Shown piece by piece: positions 1-64,000 of a stretch of 64,000 nucleotides of DNA. Below the pieces are notes generated by a model, which was not told where the DNA came from, searched no databases, and saw only the letters and a program-made list of their open reading frames with translations. A program made the translations under genes and the position numbers. Source of the DNA: Terriglobia bacterium (GTDB lineage: Bacteria; Acidobacteriota; Terriglobia; 20CM-2-55-15); NCBI GenBank assembly GCA_965198225.1, contig CBDAOY010000007.1, positions 32,001 to 96,000 on the forward strand, given 5' to 3'. Position 1 is the stretch's first letter. Every line of letters starts with the position of its first letter.

Positions 1-236
1 TCAATCTCTCCCGGCAACACGCATCGCCGACCGTCGATCCGGGTTCCAGATCCTGCTCCCAGTCGAGAAAACACCGCTCCGGATGCCTGCGCTGGCCCGG
101 AAATGTCGAATCACAGTCTTTCTTGACACTTCTTCACCGAATCGCTCTGCAAACGTTCAATCGTCGATTCGTAGACGCTCAATCGGTGCTTTCAAGTCCG
201 ACAGCCTGCTAGGCGGCACAAGACAGGGGCCCCGAC

Positions 237-270
237 AAAAAGGGGCGCCCAGACTGAGCGCCCCTTTCTT
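237..270 (-). terminator. Rho-independent terminator after FecR-domain gene
   Basis: Hairpin AGGGGCGC-ccagactga-GCGCCCCT flanked by A/T runs, about 15 bp past the stop of 286..1713. Confidence 0.75.
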
Positions 271-285
271 CGTTACTTGAAACGG

Positions 286-1713
286 CTAGTTAACGCCTGG
301 GCCCAGTAGAGGGGCCGAAGCGCTCGCGGCTTCCGGTTCCACGGTCTTTGTGACTTCACGGATCACGAGCGTGCCACCCGCTGCTGTCCCGGCTGCCACC
401 GCCGCCGTCGCGACTGCCGATACGGTCGAAGTAGCCGCGCCTGCCGCCGCGCCTGTTGCTGCTCCTGCCGCACCGGCGGCTCCACCTCCTGCTGCGCCGC
501 CCCCCGCGGCGCAGCCGCCGGCCGCACCACCTCCACCTGCACCACCGCCGCCGGCACCTGCACCACCGCCGCCGGCACCTCCGACACCGCTTCCGACGGC
601 AGCTTGTACGGCTGGGGCCACCAGGGCGGTGATCACCCCCAAGCCCACTCCCCGGATCGCGATGACCTGCTGCCCGCCAGTGATCGTCACGCTCTGCCCG
701 GTGATGTTCTCGGTGACCTGCTGGAGGCCCTCATTCAGCTGGTGGGTGCTCTGAGTATCGTTCGGGACGAGCTGCTTTCCTTCGGTTCCTCGAATCGCAG
801 CGACCGCGGTTGGAGTCGTCAGTTCGGTTTCGGTCCCGGCGACTTCCTGGATGTCAAAAAACAAGCTTCCCAGCGTCTGTCCGATCCGGCGCAGGATCCC
901 GGTCGGTTGCTGTTCCTCCTCGATGACGACGGTCGTTCCGACGTCCAGATTGATCAGGCTCTGGTCGGTGAAACGGATATCGGCACGGCCCTGAAGCGTG
1001 GCCACCGTGTCCCCGCTGAAGAGCGGGAGGCCGGGGTTCTCCACGCGGTTGGTGAGCGTCGTGTTGACCCGCGTCAGCCGCACGTCGCCTTCGACGGCTT
1101 CGAACTGGGCAATCTGACTCCCGGCCTGCGGCGGCGTGAAGGTCGCTTCGGCGACCGGAATCGACACCGTGGGCACGAGCGATGCGATGAGGACTTCGCC
1201 CGCCTCGACCTTGCGACTGGCTCCGTACTCCTGACGCTCCAGTACGCTGAGAAGCCCCTTTCGGCTCTCGACCCGATCCTCGTCTTCGGGCACGGCTAGA
1301 ATCTCTCCGGAAACGTTCTCTCTGTCCGGTCCCGGCCGCACCGCGAGCTGGGGCGTAATGATTTCAAACTCCGTACCCGCCGGAAAATTGAAATCGAGGG
1401 CGCCGGCTCTCAGGATCAATCTCAACGGTTGCGCGCTGACGATCTCGAGATCTGTCGAGGGACGCAACTCCAGACGGCCCTTTCCCAACCGAACCACGCC
1501 CCCTCCGTCTCCATGTGTCCGAATCGAATCCCCCTCGAAGAGAGTCGTTTCATTGGACAGAGGCCGACCGGACCGTTCAACTCTGCCGAACAGCAGGATG
1601 TCTCCGACCGGAGCTGACGTTGCCGCCGAAGCCACGAGGGGACACAACATCAGACCTAACAGCGCGATTCCCGGCGCCATGCGCTTTGGCCACGTCGGTC
1701 GATTGAGCTTCAT
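286..1713 (-). CDS. Secreted protein with two FecR-like domains and a Gly/Ala-rich C-terminal tail
   Basis: N-terminal signal peptide; two 'LFxGDxIxT' beta-rich repeats; 'TPTAVAAIRGT' FecR motif; lies directly downstream of a CHASE2 cyclase. Confidence 0.8.
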   Translation of the reverse strand: MKLNRPTWPKRMAPGIALLGLMLCPLVASAATSAPVGDILLFGRVERSGRPLSNETTLFEGDSIRTHGDGGGVVRLGKGRLELRPSTDLEIVSAQPLRLILRAGALDFNFPAGTEFEIITPQLAVRPGPDRENVSGEILAVPEDEDRVESRKGLLSVLERQEYGASRKVEAGEVLIASLVPTVSIPVAEATFTPPQAGSQIAQFEAVEGDVRLTRVNTTLTNRVENPGLPLFSGDTVATLQGRADIRFTDQSLINLDVGTTVVIEEEQQPTGILRRIGQTLGSLFFDIQEVAGTETELTTPTAVAAIRGTEGKQLVPNDTQSTHQLNEGLQQVTENITGQSVTITGGQQVIAIRGVGLGVITALVAPAVQAAVGSGVGGAGGGGAGAGGGGAGGGGAAGGCAAGGGAAGGGAAGAAGAATGAAAGAATSTVSAVATAAVAAGTAAGGTLVIREVTKTVEPEAASASAPLLGPGVN

Positions 1714-1732
1714 GTTTTCCTTCTGCGGAAAC

Positions 1733-4033
1733 TTACTTCTCGTCGAACTTGTACACGGGATCGAAAGCCCTCGTCGCGCCCGCGTATTCAGTCCGCATCT
1801 TCTCGATCCTGGACTTCATCATCTTTGACGGTTCGTCGCCGGGTCGGAGTGCCAGGACGTGATCGAACGCCTTGTCGGCGCCGTCGAAGTCTCCCTGCTG
1901 GTACAGTTCCAGCGCGTGCTCGAATATCGTCCTGATCTCTTCCCAGGACGGATCCACGAGCAGATCAGCCGAGCCCTGGCGCCGATCGCCACGTCGCCGC
2001 TCGCCGTGGACAGCCAGGACGTACGCTCCCTTCAGTTTCTTCCAGGTCGTTTCTTCGCCCCGCCGGTCCGAGCCGCGGTGCTCCGTTTCCGGCTGCTTCA
2101 GACCCAGCGGTTCGTAGATCGTCACTGCCTGGGTCTTGCCTTTGACCTTAACGCGGTCCAGTTCCCGGCAGAATATCCGATCTTTAACACCTTCATACGT
2201 CGTGTCCGTGATCAGGATGTTCGTACCGTAAAACTTGTTCAGGCCCTCGAGCCGTGAACCCAGGTTCACGTCGTCGCCCATCACAGTGTAGCTGAACCGA
2301 TGCTGAGAACCCATGTTCCCGACGACCATCTCGCCGGTGTTGAGGCCGATTCCGATGTCGAAACGGTGTCCGCCCGGCAATTTGACCGTCTCCTGCATCT
2401 CGCGTACGACCTTCATCATCTCCAGCGCAGCGATTGTCGACCGCAACGCATGATGCTTGGTCTCGATCGGGTGGCCCCAGAAGCACATCACCGCGTCGCC
2501 GATGAGTTTGTCCAGCGTGCCCTGGTACTTGAAGATGATTTCGGTCATCTGGTCGAAGTACGTGTTCAGGAAGCCGACCAGTTCCTGCGGCGTCATCTTT
2601 TCGGAAAACGTGCTGAATCCACGAATGTCGGAGAAGAGCACCGTCAGTGCGTGCTTCTCGCCGCCCAGCTGCAGTTTTTCCGGTTGGTCGATCACCTGGT
2701 CGATGACGGCCTGGTCGAGGTAGTGGGAGAACACCTGCTTCGTCCGTTTCTTTTCCCTTTCTTCCGTAAGGTATTTGTAGGAGATCAGCGAGCCGCTCGT
2801 CGTGACCAGTGCCAGTCCCGGGTACACATAGCTCAGGACCCATGAAAACTGGAGGAAGATCCAGACGTTGAAGAAAGTGAACAGGACCAGGCCCGCCGCC
2901 GTGTACAGGATGCTCCGGGTCGCCCCCATCTTCGGCAAGTAAAACGCGACGACCAGTCCAAAGAGGAGGATCAGGGCGATATCGATCATGGCCGTCATCG
3001 CATTGCGCACCAGGTACCGCTGATGGAGGATGTTGTCGATCACATTCGCGTGGAGTTCAGCGCCTGGCAGCACCGGATCGAACGAAGTCGGGACGACGTC
3101 ACCGAGCCCGATTGCCGGTGCTCCGAAAATAACAATCTTGTCGCGCAGGACTTCGGGGTCGATCCTCCGTTCCATCACATCGACCATCGAGATCGTTTCG
3201 TGAGTCCCCCCCGGTCCGTTGTAGTTGACCATGAACCGGCCGAACCGGTCGGTCGGAACGACATAATCCCCGACCTGAACCTGGGCAAAGCGGTCGTCCT
3301 GCATCGTCACCGTCACCGAAGGGGCCCCGAGGTAGCCCTTCAGCAGCTGCAGGTCGAGCGACGGGTACAGCCGACCGCCCCACTCGATGAACTGCGGCTG
3401 GTATCGCAGGAAGCCTTCGGTATCCGCATGGAAGTTGACGAATCCGAACGACCAGGCCGCCCGGCTCAGGATTGCGATGGGCAGCGAGAGGTTTGCCCCT
3501 CGTACCCGTATTCCTCCTGTGCCCGATCCCCTTTGTCGAACCGCTGGATACACCTGCTTCTCGATCACGAGTTCCTGTAGCTCGGGCGTCAGCTCATCGC
3601 GCTCGCCTCGTTCGCCTGTTGTCGCTTCCAGGTCGAGGTAAACGCCCATGACCACGTTGCCGGCTCGTTCGATCGCTTCGGCGAAGAGGCGGTCGTTCTC
3701 TTCACTGCTGATGTCTGCTTCCGAATAGAGAACATCGAAACCGATCACCCGGGCGCCTGCATCGGCGATGGCGTTTATCAACCGAGCCGGCACGGATCGG
3801 ATCATGGTGCGGGCGGAACCGCCCATTTCATTCAGGCTGCGCTCGTCGATGGCGACAATGACAACTTCGTCTCCGGGGGCCTGCTCTCCGCGCAGCCGGA
3901 ACTTCGTGTCCAGCCAGCGCATGTCCAGGCTGGTCAAGAAGTCCGAGCCAGTCCAGTCGAGCCGGTTCACAGACAGGACGACGAACAGGAAGGTGATGAC
4001 GATAGCCAGGATTGTGGGGATACGGCGCTTCAT
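1733..4033 (-). CDS. CHASE2-domain class III adenylate cyclase with C-terminal TPR
   Basis: CHASE2 motifs (VVIVAIDE, GFDVLY, PGAELHAN); three TM helices; cyclase motifs FSDIRGFST, DKLIGDAVM, YTVMGDDVNLGSRLE. Confidence 0.93.
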   Translation of the reverse strand: MKRRIPTILAIVITFLFVVLSVNRLDWTGSDFLTSLDMRWLDTKFRLRGEQAPGDEVVIVAIDERSLNEMGGSARTMIRSVPARLINAIADAGARVIGFDVLYSEADISSEENDRLFAEAIERAGNVVMGVYLDLEATTGERGERDELTPELQELVIEKQVYPAVRQRGSGTGGIRVRGANLSLPIAILSRAAWSFGFVNFHADTEGFLRYQPQFIEWGGRLYPSLDLQLLKGYLGAPSVTVTMQDDRFAQVQVGDYVVPTDRFGRFMVNYNGPGGTHETISMVDVMERRIDPEVLRDKIVIFGAPAIGLGDVVPTSFDPVLPGAELHANVIDNILHQRYLVRNAMTAMIDIALILLFGLVVAFYLPKMGATRSILYTAAGLVLFTFFNVWIFLQFSWVLSYVYPGLALVTTSGSLISYKYLTEEREKKRTKQVFSHYLDQAVIDQVIDQPEKLQLGGEKHALTVLFSDIRGFSTFSEKMTPQELVGFLNTYFDQMTEIIFKYQGTLDKLIGDAVMCFWGHPIETKHHALRSTIAALEMMKVVREMQETVKLPGGHRFDIGIGLNTGEMVVGNMGSQHRFSYTVMGDDVNLGSRLEGLNKFYGTNILITDTTYEGVKDRIFCRELDRVKVKGKTQAVTIYEPLGLKQPETEHRGSDRRGEETTWKKLKGAYVLAVHGERRRGDRRQGSADLLVDPSWEEIRTIFEHALELYQQGDFDGADKAFDHVLALRPGDEPSKMMKSRIEKMRTEYAGATRAFDPVYKFDEK

Positions 4034-4209
4034 TTTCGACGGACCCGCATCGGGGCGGCGAAGCCGCCCCGGACTGAGCGTTATATGGCGGCAATGTACG
4101 TTAAAGGCGGGGTACGGTCAAGGCTTGTTATACTTTTTCCAACGAGGCCATAAATCCTTGTTGTTCTATGAGTCAAAGGGATTGGGACCCGCACGCGGGA
4201 ACCTCCGTT

Positions 4210-6064
4210 ATGGAAACTGGACCAGGTGTTTTGCTGACTGCCACGCTCGAGACGAAACTGCGGGAAATCCCGGCCGGACCGGGGGTCTACCTGTACAAGG
4301 ATACCCTCGGAGACATCATCTACGTCGGCAAGGCCAAGTCTCTGCGAAATAGGGTCCGGAGCTACTTCCAGGAGTCCCGGAGCCTGGACGAGCGCAAGGA
4401 CCAGATGATGGCTGCCATTGCCGACGTCGAGTTCATCGTGACCGACACGGAAGGAGAAGCGCTCGCGCTCGAAAACAACCTCATCAAGCAGAACAAGCCG
4501 AAGTACAACGTCCTGCTTCGCGACGACAAGACATATCCCTACATCAAGCTCACCGTCAACGAGCCCTACCCCAAGGCTTTGATTACGCGGCGGGTCCGCA
4601 AGGACGGGGCGCTGTATTTCGGGCCGTTCTTCCCGGGTGGTCTCGCGAGAAAGACGCTGCGCCTGGTCGAACGTCACTTCCTGATCCGCAACTGCAACAT
4701 CCGCATCGACGGGAACCGTCCCAGGCCATGCCTGCAGTACTACATCAACCGGTGTCTCGGACCATGCGTAGGCGAACTAGCCAGTCGAGAAAAGTATGCG
4801 GATGCGGTGAGCGACGTCCAGATGTTTCTCGAAGGGAAAGGCCGGGAACTTGTCCTCAGGTTGGAGCGGAAAATGGAAGAGGCCGCCCGCTCCCAGCAGT
4901 ACGAGGCCGCGGCCCACTACAGGGACGCCATCCGGACGATCGAACAGATCACGGAACGACAGAAGATGGCGTCGGTCGGGTTCGACGATATCGACATCTT
5001 CGGGTATCAACAGGATGGTCCCCTCGTCGCTGTTTCCGCGTTTCACATGCGTGGTGGGCGGGTCGTCAACAAGAAGGAGCTTTTCTGGGAGGACCAAGAC
5101 GGGTTCGAGCCCGAAGAGTTCTTTGGTTCCCTGTTGAAACTCTTCTACGTGGATGCTCCTTTCATTCCTCTGGAGATCCACGTCCCGGTCGCCTTCGAGG
5201 ACCAGGAGTTGCTCGCTGGCTGGCTCTCGGAACGCAAGGGACGCAAGGTCGAGATCCGTACGCCACAGAGGGGCGGCAAGCGCGAGATGATCGACTTGGT
5301 CCACCGCAATGCCGGTCTCTCTTTCGATCAGCGCTTTCGGGCGACGACACCGTCGGCCGCCACTATCGCCAGGGAGGTGGAAGAGGCTCTCGACCTGGAG
5401 AAAAACGCCGCGCAGGATCGAGGCGTTCGACATCTCGAATCTGGGCGGCAGCGATATCGTTGCGTCGCTGGTGGTATGGCGGGAAGGCGGTCTCAAGAAG
5501 GCCGAGTACCGGCGCTATATCGTCCGCTCCGTGTCGGGTCAACCGGACGACTTCAAGAGCATGAAGGAGGTCGTCGGCCGTCGCTATCGGCGCCTGACCG
5601 AAGAGAAAAAGCGCATGCCCGACCTGATCCTGATCGACGGCGGCCTGGGTCAGTTGCATGCCGCGCAGGCTGCCCTGGACGAGTTGAACATCGTCGATCA
5701 ACCGCTGGCGAGCATCGCGAAGCGGGAAGAACTCATCTACATCGCCGGCCGCGAAGACGAACCCGTCATTCTCGATCGGCGCTCGCCGATCCTCCGCCTC
5801 ATCCAGCAGATAAGAGATGAAAGCCACCGGTTCGCGATCAGTTTCCACCGGGAAAGAAGGCAGAAGCGGCAGCGGGCCACCGAACTGTCCGAAATCCCAG
5901 GTGTCGGGCCTCGTACAATTCGAAAGCTGTTGAACAACTTTGGTTCTCTCAAGAAAGTCCGAGAAGCGACCCAAGACGAGTTACGAACCGTTGCGAACCG
6001 TCCTCAGGCCGAGTCGATCTGGAAGCACTTTCATCCCTCCGTAGCGCCGAACCGGGACGACTAG
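4210..6064 (+). CDS. uvrC: Excinuclease ABC subunit C; +1 frameshift in the A5 run at 5401-5405
   Basis: GIY-YIG N-terminus (PGVYLYKD..IIYVGKAKSLRNRV); second frame supplies RIEAFDISN, PDLILIDGG, RDESHRFA and HhH; deleting one A at 5401-5405 joins the frames. Confidence 0.92.
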
Positions 6065-6083
6065 CACCGTTACAGGCCACTAG

Positions 6084-6246
6084 CCCGGATTATTCATGAA
6101 TTGTCTACTGCAGCGGCGGATACACTCGCAGATACGGCGTTACGCTAACGGGCCGTCCTCGGCATTGATCCAGACACGCCGTCCTCGCGCGCCTTGTCTC
6201 TGCGGCGTCTCCACCGCTTCGCGACGACAACCACGAATAATCCGGG
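6084..6246. mobile_element. MITE, 163 bp, CCCGGATTATTC terminal inverted repeats, CTAG target duplication
   Basis: CTAG(6080-83)-CCCGGATTATTC...GAATAATCCGGG-CTAG(6247-50); no transposase. Confidence 0.8.
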
Positions 6247-6310
6247 CTAGTGAGCGCTTGGTTCAGCCGTTGGTACACGTGTTACTATAGACTTACAGAA
6301 GGAGGTCGAC

Positions 6311-6664
6311 ATGAGCGACTCTAGCGACAAATTCCTCTATTTCCTGGTCGGAGCCAGCATCGGTAGCGTGGTTGCGCTGCTGTTCGCGCCGAAGTCGGGT
6401 CGGGAGACCCGAGACGAAATCACCAAGCGCGCTCAGGAGAGCCGTGAGTATCTGAATCGCAAGGTTGACGACGGCCGAAACTTCGTCGAAGAAGGCGGTC
6501 GCCGGGTCGGCAGCGAGGTGACTTCTCTGGTCGATCGGGGCAAAGAAGAGGTCGGCACGTTGATCGACAAGGGCAAAGACGTGGTCCAGCAGCAGAAGGG
6601 ACAGTTCGCCGCGGCGTTTGAAGCCGGGAAGGAAGCCTATCTCAACGAGAAGGACGCGGACTGA
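6311..6664 (+). CDS. YtxH domain protein
   Basis: FLVGASIGSVVALLFAPKSGRETR signature; GGAGG RBS. Confidence 0.88.
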   Translation: MSDSSDKFLYFLVGASIGSVVALLFAPKSGRETRDEITKRAQESREYLNRKVDDGRNFVEEGGRRVGSEVTSLVDRGKEEVGTLIDKGKDVVQQQKGQFAAAFEAGKEAYLNEKDAD

Positions 6665-6676
6665 TCGGAGGCAATC

Positions 6677-7159
6677 TTGGAAGGTTTGCTGACTCTATTC
6701 GTAGCTCTGACCGCCGTGGCCGTCATGATCCAGGCCGGTGTCCTGGTGAGCATCTACATCCTGTCTCGCAGAGTCGGCGGGCAGATCGAGTTGACTCTTG
6801 CACAGCTACGGGAACTGATGCCGCCGCTGAAGACGGTCACGGAGAACCTGAAGACCGTGTCTGAAGACGCCGTCGAGATCGGCGGCGCTGCTCGTGAGCA
6901 GTTTCATCGGGTCGAGAACATGATCGGGGAAACCGGAGAGGCTCTCCAGACCCAGTTGGAGAAAGTGGACAAGATGAGTCGCGATGTCACCGACCGCGTC
7001 AACGAGACCGTCGATGTCGTTCAGGACTCGATTATCCGGCCAGTCCGCGAAGTCGGGGCACTGGCCCGCGGCCTGACGCGTGGTTTCGAAGTCTTCATGA
7101 ATCGCAAGGGCCGCAATACCGTCGATCAGGCACACCAGGACGAAGAGCTTTTCATCTAA
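6677..7159 (+). CDS. Membrane-anchored coiled-coil protein (DUF948/YoxC-like)
   Basis: N-terminal TM helix then amphipathic helices; GGAGG RBS; adjacent to YtxH gene. Confidence 0.65.
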   Translation: MEGLLTLFVALTAVAVMIQAGVLVSIYILSRRVGGQIELTLAQLRELMPPLKTVTENLKTVSEDAVEIGGAAREQFHRVENMIGETGEALQTQLEKVDKMSRDVTDRVNETVDVVQDSIIRPVREVGALARGLTRGFEVFMNRKGRNTVDQAHQDEELFI

Positions 7160-7167
7160 AAGGATTT

Positions 7168-7195
7168 GGGGACAGGGGTATGGCGCCCTGTCCCC
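7168..7195. repeat. GGGGACAGG...CCTGTCCCC hairpin repeat (copy 1)
   Basis: Palindrome shared with copies at 15762, 24262 and 35598. Confidence 0.65.
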
Positions 7196-7260
7196 ATACC
7201 GCTTTCCGGACAGTTCGTGGGCTACTTGCCCTCCTCCTCACGTGTAGCGATCCTGTCAAT

Positions 7261-7944
7261 ATGTCCGAAACCGATCAGATCGAAATACCCCTTTTTCCAC
7301 TCGCCAACGTCGTTTTCTTCCCGAGCGTGATGCTTCCTCTTCACATCTTCGAGGAGCGATACAAGAAGATGATTAACGGATGCATCGACGACGACGCCCC
7401 GTTCGGGCTTGTTCTGCTCAACGGCGAGGAAGAGAGCCCGTCCACTATCCAGAAAGTGGGAGTGCTGGCTCGCGTCGCCCAGATCGAACGGCTTGACGAA
7501 GGGCGGATGAACATCCTGACCGAGGGACAGGCGCGTTTTCGCGTGATCCGGTTCAACGGTCATGAACCCTTCTGGCGGGCGACCATTGAACTGCTGGACG
7601 ATCTGCCCGAATTGGATTCGGCACTGGAAACCTTGAGCCGCGAAGTCGGCGACCTTTACATGGAGGCATACCGGAAGGGGCTGGCACTGACCGGCGAACG
7701 CGCGGGCAAACTGGAGTTGCCGGAATCGGCCGCCGATCTTTCGTTCATGGTCAGCTACGTGCTCGATATGGATATGGAAGAAAAGCAGCGCCTGTTGGAG
7801 ATGACGTCCACCCGGGAACGACTCAGCTCACTCGTCACTTACCTGAGACATGCCAACGAACGGCTCGAACAGCAGATCCACCAGAGAAAGATTGTCGAAA
7901 CGGCCCGGGGGAACGGAGATCTGGGGCGGCCTGGGGGAGAGTAG
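7261..7944 (+). CDS. Lon N-terminal substrate-binding domain protein
   Basis: IPLFPLANVVFFPSVMLPLHIFEERY, GRMNILTEGQARFR, EKQRLLE; start placed at MSETD. Confidence 0.9.
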   Translation: MSETDQIEIPLFPLANVVFFPSVMLPLHIFEERYKKMINGCIDDDAPFGLVLLNGEEESPSTIQKVGVLARVAQIERLDEGRMNILTEGQARFRVIRFNGHEPFWRATIELLDDLPELDSALETLSREVGDLYMEAYRKGLALTGERAGKLELPESAADLSFMVSYVLDMDMEEKQRLLEMTSTRERLSSLVTYLRHANERLEQQIHQRKIVETARGNGDLGRPGGE

Positions 7945-7955
7945 TAGAAGAATTG

Positions 7956-8081
7956 ACCACGGAGGCGCGGAGGCACGGAGGTCTGGCAGTTTCGGTACAA
8001 TTGGTTGGGTTACGGCAGCTGCCTCACAATTCGACGCTGACGATAGCCAGTTCCTGCTCAGTGCCTCCGTGTCTCCGTGGT
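7956..8081. repeat. Intergenic palindrome built from tandem CACGGAGG(C) units
   Basis: ACCACGGAGGCGCGGAGGCAC ... GTGCCTCCGTGTCTCCGTGGT between convergent genes. Confidence 0.7.
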
Positions 8082-8085
8082 TCTC

Positions 8086-9273
8086 TTAGTCTTTCGCGGC
8101 GATCATCGCGATCTCGATCAACCCGGAAGCAGACATCAGGTCCGTTCCGACGGTTGCTCGAGGAGGCGGAGCTTCGGCCATCATTTCCCGGTACACCTCG
8201 TTCATCGCGCCAAAGTTTCGGACGTCCGTCAGGAACACGCTCGAGTTGACGATGTCACCGAGGTCCATGCCGGATTCACCCAGGACGGTCTGAACCTGTT
8301 CGAGTACCGCTCGTGTCTGACCGGCGATGTCGCCTCGCAAGTTTCGGCCGCCTCTGACGAATCCGGACAGGAACACCGTGTTGCCGACCTGGATGCCGGG
8401 GCTCAGGGTCCTGCTGTTACCGCCGCCCAGGCGCTTCTTCTCGCCTTTCACACCCCAGAGCATGATTTCGACTTTCATGTCGGGATTCATCAGTCGGGTC
8501 CGGACGGTCGCGCGCGTCGGCGGGGTATCGCCGAAATAGGTCTGGTAGACCTCGTTCATTCCCCTGAAGTCCCGTGCGTCGGTCAGAAACACGCTGCTGA
8601 CCGTCATATCCGACATCGAGAATCCGGCCGCCTGGACGAACGCCCGGGCGTTGTCCAGAACCTGTTGTGTCTGCGTCTGGATATCTCCGGGAACGACTTC
8701 ACCGGTCGCGATGTCCTGCGACACCAGGCCCGCCACGAACAGGTAGTCGCCGACTCGGAGGGCCCGGCTGTAGGGCCGCATGTTCGGGCCCTCGTCCGGC
8801 ACGGTGATGAGTTCCTTCCGCAGTCCGGGACGCGCTGCGATGGCCTGGATCTCGATCAGGCTTCCTTCGAGTGCAATGTCGGCCTCCAGCGTGGCACGCG
8901 CTGGAGGAAGGTCGTCGAAGAAAGCGCCGTAGGCTTCGTTCATTTCGCCATAGAGCCGGGAATCGGAGAGGTACACCTTCGTCGAGACGACGTTTTCCAG
9001 GCCCATGCCATCCGCCCTCAGCACGGTTTCGAGGTTCTCGATCGCCTTTCGAGTCTGGGCTTTGATGCCTCCCGGCACCAGGTTGTCCGACGAGTCGGTT
9101 CCTACGTGTCCTGCCAGAAACAACAAATCGCCCGACCGGGCGGCTGGGCTGTAAGGCAGACCGGCCACGACCGATCCCGGTGGCGCCACGATTCTCTTGG
9201 CTTGTGGGAACGCCGCGAGGCTGCCGACGACGGTCGCAATCAGCGCCGCGAAAGCAAACTTGTTGAGCTTCAT
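8086..9273 (-). CDS. Triple RidA/YjgF-domain protein with signal peptide
   Basis: Three repeats each with a PxSxA/G-like motif, LFxxGxV, MNExY and PPxRAT; start MKLNKFAFAALIA (ATG 9273). Confidence 0.88.
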   Translation of the reverse strand: MKLNKFAFAALIATVVGSLAAFPQAKRIVAPPGSVVAGLPYSPAARSGDLLFLAGHVGTDSSDNLVPGGIKAQTRKAIENLETVLRADGMGLENVVSTKVYLSDSRLYGEMNEAYGAFFDDLPPARATLEADIALEGSLIEIQAIAARPGLRKELITVPDEGPNMRPYSRALRVGDYLFVAGLVSQDIATGEVVPGDIQTQTQQVLDNARAFVQAAGFSMSDMTVSSVFLTDARDFRGMNEVYQTYFGDTPPTRATVRTRLMNPDMKVEIMLWGVKGEKKRLGGGNSRTLSPGIQVGNTVFLSGFVRGGRNLRGDIAGQTRAVLEQVQTVLGESGMDLGDIVNSSVFLTDVRNFGAMNEVYREMMAEAPPPRATVGTDLMSASGLIEIAMIAAKD

Positions 9274-9376
9274 GATTCGAACACCGTCTCCTTCAATTTC
9301 AATCGATATCAAAGCGGTCTGAGGCAGGCTAACTGCGCCACGGCTAAAAGTCAAAACGCTTCTGGTAGAATCCCTT

Positions 9377-10012
9377 GTGATGAATGGGCTGTACAGGATC
9401 GGCAACGTGTTCTGGGCTCCGACCCGGTCCCTCCAGGAAGCATCCCTCGAGCCTGCGATTCTGCTCCCGTTGGCCGTGCCGACCGGTTTTGCGTCTCTGA
9501 CCAGCCTCATCGTCTACTTCACCCTCGACCCGGCAGATCCGTCGCTGGCCGTCATATGGCTGATCGGGTTGGTGTCGGCCGCCATCGGCCCAGTCGTGGT
9601 CGTGCTGCTCGTGTCGTCGTTTTTCTTTGCCCTGTTTTCGCGGCTCGGACTGCGGGTAGGGTACCGGGCCTTTCTTTCGGTCACAGCCTTCGCATTCGTT
9701 CCGACCGCGCTGCACCACCTGGCACAGGGTAGCCTGCTGCTCCTGCCGATCTCGCAACAGATGTCAGGTCCCCAATTCGGGCGACTCAATCTGGCGATCT
9801 TTCTCGATGTCGAGTCTGTTTCCTCCGCGGCCCTTGTCGCGGCGGGAATGGTGGACGTCATCTCCCTGTGGGTGCTGGCTCTTCTGGTAGTTGGTTATCG
9901 CTATGTCGTCTGGCCGGGTGTCGCGCCCGCAGCAAGGGTGGCCGCCGTGGTCCTGCCGTGGTTGATGTATGCCGGCATTCGCATTGCACTGGCCGACACG
10001 ATTGCGTTTTGA
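9377..10012 (+). CDS. Yip1-domain membrane protein
   Basis: RIGNVFWAPTRS N-terminus typical of Yip1; five hydrophobic segments. Confidence 0.65.
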   Translation: MMNGLYRIGNVFWAPTRSLQEASLEPAILLPLAVPTGFASLTSLIVYFTLDPADPSLAVIWLIGLVSAAIGPVVVVLLVSSFFFALFSRLGLRVGYRAFLSVTAFAFVPTALHHLAQGSLLLLPISQQMSGPQFGRLNLAIFLDVESVSSAALVAAGMVDVISLWVLALLVVGYRYVVWPGVAPAARVAAVVLPWLMYAGIRIALADTIAF

Positions 10013-10143
10013 GCCGTTCGGCATGCCCCAAGGGCCCCGATGCTTAGACATTTCCTCCGGTGCGCGTTAACATCCATTGATCGCCATTTTCCCCGTGAAT
10101 TTGAGAAGAGGTTCAAAAATGCTTAGTGAAGAGGAGTTTACGA

Positions 10144-11286
10144 ATGGCTAACACTTCACGACGTCAGTTCCTGACGGCCGCCGCAGGCGTGGCCGTTGCT
10201 CCGACGCTGTTTCCAGGCATGGAGATCGCAGCAGCGCCTCAGCGGCTCGCCGGCATGGACATCGACTGGGGCTACCCGGAGGATGCCGTCCGAGTCGGCC
10301 TGAATGAGAATCCGCTCGGGGTCTCGCCGAAGGCGGCGAAGGCCATGGTCGATGCGGTGCAGTACGGGAACCGCTACCTCCGCTCGGGCGACCTGACCGA
10401 CAAGATCGCGAGGCTGCATGGCGTGGATGCGAACCAGATCGTTTTCGGATGCGGTTCAACCGAGTTGCTGACCAACGTGCCGTGGGCATTCGCCCAGGAC
10501 GGCGAGATCGTCACCGGCAAGCAGGCTTACCGCGATCTGCCCGCCGAGGCCGGCCGCATGGGCATCACCGCCCACATGGTCCCGCTGGATTCCACGCTCA
10601 CTCACGACCTGGATGCCATGGCGGATGCCATCAACGACAAGACCCGCGTGGTCAACCTGACGAACCCGAACAACCCTACCGGAACGGTTGTCGGAACCGA
10701 CGACGTGCGGAAGTTTGCCGCCGTCGTTCCTAAAGACGCGGTCTACCTGATCGACGAAGCGTACATCCACTTCGCGCCGGAGGCCGATTCGAGCGCCCTC
10801 GTCCACGACTATGACAACGTCCTGGTACTGAGGACTTTTTCGAAGATATTCGGTATGGCCGGCATCCGCGTCGGCTATGGAATCGGGCATCCGGACCTGA
10901 TCGGCAAGATGCGACGCTACTCGGTGAGGAACAACGTCAGCGTCGTCGGTTTCGCCGGGGCCCTGGCCGCCATGGATGACACCGAGCACATGGACAACTA
11001 TCGCGCCTTGCTCCGGGAGTCGCGGGAGTACTACCAGCGCGAGTTGACGGCGATGGGTGTCGAGCACTATCCGAGCCGAACGCCCTTCTTCGTCCTGAAC
11101 GCCGAACGGGACGGCTCGAAGGTCGTCGAAGAGTTGCAGGAGCACAATGTGTTCATCCGCCGCGGAAACGACTGGGACCTGCCCACGTTCGTCCGCGTGA
11201 CCTTCGGGAAGATGGATGACAACCGGAAGACCCTCGCGGCGCTGAAGAAGGTGCTCGGCAAGGATACTATGAGGCAGGCTGGGTAG
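10144..11286 (+). CDS. Class I/II PLP aminotransferase (HisC-like) with Tat signal
   Basis: SRRQFL twin-arginine motif; NENPLG, NPNNPTG, DEAY, RTFSKIFGMAGIRVG (PLP Lys). Confidence 0.9.
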   Translation: MANTSRRQFLTAAAGVAVAPTLFPGMEIAAAPQRLAGMDIDWGYPEDAVRVGLNENPLGVSPKAAKAMVDAVQYGNRYLRSGDLTDKIARLHGVDANQIVFGCGSTELLTNVPWAFAQDGEIVTGKQAYRDLPAEAGRMGITAHMVPLDSTLTHDLDAMADAINDKTRVVNLTNPNNPTGTVVGTDDVRKFAAVVPKDAVYLIDEAYIHFAPEADSSALVHDYDNVLVLRTFSKIFGMAGIRVGYGIGHPDLIGKMRRYSVRNNVSVVGFAGALAAMDDTEHMDNYRALLRESREYYQRELTAMGVEHYPSRTPFFVLNAERDGSKVVEELQEHNVFIRRGNDWDLPTFVRVTFGKMDDNRKTLAALKKVLGKDTMRQAG

Positions 11287-11383
11287 CCCCGCCGTAGGGA
11301 TCGATTCCGACGCGTCGTGGTGAAGCGATATCCCCTTCGCCACGGCGCGTTGTTGTCTTGGATCTCCGGAAAATTGATGGGGG

Positions 11384-11601
11384 TCTCATCGCAGATCGCG
11401 ATATTTGAGTAATCCGCATTGCAGGTTGCTCATTGGAAATTGCTTCATTTCAGATTTTTCGGAACCGCCTCTTGTGGGTGACTGGGCGCTCTTGGTCAGC
11501 GGGCTGGAAAACTGCTGGAAACTCCGATAAATGGACAAATTAAGCAATCTCCAATCTCCAAACTTGCAATGCGGAATCGTCCGATGATCAATCTGCAATA
11601 G
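11384..11601. repeat. AT-rich palindromic element, conserved arms and variable core (copy A)
   Basis: Both arms match 41443-41700 and are imperfect inverted repeats of each other. Confidence 0.8.
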
Positions 11602-11662
11602 TCTTTGACGAGGAATCCTGGGTTACCCGTTCAGGAAACCATAATTCACCTTATTCTTCGGC

Positions 11663-14600
11663 ATGCCCCTCGAAAGTTTTCATCCCCTTGTTCGCGACTG
11701 GTTCAAGTCCCGATTCAGCGAACCGACGCCGGCCCAGGTGGCCGGCTGGCCCGTTATTCAAGAGCAGGAAAACGCGCTCATTCTGGCGCCGACCGGTTCG
11801 GGAAAGACGCTGGCGGCGTTCCTGTGCGCGATCGATTCCCTTGTGGCCGACGGCTCGCGGAATGGGAACCGGAGAGGCGTTCGGGTCGTCTATGTCTCGC
11901 CGCTGAAGGCTCTGTCGAACGACATCGAAAAGAACCTGCAGGAACCCCTGGTGGGTATCGCGAAGCTTGCCGAAGAGAATGGCCGGGAACTGACTCCCAT
12001 CCGGACCGCGGTTCGAACAGGTGACACGCCAGCCTCAGCCCGGCGCCAGTTCGGCAAGAACCCGCCCGAAATCCTGATCACGACACCCGAGTCTCTTTTT
12101 ATCCTGCTGACCAGCAAGGCCCGGGAAGTTTTCGGCGATGTCGGAACCGTCATCGTCGACGAGATTCACAACCTTGCCCGTAGCAAACGGGGTGTTCATC
12201 TCGCCCTCACCCTGGAACGCCTGGAAACTCTCGCCGATACCCCGTTCCAGCGCATCGGACTGTCCGCCACTCAGAGACCTCTGGAGGAAATCGCGCGGTT
12301 TCTCGGAGGGCAGGATGAAGATGGGGAACCCCGCCCGGTCAGCGTCGTCGACGTCGGCGGACGGAAGGAGATGGACGTTAAAGTCGTGTGCGTGACGCCG
12401 GACTTTACGAACCTTCCCGACCAGAGCGTGTGGTCGCTCGTCTTTCCAGAGGTCTTCAGCCTGGTCCAGCGACACCGCACCACGCTGGTCTTCACCAACA
12501 ACCGTCGCCTCGCCGAGAGAGTGGCTGCCCGTCTGAACGAACTCGCGGACGACACGCTGGCCCTGGCGTATCACGGCAGTATGTCTCCGGAGTCGCGCCG
12601 GGAGATGGAAGACCGGCTCAAGCGGGGCGAGATCCGTTGCCTGGTGTCGACATCGGCGCTCGAGCTCGGGATCGACATCGGGAGCATCGATCTGGTGATC
12701 CAGTTGCAATCGCCCAAAGGCGTCGCTGCGGCCCTCCAGCGAGTGGGACGTTCCGGGCATCTGGTTTCGGCAACCAGCCAGGGACGATTGTTTCCGACAT
12801 TCCGGGATGACCTGATCGAGTCCGCCGTCGTTGCCAGGGAGATGTATGAAGGCTGGGTTGAACGCACGATGGTGCCCAAAGACCCTCTCGACGTCCTCGC
12901 GCAGCAGATCGTCGCCTGCGCGGCCATGGACGACTGGGCGACGGAAGATCTGTATCGTCTGACGCGCCGGGCCTATCCTTACGAGAAGCTGAGCCGCAAC
13001 GTCTTCCGGTCGGTTCTGGAGATGGTTGCCGGACGGTACGGGGAGGGGGACTTTCGAAACCTGAGAGCCCGTGTCTCATGGGACCCGCAGAACGATGTGA
13101 TCCGGAAACTGCCGGGCAGTCAGTCCCTCGCCGTGACGAGTGGGGGGACCATCCCGGATCGGGGGCTCTTCGCGGCCTACCTGGAGAACGGCAAACGCGT
13201 CGGGGAACTCGATGAAGAATTCGTCTTCGAGAGCCGGGTCGGGGAAGTGTTTCTGCTCGGCAGCTCGTCGTGGCGCATCCAGGAGATACGTGTCGACCGC
13301 GTGATCGTCAAGGAAGCCTTCGGCGAGCCCGCAAAGATGCCGTTCTGGAAAGGGGAGGGGATCGGCCGGGACTATGAGCTGAGCCTGAAGGTCGGCGAGT
13401 TTCAGCGGGAAGTGGGCGAGCGTCGCTCCGACCCTGATGTAACGGTGTGGCTCGAGGACAGGTATGCCGTCGATTCCCGCAGCGCCTGGAACATCGTTTC
13501 CTACCTCAAGAACCAGAAGATTGCCACAGAGGTGGTTCCCGACGACCGGAACATCGTCGGAGAAATCTTCCGCGACGAAATCGGAAACCCCCGCATCGCC
13601 ATCCACTCCGTGTTCGGGCGTCGGGTCAACGACCTGTTGGGCCTGGTTCTGGGCCAGCGCCTGAGGGAGGTGCTCCGGGTCCATGTTCCGTACCTGCAGC
13701 AGGACAACGGGATCCTCTTCCAGGTGCCCGACACCGCCGACGCCGTCGAGCCCGACACGATCCGCCTGATCCTATCCGGCCTGCGCACCGAGAACTTGCG
13801 CGAGCTGGTTCTCGAGGAGATTGCCCGATCACCCATCTTCATCGCCGCCTTCCGGGAGAACGCCATGCGTTCCCTGCTATTGCCGCGTAACAAGCCGGGA
13901 CAGCGGACGCCGCTCTGGATGCAGCGGCTCCGGGCCGGGGATTTCCTGGAGGTCACGAGACAGTACGAGGACTTTCCCGTGATCCTCGAGACGATCCGGG
14001 ATTGCCTGAACGACCGGATGGACTTTGAAAGCTTCCAGGCAGTCGTCGCGGGGATAGAGGGCGGGAGCATCGCCGTCCATGCTGTCGGGACGGCGGTGCC
14101 GTCCCCGTTCGCGGCGAGTCTCCTGTTCGGGTTCATCGGCGTGTTCATGTACGAGGACGACAGGCCCCGGGCCGAGTCGCACTCGCAATTGCTTCAGGTC
14201 AATCGCTCGCTGCTGGATGAGGTCCTCGACCCGTCGGCCAGGCGCGCACTGGTCCAGCCCCGGGCAGTCGAACAGGTGGAGGAACGGCTTCAACTCCGGG
14301 GCCCGTCTTACCGTGCGCGTTCTCCCGAGGAACTGGCCGAGATTCTCTATCAACTGGGCGACCTGGCTTCCGACGAGTTGCTGGAACGCGCCGAGGACCC
14401 GGGTTTTCTCGAAACCCTCGAGCAACAGGGGCGGATCGTCGAACATCGTGGCCGCTGGATTCTGGCCGAAGAAGGCGATCTCTTCGAGGGTAAGGATCTC
14501 GAGTCCCGGAAGATCCTTCTGCGGCGACACCTCCAGACCCATCCTCCAGTGCGGGCATCGGAGTTGGCGGAGCGATTTGGCTTCGATGTCGAGCCCGCGC

Positions 14601-15715
14601 TCGGGGACCTCGAAGAAGAGGGTTCGGCGCTGCGCGGTTCCTTCGTCTCGGAGGAGGAGGAATGGTGCCATCCCAATTCGCTCGAACAGATCTACCGCCG
14701 AACGCTTTCCATCCTCCGGAAGCAGGTGCAGCCCTGTTCGCTGGCCGAGTTCACCGTGTTCCTGCTCGACTGGCAGGCGCGAACCGGACCGAGGATCGAA
14801 CTGCCCGAGACACTGGAGCAACTGGAAGGCTATCCCGCCCCCGTCGGAACCTGGGATGCGGAGATACTCCCCGGCCGCGTCGAAGGCTATTCGAAGTCCA
14901 TGCTGGAACGCCTGATGTCGTCGGGCAAGGTCTTTGCGATGGGTGCCGAGCGCGGCAAGGTGCGTCTCATTCAGCGCGGTCACGGCTGGCTCTTCGCGCC
15001 TGAAGACACCGAGGTGTCGGCGCCGGCCCGGGAGATCGTAGGTTTTCTCGAAGAGCAGGGAGCCTCGTTCTTCGAGGACTTTCGTGAAAACCTGGACTTC
15101 CGCCTGCCGGTGCTGATCGACAGCCTGTCGGAGCTGTTCTGGGCCGGTATCGTCACGAACGACGTCCTCGACGAGGTCGCGCGTCTGCGACGACGCTCTC
15201 TAACGGAGACTGACGAGATCCAAGACCGGCCGAGCCGGATGCGTCAGTTCAAGAAGAGCTGGAAGAACGTTCCCGGCTGGTCAGGCCGCTGGTCTCTCAT
15301 TGCCTCGAAGGGATCGTTCGGAAAGCCGGGAACCCCGGATGAGCGTGTCGCCGCGCTGGTGGGAATGGTGCTCAAACGCTACGGCGTGGTCGCCCGGGAG
15401 TGGTTCCTTCGGGAGCAACTACCGGTCTCGTGGACGCTAGCCGCCCGCGCCCTGGAACGGATGGAATGGCGGGGCGAGGTCCGGAGAGGGATCTTCGTCG
15501 ATCAGATTTCCGGCCTGCAGTATGCGTTGCCCGAGGCCGTCGAGGCGCTGCGATCCGCGAGAGTGACCGGTTCGGACCAGGAGTTGCGTATCAGTGCCTG
15601 TGATCCGGCCAGTCCGTATGGCGGCGGGATCCCATCCGAGGTGTCGGTATCGCGTTCTGTGAACCTGTTTGTGAAGCTCGAGGCCGGGCGGCCGGTGTCG
15701 GTGGAGCGGGGGTAG
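11663..15715 (+). CDS. lhr: Lhr-family ATP-dependent helicase
   Basis: APTGSGKT, SPLKAL, TTPESL, DEIH, SAT, LELGIDIG, QRVGRSGH; winged-helix C-terminal region. Confidence 0.93.
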   Translation: MPLESFHPLVRDWFKSRFSEPTPAQVAGWPVIQEQENALILAPTGSGKTLAAFLCAIDSLVADGSRNGNRRGVRVVYVSPLKALSNDIEKNLQEPLVGIAKLAEENGRELTPIRTAVRTGDTPASARRQFGKNPPEILITTPESLFILLTSKAREVFGDVGTVIVDEIHNLARSKRGVHLALTLERLETLADTPFQRIGLSATQRPLEEIARFLGGQDEDGEPRPVSVVDVGGRKEMDVKVVCVTPDFTNLPDQSVWSLVFPEVFSLVQRHRTTLVFTNNRRLAERVAARLNELADDTLALAYHGSMSPESRREMEDRLKRGEIRCLVSTSALELGIDIGSIDLVIQLQSPKGVAAALQRVGRSGHLVSATSQGRLFPTFRDDLIESAVVAREMYEGWVERTMVPKDPLDVLAQQIVACAAMDDWATEDLYRLTRRAYPYEKLSRNVFRSVLEMVAGRYGEGDFRNLRARVSWDPQNDVIRKLPGSQSLAVTSGGTIPDRGLFAAYLENGKRVGELDEEFVFESRVGEVFLLGSSSWRIQEIRVDRVIVKEAFGEPAKMPFWKGEGIGRDYELSLKVGEFQREVGERRSDPDVTVWLEDRYAVDSRSAWNIVSYLKNQKIATEVVPDDRNIVGEIFRDEIGNPRIAIHSVFGRRVNDLLGLVLGQRLREVLRVHVPYLQQDNGILFQVPDTADAVEPDTIRLILSGLRTENLRELVLEEIARSPIFIAAFRENAMRSLLLPRNKPGQRTPLWMQRLRAGDFLEVTRQYEDFPVILETIRDCLNDRMDFESFQAVVAGIEGGSIAVHAVGTAVPSPFAASLLFGFIGVFMYEDDRPRAESHSQLLQVNRSLLDEVLDPSARRALVQPRAVEQVEERLQLRGPSYRARSPEELAEILYQLGDLASDELLERAEDPGFLETLEQQGRIVEHRGRWILAEEGDLFEGKDLESRKILLRRHLQTHPPVRASELAERFGFDVEPALGDLEEEGSALRGSFVSEEEEWCHPNSLEQIYRRTLSILRKQVQPCSLAEFTVFLLDWQARTGPRIELPETLEQLEGYPAPVGTWDAEILPGRVEGYSKSMLERLMSSGKVFAMGAERGKVRLIQRGHGWLFAPEDTEVSAPAREIVGFLEEQGASFFEDFRENLDFRLPVLIDSLSELFWAGIVTNDVLDEVARLRRRSLTETDEIQDRPSRMRQFKKSWKNVPGWSGRWSLIASKGSFGKPGTPDERVAALVGMVLKRYGVVAREWFLREQLPVSWTLAARALERMEWRGEVRRGIFVDQISGLQYALPEAVEALRSARVTGSDQELRISACDPASPYGGGIPSEVSVSRSVNLFVKLEAGRPVSVERG

Positions 15716-15729
15716 CGGAAGTCTTCACG

Positions 15730-15794
15730 TTCTCAGACGTTTTCTGTGCGAGCCAACACACGGGGGCAGGGCTATACTCCTGTCCCCCTCACGT
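15730..15794 (+). repeat. GGGGACAGG-hairpin repeat (copy 2), left boundary of accessory island
   Basis: About 65-bp direct match to 24231-24294. Confidence 0.75.
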
Positions 15795-15836
15795 GCTTTC
15801 ACTCGCGGTGTTTAGTCGATTGAGCGATCTCCTCGT

Positions 15837-15898
15837 TCCTAACGTACTGGCGATAAGCTGCGCCGCGAAGCGACGTCAGCTTCAACGCCCTGTTAGAC
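15837..15898 (-). other. Integron attC site 1
   Basis: Minus strand GTCTAAC-agggc-gttgaagctg...cagcttatc-gccagtac-GTTAGGA, 62 bp, 4 bp after the amidohydrolase stop. Confidence 0.9.
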
Positions 15899-15902
15899 CG
15901 CG

Positions 15903-17186
15903 TCACGGGCGCTTGAATACGACTCCTTCTTTCATCACGAAACTGACGTGTTCCATGATCGATATGTTCTGGGTCGGATCTTCAGGGACCGCGATGATGT
16001 CGGCGAGCTTTCCAGGTTCGATCGTGCCCAGCCTGTCCTCGACCTCGAGCAGGGTCGCCGCAGTTAGCGTTGCCGCCCGAATTGTTTCCAAGGGAGGCAT
16101 GCCAGCCTCCACCATGTATTCGAACTCGCGGCCGTTGTCACCATGAGCTGGGACACCCGCATCGGTACCGAACGCGATCTTTACCCCTGCTTCATACGCT
16201 CGAGCGAACGTGCTCTTTAGTTTCGGGCCGATGGATGCTGCCTTCACCCTGATGATTTCGGGAAAAAATCCGTCGATCTTCGCCTTTTCGGACACGAACT
16301 CCCCGGCGCTGATCGTTGGGACGTAGTACGTTCCACGTTGCCTCATCAGTTCGATTGCTTCGTCATCCATCAGGGTACCGTGTTCAATCGACCGGACACC
16401 GGCGCGAACTGCACGTTTGATCCCCTCGGCGCCATGGGCATGTGCGGCGACGTGGAAGCCGTAGTCGGTTGCAGTCTCCACGATTGCGCGAATTTCTTCC
16501 TCGGTCATCTGCGGGCCGTCGCCATTGGCGGACAGACTAAGGACTCCGCCGGTGGCAGGTATTTTGATCAGATTTACGCCTTCTTTGTACCGCTGTCTGA
16601 CGGCCTTCCTCGCTTCTTCCGGACTGTTGATGATGCCCTGGTCCGGCCCCGGATCGCCCATGATGTCGCCCCGCCATCCGTTGGTAGGATCCCCATGGCC
16701 GCCTGTAGACGACAGGTTCCCGGAAACATACATCCGCGGTCCATCGATCAGTCCCTGGTTGATGGCGTTGCGCAGCGAGACGTTGATGCCGTATGGACTG
16801 CCAACGTCACGGACTGTTGTGAATCCTGCCATCAAAGTCTTCTGAGCGTAGCCAACGCTGCGATATGCGAAATCGGGTGCGTTCAACGTAAATCGTTGAA
16901 TCGTCCCATTCGGATTCAATTGGTTCGATAGATGTACATGTAGATCCATCAAGCCGGGGATACATGTATGGGATTCGAGGTCGATCACTTCCGCTTCACC
17001 GTCCGAGCTGGTGAATCCCTCGTCCACTCTTATAATCCGAGTGTCCTCGACAACCACCGTTCGTTCAGTCATTACCTCCTGCGTGCGGACGTCGATCAGT
17101 TTGCCGCAATGCAGTATCTTAGTCGCAGCTCCAAGTTCTCCGCCGAAAGCGAGAATGCCGATTAAGGCAGCAAGGAAAAACCGCAT
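15903..17186 (-). CDS. Secreted metal-dependent amidohydrolase (Xaa-Pro dipeptidase-like), integron cassette
   Basis: Signal peptide; PGLMDLHVH, AAHAHG, SIEHG, FGTDAG, GKLADIIAV; GGAGG RBS. Confidence 0.92.
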   Translation of the reverse strand: MRFFLAALIGILAFGGELGAATKILHCGKLIDVRTQEVMTERTVVVEDTRIIRVDEGFTSSDGEAEVIDLESHTCIPGLMDLHVHLSNQLNPNGTIQRFTLNAPDFAYRSVGYAQKTLMAGFTTVRDVGSPYGINVSLRNAINQGLIDGPRMYVSGNLSSTGGHGDPTNGWRGDIMGDPGPDQGIINSPEEARKAVRQRYKEGVNLIKIPATGGVLSLSANGDGPQMTEEEIRAIVETATDYGFHVAAHAHGAEGIKRAVRAGVRSIEHGTLMDDEAIELMRQRGTYYVPTISAGEFVSEKAKIDGFFPEIIRVKAASIGPKLKSTFARAYEAGVKIAFGTDAGVPAHGDNGREFEYMVEAGMPPLETIRAATLTAATLLEVEDRLGTIEPGKLADIIAVPEDPTQNISIMEHVSFVMKEGVVFKRP

Positions 17187-17232
17187 TATTCCTCCTTATA
17201 AGAGTCTGTCATTTCGGGACGAATGCATGGCA

Positions 17233-17292
17233 GTCTACCGTTACGGCTCAGCGGCGCCGCGCTGCGGCGTCCGCTGCAGCCGATTGTTAGGT
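17233..17292 (-). other. Integron attC site 2 (R' core reads GGTAGAC)
   Basis: Minus strand ACCTAAC-aatcg-gctgcagcgg...ccgctgagc-cgtaac-GGTAGAC, 60 bp. Confidence 0.87.
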
Positions 17293-17407
17293 TGCCCGGT
17301 TACATCCAACGGAGCCACCATGTGCTTGCCCAAAAGGCCGTTTGTCAATTCTTAGCCGGCATGAGACCGACCCTTGCACAGTAGCCCTCGCTCCAAATAT
17401 GAGGGTC

Positions 17408-18556
17408 TCACTCCCCAGGAACCCGAGTCGATGTCTTGAAGCGTTTTAGCATCTGGCCAACCTTCGGGCGATCTCGATCGTAGAGTTTGAGACGCATATC
17501 TGGGTACGAAGAGAAATGTTTGAGGATAGTGTATTCCCAATAGTCCTCGATTCGACCTTTTGATAGAAGGTCAGTGACTTGATTTTCCACCAGCTGAAAT
17601 AGTCGGTCCCTTGTTTCCTTCCGCTTGGTCATGCCCGGGAGTTGTTTGCGGAGACGATCTCTCGCTTTCTCATCTGCTTCATGGGCTTCGCCATGATGCA
17701 GTCCGGGGTCCCCGGAGTCTCCACGGGTGGCGCGCCATTCTGTCTTTTCTTCCTCGAATAGTTTCCAACGGCCGCGGATTTCTTTTTCGAGTGCAGGGTC
17801 CTGTAGGTATTGAGCGACGCGAGCCGCGTCGAAGTGCTTCAGCAAGTCGCGCCCGATCTGCTCCATCATCAATCGATATCGGGCGTCTCCTAATGCGGAG
17901 ATTAATCCGGGTGGTATCTCTTTGGCCATCAGATTCTCAGAAGAACCCGGTGAGGACTTGGTAACCATCTGCTGAGCCTCAGCCAAGACCGAGGCATCAT
18001 CCAAGCACTCTGCCAGGTCAGCGGCATGAACGAGCAGTGATCTGACGTTTGTCTGGTAAAGAGAGGTTCTAAGGAGCGCGATAGGCTCAGGGCGCTTGCA
18101 AATGACTCGGGCTCGTGCTGGGTCCGCGAGCATTCTCTCAAGGAGCTCGACCAGGGGTTCGATATCGGCATCCCAACTGCTGTGATCCAGCGAGTGAGCA
18201 TTGAATTTTCGGAGTGGCTGAAGCTCGGTCGGGAGATCGTCCGTGAGAGTCGCCCAGTCGACGCCTCTCACTAATATTGGGATGATCGACACCGCAGAAT
18301 TGAGCGCGGCACGGACTTCATACAGAATTGAATCCGTGAGCATCCACGCTGGTCCGATCAGAAGGAGCACTGCGACCGAGTCCTTTAGTGTGTGGTCGAC
18401 TACGCGCTCCCAATTGGCACCGAACTCAATATCGATGACGTCAGTGAAGACCCGCTCGTCGCCTAGTCTCCTCCGAAGGGCGTCACCGAGGCGCCCCGCG
18501 TCTGCCTCACTATCAGACCTGTGGTAGGAGATGAAAATGCGGTTGAAATCCTCCAT
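17408..18556 (-). CDS. TIR-domain protein with unrecognised C-terminal region, integron cassette
   Basis: IFISYHRSDS..AGRL...LG...VFTDV..I..G..W, YEVRAAL, IIPILV; lower GC than flanks. Confidence 0.87.
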   Translation of the reverse strand: MEDFNRIFISYHRSDSEADAGRLGDALRRRLGDERVFTDVIDIEFGANWERVVDHTLKDSVAVLLLIGPAWMLTDSILYEVRAALNSAVSIIPILVRGVDWATLTDDLPTELQPLRKFNAHSLDHSSWDADIEPLVELLERMLADPARARVICKRPEPIALLRTSLYQTNVRSLLVHAADLAECLDDASVLAEAQQMVTKSSPGSSENLMAKEIPPGLISALGDARYRLMMEQIGRDLLKHFDAARVAQYLQDPALEKEIRGRWKLFEEEKTEWRATRGDSGDPGLHHGEAHEADEKARDRLRKQLPGMTKRKETRDRLFQLVENQVTDLLSKGRIEDYWEYTILKHFSSYPDMRLKLYDRDRPKVGQMLKRFKTSTRVPGE

Positions 18557-18780
18557 CGTGTCCTGCTCCAGCACTCTCTGCTAAGGGGGGCATACTGTTG
18601 ATGCACCTGCAAAAGCCATGGTCGTATCAAGGTAATTTTCCGACAAACCTCCGCATATGGGTTGTCGTCACCGCACGACTGCCGAGACAAGCCCGGCCAA
18701 GTGCCCCCGCAATTCACGGAGATCGGTGCATATCCGCACAGGCGAGCCTCATTCCACCACGATCGATTCACTCAAGGGCT

Positions 18781-18832
18781 ACCTAACGGCCCGTGACACC
18801 GCAGGACCGTCTGGTTCAGCCGCTTGTTCGAC
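18781..18832 (-). other. Integron attC site 3 (short, L' arm apparently deleted)
   Basis: Minus strand GTCGAAC-aagcg-gctgaacc...gggcc-GTTAGGT, 52 bp. Confidence 0.75.
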
Positions 18833-19178
18833 CGCTTTTGGTTTCAGGCGATAAGGCGAATACGGAAGCATCGCTGTCCGCTTCGAAGTCCAGAAGACGC
18901 TGTCGCGATCGACTCAGCAGCTTCGCGATGGCTCCCGTGCCCGCATTTCCGACGTCCAACCACACCACCTTTGGCGGCGTGCCCTGAAGAGTGCTCCGTT
19001 CCCGAAAATCGGTGTCCTTCGAAACGATCGCGAAGCCGTTCTCCCGTGCGTAATCCCATATCCTTTCATCCGCCGAGCCCCGGAACTGAATATCTTCGAC
19101 ATGCGTGCTGCCAGGAAAGTCTCGTTCCAAGGAGCGAGCCAACTTCGGACTTAGGTTTTCGTCGAACAGAAGTTTCAC
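18816..19178 (-). CDS. DUF5615 PIN-like toxin (VapC45-like)
   Basis: MKLLFDENLS, DERIWDYA, IVSKDTDF, PPKVVWL.VGN. Confidence 0.92.
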   Translation of the reverse strand: MKLLFDENLSPKLARSLERDFPGSTHVEDIQFRGSADERIWDYARENGFAIVSKDTDFRERSTLQGTPPKVVWLDVGNAGTGAIAKLLSRSRQRLLDFEADSDASVFALSPETKSGRTSG

Positions 19179-19399
19179 GCAACTGAATTGGTCAGACGAC
19201 GCTCGCGAGCGGCCGCGAAGGACAGGCAGGCCCGAATATCTTCACGGGTCAATGATGGAAAATCCGCTAAGATCTCGTCCTCGCTCATACCCCCAGCGAG
19301 GTATTCGAGGACGTCGAACACTGTAATTCGTGTTCCCTTAACGCACGGCTTGCCACTACGCACGGCCGGATCAATGGAAATGTGTTCCTTCCAGTTCAC
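19175..19399 (-). CDS. DUF433 antitoxin (VapB45-like)
   Basis: IDPAVRSGKPCVKGTRITV..EILADFPSLTREDIRACL; 4-bp overlap with toxin. Confidence 0.93.
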   Translation of the reverse strand: MNWKEHISIDPAVRSGKPCVKGTRITVFDVLEYLAGGMSEDEILADFPSLTREDIRACLSFAAARERRLTNSVA

Positions 19400-19405
19400 A
19401 ACCCA

Positions 19406-19411
19406 ATTCTA
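19406..19411 (-). promoter_or_regulatory. Putative -10 box for a leaderless TA transcript
   Basis: TAGAAT 6 nt upstream of the GTG start; no obvious RBS; -35 weak. Confidence 0.45.
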
Positions 19412-19462
19412 CTCCCCGCAGCCGGCCAAGCCACAACTTCTTGGACCGGCCCGTCCTGGTCG

Positions 19463-19523
19463 GTCGAACGGCCGCAATCAGCGGCCCGCGGCTTCGGGGG
19501 ACCGCTGCATTGTTTTGTTAGCA
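19463..19523 (-). other. Integron attC site 4
   Basis: Minus strand TGCTAAC-aaaac-aatgcagcgg...ccgctgattg-cggcc-GTTCGAC, 61 bp; the upstream gene's TAA lies within R''. Confidence 0.88.
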
Positions 19524-20069
19524 CGATTTGCCCCCATACTTCGTTCCAGCATCGGTGAGTTGCCACGCGGACTTAGGACCAGAAAGTCCGGGCACTCGCT
19601 CAATCAGCCCTTCATCGCGTAGCTTGTAGAACTCATTCTTGACGAGATTCTCAGACTTGATTCCGGTCAGTTCACGAGCCTGTTTGTTCGTTATCTGAGG
19701 GTGCAGCGAGAGAAACGCCATGATCGCTTCACTCGGCGCAGCAAGCGGGGAGTGTGGCAAGACGACCTTCAAATAGTTGTTTTCTTCTTTGATCGCTGGT
19801 TCCTTCAAGCCCCATTCTTTCATTTTCTGGAACGTAGTATTAAGTCCCTCACCGAGGTCTTTGTTCGGCGGATCTTTATATCGATTGAGTGTGCGTACCA
19901 ACCGTGTATTGCGCGAGAACCGAGCGTCTAGGATATTGTCGACTGTGACGTACCCAGGCAATCTTCCAGGGCTGAGGATCTCGATTCGATCATCAAAGAT
20001 GAGAATCTGGATGTCATCAGAGATTGAGTAATCTCGATGGAGTACAGCATTGACTAATACCTCCCAGAT
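19518..20069 (-). pseudogene. 3' fragment of HATPase_c_4 (RecG-C-like)/HTH protein, 5' part lost at IS3 end
   Basis: Frame reads WEVLVNAVLHRDYS..IFDDRIEILSPGRLPG..RN..GEG..ITNKQARELTG and is cut exactly at the IS3 inverted repeat. Confidence 0.85.
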
Positions 20070-20409
20070 TGAACCGCCCCGGGTTTTCTGGAGACAGTTT
20101 TAGTTGAGTCCGGCCTCGATGAGGGCCGGACGGTTGATTCTGATAATACATCTGCTCAAACTCGGCTGGAGGGATATCGCCGATCGGCTCCAGCAATCGT
20201 TTGTCGTTGTACCAGCAGACCCAATCCAGTGTTGCAAACTCCACATCGTCGAGTCCTTTCCAGGGACCGTTGTGGCGAATGACTTCGGTCCTGTACAGGC
20301 CGATCACGGATTCGGCCAATGCGTTGTCGTAGGAATCTCCGATGCTGCCCACTGAAGACTCGATTCCGGCCTCAGCCAGGCGTTCGGTGTAGCGGATCGA
20401 CAGATACTG

Positions 20410-22525
<2,116 letters not shown>

Positions 22526-23869
22526 TCATGGCAGCGGTTGCAATGCACCGTAGATGTGGCTGATACCGAGGCCGGGCCCTGAGGAGGCGCTGTGGCAGAC
22601 GAAGCAGTTCACGCTCTGGTGATAGGTCTCCATCGTCGAATTCGCCAGATCGAGGGAGCCGATCTGCGTGCCCGCTGGCGGAATCTGGCCGTCTTGTGTC
22701 CAGAGCGAGCCGGTTTGGATGTAGTTCTTGCGGACGTCCCCATCGGCCAGTAGACCGACGACGTCGCTGTTCAGGGAGATGATCTCGGTGTTGTTTTCGG
22801 CCGAGGACGCCTGCCCTCCCGCATCGCCCCAGGGGTTGACCCGGTAGGTGTTGCTGGCGCCAATGGTCTGATCGGTTGCGGCGACGATATTGCCCGATGA
22901 GCCGTCTACAGCCATCCTGGCAACGTTGGCGCCGGTTTGGCTGCCACCGGAGGCCATGAAGAGCCAGTTTCCGCCGGAGTCGTACTTGACCAGCTGCATC
23001 GAGCCATCGCTTGACTCGTAGTAGTAGTCGTTGTTGGGCGTATTGCTCAGGTGCTCGAACGTGGCCCAGATCATCTCCGGATGCCCCAGGGCGCTGCCGA
23101 CGACATGCATGCCGACCAGGGCGAGCTCGAGGGTCTCGGAGCCGTCAGGGGTCCAGGTGGTGTCCGACATGGGCGTGTATCGGGGAACCTCGGCACTGAT
23201 CGTCAGATACTGACTGGCCTCAACCGTCGACGCATCGACCCATGAGGTCTTGACCTCAATGGCGAGGGCAGCGCCATCGGCGAACGTCATGCCGGCGAAG
23301 GCCTTGATGGCATCGAGGTCGGCCTGGGTGGTTGGGAAGTCTGTCGCTTCGATCTCGCCCCCCTTCTGGCCGCTGAGGAAGTAGGCATAGACGTCGTTGA
23401 CGTGGATTCCGTAGTACACCAGGGAACCCTGCTGCGAGATCAGCGCGTCGCTGCCGCCGGCCTGACCTGTTTCCCCGATCTCCTCTGGCTTTCGAACCCG
23501 CAAAGTGAAGCCGTTGGGGGCCGTGTTCGGGATGAACACCCTCTCGCCGCTGGCGTCCGCCGGCGACACATCGTAGAAGACGCGAGCGTCGAAGACATAC
23601 CGGTCCGCCTGGACCGGCGAGGTCAGCCAGAGGAACATCTGCGCCGACCACTTATAGAAGTCACACGTGTCATTCTCCTGCGGGAATCCGACGCTGTTCG
23701 CCGCGTCGACGAAACCGTCTTCGGTGACCGTGCCGGATCGGAACCACGAGGAGATCTCCTGCTCCGAGAGCGTACAGGTTGGTGCCGGGTTCGGCGGCAG
23801 CACCGATTGTCCATACAAGATCGTGGCAACGAACCCGGCAGCGAAAAGCACAAGCGCGATCCTTCTCAT
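22526..23869 (-). CDS. Secreted protein with C-terminal CxxCH (putative c-type cytochrome)
   Basis: Signal peptide; LVGMHVV, WATFEH, LANSTMETYHQSVNCFVCH. Confidence 0.75.
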   Translation of the reverse strand: MRRIALVLFAAGFVATILYGQSVLPPNPAPTCTLSEQEISSWFRSGTVTEDGFVDAANSVGFPQENDTCDFYKWSAQMFLWLTSPVQADRYVFDARVFYDVSPADASGERVFIPNTAPNGFTLRVRKPEEIGETGQAGGSDALISQQGSLVYYGIHVNDVYAYFLSGQKGGEIEATDFPTTQADLDAIKAFAGMTFADGAALAIEVKTSWVDASTVEASQYLTISAEVPRYTPMSDTTWTPDGSETLELALVGMHVVGSALGHPEMIWATFEHLSNTPNNDYYYESSDGSMQLVKYDSGGNWLFMASGGSQTGANVARMAVDGSSGNIVAATDQTIGASNTYRVNPWGDAGGQASSAENNTEIISLNSDVVGLLADGDVRKNYIQTGSLWTQDGQIPPAGTQIGSLDLANSTMETYHQSVNCFVCHSASSGPGLGISHIYGALQPLP

Positions 23870-24230
23870 GGTCCTGCCCTCCTGCGCCCCTGGGCTCTGT
23901 GGGCGGAGTTGCCCGGATAGATCGGCCTGGCTAACCGCGGATCAGCTCGTTCAGCCGATTCGTCGACATCCGGACGACAGGAACATTAGCGCCCTTGCGG
24001 ACGGAACGCAAGTCAACGAAGGCCCGTTCTTGGACCCAAGGCTCTAGCCGGCACGGCTCGGAGCGCCGGCACGTTTGGGTGACTCAGAGAACCGGGAAGA
24101 GCTTTGTCCGGGTAACGCTACCGGTGTCAGACCAACGAGATGTGAGACCGCGAGGGCAGACACCGATTCCAGGACTTCGACAATACTGGATCAGGCGCAC
24201 TCTTCTTTGGATGGAAGGGGCGAATCCTCC

Positions 24231-24294
24231 TTCGCAGACGTTTCTGCGTAAGCAAACACTCGGGGACAGGGCTATACCCCTGTCCCCCTCACGT
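24231..24294 (+). repeat. GGGGACAGG-hairpin repeat (copy 3), right boundary of accessory island
   Basis: Direct repeat of 15730-15794. Confidence 0.75.
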
Positions 24295-24329
24295 CCGTTC
24301 GCTCGCGGTGCCTGGTCGATAGAGCGTTT

Positions 24330-26921
24330 CTAGGAAATCCCCAACGTGCCGGTTGAGCGGGGAGGGGCCTCGCGGGCGGCGGTGGGTTCGGTCTCGCCTT
24401 CGAACAGGCGGACGCGTCGGAGCAGGAGGTCGGTCAGGTAGAGCAGCAGGGCCACGAAAGCCAGGTAGGGCCACAGCGGGATCGGGCGGGCGGCGCTCTG
24501 TCCCTCGGTCGCGAAGATGTCGGCCGCTCTCGGCGCGTACTCGCCACCGGTCACGGCAGCGACTTCGCGGAGTAGGTCCACGTCGGGGGGGAAGAAGTGG
24601 TACTCCTCCGGATAGGAGTAGGGAAGGGTGCGCTCCACGCCGGCTTCATCCCCGATGATGTGGAACGAGAAGGGACCGCGCTGGTTGACGGGGAAGCGGG
24701 CCTCGTAAGTCCCGGGCCCCGATTGGTGAACATCGACTACGGACGTGTTCTGCCGCGGGTCGACGACCCGGACCTGCGAGTCCAGCTCGTTGCGGAATCC
24801 ACCTTCGTCATCGAACGCCGTGATCACGATGTGGGCTTCATCGTCTTCTTTCTCGATCCGCAGGTCGATATTCTCATCGTCTCGACGGCGCATCGTTTCC
24901 CGGACCATCTGTGGCCAGAACTTTCCGTACCCGTCCCACGTCAGCCATTCCGCCGCCCACCGATTCTTGACGTCGGATGTGAACGCGACGGTCTTGCCGA
25001 GCCCATACTGCCACCGGGCCAGTAACGGCATCTCCTCTTCGGCCTCCAGCAACACCTCGGAGGTTTCCTTGGCGATGGTCGCGACGTAGCCGAGGAGCGG
25101 CGGTGCGTTCGGGAAATCAATTCCCGTGAACGCTTCGACGTCCTTCACCACCGTCGGCTGGAATGACTCTTCCCTCAACGTACCCTGAGTCGCCAACTGG
25201 GTTTCTTCCGTGAAGATCTGCGGAACCATCGCCGCGTCCTCGATAAAATAGGATCTCCCCTCGCCCCATTCCGCGATGTTGGACAGAAGCTCGCGATCGG
25301 CGCCGTTGCCGACGGCAACTGTCGAGACTGTCATCTCCTGGTCCGACATGGATTCGACCAGTCCGACATAGTCGTCCGGCAGCGATCGTCCGTCGGACAG
25401 GAGGATCACGTGACGGACTTCGGCATCGGTGCCGGTCAACTGCAGGTGCGCTTCTCTCAGTGCGGGATAGATATTGGTCTCTCCGCCGGCGATGATCATG
25501 CTCACGCTCTGGTTGATGGCTTCCCGGTTTGAGGCGCGTTGGAGACGCACGGGCCAGTAATGGTTGTAGTCGAAGGCGATGATTCCGATCAGGTGATCGT
25601 CGAGCAGCACTTCGACAGCGGCCTTGGATGCTTCCTTCGCCAGCTCGATCTTCTGTCCGCCCATGCTGCCGGACTTGTCGAGGACGATGATCAGGGCCAC
25701 CGACGCCTCATCACGCTCGAGGTCGAACCGAACCGGAAGGATTTCTTCGACCGGTGTCTCGCTGTAGCCGTTCTCGCCGAACACCGCCTCTCCACCTGCC
25801 AGGATGAAGCCTCCACCCATATCCTCGACATAGCGCTTGAGCGCGATCATCTGTCGTGCACCGAGCTGGTTGGCTCGAACGTCACTGAGAATGACCGTTT
25901 CGTAGGCGTCGAAGCCCCCGGCGGTGGTCGGCATCGCCTCCGAGTTCATCGTGTCGACTTCGATGCCTTCGAGCTCGAGAACATCCGTGAGGTAGTGGGC
26001 GCTCTCGGGACGACCCTCGACATAGAGCACGCTGGGACGACCCTCGACGAGAAGCGATTCCCGGTACAGGTTGTTTTCCGCGAATCCGTCTGCCTGTGCA
26101 GTCAACTCCGCCTCGATCGTAACGGGCCCGTCTTCATCGATGCGCGTCTCGAACCCGATCCGGTTGATCCCCTCATCGAGGTTGACGGTTCTTGTTTCGA
26201 GAACTTCATCTCCCACCCGGACCTGGATCATCGCGGGCCGCGGTGTCTGGCTGTAGGCATGGATCTCCAGGGGAAACAGCTCGTCCCGCGTCACCCGCTG
26301 CGGCGCCATCACGGTTTCGATCCAGGAGTCTCCCGTCGCACGGGACTGGATCGGCACGGCGAAGACCTGAACGCCCTCCTGCTTCATCTTCAGCACGGTG
26401 TCCTTCACCCTGCCCACATTCTCATTGCCGTCGGTCAAGACGACCAGGCGCTTGAGGTGATTGGGCGCGAAGCTGTGCATCCCGCGGTTCAGGGCAGCCT
26501 CCAGATTTGTTCCCGACTGGTCGATCGAGCCCCCTACCGCCCGATTCGAGACTTGAACCGTCCGGAGACGTTCGAGCTCTTCGAAGACCATCGAGTTGTT
26601 CGCGAACCCTACGAAGAGAGAATGCTCAGGATCGCCCTCGGAGTTCGTCTCCTCGATCCAGTCGATGGCCGACTCGATCGCCTGAGGAGAGATGCTCTCG
26701 GACACATCCAGTAGGTAGATAACGGAGAGCCAGCGCCCCGTGCTGTTCACCACCGGCTGCATCAAGGCCAGCACAAGCATCACGGCGAGCGCGGATCGCA
26801 CAACAGTAGCCAGTTTCAGGTGGGTAGGATTGAAATCCGTCATCGTCTGCTTCCGCACCCACCAGAAGAAGGGAACCAGGCCCAACAGCAACAGCGGCCA
26901 GTAGTTTTGGAAGGCAATCAT
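24330..26921 (-). CDS. Membrane protein with two VWA domains and a GATase-like domain
   Basis: MIDAS motifs DVSES and DKSGS, LTDG/LSDG; RWQYGLGK..FTSD; N- and C-terminal TM; start MIAFQNY. Confidence 0.88.
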   Translation of the reverse strand: MIAFQNYWPLLLLGLVPFFWWVRKQTMTDFNPTHLKLATVVRSALAVMLVLALMQPVVNSTGRWLSVIYLLDVSESISPQAIESAIDWIEETNSEGDPEHSLFVGFANNSMVFEELERLRTVQVSNRAVGGSIDQSGTNLEAALNRGMHSFAPNHLKRLVVLTDGNENVGRVKDTVLKMKQEGVQVFAVPIQSRATGDSWIETVMAPQRVTRDELFPLEIHAYSQTPRPAMIQVRVGDEVLETRTVNLDEGINRIGFETRIDEDGPVTIEAELTAQADGFAENNLYRESLLVEGRPSVLYVEGRPESAHYLTDVLELEGIEVDTMNSEAMPTTAGGFDAYETVILSDVRANQLGARQMIALKRYVEDMGGGFILAGGEAVFGENGYSETPVEEILPVRFDLERDEASVALIIVLDKSGSMGGQKIELAKEASKAAVEVLLDDHLIGIIAFDYNHYWPVRLQRASNREAINQSVSMIIAGGETNIYPALREAHLQLTGTDAEVRHVILLSDGRSLPDDYVGLVESMSDQEMTVSTVAVGNGADRELLSNIAEWGEGRSYFIEDAAMVPQIFTEETQLATQGTLREESFQPTVVKDVEAFTGIDFPNAPPLLGYVATIAKETSEVLLEAEEEMPLLARWQYGLGKTVAFTSDVKNRWAAEWLTWDGYGKFWPQMVRETMRRRDDENIDLRIEKEDDEAHIVITAFDDEGGFRNELDSQVRVVDPRQNTSVVDVHQSGPGTYEARFPVNQRGPFSFHIIGDEAGVERTLPYSYPEEYHFFPPDVDLLREVAAVTGGEYAPRAADIFATEGQSAARPIPLWPYLAFVALLLYLTDLLLRRVRLFEGETEPTAAREAPPRSTGTLGIS

Positions 26922-26970
26922 GTTTGCTTCCCGTGTCGGGACAAGCTGAACAATTCGTGGAGGCTCGGAT

Positions 26971-28740
26971 TCAGAGTGTGATCCTCCTATGATAGGTCCA
27001 CCATTCTGCGGCGACAAGAACCAGTGCGAGAAACAGCATGTAGAACCACAGCTCGTTGCTGAGTGCCGGAAGAGTGAGCGCCCCCACGCCTCCGCCGGGG
27101 GGAAGAGAAGAGCTGTTTACGTCCGAAGACCGGCGGTCCGTCAGGTTGGCGGCGACCCGAACCCGCCTGCCGGCGTCGGTGGCGGCCAGCAAGTCCGGTT
27201 CGGTCATCTCGACGACCGTCCGACCAAACCGACTCTCGGTCGGGAGTTCGGAGCCGTCCAGGCGCGTCACGCTCGACGTCTCGACCGGAAACTCGATCAC
27301 GCCGAGGCCTGTTCGTTCGGCCAGTGCCTCGCCGGAAAACCACGTCAGGACATTCTGCACGAAGACGGGAAAGCCGAGATGAAGAGCGAAGTCGGACGAA
27401 TCGAGGCCAAAAGCGACCAGGACCTTTTTCCTCGGGCCGTCCATCGCGACGATCAATGGGCCCTCCTCCGAAGATGCCACCACCGTCGCGTCGCCCGCCG
27501 CGATCTGGCCGGCGCCTTCGATCTTGAGATCATGCAGCTGAACGAACTGCATGATCGGATGATCGGAATCCCACGAAGCGACTCGCGGTTCCTGCACGGT
27601 TCGAACGGACCGGGGCAACCAGCCGACATTAGTTGCGCCGAAAACCAGGCTGGGTCTTGCCGGTTCCGCCGCGGGAGCCGTTCCTTCGAAGATGTAGACA
27701 TCGGAAGTGGTCGTCTCTCGGAAGTCTTCGGGTCGGACCACGCTCAGGCTGACGCCGGGCGACAGCCTGAGAAGGGTTTCCATGTATCCGCCCGTCGCTC
27801 GTGTCACCAGCGTCACCCGGGCCCGCGTCCGCATCGGCAGGTAGGCGAAGGCCGTGTCGTCGATCGCCAGGGCGTCGCCGTCAGCCTGAATACTGACGCG
27901 GATCCCTCCTCCGTCGAACTGGGACATGTCGAATTGGTTCTTCCAGGCTCCTCCGGTCTCAATCGAGACGGCTCTCGTCGCGCGCTGTCCGCCCGCGCCA
28001 CTCATCAAAATGCGGACGTTCTTGTCCTCTTCGGAATAGTTCGACACTTCCAGATGCGCCTGGTAACCGGATGGGCTCGTGGGGTCGACCCGAATCTCGA
28101 ACGCCGTGATCCCCACGTTGTCCGCCGGCTCGAACACGGAAACCGTCCGGGCCGAACTCGGGACATCGAGCCGGGCGACACCGTCGGAAATGAAATAGAG
28201 GTCGGTACCCGATATCGGCACGTCAGGGAATCGCAACTGTCCCGCGAAGGGCCGCATGCGGTCCAGGGCGGCAGAGATGGCGTCGCGATCTTCTGTCAAC
28301 GGCGTCTGTACCTGACCGGATGTGTCGGCGGCCAGGAAACCGGCCGGCGAATTGCTGTTTTCCAGGATGCGGCGCGCTTCGGCCGCCGCGGTTTCCCACC
28401 GTGTCCGGCCCGTTGATGTCCGTGTCGACATCGACGGCGAACTATCCATGACGATCACGATCGGCCGCATCTGTCCCGAAAGAGCCTCGATCTGAGGCCT
28501 CCCGAGAGACAGGGCGATCAGCAGCGCGATGGCGAGCGCCACGGCAAGAGAGATCCAGCGCCGCAGCCTCTCCATCAACGAACTGGTGTCTCTGTCTTCC
28601 AGCACTCTGCGCCACAACAGCGACGAAGCAACGACCACCCTGCGGTGACGCAGCTTCAGGAAGAACAGCACGACGACGGCGGCCGCGGTCAAGGCCGTCA
28701 GCAGCAGGACTTGCGTCGTCGTCAGTGCAAGAAAACTCAT
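26971..28740 (-). CDS. BatA-N/VWA membrane protein
   Basis: BatA-like N-terminus (VASSLLW), DSSPSM MIDAS, ISDG, C-terminal TM ..AEWW. Confidence 0.87.
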   Translation of the reverse strand: MSFLALTTTQVLLLTALTAAAVVVLFFLKLRHRRVVVASSLLWRRVLEDRDTSSLMERLRRWISLAVALAIALLIALSLGRPQIEALSGQMRPIVIVMDSSPSMSTRTSTGRTRWETAAAEARRILENSNSPAGFLAADTSGQVQTPLTEDRDAISAALDRMRPFAGQLRFPDVPISGTDLYFISDGVARLDVPSSARTVSVFEPADNVGITAFEIRVDPTSPSGYQAHLEVSNYSEEDKNVRILMSGAGGQRATRAVSIETGGAWKNQFDMSQFDGGGIRVSIQADGDALAIDDTAFAYLPMRTRARVTLVTRATGGYMETLLRLSPGVSLSVVRPEDFRETTTSDVYIFEGTAPAAEPARPSLVFGATNVGWLPRSVRTVQEPRVASWDSDHPIMQFVQLHDLKIEGAGQIAAGDATVVASSEEGPLIVAMDGPRKKVLVAFGLDSSDFALHLGFPVFVQNVLTWFSGEALAERTGLGVIEFPVETSSVTRLDGSELPTESRFGRTVVEMTEPDLLAATDAGRRVRVAANLTDRRSSDVNSSSLPPGGGVGALTLPALSNELWFYMLFLALVLVAAEWWTYHRRITL

Positions 28741-29624
28741 TTCAGGAACCTACCCTGCCGGAAAACTTCCAGGATCAAATCCTCGAAGGGAAAATTCGTC
28801 AGCGTGCGGACGTAGCCGAGCTGGTACTTCACCGTATACCGCCGGATTTCCTCGCAGTATTCCCCCATTTCTCTCATGTAGGCGTCGAGCAGATCCGCGG
28901 TTACGGTCACCTCGCGACTCGTGTTGTCTTCGGAGTCGACCAACTGGAGCTGCCCGCGAATGAGCGGATCGATCTCCTCATGGGCGATGACCTGGAGGGC
29001 GAAGATGTCGTGCCGGTAATAGCGCAACATGTTCAGGCCGTTATCGAATCCGTTCGGATCGAAAAAATCGGAGATGACGACCGCCAACCCGCGCCTTCTC
29101 TTGCCCGTACAGAAGACCTTGAAGGCTTCCTTGGCATTGGTTTCGCCGGAGGACTCCAGTTCGGATAGGAACTGGAACAGTTTGAAGATCTGGTGCTTGC
29201 CGCGCTGAGGAGAGAGTTCCCGTTTGACCCCGTCGGCGTAACCGACCACGGTCACGCGATCCAGGTTCGCCAGACCGATGTAGCATAGCGCCGCGGCGAC
29301 CTTCCGGGCATAGTCAAGTTTCGACGGGTCTCCGTAGTTCATCGAGCGGCTGCTGTCGATGAACATGTAGATCGGCAGGTCCTCTTCCTCCTCGTAGAGG
29401 CGCAGCAGCAGTTTGTCCAAACGCAGGTAGGTTTTCCAGTCCAGGTACCGGAAGTCATCCCCGGGTACGTACCCCCGGAAGTCGGCGAACTCCAGACCCG
29501 AGCCCAGCTTTCGGGTGCGCCGTTCGGCCTTGAACTGGCCCGCGAACCGTTTCGATACGATCGCCAGATACTCCAGCTTTCGCATGAACTGATCGTCGAA
29601 CGGCGCGATGACTGTCTTCGACAT
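28737..29624 (-). CDS. DUF58 (VWA-like) protein
   Basis: GSGLEFADFRGYVPGDDFRYLDW, IDSSRSM, VVISDF. Confidence 0.93.
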   Translation of the reverse strand: MSKTVIAPFDDQFMRKLEYLAIVSKRFAGQFKAERRTRKLGSGLEFADFRGYVPGDDFRYLDWKTYLRLDKLLLRLYEEEEDLPIYMFIDSSRSMNYGDPSKLDYARKVAAALCYIGLANLDRVTVVGYADGVKRELSPQRGKHQIFKLFQFLSELESSGETNAKEAFKVFCTGKRRRGLAVVISDFFDPNGFDNGLNMLRYYRHDIFALQVIAHEEIDPLIRGQLQLVDSEDNTSREVTVTADLLDAYMREMGEYCEEIRRYTVKYQLGYVRTLTNFPFEDLILEVFRQGRFLK

Positions 29625-29650
29625 GCTTAGTGAACGCGGGCGTTCCGCCC

Positions 29651-29766
29651 GCAGTAGCCAGTCGCCGGTAGTCAGTAGTCAGTTGAAGAGTCGCCAAACG
29701 AAGATTGGTCAGTGATCAGCGACTGGCAAGCCGTGCGTTCCTATTTGACTGACTACTGACTACTGA
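29651..29766. repeat. Heptamer palindrome (GTAGTCA/TGACTAC family)
   Basis: GTAGCCA GTCGCCG GTAGTCA GTAGTCA ... TGACTAC TGACTAC TGA. Confidence 0.7.
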
Positions 29767-29825
29767 TTAATGCCCACTGGCCGCGCAGCGGCCCAACGGC
29801 CTACGGACAACGGCCTACGTCTTCC

Positions 29826-30817
<992 letters not shown>

Positions 30818-30821
<4 letters not shown>

Positions 30822-32512
30822 GGCGTCGGTCGAGGCCGGATGGCTTGGAAGTATTCCCTGATCAGATTTCGGTATTCACGGGGGATCTGGTCCTGGTTCA
30901 GGAGATCCTGCTGTGCCGGGGTCAAGTCGGATTGCACGTTTCTGTAGTCCAGCTTCGATCGTTGCTCCTGGCTTTCTTCTTCGATCTTCTCGGCTTCTGA
31001 TTCGAGGTCTTCGCTACGCTGCGCCTCCATCCGTTCCTCCTGCAGCTGGACGTCGAGGCTGGTCGGAGCGCCTTCCTTCTCTTCGGGAGAGAAACCGAAT
31101 CCGGACGGCATCTGTCCCGTGCCGGTGGCATCGAAACCCTGCACCTCCTCGGGCTGCCCCGGGGCCTGGGCCTGGTCGGTCATCTGTCCCTCGCCTGCTG
31201 CGCCTGGCGCGAACTCCGGTTCGGCGTCCATTTGACCCGGCTGGGCAGCCTGTTCCTGGCCCATCTGATCCTCTAGTTGCTGCCCCTGCTCACCCTGCTG
31301 TTGTGCCTCGGCCTGCTGGTCCTCCTGCTGTTGACGCATCTGCTCGAGCGCCTCCTCCAGTGCCGCCTGCTGTTCCTGGTTCTGTTGCTCACGCAGTGAG
31401 TTCTGCAGATCTTCCAACTGCTGAGACGCCTGGTTCTTGATCTGCTGGCTTTCCACCATTTCCGAAAGGTCTTCCAACTCCCGGGCCGCGTCCTCCAGAG
31501 CCTGCTGGAGGGCCTCCTGGTCCTGGCTCTGGAGGCTCTCGGAGGCTTCCTGAAGTTGTTCGGCCAGTTCTTCCAGTCCCGGCCGCGTGTTTTCGGAAGC
31601 CTGTTCCAGGACCTCCTGGAGTTGCTCATCAGGTTGCTCGCCGGCACCCAGTTCTTCCGCTAGCCGGCGCATTTCCCCCGCGGCTTGTTCGAGCTCGCCT
31701 CCCGACATCGCTTCGCCGGCTTCCCTCGTGCTTTCGGACTGCTGCAGATCCTGTCCGATCTCGTCCAGGCCTTCGATGATGCTCGCCATATTCAGGTTCC
31801 CCTCATCCATGAGGTCCTGAATCTGATCGAGCTCTTCGAGTGCCTCGCTGGTGGAGAGTTCGCCGCTCCGAAGGGCTTCGATCAACTCTTCGAGCTGCTC
31901 GACGACCTCGTCCTGTTCGAGTTCCTGAGCCTGCTCGATCAGCTCTTCAATCTCTTCGAGAAGCGCTTCATCTTCACTGTTCAACATCAGCGTGGGCGCT
32001 TCGCGGGAATACAACCAGTTGTGGTCGATGGGCAGGGGGGCGAAGTTGAGGATCAGAAGCAGCAGGCCGAGCGCGACGGCCAGGTAGGAAGTCCCCCCGA
32101 CGGCTCTTGGGTACAGGCGCTTTGGGTCGAGCCTGCGTGCCGTTTCAGCCGCACGGTGGACCTGCAGCTCGATCCAGGGGTTCTGACGCCCGTTCTCCAT
32201 GAACCAGTACGCACTGGTGATCTCGTTCTTGAGCCGAGCCTTCTGATCGACTTGGGCGGCGGCTTCACTAAGCGTGCATTTCCCGCCCACGAGGGTTCGG
32301 CCGATGAAAGTAGCCAGAGCGATGAACCAGAGTACCCAGAAGATCTGTATCGTACTGGAACTAAGCGGTAAAAGAAGATCCCAGGCCTTAACGAGGAGGG
32401 CGCCGACGATCAGAATCAGGCTGCCGAATGCCAGCCGTTCGACGAGCCGGTTGGCTCGAACCCTGGTTTCGATCCGCCTGAGGGTTTGGACGATAGCTTC
32501 CCGATCGGACAT
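30818..32512 (-). CDS. Membrane-anchored Gln/Glu-rich coiled-coil protein of MoxR/VWA operon
   Basis: Three N-terminal TMs, long Q/E heptads, C-terminal IPREYRNLIREYF. Confidence 0.8.
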
Positions 32513-32642
32513 TTACAGATATGTGCTTTCCTATCAACAAAAAATCCGCGTAAGCCTACCATAACTTATACCGAGACCTGAAGGAAAGACAGGAGTCGCC
32601 GATGCAGGCTGACTCCCGGTCCGGCGACGAGATCGGGCTTCC

Positions 32643-33797
32643 CTAAATGCTTGAGGAAGTTGGGACTTTGAGTGGGACCTGGGCGACGATCTTCAGGCCG
32701 TGGCCCTTCAGCGCCACCAGTTTGCGGGGATGATTCGTCAGGATTCGCATCGACCGGATATCCAGCGCCGCCAGGATCTGGATCCCGATGCCATACTCGC
32801 GCTGCTCGCCCTTGAGGCCGATCGTCTCGTTCACGTCCACATCCTGCTTGCCGTGGTACTCCAGGTGGCGCTCACCTTTCGATTCGGCGATGTTGAAACC
32901 TCGGCCGGTCTGGTGGAGGTAGAGCAAGACACCGCGGCCTTCTGTCGCGATCCTTTCCATGGCGAGGTCTATCTGTTGCTGGCAGTGACATCGGCTGGAA
33001 CCGAACACGTCCCCGGTCAGGCAGTGCGAGTGGACCCGCACCAGGACGTCTTCCCCGTTCTCGATGTCGCCCCGGACAAGCGCCACGTGGGTTTCCTTGT
33101 CGATGATGCTTTCGAAGGCGATCATCTTGAAATCGCCGTGCTGGGTCGGGAGTGTGGTTTCGGCGACCTTCCGGACGAACCGTTCGGTGCCGAGGCGATA
33201 CTGGATCAGGTCGGCGACAGTGATGATCTTCAGGTTGTGCTCGGCGGCGAAATCGATCAGATCGGGTGTTCGAGCCATCGTCCCGTCCTCACGCATGATT
33301 TCGCAGATCACCGCGCTTGCGTCGAGTCCAGCAATCTTGGCGAGATCGACGGAGGCTTCTGTCTGGCCGGCCCGCACCAGCACCCCGCCCGGTTTCGCCC
33401 GCAGAGGGAAAATGTGTCCGGGACGAACCAGGTCGGACGGTCGTGTCGCATCGTCTATGGCCGTCAGGATCGTCTGCGCCCGATCGAAGGCGGAGATGCC
33501 GGTCGAGACGTTCCTCCGGGCCTCGATCGACACGCAGAAGGCCGTGCCGTAAGGCGAGGTGTTCGTCGGGTCGGAAACCATCAGCGGAATCTGAAGTTCA
33601 TCCAGCCTCGGGCCAGTCATCGGCAGGCAGATCAGCCCGCGACCATGGGTCGCCATGAAGTTGATGGCCTCCGGTGTCACCTTCTCCGCTGCGATCATTA
33701 GATCGCCTTCGTTCTCACGATCCTCATCGTCGACGATAATGACCATCAGGCCTTCCTGGATGTCGATCAGCGCGTTTTCTATTCTTGCGAAACTCAT
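32643..33797 (-). CDS. ribBA: DHBP synthase / GTP cyclohydrolase II fusion (GCH II half divergent)
   Basis: [23 protein letters not shown]; C-terminal [19 protein letters not shown]. Confidence 0.9.
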
Positions 33798-33885
33798 TTG
33801 TTGTAGTCCGATGTCCGAGGTCCAAAGTCCACGGTTCGATGTCGCCGACGGACGAAACCCGGATTTGGAACTGGGGACTCAGTAG

Positions 33886-34497
33886 CTAAGCGCCGCGTAG
33901 CTGTTCCAGGTACGGGCCGACCAGGTTTTCGACGTACTTGGCAAGAACGTCGAATTCCAGGTTGACGTTGTCACCGGGCTGAGCGTACTTGAGATTCGTG
34001 TTCTCCAGCGTGTGCGGAATGATCGCGATGGAGAACGAGGACGCCTCCAGGCCGGCGACCGTCAAGCTTATGCCGTCGACGGCGATCGACCCCTTCCAAA
34101 CGATCCGCGACGCGGCGGCCGGATCATAGCCGACCTCGAGGATCCAGTCGTCGTCCTTGCGATCGAACCGCTGAATCCGGCCCACGCCATCCACGTGGCC
34201 CTGGACAATGTGCCCCCCGAAGCGGGAGTCCGCCCGCATCGAACGTTCAAGATTCACGTGCGTTCCGGTTCCGACATTCCTGAAGGTCGTGCGGTCAAGC
34301 GTTTCCCGGGAAAGATCCGCCGTGAAACTTCCTGCGTCGATCTCGCGGGCTGTTACACAGACGCCGTTGGTCGAAATGCTGGAACCGGGTTCGATGTCAT
34401 CCAGGGCTCGCGCTGCTGCTATTCGAACGCGGCGGAACTCTTTCGCGTCGTGAACTTCGACGATCTCGCCGACTTCTTCAATGATCCCGGTGAACAT
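33886..34497 (-). CDS. ribE: Riboflavin synthase alpha chain
   Basis: MFTGIIEE, VNLER, GGHIVQGHVDG, GSIAVDGISLT. Confidence 0.96.
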   Translation of the reverse strand: MFTGIIEEVGEIVEVHDAKEFRRVRIAAARALDDIEPGSSISTNGVCVTAREIDAGSFTADLSRETLDRTTFRNVGTGTHVNLERSMRADSRFGGHIVQGHVDGVGRIQRFDRKDDDWILEVGYDPAAASRIVWKGSIAVDGISLTVAGLEASSFSIAIIPHTLENTNLKYAQPGDNVNLEFDVLAKYVENLVGPYLEQLRGA

Positions 34498-35536
34498 AGC
34501 CCGTTACCATCAGGTCCGGTCCGACGCGTTCCACCGTCCAGTCCTCAATCCGGACGGCGTCGGCAAGGGAGCGCGCTCCTCCGGCCCCGAAACCCGGCAC
34601 TTCCCGGCCGCCGATGATCCTTGGGGCGATGAAAACGATTATTTTATCAATGATTCCGCTCCTGAGGGCATTGAAAGCCAGATCCGGTCCGCACTCGAGC
34701 ATGAAGCTCTGGACGTCTCGGCGAGCGAGATCGGCTGCGACTTCGTGCAGGTGCGTGCCTCCGACGACGACTTCGTGTGCGTCGGCAAGCTCCAGGTCGG
34801 GTGCCTGTGTGTAGACGATGACGCCGGGTTGGGAAAAAATCCGCAGGCTCGAGTGAAGTCTGCCGCGGCGGTCCAGGACAGCCCGGATCAACGGGCGTCG
34901 TCGGGCCCCTCCGCTGCGATCAGTCAGTAGCGGATCATCGGTCAGAACGGTCCCGCTCCCGGTCACAAGCGCGTCGACACCGTGTCTCAGTTCCTGGACC
35001 AGGATTCTGGACTCCTCGGAAGTGATCCAGCGTGACTCGCCTGACGCGGTCGCGATCTTGCCGTCGAGCGACATCGCAACCTTGAGGATGCCGAAAGGGA
35101 GACCGCTCTCTACGTAATGGATGAACGTTTCGTTCAATCGGCGTCCTTCATCGGCGAGGACGCCACATTCGACTTCGATTCCAGCTTCGCGCAGCCTGGA
35201 AAGACCGTTTCCGCGAACTTCCGGGTACGGATCTTCGATTGCCGCCACCAGTCGAGATACCCCTGCCGCGACGAGAGCCTCGGCGCACGGAGGGGTCCGT
35301 CCCTCATGGGAACAGGGCTCGAGGCTGACGTACACCGTCCCTCCCCGGGCCCGAAGCCCCGCCTCTTCGAGGGCAAGAACCTCTGCATGCTTGACGCCGT
35401 CATACGTGTAGGAGCCGGTGCCGACAACCTGACCATCGTTCACGATGACGCAGCCCACCATGGCTCCCGGACTGGTCAGTCCCCGCCCCTCCTCGGCAAG
35501 CTCGAAGGCCCGCTTCATGTAAGCTTCGTCGTTCAT
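34478..35536 (-). CDS. ribD: Riboflavin biosynthesis deaminase/reductase
   Basis: HAEVLAL, LEPCSHEGRTPPC, AMSLDGKIA, GTVLTDDPLLT. Confidence 0.95.
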   Translation of the reverse strand: MNDEAYMKRAFELAEEGRGLTSPGAMVGCVIVNDGQVVGTGSYTYDGVKHAEVLALEEAGLRARGGTVYVSLEPCSHEGRTPPCAEALVAAGVSRLVAAIEDPYPEVRGNGLSRLREAGIEVECGVLADEGRRLNETFIHYVESGLPFGILKVAMSLDGKIATASGESRWITSEESRILVQELRHGVDALVTGSGTVLTDDPLLTDRSGGARRRPLIRAVLDRRGRLHSSLRIFSQPGVIVYTQAPDLELADAHEVVVGGTHLHEVAADLARRDVQSFMLECGPDLAFNALRSGIIDKIIVFIAPRIIGGREVPGFGAGGARSLADAVRIEDWTVERVGPDLMVTGYVHRDH

Positions 35537-35597
35537 GGACGTCGCGTCCGGCCCCCCGTTTCGAACCGAAATAAACTTTTCTGCTGAGCAAAGACCC

Positions 35598-35627
35598 GGG
35601 GACAGGGCCAGCCCCTGTCCCCCTCAC
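35598..35627 (+). repeat. GGGGACAGG-hairpin repeat (copy 4)
   Basis: GGGGACAGGGCCAGCCCCTGTCCCCCTCAC. Confidence 0.7.
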
Positions 35628-35673
35628 ATTGGCTCTCTCACAAACCCTTCGCCTAACGAGGACCCGGTTTAGG

Positions 35674-35745
35674 GTGTAGGTGCGGTCTATGACCGCACAA
35701 ATTCGCATTCATGAACATCTGTGCGCTCACAGAGCGCACCTACAC
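35674..35745. repeat. GTAG-family REP doublet (REPIN) copy 1
   Basis: GTAG-GTGCGGTC-TAT-GACCGCAC ... GTGCGCTC-ACA-GAGCGCAC-CTAC; overlaps the ftsY stop. Confidence 0.85.
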
Positions 35746-36699
35746 TGCAAACAAGGAATCCACGAAATCATCGGCGGAAAACTCGATCAGATCGTCCAGT
35801 TTCTCTCCCGTGCCGATAAAACGGATCGGGATCTTCAGCTCCTTCACGATGGCTGTGGCGACGCCTCCCTTCGCTGTTCCGTCCAGCTTCGTGAGGATCA
35901 GCCCGGTCAGGCCGGCGGTCTTTGCGAATTCTCGAGCCTGGATCAAGCCGTTCTGGCCGGTGGTGGCGTCGAGGACCAGGAGGACCTCGTGTGGGGCATC
36001 GGGGACCTCCCGCGCTGCTATGCGGGTCATCTTTTCCAACTCCGCCATCAGGTTGTGTTTTGTGTGGAGCCGGCCCGCCGTGTCGACGATGACGTAGTCG
36101 ATCATGCGTGCCTTGGCCGACTGAAGCGTGTCGAACAGCACAGCGGAGGGGTCGGCGCCGGGCTTCTGCTTGACGATCGGGACCCCGATCCGCTCCGCCC
36201 ATATTTCGAGTTGCTCGATCGCGGCGGCCCGGAACGTGTCGGCGGCAGACAACATCACCTTCTTGCCGTCGGACTTGAATCGATGCGCCAACTTGCCGAT
36301 GGTGGTGGTCTTTCCAACTCCGTTGACGCCGACCACGAGTATGACGAAGGGTTGGCCTTCGGCGACCTGTGCGACGGCTGAGGTTTCGACGTCGAGCGTC
36401 CTTCGCAGCTCGCTCTTCAGAGCATCGCGCAACTCGGTGGGATCCTGGAGCACGTGCCGAGACACCTGTTCGCGGATGGTGTCCAGAATTTCCGTCGTCG
36501 TGTGCACGCCGACGTCGGCGCCGATCATGATGGCTTCGACATCTTCCAGCAGCTCGGCGTCGATTGCCTTCTTGCCCTCGACGATTTCCTGGATTCTTTC
36601 CGTGAAATCGTGTCTGGTCCGCGCGACGGCCTCTCTAACCTTCTCGACGATCGTCGGGTCTTTGGGTTTCGGGGGGCCGAACAGGGTTATGAATTCCAT
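35740..36699 (-). CDS. ftsY: SRP receptor GTPase FtsY
   Basis: GVNGVGKTTT, DTFRAAA, DTAGRL, TKLDGTAKGG, GTGEKLDDL. Confidence 0.97.
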   Translation of the reverse strand: MEFITLFGPPKPKDPTIVEKVREAVARTRHDFTERIQEIVEGKKAIDAELLEDVEAIMIGADVGVHTTTEILDTIREQVSRHVLQDPTELRDALKSELRRTLDVETSAVAQVAEGQPFVILVVGVNGVGKTTTIGKLAHRFKSDGKKVMLSAADTFRAAAIEQLEIWAERIGVPIVKQKPGADPSAVLFDTLQSAKARMIDYVIVDTAGRLHTKHNLMAELEKMTRIAAREVPDAPHEVLLVLDATTGQNGLIQAREFAKTAGLTGLILTKLDGTAKGGVATAIVKELKIPIRFIGTGEKLDDLIEFSADDFVDSLFAV

Positions 36700-36705
36700 C
36701 CTCGG

Positions 36706-37707
36706 TTACTCGGCTTTCAGCTCCCGGTCCATCAATTCGTTTATCGCGACCTGGGGTCCTTTTCCTTCATAGAGAACCGCATAGATCTGCTGGGCGATCG
36801 GCATTTCCACTCCACGCATGCGCGCGAGTTCCACCGTGGACTTGCTGGTCTTGATGCCCTCGGCCACCATCCTCATGTTCGAGACGATCTCGTCGAGCTT
36901 CTTGCCTTCTCCAAGCGCAACGCCGACCTGGCGGTTCCGGCTGAGCTGTCCTGTACAAGTAAGCACGAGGTCGCCCAGCCCGGCCAGCCCCGCAAGTGTT
37001 TCCCGCCGCCCGCCGCACGCTGCAACAAGCCGCATGATTTCCGCGAGCCCGCGGGTGATCAGCGCGGCCGTTGCGTTGTGTCCCAGCTTGAGCCCGCTGA
37101 CGACTCCCGACGCGATCGCGATGATGTTCTTGACCGAAGCCCCGATCTCCACACCGATGATGTCCGGGTTGGTGTAAAGACGAAAGTGGGGGGCGGAAAG
37201 CTCGCGCTGCAGGTTGCGTCGCAGTTCATCGTCGGGGCCGGCGACCACCAGCGCCGTGGGTTCTCCATTCGCCACTTCCAGGGCGAAGGTCGGTCCCGAG
37301 ATCGCTGCGACGCGCGGAGTGAATTTCGGGCTGACGATGTCGTGGATCACCTCCGACATGCGCATCAGCGTGTCGTTCTCGATACCCTTGGTCGCCGTCA
37401 CGAAGACCATCTCCGGCTTCAAGTACGGCAGCATCTTGCGGTAGACGTCACGACAAACGTGAGAGGGAACCGCACTGATGACGATGTCGGCGCTGTAAAG
37501 AACCTCCTCGAGCGAATCACTCGGATGCACTCGTTCAGGAACCCCTACTCCCGGCAGGTAAACGGGATTGTTCCGGTCGCGCCGCATCGTTTCCGCGACG
37601 TCGGGTTCGAATACCCACAGCTTGACCGAATCGTGGACACGTGCCATCGCGACGGCCAGCGCTGTGCCCCATCCCCCCCCGCCGACGATTGCGATCGATT
37701 TGTTCAT
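36706..37707 (-). CDS. gpsA: NAD(P)H-dependent glycerol-3-phosphate dehydrogenase
   Basis: GGGGWGTALA, TKGIE, SGPTFA, KNIIAIA, GLGDLVLTC..SRN. Confidence 0.96.
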   Translation of the reverse strand: MNKSIAIVGGGGWGTALAVAMARVHDSVKLWVFEPDVAETMRRDRNNPVYLPGVGVPERVHPSDSLEEVLYSADIVISAVPSHVCRDVYRKMLPYLKPEMVFVTATKGIENDTLMRMSEVIHDIVSPKFTPRVAAISGPTFALEVANGEPTALVVAGPDDELRRNLQRELSAPHFRLYTNPDIIGVEIGASVKNIIAIASGVVSGLKLGHNATAALITRGLAEIMRLVAACGGRRETLAGLAGLGDLVLTCTGQLSRNRQVGVALGEGKKLDEIVSNMRMVAEGIKTSKSTVELARMRGVEMPIAQQIYAVLYEGKGPQVAINELMDRELKAE

Positions 37708-38273
37708 GAGACAGGTTCGGTTTCCGACAGGCGGTACCCGAAGAGCTTCTTGTATTCTGCCCCGTCGGGCCGCAGTGTGCTCTGGACCAGGTAGAAGCGA
37801 TCGGTAGAGTAGACGCCGAACTCCAGGCCGTCGTAACGCGCGGCGGCTTCGACGAGGGAAGGGTCGATGCGACGATCCCGCCGGCTTCGGGCCACCGTGA
37901 GATGCGGGCTGAACGGGCGCTTCTCCGCAGGGAACCCCAGTTCCTCCATCCTCTCTTCTACCTTATGAGCCAGGTCTTCGAGCGCCCTCGAACCGACACC
38001 GACCCACAGGACACGAGGTGCCCGGGCGTTCGGGAAGAAGCCTACACCGGAATAGTCGACTTGAAAAGGTTCCGCCCGAATCGACCTCAGACGCTCGTCG
38101 ATCGCCGGAACTCGGGATTCGGTAACTTCTCCGAGGAACTTCAAGGTCAGATGCATCGAGGAGGGCCGCACCCATCGCGTGGAATCGTTGACGCTGCGAA
38201 GCTGACTTTGGAGTTCCGTGATGGCGTCGAGCAGGGCAGGGGGAAGATCGGTCGCGACAAAGAGACGCATCAA
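37704..38273 (-). CDS. thpR: RNA 2',3'-cyclic phosphodiesterase (2H family)
   Basis: MRLFVA, HLTLKFLG, FSPHLTVAR. Confidence 0.93.
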   Translation of the reverse strand: MMRLFVATDLPPALLDAITELQSQLRSVNDSTRWVRPSSMHLTLKFLGEVTESRVPAIDERLRSIRAEPFQVDYSGVGFFPNARAPRVLWVGVGSRALEDLAHKVEERMEELGFPAEKRPFSPHLTVARSRRDRRIDPSLVEAAARYDGLEFGVYSTDRFYLVQSTLRPDGAEYKKLFGYRLSETEPVS

Positions 38274-39511
38274 GTGCCGGCCAGATGTCGGCGAACCATG
38301 TCCAGCGCGGCCTGAGACGATTGCCAGCGGACCTTGTCGCGGGCGCCCGGGAAAACGAAGTGTCGGTGTTCCGTCCCGTTCGGGCCCGCGACCGCGATGT
38401 AAACGGTCCCGATGGGTTTCTCCTCCGACCCTCCCGTCGGCCCGGCGATGCCTGTGATCCCCACTCCGAGGGTCGTTCCAGTCTTTTCACGCACGCTCTC
38501 GGCGAGTCCCACGGCGACTTCGACGCTAACCGCGCCCTGCATTCCAAGCAGCAGCGGCGGTATCCCGGCTAAATCGATCTTCGACTGATTGGAGTATGTC
38601 ACGATACCGGATTCGAAGTATTTCGAACTGCCAGAAGTCCGGGTCAGCCTTTCCGCGAGCAGGCCACCGGTGCAGGATTCGGCGACAGCGATGGTCGCCT
38701 CCTTCATCACCAGGTACATCCCGACGACTTCCTCCAGCTCCTGGTATGTGCGTGCGAACACGTACTCGCCGAGCTGACTCTCCATCTGCCCCCCGACTTC
38801 TTCGAGCAGCGCCTCGGCTTCGGGTTGGGTCTTCGCCCGCGCTGACAGGTGGATGTCCACCTGACCTGGTTTCGACAGCACCGTTGTTTCCGGGTTCTTG
38901 TACTTCGTGTAGATCGGACCGATCCGCGCGTCGAGCACCGACTCGGGAAGCCCCGTCGTTCGGTAGACGCGACGCGCAAGCGCTAGCGGTCCTGCCATCC
39001 GGGCCAGTCGCGGGTAGCAATGCCTTTCGAACATCGGCTCGAGTTCCGCGGGAGGTCCCGGAAGCAGCACCAGAGTATTGCTCTCGACCGGAATCCAAAG
39101 CCCGGGAGCGGTACCGTTCGAGTTGTCCAGGGCGTCGGCGCCCGAGGGCACCAGTGCCTGCCGCTCGTTGTTCGCCGGCATCTTTCTGCCTCGCGACTCG
39201 AATCGCGCCCGGATCTTCGCGACGACGGTATCATCCAGGACCAGTTGACGGTGCAGCGCCTGGGCGACGACTTTCCGGGTAATGTCGTCCTCGGTTGGTC
39301 CGAGGCCACCTACTGTGATGATGATCGGCGTGCGGTCCATCGCTGCCCGGAGGGCGTGTTCGAGGTAGCTTTCCTGATCTCCGACCACCGTGCGCAGCAC
39401 TACGGCGATGCCCATCTGGTTCAGCTGCTCGGTCAGGTACAGGGAGTTCGTGTCCCGGAAGCGGGGAGTCAGCAGTTCAGAACCGATGGCGATTATTTCC
39501 GCGGTCAGCAT
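38270..39511 (-). CDS. cinA: Competence/damage-inducible CinA (MoCF-like + PncC domains)
   Basis: AEIIAIGSELL, GGLGPTEDDIT, AESCTGG, ITGIAGP. Confidence 0.95.
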   Translation of the reverse strand: MLTAEIIAIGSELLTPRFRDTNSLYLTEQLNQMGIAVVLRTVVGDQESYLEHALRAAMDRTPIIITVGGLGPTEDDITRKVVAQALHRQLVLDDTVVAKIRARFESRGRKMPANNERQALVPSGADALDNSNGTAPGLWIPVESNTLVLLPGPPAELEPMFERHCYPRLARMAGPLALARRVYRTTGLPESVLDARIGPIYTKYKNPETTVLSKPGQVDIHLSARAKTQPEAEALLEEVGGQMESQLGEYVFARTYQELEEVVGMYLVMKEATIAVAESCTGGLLAERLTRTSGSSKYFESGIVTYSNQSKIDLAGIPPLLLGMQGAVSVEVAVGLAESVREKTGTTLGVGITGIAGPTGGSEEKPIGTVYIAVAGPNGTEHRHFVFPGARDKVRWQSSQAALDMVRRHLAGT

Positions 39512-39634
39512 CTATTTTGCGTCGGGCCCACCGGCCCCTCTACATCGTTCAACTTTAACGAGGGCACTGGCTTTGGAGCCAGCCTGAGATTCCGGGAACG
39601 CACACGCCGGGCCGGTCCCCCCACGCCGGGGGCA

Positions 39635-39719
39635 AGTAGCCAGTCGTCACTCGTCAGTTGGACACCAGCCAGTCATTCAACCCCGCCGACAACTGACTAC
39701 TGACAACTAAAACCACTGC
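39635..39719. repeat. Heptamer palindrome (GTAGTCA/TGACTAC family)
   Basis: GTAGCCA GTCGTCA CTCGTCA GTTG ... CAAC TGACTAC TGACAAC. Confidence 0.65.
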
Positions 39720-40745
39720 CTACGGCAGTGGTTTTCCCATGATTCCCGCATGCACGCGGTAGAGGGACGACGTGTCGACGATAGTCAGGTTCTCGTTGAA
39801 ATCGAAGGCCATGCCGACCAGACCCAGACCCGAGACGAAGAGTTCAGGGTTGTTGGTCCCTCTCGGAAATCGAAAGATTCCGCGCCTGCCGCGGTAGGAA
39901 CCCACCACGTAGACGTTGCCCTGAATGTCTAGTGCCACCCCTTGCGGGCGCCCCATTCCGGTAAAGAACTTCCCCACCTCGCCGGTCGGCGAGACTCGAT
40001 AGACGGAATCGAAACTCGACGTCGTCGGGCCGGTCACGTAGAGATAGTCGTCGAGTCCGTGCGCCAGGTGATAGGCCGCCATGCTGGGCTCCAGCGTGGC
40101 GAACACAAAGATTTCCTTGCTGGGGCTGATCTTGAAAATGCTGCCGCTACGGTCGCCGACGTAGAGGTTGCTGTCGCGATCAAAGGCCAGGCCTGTCGCG
40201 ATACCCATTCCTTCGATATAGGTCTCGGCCCGTCCGGTCGAGTCCACCTTGTACACGTTCCCTTCATGCCGGCTGGAGACGTAGAGATCCCCGTCGAGTC
40301 CGAAGGCCAGGCCCGTCGCGTTCATGATGTCGACCGTGTGTGGTGTGACAGCCCCGTTCGGCGTGATCTTGTAGATCGATACCGGTGTCTTCTGGCTGCG
40401 TCGGCCGCTATACGTTGCGTAGATGTTGCCGTCGCTGTCGATGGCAGGATTGGCAACCGGGTGGAGATTAGTTGCCAACCGCTTTCCGACTTCATAGGGA
40501 AATGGAGGGCTGCAAGTGCCGTTGTTGGCGACGGAGAGTTCCGACGTACCGGTCTCGGAGGAGGATTCCGGTACCTTGGCGACGATGAGTTTGTCCGACG
40601 CGATCGTTATCTGAGCGGCATATTCGCCGAAGCGAACCTCGGGCTGACGTGAGCCCCCCAGGTTACCCCCGCCGTATTCAATGGTTACTTCACCGCCGGG
40701 CAGTGCAGCCTTCGGGACGACGCGCTTGATCGTTATGTCGCTCAA
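39720..40745 (-). CDS. IPT/TIG + beta-propeller (SMP-30/NHL-like) protein
   Basis: N-terminal Ig-like IPT; repeated 'GLAFD.DGNLYV' blades. Confidence 0.8.
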   Translation of the reverse strand: MSDITIKRVVPKAALPGGEVTIEYGGGNLGGSRQPEVRFGEYAAQITIASDKLIVAKVPESSSETGTSELSVANNGTCSPPFPYEVGKRLATNLHPVANPAIDSDGNIYATYSGRRSQKTPVSIYKITPNGAVTPHTVDIMNATGLAFGLDGDLYVSSRHEGNVYKVDSTGRAETYIEGMGIATGLAFDRDSNLYVGDRSGSIFKISPSKEIFVFATLEPSMAAYHLAHGLDDYLYVTGPTTSSFDSVYRVSPTGEVGKFFTGMGRPQGVALDIQGNVYVVGSYRGRRGIFRFPRGTNNPELFVSGLGLVGMAFDFNENLTIVDTSSLYRVHAGIMGKPLP

Positions 40746-41254
40746 GAGATTTTTCCTGCAAGCGATTCCAGCACAACCAGTGCCAGAAAAGCGTAAAGGC
40801 CCGCCCCAACATCGTCGGCAACCACTCCAACACCTCGCGGCAGCCCCTCCAGACGTCGGATCGGAAAGGGTTTAAGGATATCGAAAAAGCGAAAAAGCAA
40901 AAAGCCGAGAATTGCTGCCGTCAATAGAGCCGTTGTTCCGGATCGGACTACGAAACCCAGGGCAATCATCTGTCCGATGACCTCGTCGATCGCAATTCGT
41001 GACGCGTCCTTGCCGTAGAGTGCTTCGACGTGACCGGCCGCCCAAACCGACACCGGGATCAGAATGGCCAGCAGCCCCAAATAGAAGTTCCGAAACCCGT
41101 AGGCGTGGGTCAGGAGGTATATCAGCACTCCAACCAGGGATCCGATCGTGCCGGGGACCCCGGGGACGAGTCCGGCGCCACCGGCCGTGGCGATGGCGAT
41201 CGCGACCCGGTCTACGACCGTCAAGGCTCTATCCCTCGTCTTGGGTGCTTCCAT
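40742..41254 (-). CDS. pgpA: Phosphatidylglycerophosphatase A
   Basis: PGTIGS, DASRIAIDEVIG, FRFFDILKPFPI, GVVADD. Confidence 0.94.
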   Translation of the reverse strand: MEAPKTRDRALTVVDRVAIAIATAGGAGLVPGVPGTIGSLVGVLIYLLTHAYGFRNFYLGLLAILIPVSVWAAGHVEALYGKDASRIAIDEVIGQMIALGFVVRSGTTALLTAAILGFLLFRFFDILKPFPIRRLEGLPRGVGVVADDVGAGLYAFLALVVLESLAGKIS

Positions 41255-41414
41255 TCGACTTGGCGATCTCTTCCGGCGGCCGTTCGGTGGTTGGGACCCG
41301 GTACTCTCCTGAAGCCCATTTCCCCAGGTCGATCAGTTTGCACCGTTCGCTGCAGAAAGGGCGGAAGCGGTTGCTGCGGTAGCGTGTCTCCTTCCTGCAC
41401 GTCGGGCACTTCAT
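41229..41414 (-). CDS. yacG: DNA gyrase inhibitor YacG
   Basis: CPTC..RPFCSERCKLIDLGKWASGEY. Confidence 0.93.
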   Translation of the reverse strand: MKCPTCRKETRYRSNRFRPFCSERCKLIDLGKWASGEYRVPTTERPPEEIAKSNGSTQDEG

Positions 41415-41442
41415 CTATTGGCTCTTCCGCAAGCTTAGGAGC

Positions 41443-41700
41443 TCTAATCGCAAATCGCGATATTTGAAAATCCACATTGCAAATTGCTCATTGGAAATTG
41501 CTTCATTTCAAATCGGAGGAAGTAGCGTGCTGAGTTTTTGCGCATAGGTGCCGACACCGGCTCTGTCGGAGAACCGAGAACTCTGCTGGATCATCGAGGC
41601 GTCCTTCAAAACCGCCCGAAGCTCCGACCAATGACAAAATCGAGCAATCTCCAATCTCCAATTTCGAATGCGGATTTGTCCATTGACCAATCTGCAATAG
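41443..41700. repeat. AT-rich palindromic element, conserved arms and variable core (copy B)
   Basis: Both arms align with 11384-11601. Confidence 0.8.
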
Positions 41701-41793
41701 ATTCTTTCTTTTAACCCCACACCCATTCAACAGCCGGAGTTCCCATTTTGCTTTAGGGCCGTTCGACGCTCGGCCTGGCAGCCGGGGCTGCTG

Positions 41794-43170
41794 TCAGAGC
41801 TTACCGACGATTCGCCCGATCAGGTCGTACTCCAGGCTCTCGGTGATCTCGACGTCGTAGAAACTTCCCGTCCTGGGTTCGGTATCCGACGCGTCGTTGA
41901 TCAGGACGTGTCCGTCGATCTCAGGTGCCTGGGTTTCAAGCCGGCCCTCCAGGAGCAGATCCGTTTCGCTGGAAAACCCGTCCAGCAGGACGGGAAAGCG
42001 CTGCCCGACAAGCGAGCGGAGGTTCTTTGCGGAGATCCGCGACTGTTCGGACATCAAAACGTCTCGCCGTTCCTCTGCCTGGCTTCTGGCGACCTTACCG
42101 TCGAGGTCGAATGCCGCCGTACCCTCCTCATCCGAGTATAGGAAGACACCGAGGTTGTCGAAGCCCACGTTGGCGACGAACTGCATGAGCTCCTTGAAGT
42201 CCGAATCCGTCTCTCCCGGGAATCCGACGATGAACGATGTTCGAATACCGGCGCCAGGAACGAAGTCCCGGATGCGCTGGAGCTGTCGCTCGAAAACCCC
42301 TCGGCTCCCGCCGCGGCGCATACGCTCCAGTATCCTCGGGCTGGCATGTTGAAAGGGGATGTCGAAATAGCTGCACAGCCGGTCCTCCCCGGCGATCAGA
42401 TGAACCAGGTCGTCCGACAACAGATTCGGGTAGCAGTAGAGCAGTCGTATCCAGGCAAGCTCGTCGATTTCGAGCAGGCGCCGCAGCAGCGACAGCGTTC
42501 CCCGTTGCATGCCGAGGTCTTTACCGTACGCCAGCGTGTCCTGAGACACGATAACGAGTTCCTGTACGCCGCCGTCCGCGAGCCGGCGCGCTTCGGAGAC
42601 TAGATCGTCGAGGGGACGGCTTCGGAACGCTCCCCTGAAACCCGGTATGGCGCAGAAGGCGCAGGTGTGATCGCAGCCTTCGGAAATCTTCAGGTACGCC
42701 ATGTGCGAAGGCGTCGTCAGGATACGCGGGATGGTCGGGACCTGGTCGGACCTGTAAAGCGAGTCGATTGCGATCTCGGGAATCGGCTCGGCCTCATCAA
42801 TGCGAACGGAATCCAGAACCTGTCCGAGCTCGTCGGGACCGAACACGAAATCGATTTCCGGGATTTCCGCCCGTATCTCTCCCCGGTAGCGCTCTGCCAG
42901 GCACCCGGCGACGACCAGTTTCTTGCATCGACCGTCCTGCTTGTATTGCGCCATCTCGAGGATGGTGTCGATCGATTCTCTCTTTGCGCTATCGATGAAG
43001 CCGCAGGTGTTGACGACGATCACGTCGGCCGACTCCTGGTCGGCCGTGATCTGGTAGCCTTCTCCGGATAAAGTGCCCAGCATGACCTCGCTGTCGACGA
43101 GGTTCTTCGGGCAGCCGAGGCTGACGAACCCGACCCGGGTCGCTTTTTCTCTGGGTTTCTTCGACATCAC
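41794..43170 (-). CDS. rimO: Ribosomal protein S12 methylthiotransferase
   Basis: SLGCPKNLVDSE, NTCGFI, CDHTCAFCAIP radical SAM motif, APEIDG TRAM. Confidence 0.96.
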   Translation of the reverse strand: MMSKKPREKATRVGFVSLGCPKNLVDSEVMLGTLSGEGYQITADQESADVIVVNTCGFIDSAKRESIDTILEMAQYKQDGRCKKLVVAGCLAERYRGEIRAEIPEIDFVFGPDELGQVLDSVRIDEAEPIPEIAIDSLYRSDQVPTIPRILTTPSHMAYLKISEGCDHTCAFCAIPGFRGAFRSRPLDDLVSEARRLADGGVQELVIVSQDTLAYGKDLGMQRGTLSLLRRLLEIDELAWIRLLYCYPNLLSDDLVHLIAGEDRLCSYFDIPFQHASPRILERMRRGGSRGVFERQLQRIRDFVPGAGIRTSFIVGFPGETDSDFKELMQFVANVGFDNLGVFLYSDEEGTAAFDLDGKVARSQAEERRDVLMSEQSRISAKNLRSLVGQRFPVLLDGFSSETDLLLEGRLETQAPEIDGHVLINDASDTEPRTGSFYDVEITESLEYDLIGRIVGKL

Positions 43171-43275
43171 GCGGAAGGAGTTGGATCCTCTGAATGCTTA
43201 TGCTAACACACGGGCGACTGACTGGATTGGCTGGGAGACTGCAAGAGCCGGTGACGAGTGACAATTAGCGAATGA

Positions 43276-43348
43276 GTGTAGGTGCGCTCTATGAGCGCAC
43301 AGATCCTTGCGGAACGACGAGTTGTGCGGTCATAGACCGCACCTACAC
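43276..43348. repeat. GTAG REP doublet copy 2 (inverted)
   Basis: GTGTAGGTGCGCTCTATGAGCGCAC ... GTGCGGTCATAGACCGCACCTACAC. Confidence 0.85.
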
Positions 43349-43366
43349 CTGCTGCATACGGTCTCC

Positions 43367-45478
43367 TCACGCAGCCGGGCGGCGGGACCTGAGTTGCTGG
43401 ATCGTGTCTTCGAGCAGGGAGAACTCTTCGGAGCTGATCTGCTGATTCCCGTAACGTGCTCTCTCGAAAATCTCCAACGCGGCCGAAACCACGGACTGCT
43501 TGCCGGCGTCGGGCAAGCAGTCCAGCCATTCCCGCCACGTCTCGTGGGGCAGGCGCGCCCTCGCCCTTCCGCCGGCCAGAGCGGCGGCCCGGTAGAAAAG
43601 CTGAGCAACTACGTCCTCGTCGACCCCGCCTTGTCCCCTTCGCAGCCGCCAGATCTTCCAGCGAGTGTGTAGCGTGCGTCGGTGTTTGATCGCGAAACCG
43701 AACGCGACCGCTCCGGCAACTGCGGTCCAGAACCACCGTGTCTCGACGATTTCTCGCACGCGGGCGGCGAGTCGATCCGACGCCGCCTGGCTCTGGAGCA
43801 CCCACCGGTCGGATCGGCGTCGGAGCGAGTGCTGCGCGGCCTGGACGCGCTCCTGCGCGCTGCGGAACAGTTGCAACTGTGTGTCCGAGTCGTAGGTAAG
43901 GACGTAGGAATTCCAGAACAGCTCCGCGGCGTCGACATAATGGGAAATGAGCACCGCCAGGCCGATGTCGCCTCTGTTTGGATCCGGAGGAGTAGGATCG
44001 AATTCCAGCCAGCCGCGGCCCGGAACGTAGGCTTCGACCCAGCTGTGGGCGTCGGATTGTCGGACGATGTAGGAACCGCCGATGGCGTTGTATTCTCCGG
44101 CCAGGAACCCGTTGACCATCCGAGTCGGAACGCCGAGGGCGCGAAGCATGATCGCCATCGAAGATGCGAAGTACTCGCAGTGCCCCGACTTTGCCTCGAA
44201 CAGGAAGGTGCTCAGGGGTTGAACGCCCGGGTCCCACGTCAGGTTCAATGAGTAGGCGTATTCGCGCTTGAGATGAGTCTCCAGGAGCGAAGCTCTCTCC
44301 ACTACGGTATCGCCCCCGGCCGCGATCGTTTCCGCCAGTTCGACGATTCGCGGGTCCAGGTCCTGGGGCAACTGGAGGTGGAGTGCCTCCTGTTCCTGGC
44401 TCAGTCCTTCCGCCCCTTCCGCCTCTTCGGCCGGCGCTTTCGACGGGATTTCCGACACGATCTCGTAACGCGTCCGACGCACCGACTGGGTGCGCTTGAA
44501 TACCGAATCGCCCGCGTCCACCTCGAGGCTCCGGAAGGGACCGGTTACCGAACGAATCGCGTGGGGTCCGAAAAGAGTGGTCGTAGCCAATGGCTCCAGA
44601 AAGATCTCGAATCGGGTGCGCTCACCGACGCCCTCGAGCGGCTTGATCCTGAAGACGTCCCGGCCGGTTGAGCGTCTCCGCTGCCTCCCGCGATTGGTCT
44701 TGAACCACCTGCGTCCGTCGAAGGAATCCAACGCGATCCCGCGCCACTTGGGTACAGCCGACGGCGTTCCCTCGAGCAACCGCGTTCTCATTACGAGTGC
44801 CGAACTCAGCTTCACCTGCCCGATCTCTCCGAGTTCGACGGTTTCCGTGAAACCCGACAGCAGCAACGCCTGGGACGCGGCCCGACTGAAATAGCCGGTG
44901 CCGATGCGCGGGATGAGCAAGAACAGTGTGAGTCCGATGATGACGATCCACATCGTCGCCCACACGCTCATTCCTCCCAGGGGCCCGCCGATCCGGATGC
45001 TCCGGGCTCCCGGCTCCTGCCTCTGGGACCTGTAGATGTCAAAGCTCATCAGCGTGGACACCAGCGCCACCAGGAAGAGCAGCAGCATCAGGATGAACGA
45101 CATGTCGATCGTGAGCGATGATGCCGCCAGCACCTGCAGGAAGGCCAGGATGATCAGGTACAGATAGTCCTTGTCCTTCTTCTCCTGCGCCAGTTTGGCG
45201 AGTTCGAGGAAGAGAACCAGGTGGATGATTGCCGAGATGAACGATCGCGACAGGATGACGGCATCGAAGACGAAAAAGAAGATATATCCGAGGGAGAGCA
45301 GGAACGCCATGCGGTAGGACAGCAGTGGCCCTCGTCCCATCACCGTCCGTCGGCCGATCCATGTGAAGAAGAAAAGAAAGACGAAGATCGACGCTATATC
45401 GAGCCGACCGGTGTCGGCCAGAGCGATGAACGCGGTCAGGATCAACGCGTGGAACGAGAGCTGAAAGTAGCGCTCCAT
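43367..45478 (-). CDS. TgpA-like DUF3488/transglutaminase membrane protein
   Basis: Multi-TM N-terminus; GHCEYFASSM, HSWVE, FDPTP triad; start MERYFQ. Confidence 0.92.
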   Translation of the reverse strand: MERYFQLSFHALILTAFIALADTGRLDIASIFVFLFFFTWIGRRTVMGRGPLLSYRMAFLLSLGYIFFFVFDAVILSRSFISAIIHLVLFLELAKLAQEKKDKDYLYLIILAFLQVLAASSLTIDMSFILMLLLFLVALVSTLMSFDIYRSQRQEPGARSIRIGGPLGGMSVWATMWIVIIGLTLFLLIPRIGTGYFSRAASQALLLSGFTETVELGEIGQVKLSSALVMRTRLLEGTPSAVPKWRGIALDSFDGRRWFKTNRGRQRRRSTGRDVFRIKPLEGVGERTRFEIFLEPLATTTLFGPHAIRSVTGPFRSLEVDAGDSVFKRTQSVRRTRYEIVSEIPSKAPAEEAEGAEGLSQEQEALHLQLPQDLDPRIVELAETIAAGGDTVVERASLLETHLKREYAYSLNLTWDPGVQPLSTFLFEAKSGHCEYFASSMAIMLRALGVPTRMVNGFLAGEYNAIGGSYIVRQSDAHSWVEAYVPGRGWLEFDPTPPDPNRGDIGLAVLISHYVDAAELFWNSYVLTYDSDTQLQLFRSAQERVQAAQHSLRRRSDRWVLQSQAASDRLAARVREIVETRWFWTAVAGAVAFGFAIKHRRTLHTRWKIWRLRRGQGGVDEDVVAQLFYRAAALAGGRARARLPHETWREWLDCLPDAGKQSVVSAALEIFERARYGNQQISSEEFSLLEDTIQQLRSRRPAA

Positions 45479-46735
45479 AACGAGTCGGAACCCTCTCTTA
45501 GCGAGAGGATGACGGTTCCATCGGACTGTTCTACGGGTGGCGGCCACGCCGACGGATTCATTTCCACCAAAGCCAGGTAACTCAGGATCGATTGTAGCAA
45601 GGATTCCGAGTAGCCGGACGACGAGGACCAGTCGTCCGACACCAGTGAGAGCTCGATGCCATCGCGAGCCATGTGTACCGCCAGCGATGCCGCGTAGGAG
45701 ACGAGGGATTCAAAGCGATTCTCATCCCCGGCCACGCCGCAACGATCGAAAGCGAGAACGACACGTTGGCTTTCTTCGGCCGCGAACTCTCGGGTCTTCA
45801 GCGACGAAGTCTTGGCCGTCGCCTTCCAGTCCACGTGCCGTGCGCTGTCGGACGTCACGTAATCCCGGATCATGTAGAGATCCATACCCTGTCCCCTTTC
45901 GAATCGCTCCGATGCACCCAGGATGTCGTGGATCGCGACATCCATCTCTTCGGGCTGGAGGATCTCCGGGAAAGCGATGCATTCAGCCTCCGTGGGGACC
46001 GGCCGTCCCTTGAGCAGAAACCCGAAAGGGTATCTGGATTGCAGCTGAACTTCGTCGAGCCTGTGGCGACCCCGACGGGCCAGTTCGGCCTCCACCATGC
46101 GCGTGTCCTGGTCCTGGGTCCCGACCAGGGGCACATAGTACCCCTCGAATCGAAAAGGGCTTTCATCGACCGGGCTCACCCGGAGCGAGAAAGTCGGGAA
46201 GAGCCGCTTGGGATTCTTTACCGTTAGGGCAACCGGAAACGCCTGCCGGGCGAAGCAGTGATCGGGGAGCCTCGCCTCGAGACGCAGGAACCGGAAGTTC
46301 GAGGCCCGAGAGAAACCCCGAGAGAACCATAACCGCCAGCAGGGCCGCCAGCACCATGTAGAGCAGGTTATTGCTCGTGTTGATAGCCGCCGACATCACC
46401 ACCGTCGTGGCCGCGATGTAGATCCAACCGTCCCGAGTGAGCCGGTACTGCGTGAAGAACGGTAGCCAGTCCCAGTCGACGCCGGCGGCCATTCGCGGAA
46501 CAAAACGAAGGCTGACCCACACGGCGATCGACAGCGAGATAAGGGCGGCAATTGCCGATGGTATTACTCGGCCGTCACGAGCCGTGCTGTTGGCGTACAG
46601 CGCAGCGAGCATTGCGATGGTCAGCAGCAGGATGGACTTGGTGAAATTCCAGGCCATCTGCCTGTGTTCCCGTTCGCGCAGCTCTCCGATGAACCTCTCG
46701 AAGCGATCGCGAAAGGGGGGCTTGGCAGTAGCCAT
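45442..46735 (-). CDS. DUF58 protein with single-base frameshift near 46301
   Basis: AAINTSNNLLY N-part; removing one base in CTCGAAC gives LNFRFLRL.. continuing into IRDYVTSDSARHVDWKATAK. Confidence 0.85.
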
Positions 46736-46743
46736 CGCCTGTC

Positions 46744-47691
46744 TCAGGCGGGTACCGGCACGCTGTCGACGATTTCCTGAAGGACGCCTGTCGAGTCCCT
46801 GCGGGCGCGGGTACCTGTGCGGGTCAACACGATTCGATGCCCGAACACCGGTTCGATGAGCTTCTTGACGTCGTCGGGCAGGACGTATTCCCGCTCTGCG
46901 AGCATCGCCACGGCCTGCGCGGCCCGGAACAGCGCTGTCGTGCCGCGCGGGCTGATGCCGAGCTCGACGTCAGGGTGACTACGCGTCCGGTTGACTATTT
47001 CGATCATGTAGTCCATGAGAGGCTCATCGATATGAGCCCGGCGACTCTCGCGCTGCAGATCGAGAACCTCGGCGGGATTCAGCACGGCGCCAAGTGCTCT
47101 GTCGTGGTTTCCATTCGTGTAGCGTTTGAGGATTTCCCGTTCCGCTGCCGCGTCGGGATAGCCGACTTCGATCCTCATGAGGAAACGGTCGAGTTGGGAT
47201 TCCGGAAGCGGGTAGGTTCCATGATGTTCGACCGGATTCTGCGTTGCCAGCACCATGAATGGGCGGGGCAATTCATGGGTGACGTTGTCGATCGTCACCT
47301 GGTTCTCGTTCATCGCCTCCAGCAACGCGCTCTGGGTCTTCGGCGTCGTCCGGTTGATCTCATCGGCCAGCACGATGTTCGCAAAGATCGGCCCCCGCTT
47401 GAATTCGAACTCGTGAACGTTCGGGTTGTAGACCGCCACTCCCAGGACGTCGGAAGGCAGCATGTCGCTCGTGAACTGCAGCCTGTGGAATGTGGATCCC
47501 AGGGCCATCGCCATGGCGTGTCCGAGAGTGGTCTTGCCCACGCCGGGAACATCCTCGATAAGCAGGTGACCTTCTGCGAGAAGAGCGACGATCGCGAGCT
47601 CGATCGTCTCGTCTTTCCCCTTGATAACGTTACCGATAGCCGACCGCAGGTCGACGATTCTCCGGTGGGTGGAATTGGTCGTGGTGCTCAT
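46744..47691 (-). CDS. MoxR-family AAA+ ATPase (second copy)
   Basis: EDVPGVGKTT, RLQFTSDMLPSD, DEINRTTPKTQSALLEAM; start MSTTTN. Confidence 0.95.
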   Translation of the reverse strand: MSTTTNSTHRRIVDLRSAIGNVIKGKDETIELAIVALLAEGHLLIEDVPGVGKTTLGHAMAMALGSTFHRLQFTSDMLPSDVLGVAVYNPNVHEFEFKRGPIFANIVLADEINRTTPKTQSALLEAMNENQVTIDNVTHELPRPFMVLATQNPVEHHGTYPLPESQLDRFLMRIEVGYPDAAAEREILKRYTNGNHDRALGAVLNPAEVLDLQRESRRAHIDEPLMDYMIEIVNRTRSHPDVELGISPRGTTALFRAAQAVAMLAEREYVLPDDVKKLIEPVFGHRIVLTRTGTRARRDSTGVLQEIVDSVPVPA

Positions 47692-48076
47692 GTTTTCCGG
47701 ATAGCCCGATTGTAGCATAGGGACATTTGTCGAACCTTCCCGTGGTTTTGAAGCCGAGCTTGGAGAACGAACCAAGCGTCGCTCGTGGAGCACGAACCGA
47801 CCGTCGATCCGAGAAGACAGTTTGTCTGGGCCGTTTTCGGCCCGACGCGGCCGGTTGCCATATCGGCACCCTTCCGAGCGGACTCACACATAATGCCTTG
47901 CCGCACGATCTCTCTTGATTGTTGGTTTGTCGAACCTTAGCCCCACCTCAGGAGTTGCTTCCGCTCTGGAACCCGCATTGCAGCGTGCAGGTTGACTTCG
48001 CAATTGCGCGAGGTCCGGCGAGTTGGAGGAGAGCCCCTCCCGCTCGACGCCTGAACGGGCTGAAGAGGGTACAGAC

Positions 48077-48946
48077 ATGTCATCGTTCCAGAAGGTCCTG
48101 TTCCCGACCGACTTCTCGAAGGGCGCCGATAACGCCTTTCGACACGCGCTCCGCCTGGCGAACATCCAGAACGGTGAGGTGATCGTCCAGCATGTCGTGA
48201 GCAGCTACTTCGAGAAACATTCCCACTGGGCGACCCTGTTCGACATCCACGAGATGCAGAAGTACATGGACATGTACGTCGAGACCGAGATGGCTGGGGT
48301 CGTACCGGAAGAGATCAAGGGCGATCTCAAGTTCCGCAACGTGATCTCGGAAGGGAAGCCGGCGCAACAGATCGCCGAGTTGGCCGATAAGGAGCGGGTG
48401 GACGTCATCGTCATGGGGCCTACCCGGGGAGTGGTGACCGGCCCGGTGATTCGGGGAACCAACCGCCCGGTACTGGCGGTGCCTCACAACGGTAACGGCG
48501 TGGAGCCACTCCGTAAGATTTCGAAGATCCTCGTCACGACGGATTTTTCAGGACACTCGAAGAAGGTTGTCGACTATGCTTTCGAGCTGAAGAAGCTCTT
48601 CGACTGTGAGATCTACCTGCTGTATGTCGTCGAGCTTACGAATGCGATCAGGTTCGGTATCAAGCAGGGTTACTTCACTGACGCAACGGCGAAGATGAAG
48701 AAGTGGGCCGAAGATCAGCTCGAGAATCTGACGCCACGTCAATATGTCCTGGATGAGACGGTTCACCGTGTGGTCGAGGAGGGTCCGGCCGCCGATCACA
48801 TCAAGGCATTCGCAGACGCCAACGATGTCGACATGGTCGTTCTCGGTGCGCACGGGTACGGACCTGTCCAGAAGCATTTCGTCGGCAAGACGACCGACAA
48901 GGTGCTGCTGGAGCTGGACCGACCGGTGCTGACGGTCAGGATCTAG
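48077..48946 (+). CDS. Tandem universal stress protein
   Basis: Two domains: KVLFPTDFS..VMG..RPVLAV and KILVTTDFS..LGAHG..RPVLTV. Confidence 0.93.
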   Translation: MSSFQKVLFPTDFSKGADNAFRHALRLANIQNGEVIVQHVVSSYFEKHSHWATLFDIHEMQKYMDMYVETEMAGVVPEEIKGDLKFRNVISEGKPAQQIAELADKERVDVIVMGPTRGVVTGPVIRGTNRPVLAVPHNGNGVEPLRKISKILVTTDFSGHSKKVVDYAFELKKLFDCEIYLLYVVELTNAIRFGIKQGYFTDATAKMKKWAEDQLENLTPRQYVLDETVHRVVEEGPAADHIKAFADANDVDMVVLGAHGYGPVQKHFVGKTTDKVLLELDRPVLTVRI

Positions 48947-48947
48947 G

Positions 48948-48975
48948 AAAAAGCCCGCCGCAAGGCGGGCTTTTT
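48948..48975 (+). terminator. Rho-independent terminator (IIC intron target)
   Basis: AAAAAGCCCGCC-GCAA-GGCGGGCTTTTT directly after the USP stop. Confidence 0.92.
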
Positions 48976-49381
48976 GGTTGGTGCGCCAGGCATGGCGCGC
49001 AGCGCCATGAATTGGCGCTGGATAACCGGGGAGCGAAAGCGAACCGGGAAGTGACTAGGAGGTGAGAGTCCTCTGGGGGCCTTGATGACAGGAACCCTTA
49101 GCCGATGTGGCAACTGCGTCCGAGCAATCGGGGGTGGGAAGGAAGCCATAGGCAAAACTCTGGCCCGAGGCACACGAACCGCATAAGAGGCAGGCGTCAG
49201 GTGGGCGAAGAGGCCAACAGATCGGAAGCCCAATGTCATCCGGACCGGGCGTTTGTAGATGCGGCGGGTAGATGGAGTGAAAGTCACGTGCCTTACCCTG
49301 GGAGATCCGTTGTCTTGCTGGGAACAGCTAGAGTCGTCGAGAGGCGGCGCGATGGGGCGGCGGAAGTCAGCCACGGTCATA

Positions 49382-50254
49382 GTGCGTGCCTGGCAGCACG
49401 CGTTTCCGGCGGGTTAAAGTCCCGCTCGGCCCGAGGCCACGGGTCGATATCCAACAAGTGGGGGTAATGCCTCACTGGCCGGAGTGTAGGCAGGATGGCA
49501 GATGCCTCAAGGCAGAGCTGCCACCTACGGAAACTTTGGAGGGCAGGGCGCCCACCGCGAGGTGGGGTCTGAAGGGCATGAGGAGAACCACCGGGTCGTA
49601 ATCGAAGGGAGCATCCCGAGGATGAACCGGTCGGCCAAAGATGGGGAATGGTCGAGCCCGCACTATGGGGGCGAAGGCGCATTTGGTTCCACCCCATCGC
49701 ACCAAGGTGTGTGCGGGCGACACGGTGGAGAAGAGACGCGAGTGACCCAGGGAGGCCTGGTATCGTCCGGGCGGAAGGTAAGGTCGAGATGATGTGGCAC
49801 CCGCAGACGAAAGGGCGGGCAACCGAGAAGACAAACATCGACCTAGAGCCCCGCATGGATATAAGCGTAGAGCGAAATTCCGGCCGACGCGGTGTCAGGA
49901 ATCGGATCGGGGAATGGAGCCAGTACTCAGGAACGAGACGGCAAACATAAGGTCTCGGATCGTTGCTTCGAGCAGCGGCGCTGGCGGTCCAAAAGCCGTT
50001 CGTTGGAGGGGGAAGTCCCCGTACTCAGTCGTCGAATGTGCGAGCGATGCGAGGAAACGCGGAGATATCGTGAACTTGGATAGTTCCCTTAGCGAAAGAC
50101 CCAAACGCGGTACGAACGAAGCCGCCACCTGCCGCCACACAGCGAATTCCGAACGAGGAGCAACTGAGGAAAGCGGCTTGCGGGAAAACCGCACGAGCCG
50201 TTTGATTGAGCGGACGGTGGAAGGGCCGATCGGCCCGACCACTTTCGACTCTAC
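49382..50254 (+). ncRNA. ORF-less group II intron nested in the IIC intron (5' end uncertain by up to 4 nt)
   Basis: GTGCG at 49382; DV AAGCGGCTTGCGGGAAAACCGCACGAGCCGTTT (AGC triad); DVI ending CGACTCTAC; flanks rejoin to a IIC DIII-like sequence. Confidence 0.82.
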
Positions 50255-50314
50255 AGCCCGGCGGAGCCGGGGTGAAGGACCACACATGGAGAAGAGACCG
50301 ACACGGAGCGTTCG

Positions 50315-51712
50315 ATGCGAAACGGAGACGCAGACAAGAGGGCTGAGAAGCCGGAACCGAACCGGAAGGATAGCGGCGGAACCGTGACAGATACGGATGA
50401 GGGGCGTCAAACTCGCACGGCACGTCACGAGCAAGTCGGGATCGAGGAGGGAATGCTACTGGAGAAGGTGCTGGAACGGGAAAACGTTCTGGCCGCATAC
50501 CGACGCGTCAAGGCCAATAGCGGGGCGGCGGGAATCGACGGGATGACCGTTGAGGACCTGATGCCGCACTGTCAGATGCACTGGACGCGAGTCCGTCAAG
50601 AACTGCTCGACGAGACGTACCGCCCCCAACCGGTGAGGAAAGTCGATATTCTGAAACCGGACGGAGGGATACGGACGCTGGGCATTCCGACCGTGATGGA
50701 CCGGATGATTCAACAGGCTCTGCTTCAGGTTCTCCAACCCCTATGGGATCGGACGTTCTCGGAAGATAGCTACGGCTACCGACCGGGACGAAGCGCCCAA
50801 AAGGCGGTGGTGCGTGCCCGGGAACACATTCGAGCCGGACATCGCTGGGTGGTGGACCTGGACATCGAGAAGTTCTTTGATCGCGTCAACCATGACGTGC
50901 TGATGGCACGCGTGGCGCGACGAATCAAAGACAAACGGGTGCTTCGATTGATTCGGCGCTATCTACAGGCCGGACTGATGGAGGGCGGGCTGGTGTCGCC
51001 CCGGGCAGAAGGGACGCCGCAAGGCGGCCCCCTCTCGCCTCTGCTGTCGAACCTGTTGCTGGATGAACTGGATCGGGAGTTGGGGAAACGTGGGCACCGC
51101 TTCGTTCGTTATGCCGACGATGTGAATGTGTACATTCGCTCCGAGGCAGCGGGTCAGCGGGTCATGGCATCGCTGGAATGTTTTCTGGACAGGAGACTCC
51201 GGCTGAAGGTGAACCGGGCCAAAAGCGCCGTGGCGCGGCCGTGGAAGCGAAAGTTCCTCGGGTACAGTTTCACGGCGCATCGCGAGGCCAAACTGAAGGT
51301 TTCGGATTCGTCGTTAAAACGACTGAAAATGAGACTTCGGGAGATCACGCGAGCCGGGCGAGGCCGAAGCCTCGCTCGCACGATCGGAACACTCATTCCC
51401 ATCATTCGGGGTTGGGTGGCTTACTATCGCTTGGCGGAGGTTCGAGGCAGCTTCGAGCGACTGGATCAGTGGTTGCGCCGCCGGCTGCGGTCGATCTTGT
51501 GGCAGCAGTGGAAGCGGAACCGAACACGATTCCGGGAACTCACTCGACGCGGTATTGCGACCGCTCGGGCTCGGACCTCGGTTTCCAACGGGCGCGGGCC
51601 TTGGTGGAATGCGGGCGCCAGCCATATGAATCAGGCTGTCCCCGCCTCTGCCTTCCGTCGCCTGGGTTTGCAATCCTTCTCCGAGGTGCATTCCCGACTT
51701 CAATCTTTATGA
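50315..51712 (+). CDS. ltrA: Group II intron reverse transcriptase/maturase, no endonuclease domain
   Basis: GAAGIDG, RTLGIPTVMDR, DLDIEKFFD, GTPQGGPLSPLL, RYADD, GWVAYY. Confidence 0.96.
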   Translation: MRNGDADKRAEKPEPNRKDSGGTVTDTDEGRQTRTARHEQVGIEEGMLLEKVLERENVLAAYRRVKANSGAAGIDGMTVEDLMPHCQMHWTRVRQELLDETYRPQPVRKVDILKPDGGIRTLGIPTVMDRMIQQALLQVLQPLWDRTFSEDSYGYRPGRSAQKAVVRAREHIRAGHRWVVDLDIEKFFDRVNHDVLMARVARRIKDKRVLRLIRRYLQAGLMEGGLVSPRAEGTPQGGPLSPLLSNLLLDELDRELGKRGHRFVRYADDVNVYIRSEAAGQRVMASLECFLDRRLRLKVNRAKSAVARPWKRKFLGYSFTAHREAKLKVSDSSLKRLKMRLREITRAGRGRSLARTIGTLIPIIRGWVAYYRLAEVRGSFERLDQWLRRRLRSILWQQWKRNRTRFRELTRRGIATARARTSVSNGRGPWWNAGASHMNQAVPASAFRRLGLQSFSEVHSRLQSL

Positions 51713-51777
51713 ACCGCCGTATACGGAACCGTACGTACGGTGGTGTGGGAGGCGGGCGTTAAGCCCGCCTACCCGAT

Positions 51778-51861
51778 TCAGTAGTCAGTTGTCGGGATCG
51801 GGAGCTGGCACACCGCCCATTTCCTCAAACTGGCAACTGGCAACTGATAACTGACAACTGA
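51778..51861. repeat. Heptamer palindrome (GTAGTCA family) at the intron 3' exon
   Basis: TCA GTAGTCA GTTGTCG ... TGGCAAC TGGCAAC TGATAAC TGACAAC TGA. Confidence 0.7.
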
Positions 51862-51912
51862 TTTCTGATATCCTCCGCCTGATAGGGTTCTTGGTGGAGG
51901 TTCTTAGACTTC

Positions 51913-54153
51913 TTGCACGATCTAGCCCGCAGCCTTCCAGGTTATGTGTGCCTGGCACTTCTCTACGCGCTTTTTCTGCCGTGGGACAGCTCTGCCCAAG
52001 AGGCGCTCGACTCCGACATCGCGCCGATTGCCGACTATGAATCCGTCCAGAGCCAGAAGGTCTACGAGATCACCCGCGCCCGGGGTCCGATCCGTCTGGA
52101 CGGTGTGATCGACGAACCTGCCTGGGAAGGGGTCCAGGCCGAAAACGAATACTTTCAACTGGAACCGGTTCGAGGGGTGCCGGCCGACGAGTACACCGAA
52201 TTCCGAATGGTCTACGACGATGAGAACATCTATATCGCCGCGATCAATCTCCAGAACGGCCCTATCATCACCAGCAGCCTGCAACGCGATTTCAACCCGC
52301 CGGCCGATGGCGACGTCATCGCGTTCATGTTCGATACCTTCGACAACGATCGCGACGCATTCTTCTTCCAGACCAACCCGGGAGGGGCCAAGAGAGACCA
52401 GCAGACCTCCGGGGGCGTCCGCAGCACCGAGTGGGACGGCGTGTATGACGTCGCGACTCGGGTCGATGCCGCCGGCTGGTACGCGGAGTTCGCCATACCG
52501 TTCAGGACGCTCCGTTTCGACGAGACGAATCCAGAACAACAGTGGGGTTTCAATGCAATAAGGATCGCCCGGTACACCAACGAATGGATGATGTGGTCGC
52601 CGGGGCCCCGCCCGTTCAATATCTTCCACGTCTTCGTCGGCGGGACGCTGGTCGGGCTCGAGCGACTCCGCCAGGGCCGTAACCTCAAGATCGAGCCGTT
52701 TGTGGTGAGCAATTACACGCCCGATGCCGAAGACGCCTACGACCCGGATGTCGGTGTCGACGTCAAGTACGGCGTGACGTCCAGCCTCACGCTCGACCTG
52801 ACCACCAACACCGACTTCTCACAGGTCGACGCCGACACGCAACAGGTGAACCTGACACGCTTTAGCCTTTTCTTCCCCGAACAACGGGAGTTCTTTCTCG
52901 AAAACCAGGGCCTTTTCGACGTGGGTGCCGGGGAAGGAGGGGGAGGCCCCGGAGGATCGGGAACCATCGGGGGACGGGGTCGCGATGTCATTCCGTTCTT
53001 CAGCCGTCGGATCGGCTTGTCCGGCAGGGGCACGCCGCTTCCGATCGTCGCGGGGGCGAGGCTGACGGGTCGCATGGCCGGGTTCGATGTGGGCGTGATG
53101 AACATGCAGGTCGGTTCGGAAGGGGATACGCCGTCCGACAACTGGTCGGTATTGCGTTTCAAGCGCGACGTCCTTTCCAACTCCGACATCGGAACTTTCC
53201 TCTTCAACCGCGAGCAGGGAGGGGAAACGGGATACTGGAACCGTTCGGGTGGCGCGGACGTGAACCTGAGGTTCTTCCAGCGCCGTCTGACCCTAGCCGG
53301 CTTCGCGATGAAGACCTACACGCCTGGAGACGATGAGAAAAACTTTGCCGGGCAGTTCCAGACCTCCTACCGGGACGACTTTTACGATTTTCGCGGGTCG
53401 TTCATGTCTGTCCAGGAAGACTTCCGGAACGACTTTGGGTTCATCAGGCGCGAAGCGATCCGCAAGACGAATGCGTTTGGCGGCATCCGCCCGAGGCCCG
53501 ACAGCGGGCGTGGGTTGATTCGGGAGATTTTTCCGCAGTTCGAGACCAACTACGTCACGGACCAGCAGGATCGGCTCCTGACGCGCACCCATCGAGCCGG
53601 CGTCAGCATCCAATTCCGTGACGGCGACCGCTTCTCCATGAGCCGCAACATGCGTTTTGAACGGTTGGACGAGGAGTTCGGAATCCGGGGCGGCGTCAAC
53701 ATCCCTGCCGGCGACCACGCCTTCAACGACTGGGATGTTTCTTTCAGCGGATCCGGAGGCCGGAAGCTTTCGGGCGACGCGAGCCTGACGACGGGAGATT
53801 TCTGGACGGGGACCCAGCGACAGACGAGTCTGGGCTTGCGATTCCGGCAGAGCATTCATTTCACGACCGAGGTCGACTGGTCCCGGAACAAGATCGAGTT
53901 GGATGAAGGGTCGTTCACGACCGACCTGATCGGGCTGCGGTTAAACTTTGCGTTTTCGCCGCGGATGTTCTTCGAGAACTTCATCCAGTACAACACCGAC
54001 GCCAACACCGTTTCGTCGAACATCCGGTTCCGGTTCCTCCACCACCCGTTGAGCGACTTCTTCATCGTTTACAACGAGCGGCGCGGAGTCAGCGGCAACA
54101 ATGCACTCGAACGAGCCTTGATCATCAAGCTCACGAACCTGTTCAGCTTCTAG
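51913..54153 (+). CDS. CBM9-like/DUF5916 outer-membrane protein
   Basis: IRLDGVIDEPAW, WYAEFAIPF, DLTTNTDFSQV, FFPEQREFFLE, FFSRRIGL; terminal Phe. Confidence 0.88.
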   Translation: MHDLARSLPGYVCLALLYALFLPWDSSAQEALDSDIAPIADYESVQSQKVYEITRARGPIRLDGVIDEPAWEGVQAENEYFQLEPVRGVPADEYTEFRMVYDDENIYIAAINLQNGPIITSSLQRDFNPPADGDVIAFMFDTFDNDRDAFFFQTNPGGAKRDQQTSGGVRSTEWDGVYDVATRVDAAGWYAEFAIPFRTLRFDETNPEQQWGFNAIRIARYTNEWMMWSPGPRPFNIFHVFVGGTLVGLERLRQGRNLKIEPFVVSNYTPDAEDAYDPDVGVDVKYGVTSSLTLDLTTNTDFSQVDADTQQVNLTRFSLFFPEQREFFLENQGLFDVGAGEGGGGPGGSGTIGGRGRDVIPFFSRRIGLSGRGTPLPIVAGARLTGRMAGFDVGVMNMQVGSEGDTPSDNWSVLRFKRDVLSNSDIGTFLFNREQGGETGYWNRSGGADVNLRFFQRRLTLAGFAMKTYTPGDDEKNFAGQFQTSYRDDFYDFRGSFMSVQEDFRNDFGFIRREAIRKTNAFGGIRPRPDSGRGLIREIFPQFETNYVTDQQDRLLTRTHRAGVSIQFRDGDRFSMSRNMRFERLDEEFGIRGGVNIPAGDHAFNDWDVSFSGSGGRKLSGDASLTTGDFWTGTQRQTSLGLRFRQSIHFTTEVDWSRNKIELDEGSFTTDLIGLRLNFAFSPRMFFENFIQYNTDANTVSSNIRFRFLHHPLSDFFIVYNERRGVSGNNALERALIIKLTNLFSF

Positions 54154-54177
54154 ACGGGTGTCTACGTCTTATCAGAG

Positions 54178-54246
54178 GTGTAGGTGCGGTCTATGACCGC
54201 ACACTCTTCGAGCCGAAACATGTGCGCTCATAGAGCGCACCTACAC
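54178..54246. repeat. GTAG REP doublet copy 3
   Basis: GTGTAGGTGCGGTCTATGACCGCAC ... GTGCGCTCATAGAGCGCACCTACAC. Confidence 0.85.
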
Positions 54247-54317
54247 CCGATCTTGAAGTGTCTGTCCCAGCGGTGTCCCCACACGGTGGAGCCTGCTGAC
54301 AACAATGTGAGGTGGGA

Positions 54318-56009
54318 CTAGATTGCCTCGTTCACTAGTGCGAGGATTCGTTGCTCTTCCTCAGTTGCCTTGTCTCGGATCTCATCCGCCCGTCCGAGGA
54401 CATCTTCGATCCAGGCCGCGTCGTGGATGCCCGGGGCATTGATCTTGACGTTCAGGTAGGCGCCCATGACGGCGGAGCGGGCGGCGATCGCTCCGACGCC
54501 GGCGTCGGAGACACTGTTGGGGTTGCCGATCTCGGCCATAGCGCCGGCAACCTCCATCGATTCGTATGCCGTTTGCATCACGCAAAAGGGTATCTCGATG
54601 GCGTGTTTGGTGGCGTTTTCGACGGCCTGCTCCTTGGCGGCCTTTTCTTCCTCGGTGCCGGCCGGCAGGCCGAACGCGGCCATCAGGGCGTTGAAAGCCT
54701 CAGTGTCTTCGTCGATCAGACGCAGCAGCTCGTCGTGATAGGCCTTGCCTTTTTCGGCCCAGTCGGAAAACTCCTCCCAGCGATCATCCCACCCCTGTTT
54801 GTGAGACGACAGGTTGGCGACCATCGTGGCCAGAGCCGCGCCCAGTGCTCCCATGGCTGCGGAGACCGACCCGCCGCCTGGGGCGGGCGACTCGGACGCC
54901 GTCTCGTGTACGAATCCGGCGAGCGTCCGGTCCACAAGTTTCTTTGACTGTCCTCCACGAGCCGCGATCGCGTACTCGACGATCTTCTCCTCAGGCTTGA
55001 ACGGATAGAGATCGTCGAGTCCGAGGGATTTTGTCGCGATCTGGATCAGCTCCGCGTCGGAGACGCCGGTCGAGCGCCGCTGCTTCTTGAGGAAGTAACG
55101 CCCTGCGTCGAGCATGGCGCCGAGGGGAATCAGGCCGACGAGCTCGGATCCGGTGACCCGAACGCCGCGCGCGTCGGCGGCCTTCGAACACTCGTCGAAC
55201 GCGACGTGCACCGGCGTGACGCCGATGTTCGTGAGATTGAGGGACACCTGAGCGATGCCGTACTCCTCGATGAACCAGCCAATGCCTTTGACGCAATCGA
55301 GTTTTCCCCGGATCCAGACGTCCTTACCTTGTGGGTCCTGGACCACCGGGCCGGTCAGGGGATTGCCTTCGCGTTTCCTGCGTCCCTTTTCGCGCACATC
55401 GAACGCGATGGCGTTGGCGCGGCGTGTGGAGGTCGTGTTGAGGTTGACGTTGTATGCGACGAGAAAGTCTCGTGCGCTGACTGCCGTTGCACCGGAGCTG
55501 ACGTTGAACTCGGCCGGGCCGAAGTCGGGCTTCCATTCCGGTTTGGCCAGCTTCTCTGACAGACCTTCGTATTCCCCGTCCCGTACGATGGCCAGGTTGC
55601 GTCGCTCAGGCCTGGTCGCGGCGTACTCGTAACAGTAGATTGTAAGGCCGACCTCCTCGCCGAGGCGTTTTGCCAGCTGGCGTGCATGGGAAACCGTCTC
55701 TTCCATGGTGATGTTGGCCACGGGAACAAGTGGGCAGACGTCCATAGCACCGAAGCGAGGATGCTCGCCATGGTGCTTGCCCATGTCGATCAGCTCGGCG
55801 GCCTTCCGCGCGGAGCGTACGGCGGCCTCGACGACAGCTTGCGGGGAGCCGACGAAGGTGACAACGGTGCGGTTCGTCGCCTGACCGGGATCGACGTCGA
55901 GCAGACTGACGCCTTCGACGGTTTCGATCTCGCCGGTGATGTGCTCGATAAGGGCCAGGTCGCGGCCTTCGCTGAAGTTAGGGACACATTCGATCAGTTG
56001 CTGGGCCAT
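54318..56009 (-). CDS. ftcD: Glutamate formiminotransferase / formiminotetrahydrofolate cyclodeaminase fusion
   Basis: LIECVPNFSEGR, HHGEHPRFGAMDVCP, SPAPGGGS, GNPNSVSDAGV; start MAQQLIEC. Confidence 0.94.
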   Translation of the reverse strand: MAQQLIECVPNFSEGRDLALIEHITGEIETVEGVSLLDVDPGQATNRTVVTFVGSPQAVVEAAVRSARKAAELIDMGKHHGEHPRFGAMDVCPLVPVANITMEETVSHARQLAKRLGEEVGLTIYCYEYAATRPERRNLAIVRDGEYEGLSEKLAKPEWKPDFGPAEFNVSSGATAVSARDFLVAYNVNLNTTSTRRANAIAFDVREKGRRKREGNPLTGPVVQDPQGKDVWIRGKLDCVKGIGWFIEEYGIAQVSLNLTNIGVTPVHVAFDECSKAADARGVRVTGSELVGLIPLGAMLDAGRYFLKKQRRSTGVSDAELIQIATKSLGLDDLYPFKPEEKIVEYAIAARGGQSKKLVDRTLAGFVHETASESPAPGGGSVSAAMGALGAALATMVANLSSHKQGWDDRWEEFSDWAEKGKAYHDELLRLIDEDTEAFNALMAAFGLPAGTEEEKAAKEQAVENATKHAIEIPFCVMQTAYESMEVAGAMAEIGNPNSVSDAGVGAIAARSAVMGAYLNVKINAPGIHDAAWIEDVLGRADEIRDKATEEEQRILALVNEAI

Positions 56010-56181
56010 AGCCGAGTTTCCCGTTTCTCGCGCGGGTGACGCTGTTTTGACCGACCCGACGATGATGCACTCCAATGAGATGCCCTGGCAAGAAGCAGGT
56101 GCAGGTGCGGTCGGGGACCGTCCTTGTCCAAAAGAGCCTTTCGAGGGGAGTGGATTTTGAAAAGGCGGATCTCCTGAGGAG

Positions 56182-56250
56182 GTGTAGGTGCGGTCTATGA
56201 CCGCACACCCTTCGAACCGAAACACGTGCGCTCATAGAGCGCACCTCCAC
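56182..56250. repeat. GTAG REP doublet copy 4
   Basis: Near-identical to 54178-54246; distal CTAC changed to CTCC. Confidence 0.83.
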
Positions 56251-56656
56251 CTGATCCCGAAGTTTCGCTTGTCTCAGGCGCAAAACCTATGTGCCGACTT
56301 GAAAATGCGTCGACGAGGCGTCCGAACAGCTGTCCCTCGGCCGACAACCTTCAGCGCGCCCAGTCCGAGGTCAATCCCTTTTCCAAATCTAAAACAAACA
56401 AAATAACTACAAATTCAGCAAGTCAGCGGGGTTGGATGACGTCTTATTGCTATGAGAGGCTGGATTTGCGTCCGTCCCTCGGAAGTGGGATCTCGTCGGC
56501 CCCGTCTGAGTGGATCCAGACAGGGTCTTTACCGACATGGTCGCTGACCTCCCGCTCCGTGGGGACCTAAGCCGTTGTGACGGCATGGGATAGAAGCCCA
56601 ACAGCATGCCGAAGGTGTGAAGACTGGAAACCTCCGAAGGTAACGAGATCGGATTC

Positions 56657-57028
56657 ATGAGCAAGACTCTTCCTCTGATGTGGATAAAATGTTGGACGTG
56701 CAGCGGCGACCGCTGGTTCGATCTGCTCCGGTTCGACCTCGACGATCCCTTGCTGGACAACATGGGCGGCGTATACGTTATCCGGCAAGGAGGTCCGAAT
56801 CCCTCGACGATTCGGGTTGGGCAAGGCGAGATTAGAACTCGGCTAGCGGCCGAGAGAGAGGATCCCCAAATCCTGTCGCGAGAACAATACGGTCTCTACG
56901 TGACTTGGGCAAGTGTCGAAGTAAGCCTCCGGGAGGGTGCCGCGAAGTGTCTCAGTCGACTTCTACAGCCCAAGCTTGGTGACGACCGTCCGGACGTGAC
57001 GGAGATTGCGGTCAATATGCCGTGGTGA
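56657..57028 (+). CDS. Small GIY-YIG-like protein (degenerate motif)
   Basis: GVYVI...TIRVGQGEIRTRL pattern. Confidence 0.55.
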   Translation: MSKTLPLMWIKCWTCSGDRWFDLLRFDLDDPLLDNMGGVYVIRQGGPNPSTIRVGQGEIRTRLAAEREDPQILSREQYGLYVTWASVEVSLREGAAKCLSRLLQPKLGDDRPDVTEIAVNMPW

Positions 57029-57223
57029 AGGAGCGTCCCACTCGACCTTCTGAGGAAGTTCGCGGTCAGTGGCCTCGGCCACGGAATCCATTGGTAGAAT
57101 CCGGGCCCGCCGTCTACCTCGCCCACCTGGGAGTTCTTCGCAATTCATAGGTTGACGATGATACGCAGAAGCGTCGACCAAAGTGTCCCAGCGGTCCCTA
57201 AACGTCCGAATGGTTCGTCCCAG

Positions 57224-57483
57224 TGGCCTGTAACAGAGAGAGTGATAGTGGCGTTGCGAGCGCAACGGTACCGGATTCTAGGAGCGCCGCCCGAGGTAAT
57301 GCTGCTTCATTGCGAGAAGGCGCGACAACGAAGACGGTGCTGTTCCGCCGCAACCCGAAGGGACGATGGGTCTTGCCAGTCACGCAGAGGAGCTAGGAAA
57401 CCCGCGTTTTTCGTTTTGCACCGACTCGTGAGAGGACCCGCAAGGCCCATCGGCGACGCTGTCACTATCTCTGTTACAGGCCA
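57224..57483. mobile_element. MITE, 260 bp, TIR TGGCCTGTAACAGAGA
   Basis: TGGCCTGTAACAGAGAGAGTGATAG ... CTGTCACTATCTCTGTTACAGGCCA (23/25 match); flanks CCAG / CTAG. Confidence 0.78.
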
Positions 57484-57675
57484 CTAGCGTCGGGCAAACC
57501 CGCAACATCCAGCGACCCCTCGCCCCACGGCACGACCCCAGCAGAGCAGGGTCGGTATGCCTTTCGAGGCTTACGGGGACAACCACACCGCGCCAACGCG
57601 GGGCCATGCAACTGCTGACGGTGTATGATCCTCGTGTTCCGTGACAATCCCGTCACAGGTCACCAGGAAAAGGGG

Positions 57676-58547
57676 ATGGCTATGTCGGATGACCAGAATG
57701 CGAGAATTCGCATCGTTGCGATCGTCGGTACGGTGCGACCGGGAAACTACACGTCGAAGGCTCTGCGCCTGGCCGCGACGAGGTCGAGAAACATCCGGAG
57801 TGTTCCTGCGAACTGATCGATCCCGCCACGATGGACCTTCCGTTTCCGGGAGGCGGAGATGACCGCGGACGCACAGCGGCTGCAGGAGAGCGTTTCGCGG
57901 GCGACCGGCATCATACTGTCGACGCCCGAGTACCACGGCAGTTTCAGCAGTACGATCAAGCTGGTGATCGAGAACCTGGGTTTCCCCTCGGTGACCTGAG
58001 AATTCGGCGATCGTCGGCCGGTCGACCGTTACACTGGGCGTGGCCGGCGAGGTCGAGACATCCGGAGTGTTCCTGCGAACTGATCGATCCCGCCACGATG
58101 GACCTTCCGTTTCCGGGAGGAGAGATGACCGCGGACGCACAGCGGCTGCAGGAGAGCGTTTCGCGGGCGACCGGCATCATACTGTCGACGCCCGAGTACC
58201 ACGGCAGTTTCAGCAGTACGATCAAGCTGGTGATCGAGAACCTGGGTTTCCCCTCGGTCCTGGCCGGCAAGCCGGTCGCGTTGCTGGGCGTGGCGGCGGG
58301 TCAGATCGGTGCCATAAAGTCGCTGGAGAGTCTGCGTGGAGTCTGCTCTCACGTCGGCGCGATCGTTCTGCCGGGCCCGGTTTCGATCGCCGGCGTGCAG
58401 CGGGTGTTCGACGAAGACGGCAACTGCCTGGACGAAGCGTCGGAGAAGAGGATCCGCTCTGTGGCGACGAACGTGATCGACTATATCGAGGACAACGTGT
58501 GTCCACGGATGGCGCTGGAATCCCTGGTACGCTCCGGCGCCGATTAG
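57676..58547 (+). CDS. NADPH-dependent FMN reductase, disrupted by an internal ~213-bp duplication and indels
   Basis: IVGTVRPGNYT, STPEYHGSFS..KLVIE, LAGKPVALLG; 57779-57992 repeated at 58048-58258. Confidence 0.8.
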
Positions 58548-58818
58548 GACAGAGGACGGTTCCTGATGGTCGAGTGGAAGCACGACGACGTATTCCACAG
58601 GAGATTCCACTTTCTGAAGCTGCTCTTGCTGCCGGAGTTACGGCCGAAGGGAACAGCCTGGCCGATCCGGCGTTGACCCGGCGATTCGATCTGCCCTAAG
58701 ATTCTTTAAAGTCCAGTATTTCTTGGAGATCTGGCAAGCCGCCAGCAATTGGTTTGGATTGACCCTCCGCCAGGCCGCGGTTGTTGGACATCGGCTGCCT
58801 CGGACCAAGGAACGACGC

Positions 58819-60462
58819 ATGGCCAGAATTGAGCGAACATTCCTGCCCGGCCCCACCGAAGGCGAAGAGAATTACCGCGCGATTTTTGAGAACGCGGTGG
58901 CGGGCATCTACCAGACGTCTCTCGACGGCCGGTTCGTCAAGGCAAACGCCGCGATGGCTCGTATCCTGCGGTACGACTCACCCGAAGATCTTGTCTCGAC
59001 GGTCACTGACCTCGGGACGCAGCTCTACGTCGACCCCGAGCAACGGCGGAAACTGATGCGCGAGCTGGAGGTATCCAAGGTCCTCTCCGCCGTCGAGTGC
59101 CAGTTCTACCGGAAGGACGGCAGCACGACCTGGGTTCGACTCGACGCCCGGATCGTTCGGGACGCTACCGGCAGGTCGAGTTATTGCGAAGGTATCATCG
59201 AAGACATCTCCTCCTACAAAGAGTCGGAGCAGAAGCGCGGCGAGCAGGCCAGGGCGTTGGCGGCCGCGAACGAGTCGCTGAGGGCCGAGGTCGTCGAGAG
59301 GAAACGTGCGGAGCAGGTTTCCAAAGGACAGGCTGCCGCGCTAGCCAAGAGCCTCGATCGACTCGCGGGAGAGCCGGACCTTGACGAATTCATCGGTCTC
59401 GTCCTCCAGGTAATCGCCGAACAACTCCAGGCCAACAGCGCTTCTCTATGGCTTTTCGACGAGGAGAGCCAGGAAGTTTGGATGCATCTGGACTACACCG
59501 AAGGTCGGGTCCGGAAGCCGGAGGAGACGAATCATCCTCACTCGTCGGGCCGCGTCTCGGTGAACCAACTGGCATGGTGGCCGTTCGATCTTTCGGTAGA
59601 TAAGTCGGAGCCGCTCGTTTTCGAGGACGTGTCACTGGATCCCGAGCTGCGCGAATGGGGAAAGAAGCAGGGGATCAAGAGCTGGCTCTCCGCTCCGATG
59701 GCGTTTGGTGCCCGGACTGTCGGGTTCATGACGATTCGAAGCTCTCAACCGAAGCGGTTTGGTGAGGAGGACAAGCAGCTGGCGCGGGCGCTCGCAAACC
59801 AGGCTACGCTTGCGGTGGAGATGGCCCGACTGGCCGCCAAGCGCCAGCAGACAGCGATTTTTGAAGAGCGGAACAGAATCGCCCGCGAGATTCACGACAC
59901 GATCGCGCAGAGTCTGTCCGGAGTCGTCGTCCAGTTGGAGGCCGCTCAGGACGTTTTGGGGGACGCCCCCGAGAAGTGCAGGGGACACATCGCCCGCGCC
60001 GAGGACCAGGCCCGGACCGGCCTGACTGAAGCCCGGCGCTCGGTCTGGGCTTTGCGGCCCGAGTCACAGAGTAGCAACATCGTGGATGCGCTGGAAGGTC
60101 TGGTTCGTGAGTCGTCCCTCCGGGCTGAGAGCGACGTGGCGTTCTCATCCGAGGGAGAGGTTCAGTCGGTTTGCCCCGAGGTGGAGCACAACCTGCTCCG
60201 CGCGGCCCGTGAAGCCCTGAACAACTCGATCCGTCACGCCGGGCCCTGCAAGCTTGCGCTGGGTCTCGTGTTCGAGGATCATCATGTGCGACTCCGGATT
60301 ACCGATGACGGTCGCGGTTTTGCCCCCGACGAAGTGTCCGGCGACGGATTCGGCCTGATTGGTATGAGGGAGCGAATCGAACGCGTGGACGGAGAACTCC
60401 GGATCGATAGCCGGCCCGGGGCGGGCACGCATGTCGAAATACGGGTTCCCTGCGGGGGGTGA
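58819..60462 (+). CDS. PAS-GAF-HisKA_3 sensor histidine kinase
   Basis: YRAIFENAVAGIYQ PAS; GAF; ERNRIAREIHDTIAQ; DDGRGF..GFGL.GMRER. Confidence 0.93.
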   Translation: MARIERTFLPGPTEGEENYRAIFENAVAGIYQTSLDGRFVKANAAMARILRYDSPEDLVSTVTDLGTQLYVDPEQRRKLMRELEVSKVLSAVECQFYRKDGSTTWVRLDARIVRDATGRSSYCEGIIEDISSYKESEQKRGEQARALAAANESLRAEVVERKRAEQVSKGQAAALAKSLDRLAGEPDLDEFIGLVLQVIAEQLQANSASLWLFDEESQEVWMHLDYTEGRVRKPEETNHPHSSGRVSVNQLAWWPFDLSVDKSEPLVFEDVSLDPELREWGKKQGIKSWLSAPMAFGARTVGFMTIRSSQPKRFGEEDKQLARALANQATLAVEMARLAAKRQQTAIFEERNRIAREIHDTIAQSLSGVVVQLEAAQDVLGDAPEKCRGHIARAEDQARTGLTEARRSVWALRPESQSSNIVDALEGLVRESSLRAESDVAFSSEGEVQSVCPEVEHNLLRAAREALNNSIRHAGPCKLALGLVFEDHHVRLRITDDGRGFAPDEVSGDGFGLIGMRERIERVDGELRIDSRPGAGTHVEIRVPCGG

Positions 60463-60466
60463 ACGT

Positions 60467-61099
60467 TTGAAGAATTCCAAGCAGATACGGGTCCTGATTG
60501 CCGATGACCATCAGGTGGTCCGGGAAGGCCTCGTCGCGATCATCAACAGACAGGAAGACATGGATGTTGTTGCCGAAGCCGGTACCGGACCCGAAGCGGT
60601 CGAGATGTACGACAAGATGCGCCCCGACGTATCCCTTCTCGATCTCCGCATGCCCGGGCTGGACGGTCTGGACGTCATTTCCGAGATTCGGAAGACCGAT
60701 CCGAGCGCGTCGCTCGTCGTCCTGACGACGTTCGACGACGAAGAGGATATCTACCGCAGCCTGCAGCAAGGCGTGCAGGCGTATGTCCTCAAGGATGTGC
60801 CGCGTGAAGAGTTGCTCCACGCGATCCGCGAGGTTCACGTCGGCCGGTCCCACATTCCGCCAATGATCGCCTCCAAGCTCGCTCGCCGGATGAGTGGCAC
60901 CGAGCTGACCTCCCGCGAAACCGAGGTCCTGCGACTGATGGCCGAAGGCAAGAGCAACAAAGAGATAGCCAAGGATCTGTTCATCAGCGAGGGCACGGTC
61001 AAGGTGCACGTCAACAGCATCCTGCACAAGTTGGGCACCCGCGGCCGGACCGAAGCCGTAGCCTTTGCCGTCAAGCGGGGAATGGTGCGAATCAGCTGA
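60467..61099 (+). CDS. NarL/LuxR-family response regulator
   Basis: IADDHQVVREG, DLRMPG, LTSRETEVL..SNKEIA..TVKVHV. Confidence 0.95.
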   Translation: MKNSKQIRVLIADDHQVVREGLVAIINRQEDMDVVAEAGTGPEAVEMYDKMRPDVSLLDLRMPGLDGLDVISEIRKTDPSASLVVLTTFDDEEDIYRSLQQGVQAYVLKDVPREELLHAIREVHVGRSHIPPMIASKLARRMSGTELTSRETEVLRLMAEGKSNKEIAKDLFISEGTVKVHVNSILHKLGTRGRTEAVAFAVKRGMVRIS

Positions 61100-61241
61100 A
61101 CGTCGGACTGCCTACCGCCACCCAGTTCTCCCTCTAAGGCAGCGAGATCGGGGGCAGCAGTTCCCGCGTTTGTGGCGAGCGCAGCCTTGACCAGGCACCT
61201 GAGGCAAGACGCAAGGCAGAGATGCCCGCCCCGAGTCTTTC

Positions 61242-62720
61242 TTACTGGTTAGGCTCCTTGCCCACACCCTTGGCAAGGATGGTGCGAACACGACCTTCCA
61301 TCTGTTCCGCCTCCCCAACCCGCTGCATTTCGCGCAAGAGGCGGGCGAACTCCACCAGCGTCTCCGCCACCTCCGGGTGTTCTGTTCCCAGGGCCTTCTC
61401 CTGGATCGCCAAAGATTGTCGATAGAGAGGTTCCGCCTGAGCGTAGTTGCCCTGATCCTGGTAGAGTCCGGCCAAGTTGTTGAGGCTGAGGGCGACGCTG
61501 GGATGCTCGGGGCCAAGAGCTTGTCTGACGGTTTCCAGGGATCGCCGGAACAGCTCCTCGGCGCGCGCCCAGTCGCCCTGGTACTGATAGAGTGCCGCCA
61601 GGCTGTGAAGGCTCGGAACCACGTTAGGGTGCTCCCGACCCCAGACTTTCTCTCGGATTGCCAGGCTTCGTTGGTAGAGCGGCTCGGCACGGACGTAGTT
61701 GCCCTGTTCCTGATAGAACAAACCCAGATTGTTCAAGGTCACGGCGACGTTCGGGTGTTCCGGTCCGAGGCCCCTTTCCCGGATTGCCAGGGATCGCTGG
61801 TAGAGCGGCTCGGCACGGGAGTGGTAGCCCTGGTCGTGGTAGATACTGGCCAGGTTCTGAAGGGTCGGGGCCACGTCCAGGTGCTCCGGGCCAAGCGCTT
61901 TCTCCCGGATCGTCAAGGATCGCCGGTAGAGCCGCTCCGCCTCGGTGTAGTTCTTAAGGTCCTGGTAGATGCCGGCCAGGTTGTGCAGGGTCTGGGCCAG
62001 GCTGGGATGCTCCGGCCCGAGGGCTTCTTCAGTGATGGCCACGGACCGGTGGTAGAGTGGTTCAGCCTGGTCGTGTTTGCCCTGGACCTGGTAGACCAAA
62101 GCCAGGTTGTTCAGACCCTCCAGCAAGTCCGGATGTTCCGGCCCGAGGGCTTGTTCCCGGATGGTCAGAGATCGGCTGTAGAACGATTCCGCCTCCGCGT
62201 ACTTGCCTTGAGCCTGGTGAAGCTCGGCCAGATTGTCGAGGCTATCGGAGAGGTGGGAGGCTTGCAATCCGTACTCTTCCGCGTCTTTGACCGCCGCCGC
62301 AAAGAACTGCTCGGCCTCGGCAAAACGCCCCTGCCGATAAGCTGTGCGGCCCGCGTCATGCTGCTCTATCCAGCGGGTCTCTTCCTCCCTCAGCAACCGA
62401 AGGAGGACATATTCTGTGCCGACCCTTACGATTGGACTGATCTGACCCGGAGACAGGCCCGCGAGCGCATCTTGAAACTCCGTCCTGAGATTTCCGACGG
62501 GGATCCTTCCCAGGTATCCTCCCACGCCGGAGGACGAATCGACGGAATGGCTTCTCGCAAGTTCGCCAAACTGTTCTCCGTCCTGCAGTCGGGCAAGGAT
62601 CTCCCCCGCTTCAGCCTCCGTTCTAACCGCAATCAGGCGCAAGCCCGAAGGCTGTTCCTGCTGAGCGGCCGCGGCAGCGATCGACACCAAAGTGAGGACC
62701 GAAACGAGTACCCGCCTCAT
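61242..62720 (-). CDS. Secreted parvulin (rotamase) + kinesin-light-chain-type TPR repeat protein
   Basis: Signal peptide; FGELARSHSVD..GGYLG; about eight 42-aa 'LNNLA..Y..QG.Y..AEPLY.RSL.I.E..LG.EHP' repeats. Confidence 0.9.
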   Translation of the reverse strand: MRRVLVSVLTLVSIAAAAAQQEQPSGLRLIAVRTEAEAGEILARLQDGEQFGELARSHSVDSSSGVGGYLGRIPVGNLRTEFQDALAGLSPGQISPIVRVGTEYVLLRLLREEETRWIEQHDAGRTAYRQGRFAEAEQFFAAAVKDAEEYGLQASHLSDSLDNLAELHQAQGKYAEAESFYSRSLTIREQALGPEHPDLLEGLNNLALVYQVQGKHDQAEPLYHRSVAITEEALGPEHPSLAQTLHNLAGIYQDLKNYTEAERLYRRSLTIREKALGPEHLDVAPTLQNLASIYHDQGYHSRAEPLYQRSLAIRERGLGPEHPNVAVTLNNLGLFYQEQGNYVRAEPLYQRSLAIREKVWGREHPNVVPSLHSLAALYQYQGDWARAEELFRRSLETVRQALGPEHPSVALSLNNLAGLYQDQGNYAQAEPLYRQSLAIQEKALGTEHPEVAETLVEFARLLREMQRVGEAEQMEGRVRTILAKGVGKEPNQ

Positions 62721-62832
62721 ACGGGCCCCCCGTTGTCTGGACGTGATCTGGCTCCAGCTCGATAAACCATTCTCGGCCCACCTTGCGACAGATTCAGCCC
62801 CGAACCCACCGCCAGCGCTCTGATGCTCGATC

Positions 62833-64000
62833 CTACGGTGTCGGTTCCCGAACGACGAGACCCGTGCCTTCGCTGATCTCCACGAATCCGTCTATGGCGA
62901 CGTCCTCGAACTTCTCCACTCGTCCGTTGGGCCAACGGATCCGGAGTTCGTCGACACGAGTGCTGTCACCCAGGCCGAAATGGACTCGCATATCGTTGTG
63001 GGACAGATAACTGCCGCCGCTCCGGACCTCGGCTGCCTGGGTCTTCCCACCCGCGTCAATCTCAACCCGTGCGCCGATTCCGTCTCCATTGCTCGTCGTG
63101 CCCACAAGCGTGAGCGTCAACCAGTGACTGACACTGGAGAGATCGTTGCGGAGTAGCGTCGGGCGATCGTCGATGTTAATGACGAGGATGTCCATGTCGC
63201 CGTCGTTGTCAAAGTCGCCAACGGCGCTGCCACGACTGGATTTTTCGACTCGGACTGCCCCTCCGATTTCTTCCGAGATTTCCTCGAATTGCCCGTTGCC
63301 AAGATTGCGGTAGACTTCCTTGGGCTGGAAATACGTCGAGCCGTTTCCGAAATTGTCGATCCCCGGATGGATGTGTCCGTTGGCCACGAAGAGGTCCAGC
63401 CGGGTGTCATTGTCGAGATCGACGAAGCTGGTTCCCCAGCCAAGATGCTGAAGCGAGGGTGCGGCCAGGCCTGCAGCAAATGTTTGATCGGTAAAGAATC
63501 CGGAACCGTCGTTCCTGTAAAGCGTATTTGTGTCGTTGGAGAAATGTGTCACGAAGATGTCGAACAAGCCGTCGTTATTGTAGTCCGCGACGTCGAGCCC
63601 CATTCCCGACTGTGGACGTCCTTCCCCGCTCAGGGCAACACCGGCAAGGAGACCCACTTCGGAAAATGTGCCGTTCTGGTTGTTCTTGAACAGGGCGTTG
63701 GGAACGGAGTCATTGGCCACAAAGATATCGAGCCACCCGTCGTCGTCGAGATCGCTGAACACGGCCCCGTAACCGTAAAGGTTGGGATCGTCGATGCCTG
63801 CCGCTTCCGTCACGTCGGTGAAAGTTCCATCGCCGTCGTTCCGGTAGAGAGCGTCGGGTTGACCCGGGAGCCCCCTGGGGCCACACATGACACGCACACC
63901 CAGGTGCTGACACGCCCCTGATGTACCCGCTTTCGGGACCGTTTTCTCATCGAATGCCAGGTAGTTGGCAACATACAAATCGAGGTCTCCGTCGCGGTCG
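62833..64000 (-). CDS. CRTAC1-like FG-GAP/ASPIC-UnbV protein (5' end outside window)
   Basis: DxDxDG repeats, SGMG, GWG, SRG.A.GDFDNDG, GIGARV, SYLSHND..VHFGLG. Confidence 0.92.
   Translation of the reverse strand, partial: DRDGDLDLYVANYLAFDEKTVPKAGTSGACQHLGVRVMCGPRGLPGQPDALYRNDGDGTFTDVTEAAGIDDPNLYGYGAVFSDLDDDGWLDIFVANDSVPNALFKNNQNGTFSEVGLLAGVALSGEGRPQSGMGLDVADYNNDGLFDIFVTHFSNDTNTLYRNDGSGFFTDQTFAAGLAAPSLQHLGWGTSFVDLDNDTRLDLFVANGHIHPGIDNFGNGSTYFQPKEVYRNLGNGQFEEISEEIGGAVRVEKSSRGSAVGDFDNDGDMDILVINIDDRPTLLRNDLSSVSHWLTLTLVGTTSNGDGIGARVEIDAGGKTQAAEVRSGGSYLSHNDMRVHFGLGDSTRVDELRIRWPNGRVEKFEDVAIDGFVEISEGTGLVVREPTP

Follow-up and report, generated by a model that had tools for sequence, protein, structure and literature searches.

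The window analysed here is a stretch of 64,000 nucleotides from a Terriglobia bacterium, and all of its features described below lie on the forward strand. An open reading frame (ORF) encoding a Usp protein is followed by a rho-independent terminator-like hairpin (48948–48975), recognized from the sequence and from terminator-like Rfam sub-matches, and on the 3′ side of this hairpin there is a T-run and then GTTG (48977–48980). The next nucleotide begins a group II twintron (48981–51777), an outer class IIC intron with an inner intron nested in it, as revealed by Rfam matches (D1D4-3 and Intron_gpII) and by sibling copies. The twintron is intergenic, lying between two bacterial genes. The outer boundaries were set from the flanks of eight genome copies, and the outer intron without the insert is 1,926 nt long. 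In a whole-window scan it scored 114.9 bits with D1D4-3 and 45.3 bits with Intron_gpII. Its 5′ segment (48981–49383), assigned by Rfam and identical to sibling copies, runs through domain I (D1D4-3 match at 49118–49292) and domain II into the 5′ strand of domain III, as far as AUAGU. The inner intron occupies 49384–50254. It is followed by the remainder of outer domain III (50255–50281), namely A, the stem GCCCGG...CCGGGGU, GAAG and GACC, placed by the RF01998 alignment of the intact sibling L031 and by the fold of the ligated sequence. The outer RT/maturase ORF (50315–51712, 465 aa) lies 3′ of the insertion and is uninterrupted. Its start is 1,334 nt downstream of the first intron nucleotide (48981), in agreement with the roughly 1.33 kb noted in the initial annotation. 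Outer domains V and VI (51712–51777; RF00029, 45.3 bits) end in ...CCCGAT, and domain V (DV) has a CGC triad, reading CCGCCGUAU where the consensus is GAGCCGUAU.

The outer element is a class IIC intron, and every IIC feature tested was found in it. The CGC triad in DV is a mark of class IIC. The outer protein has RVT_1 and GIIM domains only, with no endonuclease domain, and matches TIGR04416 at 421.7 bits; its best PDB match is the GsI-IIC RT (463 bits, E 8.5e-138), and other IIC RTs come next. The ribozyme is compact, about 530 nt after subtraction of the 1,398-nt ORF from 1,926 nt. The genome contains seven other copies of this intron, five of them colinear at 95.3–99.9% identity and two with internal rearrangements, and a GC-rich hairpin, a T-run and TTG stand directly upstream in 8/8 copies. 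Passages of the review PMC4424553 describe IIC introns as inserting behind intrinsic terminator stem-loops and give CGC as the DV triad of some introns. The GTTG at 48977–48980 is likely the short IBS1 of the outer intron. We explain the outer element best as an ordinary class IIC intron that was active recently and is lodged behind the Usp terminator.

The inner element is an ORF-less group II intron of 871 nt (GCGUG...CUCUAC), delimited as a clean insertion by comparison with the seven empty outer copies. These copies (7/7) read GGTCATAGTAGCCCGG without the insert and with contiguous flanks, and the sequence ...CATAGTAGCCC... runs straight through in each of them. The inner intron is thus wholly inside an outer intron whose seven siblings are uninterrupted, which is what defines a twintron. 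The initial annotation proposed an ORF-less intron nested in a IIC ribozyme core, and considered that intact IIC homologues might contain the same 870 nt. The insert is absent from all seven, and this result, together with a second DV and domain VI (DVI) described below, supports the proposal. The 3′ end CTCTAC is also present at 50254 as annotated. We regard it as probable that the whole of 48981–51777 is the product of one mobile group II intron retrohoming into a second.

Outer domain III has a conserved internal loop, AUAGU|A, at its base, and the insertion lies in this loop. The intact sibling aligns with RF01998 (D1D4-1) as GcC-AUAGUA-stem-GAAG-GgC at 41.6 bits (gathering score 35), compared with only 19 bits for the interrupted copy in the window, in agreement with the earlier claim that removal of the insert rejoins a IIC domain III-like sequence. 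A J2/3 label for the site was rejected on the basis of the same alignment, which places it in the domain III internal loop. In five of six host types, folding of the ligated site gives a base stem, then the AUAGUA loop, a stem and GAAG, and finally the base stem again. The RF01998 alignment, the fold and EBS1 complementarity all show that CATAGT (49378–49383) is at once part of the outer domain III internal loop and the IBS1 of the inner intron, that is, the end of its 5′ exon.

The inner intron has the hallmarks of a group II ribozyme. The annotated AGC-triad DV (50171–50203) is a 33-nt hairpin, AAGCGGCU...AGCCGUUU, with a CG bulge and a GAAAA loop; it is supported by Rfam alignment and by covariation, two of its 13 predicted pairs having compensatory changes among seven sequences. 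DVI (50208–50251) has 16 pairs, with A50248 bulged out at a distance of 7 nt from the 3′ end, and one of its pairs changes from UA to AU in three of the seven sequences. In total, 3 of 29 pairs in DV and DVI show compensatory changes. Rfam Intron_gpII (RF00029) matches 50169–50254 at 36.9 bits (E 6e-5) in a 3-kb scan. The expectation of two DV/DVI hits is therefore borne out only in part: the second exists, but the whole-window scan lists a single DV because 36.9 bits is below the gathering score of 40. The inner EBS1, ACTATG (49662–49667), forms the terminal loop of a domain I hairpin, GCC[C/U]-GCACUAUGG-[G/A]GGC, with one compensatory change in the relative L028. As the initial annotation had anticipated, it is complementary to the sequence upstream of the intron: ACUAUG pairs with CAUAGU at 6/6 Watson-Crick positions. 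The last EBS1 position, G or U, tracks the target base at −6 in 15/17 copies and does not fit in 2/17, although these counts were made on copies with shared flanks.

The window copy of the inner intron is the shortest in its family, and 11–12 substitutions and 10–14 indel events separate it from its nearest siblings; no donor identical to it was found in the assembly. Compared with 11 siblings, it uniquely has a 32-nt deletion in domain I, has lost a small hairpin in the domain II region and has an insertion of 3–4 nt in domain IV. Another unique change, seen in an alignment of 12 copies and relatives, is the 6-nt insertion GGAGCC (49916–49921) in the loop of its own domain III, AAU[GGAGCC]AGUA; contigs from other copies leave out 6 nt at 49916. 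This insertion removes the family's self-homing site from the window copy, and it may or may not impair the inner ribozyme. These four changes, the lack of an ORF, and C in place of U at intron position 2 could mean that the window copy no longer splices, in which case the twintron would be a fossil whose outer ribozyme is permanently disabled, with its RT ORF still translatable. We consider this a serious possibility, but on balance a doubtful one. The 32-nt deletion falls in a segment that is wholly absent from the relatives L024 and L025 and is therefore dispensable. DV, DVI and EBS1 do not deviate from the family consensus, and EBS1 and IBS1 still match at 6/6 positions. The 5′ end GCGUG agrees with the GUGYG consensus at 4/5 positions, departing at position 2, but this C is common to all copies in the window's genome and in the MAG G002, including the ORF-bearing ones. 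Furthermore, two sibling outer copies show 0 substitutions relative to the window outer intron over 1,924 aligned nt (insert excluded), and therefore the insertion must be very recent. The donor RNA would then already have had most of the changes and yet have reverse-spliced, unless gene conversion keeps the outer copies uniform. We infer that the window copy probably continues to splice.

The inner intron belongs to a family that is widespread in this genome. Besides the insert, there are another 11 copies of nearly full length, as well as some that are nested, partial or ORF-bearing. Twenty 5′ ends of the family were found, and 19/20 lie in domain-III-like flanks of group II introns, the family itself included. 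The host introns match three Rfam D1D4 model types; by these 19/20 junctions, the lineage has invaded at least three structural host types plus itself in the window's genome. The AUAGU|A motif is carried by the group II host types examined, and a related host family with the loop CAUACUA is not invaded. In one host type, 6/6 copies are occupied and have 100%-identical 150-nt upstream flanks; in several host types with only one or two copies, every copy is occupied. The 5′ and 3′ flanks of the family's copies occur in mixed combinations. As to a cognate maturase acting in trans, which the initial annotation suggested looking for, two copies of the inner family have an intact RT/maturase frame (479 codons; 475 aa from the first TTG start). 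The ORF-less copies break at family positions 764/767, where their siblings carry the ORF.

The class of the inner family is less simple. Its protein has RVT_1 and GIIM domains without an endonuclease domain, matches TIGR04416 at 390 bits, and has IIC RTs as its nearest solved structures, those of GsI-IIC and E. rectale (6ar1, 7uim; 222 and 217 bits). As in class IIC, no conserved IBS2 is seen in the targets: we searched the genome flanks for an IBS2-like conserved block upstream of the insertion points and found none. In contrast to class IIC, the DV triad is AGC and not CGC, the EBS1-IBS1 pairing has 6 bp and not 3–4 bp, domain I is much larger, and the targets are domain III loops or ordinary genes rather than sites at terminator or attC stem-loops. 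The inner and outer proteins are 39% identical. The initial annotation assigned the inner intron to a different class from the outer one, and the triad, EBS1 length, domain I size and protein identity agree with that assignment, although the protein is still closest to IIC RTs. We therefore treat the family as apparently IIC-related, with a distant protein (222 bits), and do not file it as IIC.

Three other MAGs also contain relatives of the inner family. One of these is G002, where the sequence surrounding at least two copies is homologous to ordinary chromosomal genes of the window's genome; for this reason, we rejected the idea that the family is obligately hosted by introns. Rfam scans detected no host-intron motifs at the G002 loci, but the same scans also missed the family's own DV there; RF00029 gave two weak matches on G002. 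When 150 other genomes sampled from the same phylum were searched, with about five candidates scored per genome, none had a match to the inner 5′ end at E <= 1e-8. In the window's genome, 142 CATAGTA sites and 418 [ACG]ATAGTA sites stay free, and therefore a seven-base pairing is insufficient to explain target choice. A GRAGUCAG-like motif stands 13–20 nt upstream of the target in many hosts, as part of the host intron.

The preference for introns could also be explained at the RNA level. The inner intron might have reverse-spliced into RNA of the outer intron, and the composite might have been copied into the present site when the outer intron retrotransposed. Only insertions into retroelement RNA would be heritable by this route, which would explain why the family occurs in other introns. 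In favor of this, seven-base pairing cannot account for 19/20 junctions in introns while 142–418 sites stay free, and the six occupied copies of one host type with identical 150-nt flanks suggest that composites multiply as units. However, an outer lariat with a split domain III should not reverse-splice, and the seven identical outer copies stay empty. The copies in ordinary genes of G002 are those expected from DNA retrohoming, and selection against insertions in genes, or segmental duplication, explains the intron bias equally well. We consider the RNA route improbable and prefer retrohoming into DNA.

The initial annotation placed the inner 5′ end two bases upstream, at 49382. By those boundaries the intron would be 873 nt long and begin with GUGCG, and its excision would leave domain III two bases short (CAUA|AGCCC). 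GUGCG fits the group II 5′ consensus at 5/5 positions, and GT precedes GCGTGCC at 18/20 family 5′ ends in the genome. The letters GTGCG are certainly present at 49382, but the intron does not start there. Empty sites keep the GT: the seven empty outer copies read CATA-GT-AGCCC, so that the inserted block is 871 nt and not 873 nt, and the domain III site within the inner-family copies themselves is AATAGTACTC in 11/12 of those aligned, whereas in self-nested copies it is AATA-GT-[GCG...CTAC]-ACTC. An 873-nt intron would need a systematic 2-nt deletion of the target at every independent insertion. In some copies, GC (L055 and C5:3834) or AT (C5:503866) replaces GT, and the GC of L055 is matched in the homologous empty site. 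One copy in G002 is preceded by ...CATAGC, and the homologous empty site in the window's genome is ...CATCGC|GG, which shows that the two bases before GCGTGCC are exon. EBS1 complementarity runs through the GU. The first 12 nt match those of the outer intron at nine positions in the 49384 register and at five in the 49382 register, and only the 49384 register gives a spacing to the conserved GCCNGGCA that matches the one in the outer IIC intron. The relatives L024, L025 and L028 read GT|GTGTGCC, which gives a canonical GUGUG in the 49384 register. The GT at 49382 consists of host intron bases, and the inner intron's own 5′ end is GCGUG at 49384; the GUGCG start is apparent because the host GU adjoins this GCGUG. 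The 873-nt reading is very improbable.

Contigs of three metatranscriptome runs and of one run of unrecorded kind (X1) were aligned to 48800–51900. The alignments join 49383 to 50255 without ambiguity, skipping 871 nt with the ends GC..AC. This skip was observed in all four runs, but it is also expected from the seven empty DNA copies, and contigs of the RNA runs cover no unique flanks. Both elements are multi-copy repeats, and nesting could in principle be an artefact of repeat joining during assembly, but this is hardly credible, since contigs of three RNA libraries from another study bridge the 5′ junction (49354–49408), contigs of two (X8 and X9) extend to or beyond the 3′ junction (to 50255 and 50284), and the other 17 5′ junctions of the (A/G)TA-GT type in the genome have the same structure.

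Returning to retrohoming, we propose the following mechanism. The EBS1 loop ACUAUG would pair with CAUAGU, the conserved 5′ strand of the group II domain III internal loop, and the first base of the 3′ exon is A. Because of this pairing and this first base, reverse splicing is predicted to occur between U and A of AUAGU|A. When the composite is transcribed, the inner intron would split outer domain III, and the EBS1-IBS1 helix would hold the bases of the loop. With domain III split and its loop sequestered, the outer core should not form until the inner intron is excised, and the order of splicing, inner first, would be obligatory. Excision at 49383|49384 and 50254|50255 would regenerate the sequence of the uninterrupted copies exactly; in the 49384 register, the emptied outer site would be CATAGTAGCCC and not CATAAGCCC. 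The inner intron encodes no protein and would either self-splice or use the RT/maturase of its two intact ORF-bearing relatives. More broadly, we suggest, with somewhat less than even confidence, that the family is a lineage of 'introns of introns'. Its EBS1 would be matched to the AUAGU|A of domain III, so that host introns, the lineage itself included, become homing sites, and catalysis by the host would wait on excision of the parasite, a hierarchical, hyperparasitic form of control exerted by one retroelement on another. On this view, the host-supplied GU would let the parasite keep its non-canonical GCGUG end and yet look canonical.

Bacterial twintrons are rare, and the well-studied ones lie in domain IV or in the host ORF and spare the host ribozyme. 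Introns of Methanosarcina acetivorans reportedly home into the ORFs of related introns, whereas the target here is an RNA-structural motif of domain III. The M. acetivorans introns are nested group II introns summarised in the review PMC4424553. As described in passages of that review, they resemble the present family in repeated site-specific homing into group II introns, in nested arrays and in the 'perpetual homing site' that results; it also reports copy loss by homologous recombination, and the mixed flank combinations in the present genome fit the same process. In Thermosynechococcus elongatus, ORF-less TeI3 (F3) introns lie inside TeI4 (F1) introns (Mohr, Ghanem and Lambowitz 2010, PMC2882425). 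According to sections of that paper, these are also ORF-less derivatives of an ORF-bearing family mobilised in trans. However, they are inserted in domain IV, where they separate the first two ATGs of the host ORF and leave the host core intact, and inner and outer introns are close relatives. In our case, the site is an element of the catalytic core, the proteins are 39% identical, and the hosts comprise three Rfam D1D4 types and the family itself. A precedent for interruption of the host ribozyme itself by a bacterial inner intron is the Tery_4732 twintron of Trichodesmium erythraeum, where domain I is interrupted and the introns were shown to be spliced sequentially in vivo (Pfreundt and Hess 2015, PMC4649490). 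As presented in parts of that paper, both introns of Tery_4732 have ORFs, and the twintron is in a protein-coding gene at a single conserved locus. In contrast, the twintron described here is intergenic, and its inner intron lacks an ORF and belongs to a family with many copies. Literature searches of freely accessible main texts found no paper describing homing into a domain III loop.

An intron within an intron is already known; the inner lineage described here is found almost only inside other introns in the window's genome, and its target is a conserved element of the ribozyme core that is common to several intron types. For annotation, the locus serves as a warning. A host GU adjoining an intron can mimic a canonical 5′ end and move the boundary by two bases, and a wrong spliced product would then be predicted. 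The Trichodesmium precedent (PMC4649490), as far as its in vivo splicing results go, indicates that the splicing order predicted here would be directly testable. The family offers a natural system for studying the ways in which a retroelement can parasitise, and perhaps throttle, others, the means by which short RNA-DNA pairings achieve high target specificity, and the extent to which the GUGYG 5′ end of group II introns can vary.

The block of 0.87 kb that separates the 5' part of the outer class IIC intron (48981-51777) from its ORF is an insertion into that intron. We searched the genome of the window (G000) with the outer intron after in silico removal of 49382-50254 and found seven additional copies. 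All seven are uninterrupted and read GGTCATA-GT-AGCCCGG across the site, so that the 870 nt noted in the initial annotation are not part of intact homologous introns. Two of them, C8:882283 and C9:611822, show no substitution relative to the window outer intron over 1,924 aligned nt. Because the empty copies retain GT before AGCCC, the clean insertion is 871 nt long and occupies 49384-50254 (GCGTGCC...CTCTAC). Contigs from all four of the runs aligned join 49383 to 50255, skipping these 871 nt with GC..AC ends and zero positional ambiguity; the same joined sequence also exists as DNA in the seven empty copies. Both twintron junctions (49354-49408 and 49889-50284) are bridged by contigs of RNA libraries that are labelled as sponge metagenome and belong to another study than the best DNA source; thus the nested form is present in other samples, as RNA or carried-over DNA.

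The inner intron had been proposed to start with GTGCG at 49382. This GTGCG is present, but its GT belongs to the host: the apparent GUGCG is host GU plus intron GCG, and the real 5' end, at 49384, is GCGUG. In this register nine of the first 12 nt match those of the outer intron, versus five in the 49382 register, and the Desulfobacterales-like and Nitrospinota relatives read GT|GTGTGCC, which is the canonical GUGUG. In eleven of twelve aligned copies of the inner family, the equivalent site within the copy itself is GGGGAATAGTACTC, and copies nested in their own kind read GGGGAATA-GT-[GCG...CTCTAC]-ACTC. One copy in G002, another Terriglobia MAG, is preceded by ...TTCATAGC and not by ...GT, and the homologous uninterrupted sequence of G000 is ...TTCATCGC|GG; the two bases preceding GCGTGCC are therefore exon.

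The insertion interrupts the ribozyme core, as was suspected from a DIII-like sequence at the rejoined site. An intact sibling, L031, matches RF01998 (group-II-D1D4-1) at 41.6 bits against a gathering score of 35, versus only 19 bits for the interrupted window copy. The RF01998 consensus there is GcC-AUAGUA-[stem]-GAAG-GgC, in which a conserved internal loop separates a basal stem from an inner stem and a return strand follows. Therefore, the insertion falls in domain III of the outer intron, after the U of AUAGU|A and before its final A. When host flanks were ligated in silico with the host GT kept, five of six host types folded in the same order (base stem, AUAGUA loop, stem, GAAG, base stem).

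The other features listed initially are all present in the window at their coordinates. The GTGCG at 48981 comes immediately after GTTG, which in turn follows a T-run and a terminator-like hairpin (48948-48975), and the intact RT ORF (50315-51712) lies 3' of the inner insert, with 1,334 nt of intron 5' of it. At gathering thresholds, Rfam detects group-II-D1D4-3 (49118-49292, 114.9 bits) and the outer DV/DVI as Intron_gpII (51712-51777, 45.3 bits). Two DV/DVI matches had been expected; this holds in a permissive scan of 48900-51900, which adds the inner DV/DVI (50169-50254, 36.9 bits, E 6e-5, gathering score 40) and a weak D1D4-3 match (49551-49657, 24.7 bits), but not at gathering thresholds, where there is a single one.

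The outer intron belongs to a typical, recently active IIC family. Its ribozyme part is about 530 nt, its DV has CGC in place of the consensus AGC in the Rfam alignment, and its protein contains only RVT_1 and GIIM domains, matches TIGR04416 and has the GsI-IIC RT as its nearest solved structure (463 bits). A GC-rich hairpin, a T-run and TTG precede all eight copies in G000; class IIC introns habitually insert behind terminators (PMC4424553, in part). The L031 copy (C7:488453) lies just 3' of a partial tRNA gene and a hairpin, the 3' part of the tRNA being positions 1-51 of the locus (C7:488353-488403, RF00005, 33.9 bits). The neighbours of the twintron, which are a MoxR-type AAA ATPase (46744-47793, minus strand), a tandem Usp protein upstream (48023-48946, plus strand) and a DUF5916/CBM9-like protein downstream (51913-54153, plus strand), are not interrupted. 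The twintron lies between genes and should leave host gene expression unaffected.

The inner intron carries ribozyme hallmarks of its own. The DV at 50171-50203 combines an AGC triad with a CG bulge and a GAAAA loop, and in the DVI at 50208-50251 the bulged A is position 50248, 7 nt from the 3' end; among seven sequences from four genomes, three of the 29 predicted pairs in DV/DVI are kept through two-sided changes. A domain I hairpin, GCC[C/U]-GCACUAUGG-[G/A]GGC, shows one compensatory change in the family. Its loop ACUAUG (49662-49667) is complementary in all six positions to CAUAGU (49378-49383), which provides the EBS1 that had been sought for a target ending near 49381-49385. The target base at -6 is C or U for nine of ten ACUAUG copies and A or G for six of seven ACUAUU copies, although these copies share flanks and hence are not independent. 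The 3' exon starts with A at every inner-family junction in G000 and the related loci. Seven paired bases are insufficient to explain target choice, because 142 CATAGTA and 418 [ACG]ATAGTA sites in G000 are free. Three of three host copies with a CATACTA loop (C6:296452-296601, C8:79021-79170 and C5:569945-570094) are uninvaded; they belong to a host family 86-88% related to an invaded host and read CATA-CT-ACTCGG versus CATA-GT-AC. This may be target-site immunity, or simply the ancestral state.

A search for other copies and a cognate protein was successful. G000 has 20 inner-family 5' ends, of which 18 are preceded by (A/G)TA-GT, one by GTA-AT and one by a non-intron-like flank. The flanks are of at least nine types, and upstream Rfam matches assign the hosts to D1D4-3, D1D4-6 and D1D4-2. 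The family also nests within itself, and four such copies were seen at AATAGT|A (C4:150748-152235, C5:62160-64014, C6:840161-841975 and C8:158735-160383). Host flank types are mixed between the 5' and 3' sides, which would be the expected product of recombination between nested copies; this agrees with the recombination account of Methanosarcina nested arrays (PMC4424553, in part). An intact RT/maturase ORF, a 479-codon open frame giving 475 aa from the first TTG start, lies in domain IV of two copies (C6:343788-345943 and C5:501714-503867), and in a third copy it is frameshifted. This group II RT/maturase is 39% identical to the outer protein, and the solved structures that it most resembles are those of IIC RTs (222 and 217 bits versus 157 for TeI4h and 136 for LtrA). 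The copy at C5:3834-4942 has GCGTGCC as its exact start, next to an unrelated 5' flank, ...GCTGATGGC, that ends in GC, and a 3' portion of a self copy lies downstream; it is close to a contig start, has many 1-nt homopolymer differences and may be either an ectopic insertion or a hybrid from a nested pair. Group II introns are unusually abundant in G000, with at least 32 RF00029 matches at E <= 0.01 among 150 scored of 435 candidates, and several introns start immediately after the DVI of another.

A search for related loci yielded ten, spread over four public MAG records: one of Terriglobia, two Desulfobacterales-like and one of Nitrospinota. Their readable 5' junctions are preceded by (A/G)TA-GT, except for ATC-GT in L054 and ATA-GC in L055. 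Host-intron motifs lie upstream of L025 and L026 (D1D4-6), L028 and L034 (D1D4-3), and L036, and a DV lies 3' of L024. Since at least two G002 copies sit in ordinary chromosomal sequence, the lineage is not confined to introns. L055 and L023 in G002, which belong to the same intron family (intron protein 89-93% identical), interrupt homologues of ordinary G000 genes (C9:~541204 and C9:~973731); one site falls within a 392-codon ORF, the other a few codons into a gene. At E <= 1e-8, none of 150 other genomes sampled from the same phylum gave a match to the inner 5' end.

The window inner copy is the shortest in the family; 11-12 substitutions and 10-14 indel events separate it from the siblings closest to it. 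Indels at 49494-49520, 49851-49868 and 49916-49921 are absent from all other inner-family copies in the assembly, and an identical donor was not found there. A 32-nt deletion falls within a segment entirely absent from L024 and L025. The 6-nt insertion at 49916-49921 sits in the copy's own AUAGUA loop, so that its self-homing site is removed and catalysis could be affected. Despite these unique indels, the outer intron around the copy matches its siblings exactly, and the insertion of the inner intron therefore looks very recent. It is possible that gene conversion among outer copies produced this identity instead. If the insertion is recent, the donor RNA probably carried these differences already, which would argue for competence of the window copy.

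We infer that reverse splicing, directed by EBS1 and by the A of the 3' exon, brought the inner intron to this site, and that this intron would use its family's protein in trans. As RNA, it would have to exit first, because domain III is split and its loop bases are paired with the inner intron; excision at 49383|49384 and 50254|50255 would recreate the sibling sequence exactly. In twintrons the inner intron often must splice first (PMC4424553, in part), and sequential splicing was shown for a bacterial twintron, that of Trichodesmium, with its inner intron in domain I (PMC4649490, in part), whereas the site here is domain III. The site of the T. elongatus twintrons is in domain IV (PMC2882425, in part). 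Twintrons that arose when one mobile intron homed to a conserved site in another are already known from these cases and from the nested arrays of M. acetivorans (PMC4424553, in part). The accessible main texts searched contained no description of homing to a domain III loop. What is new is that the target is a conserved domain III loop common to several intron types, that the family nests within itself at the same motif, and that its non-canonical 5' end is masked by the host.
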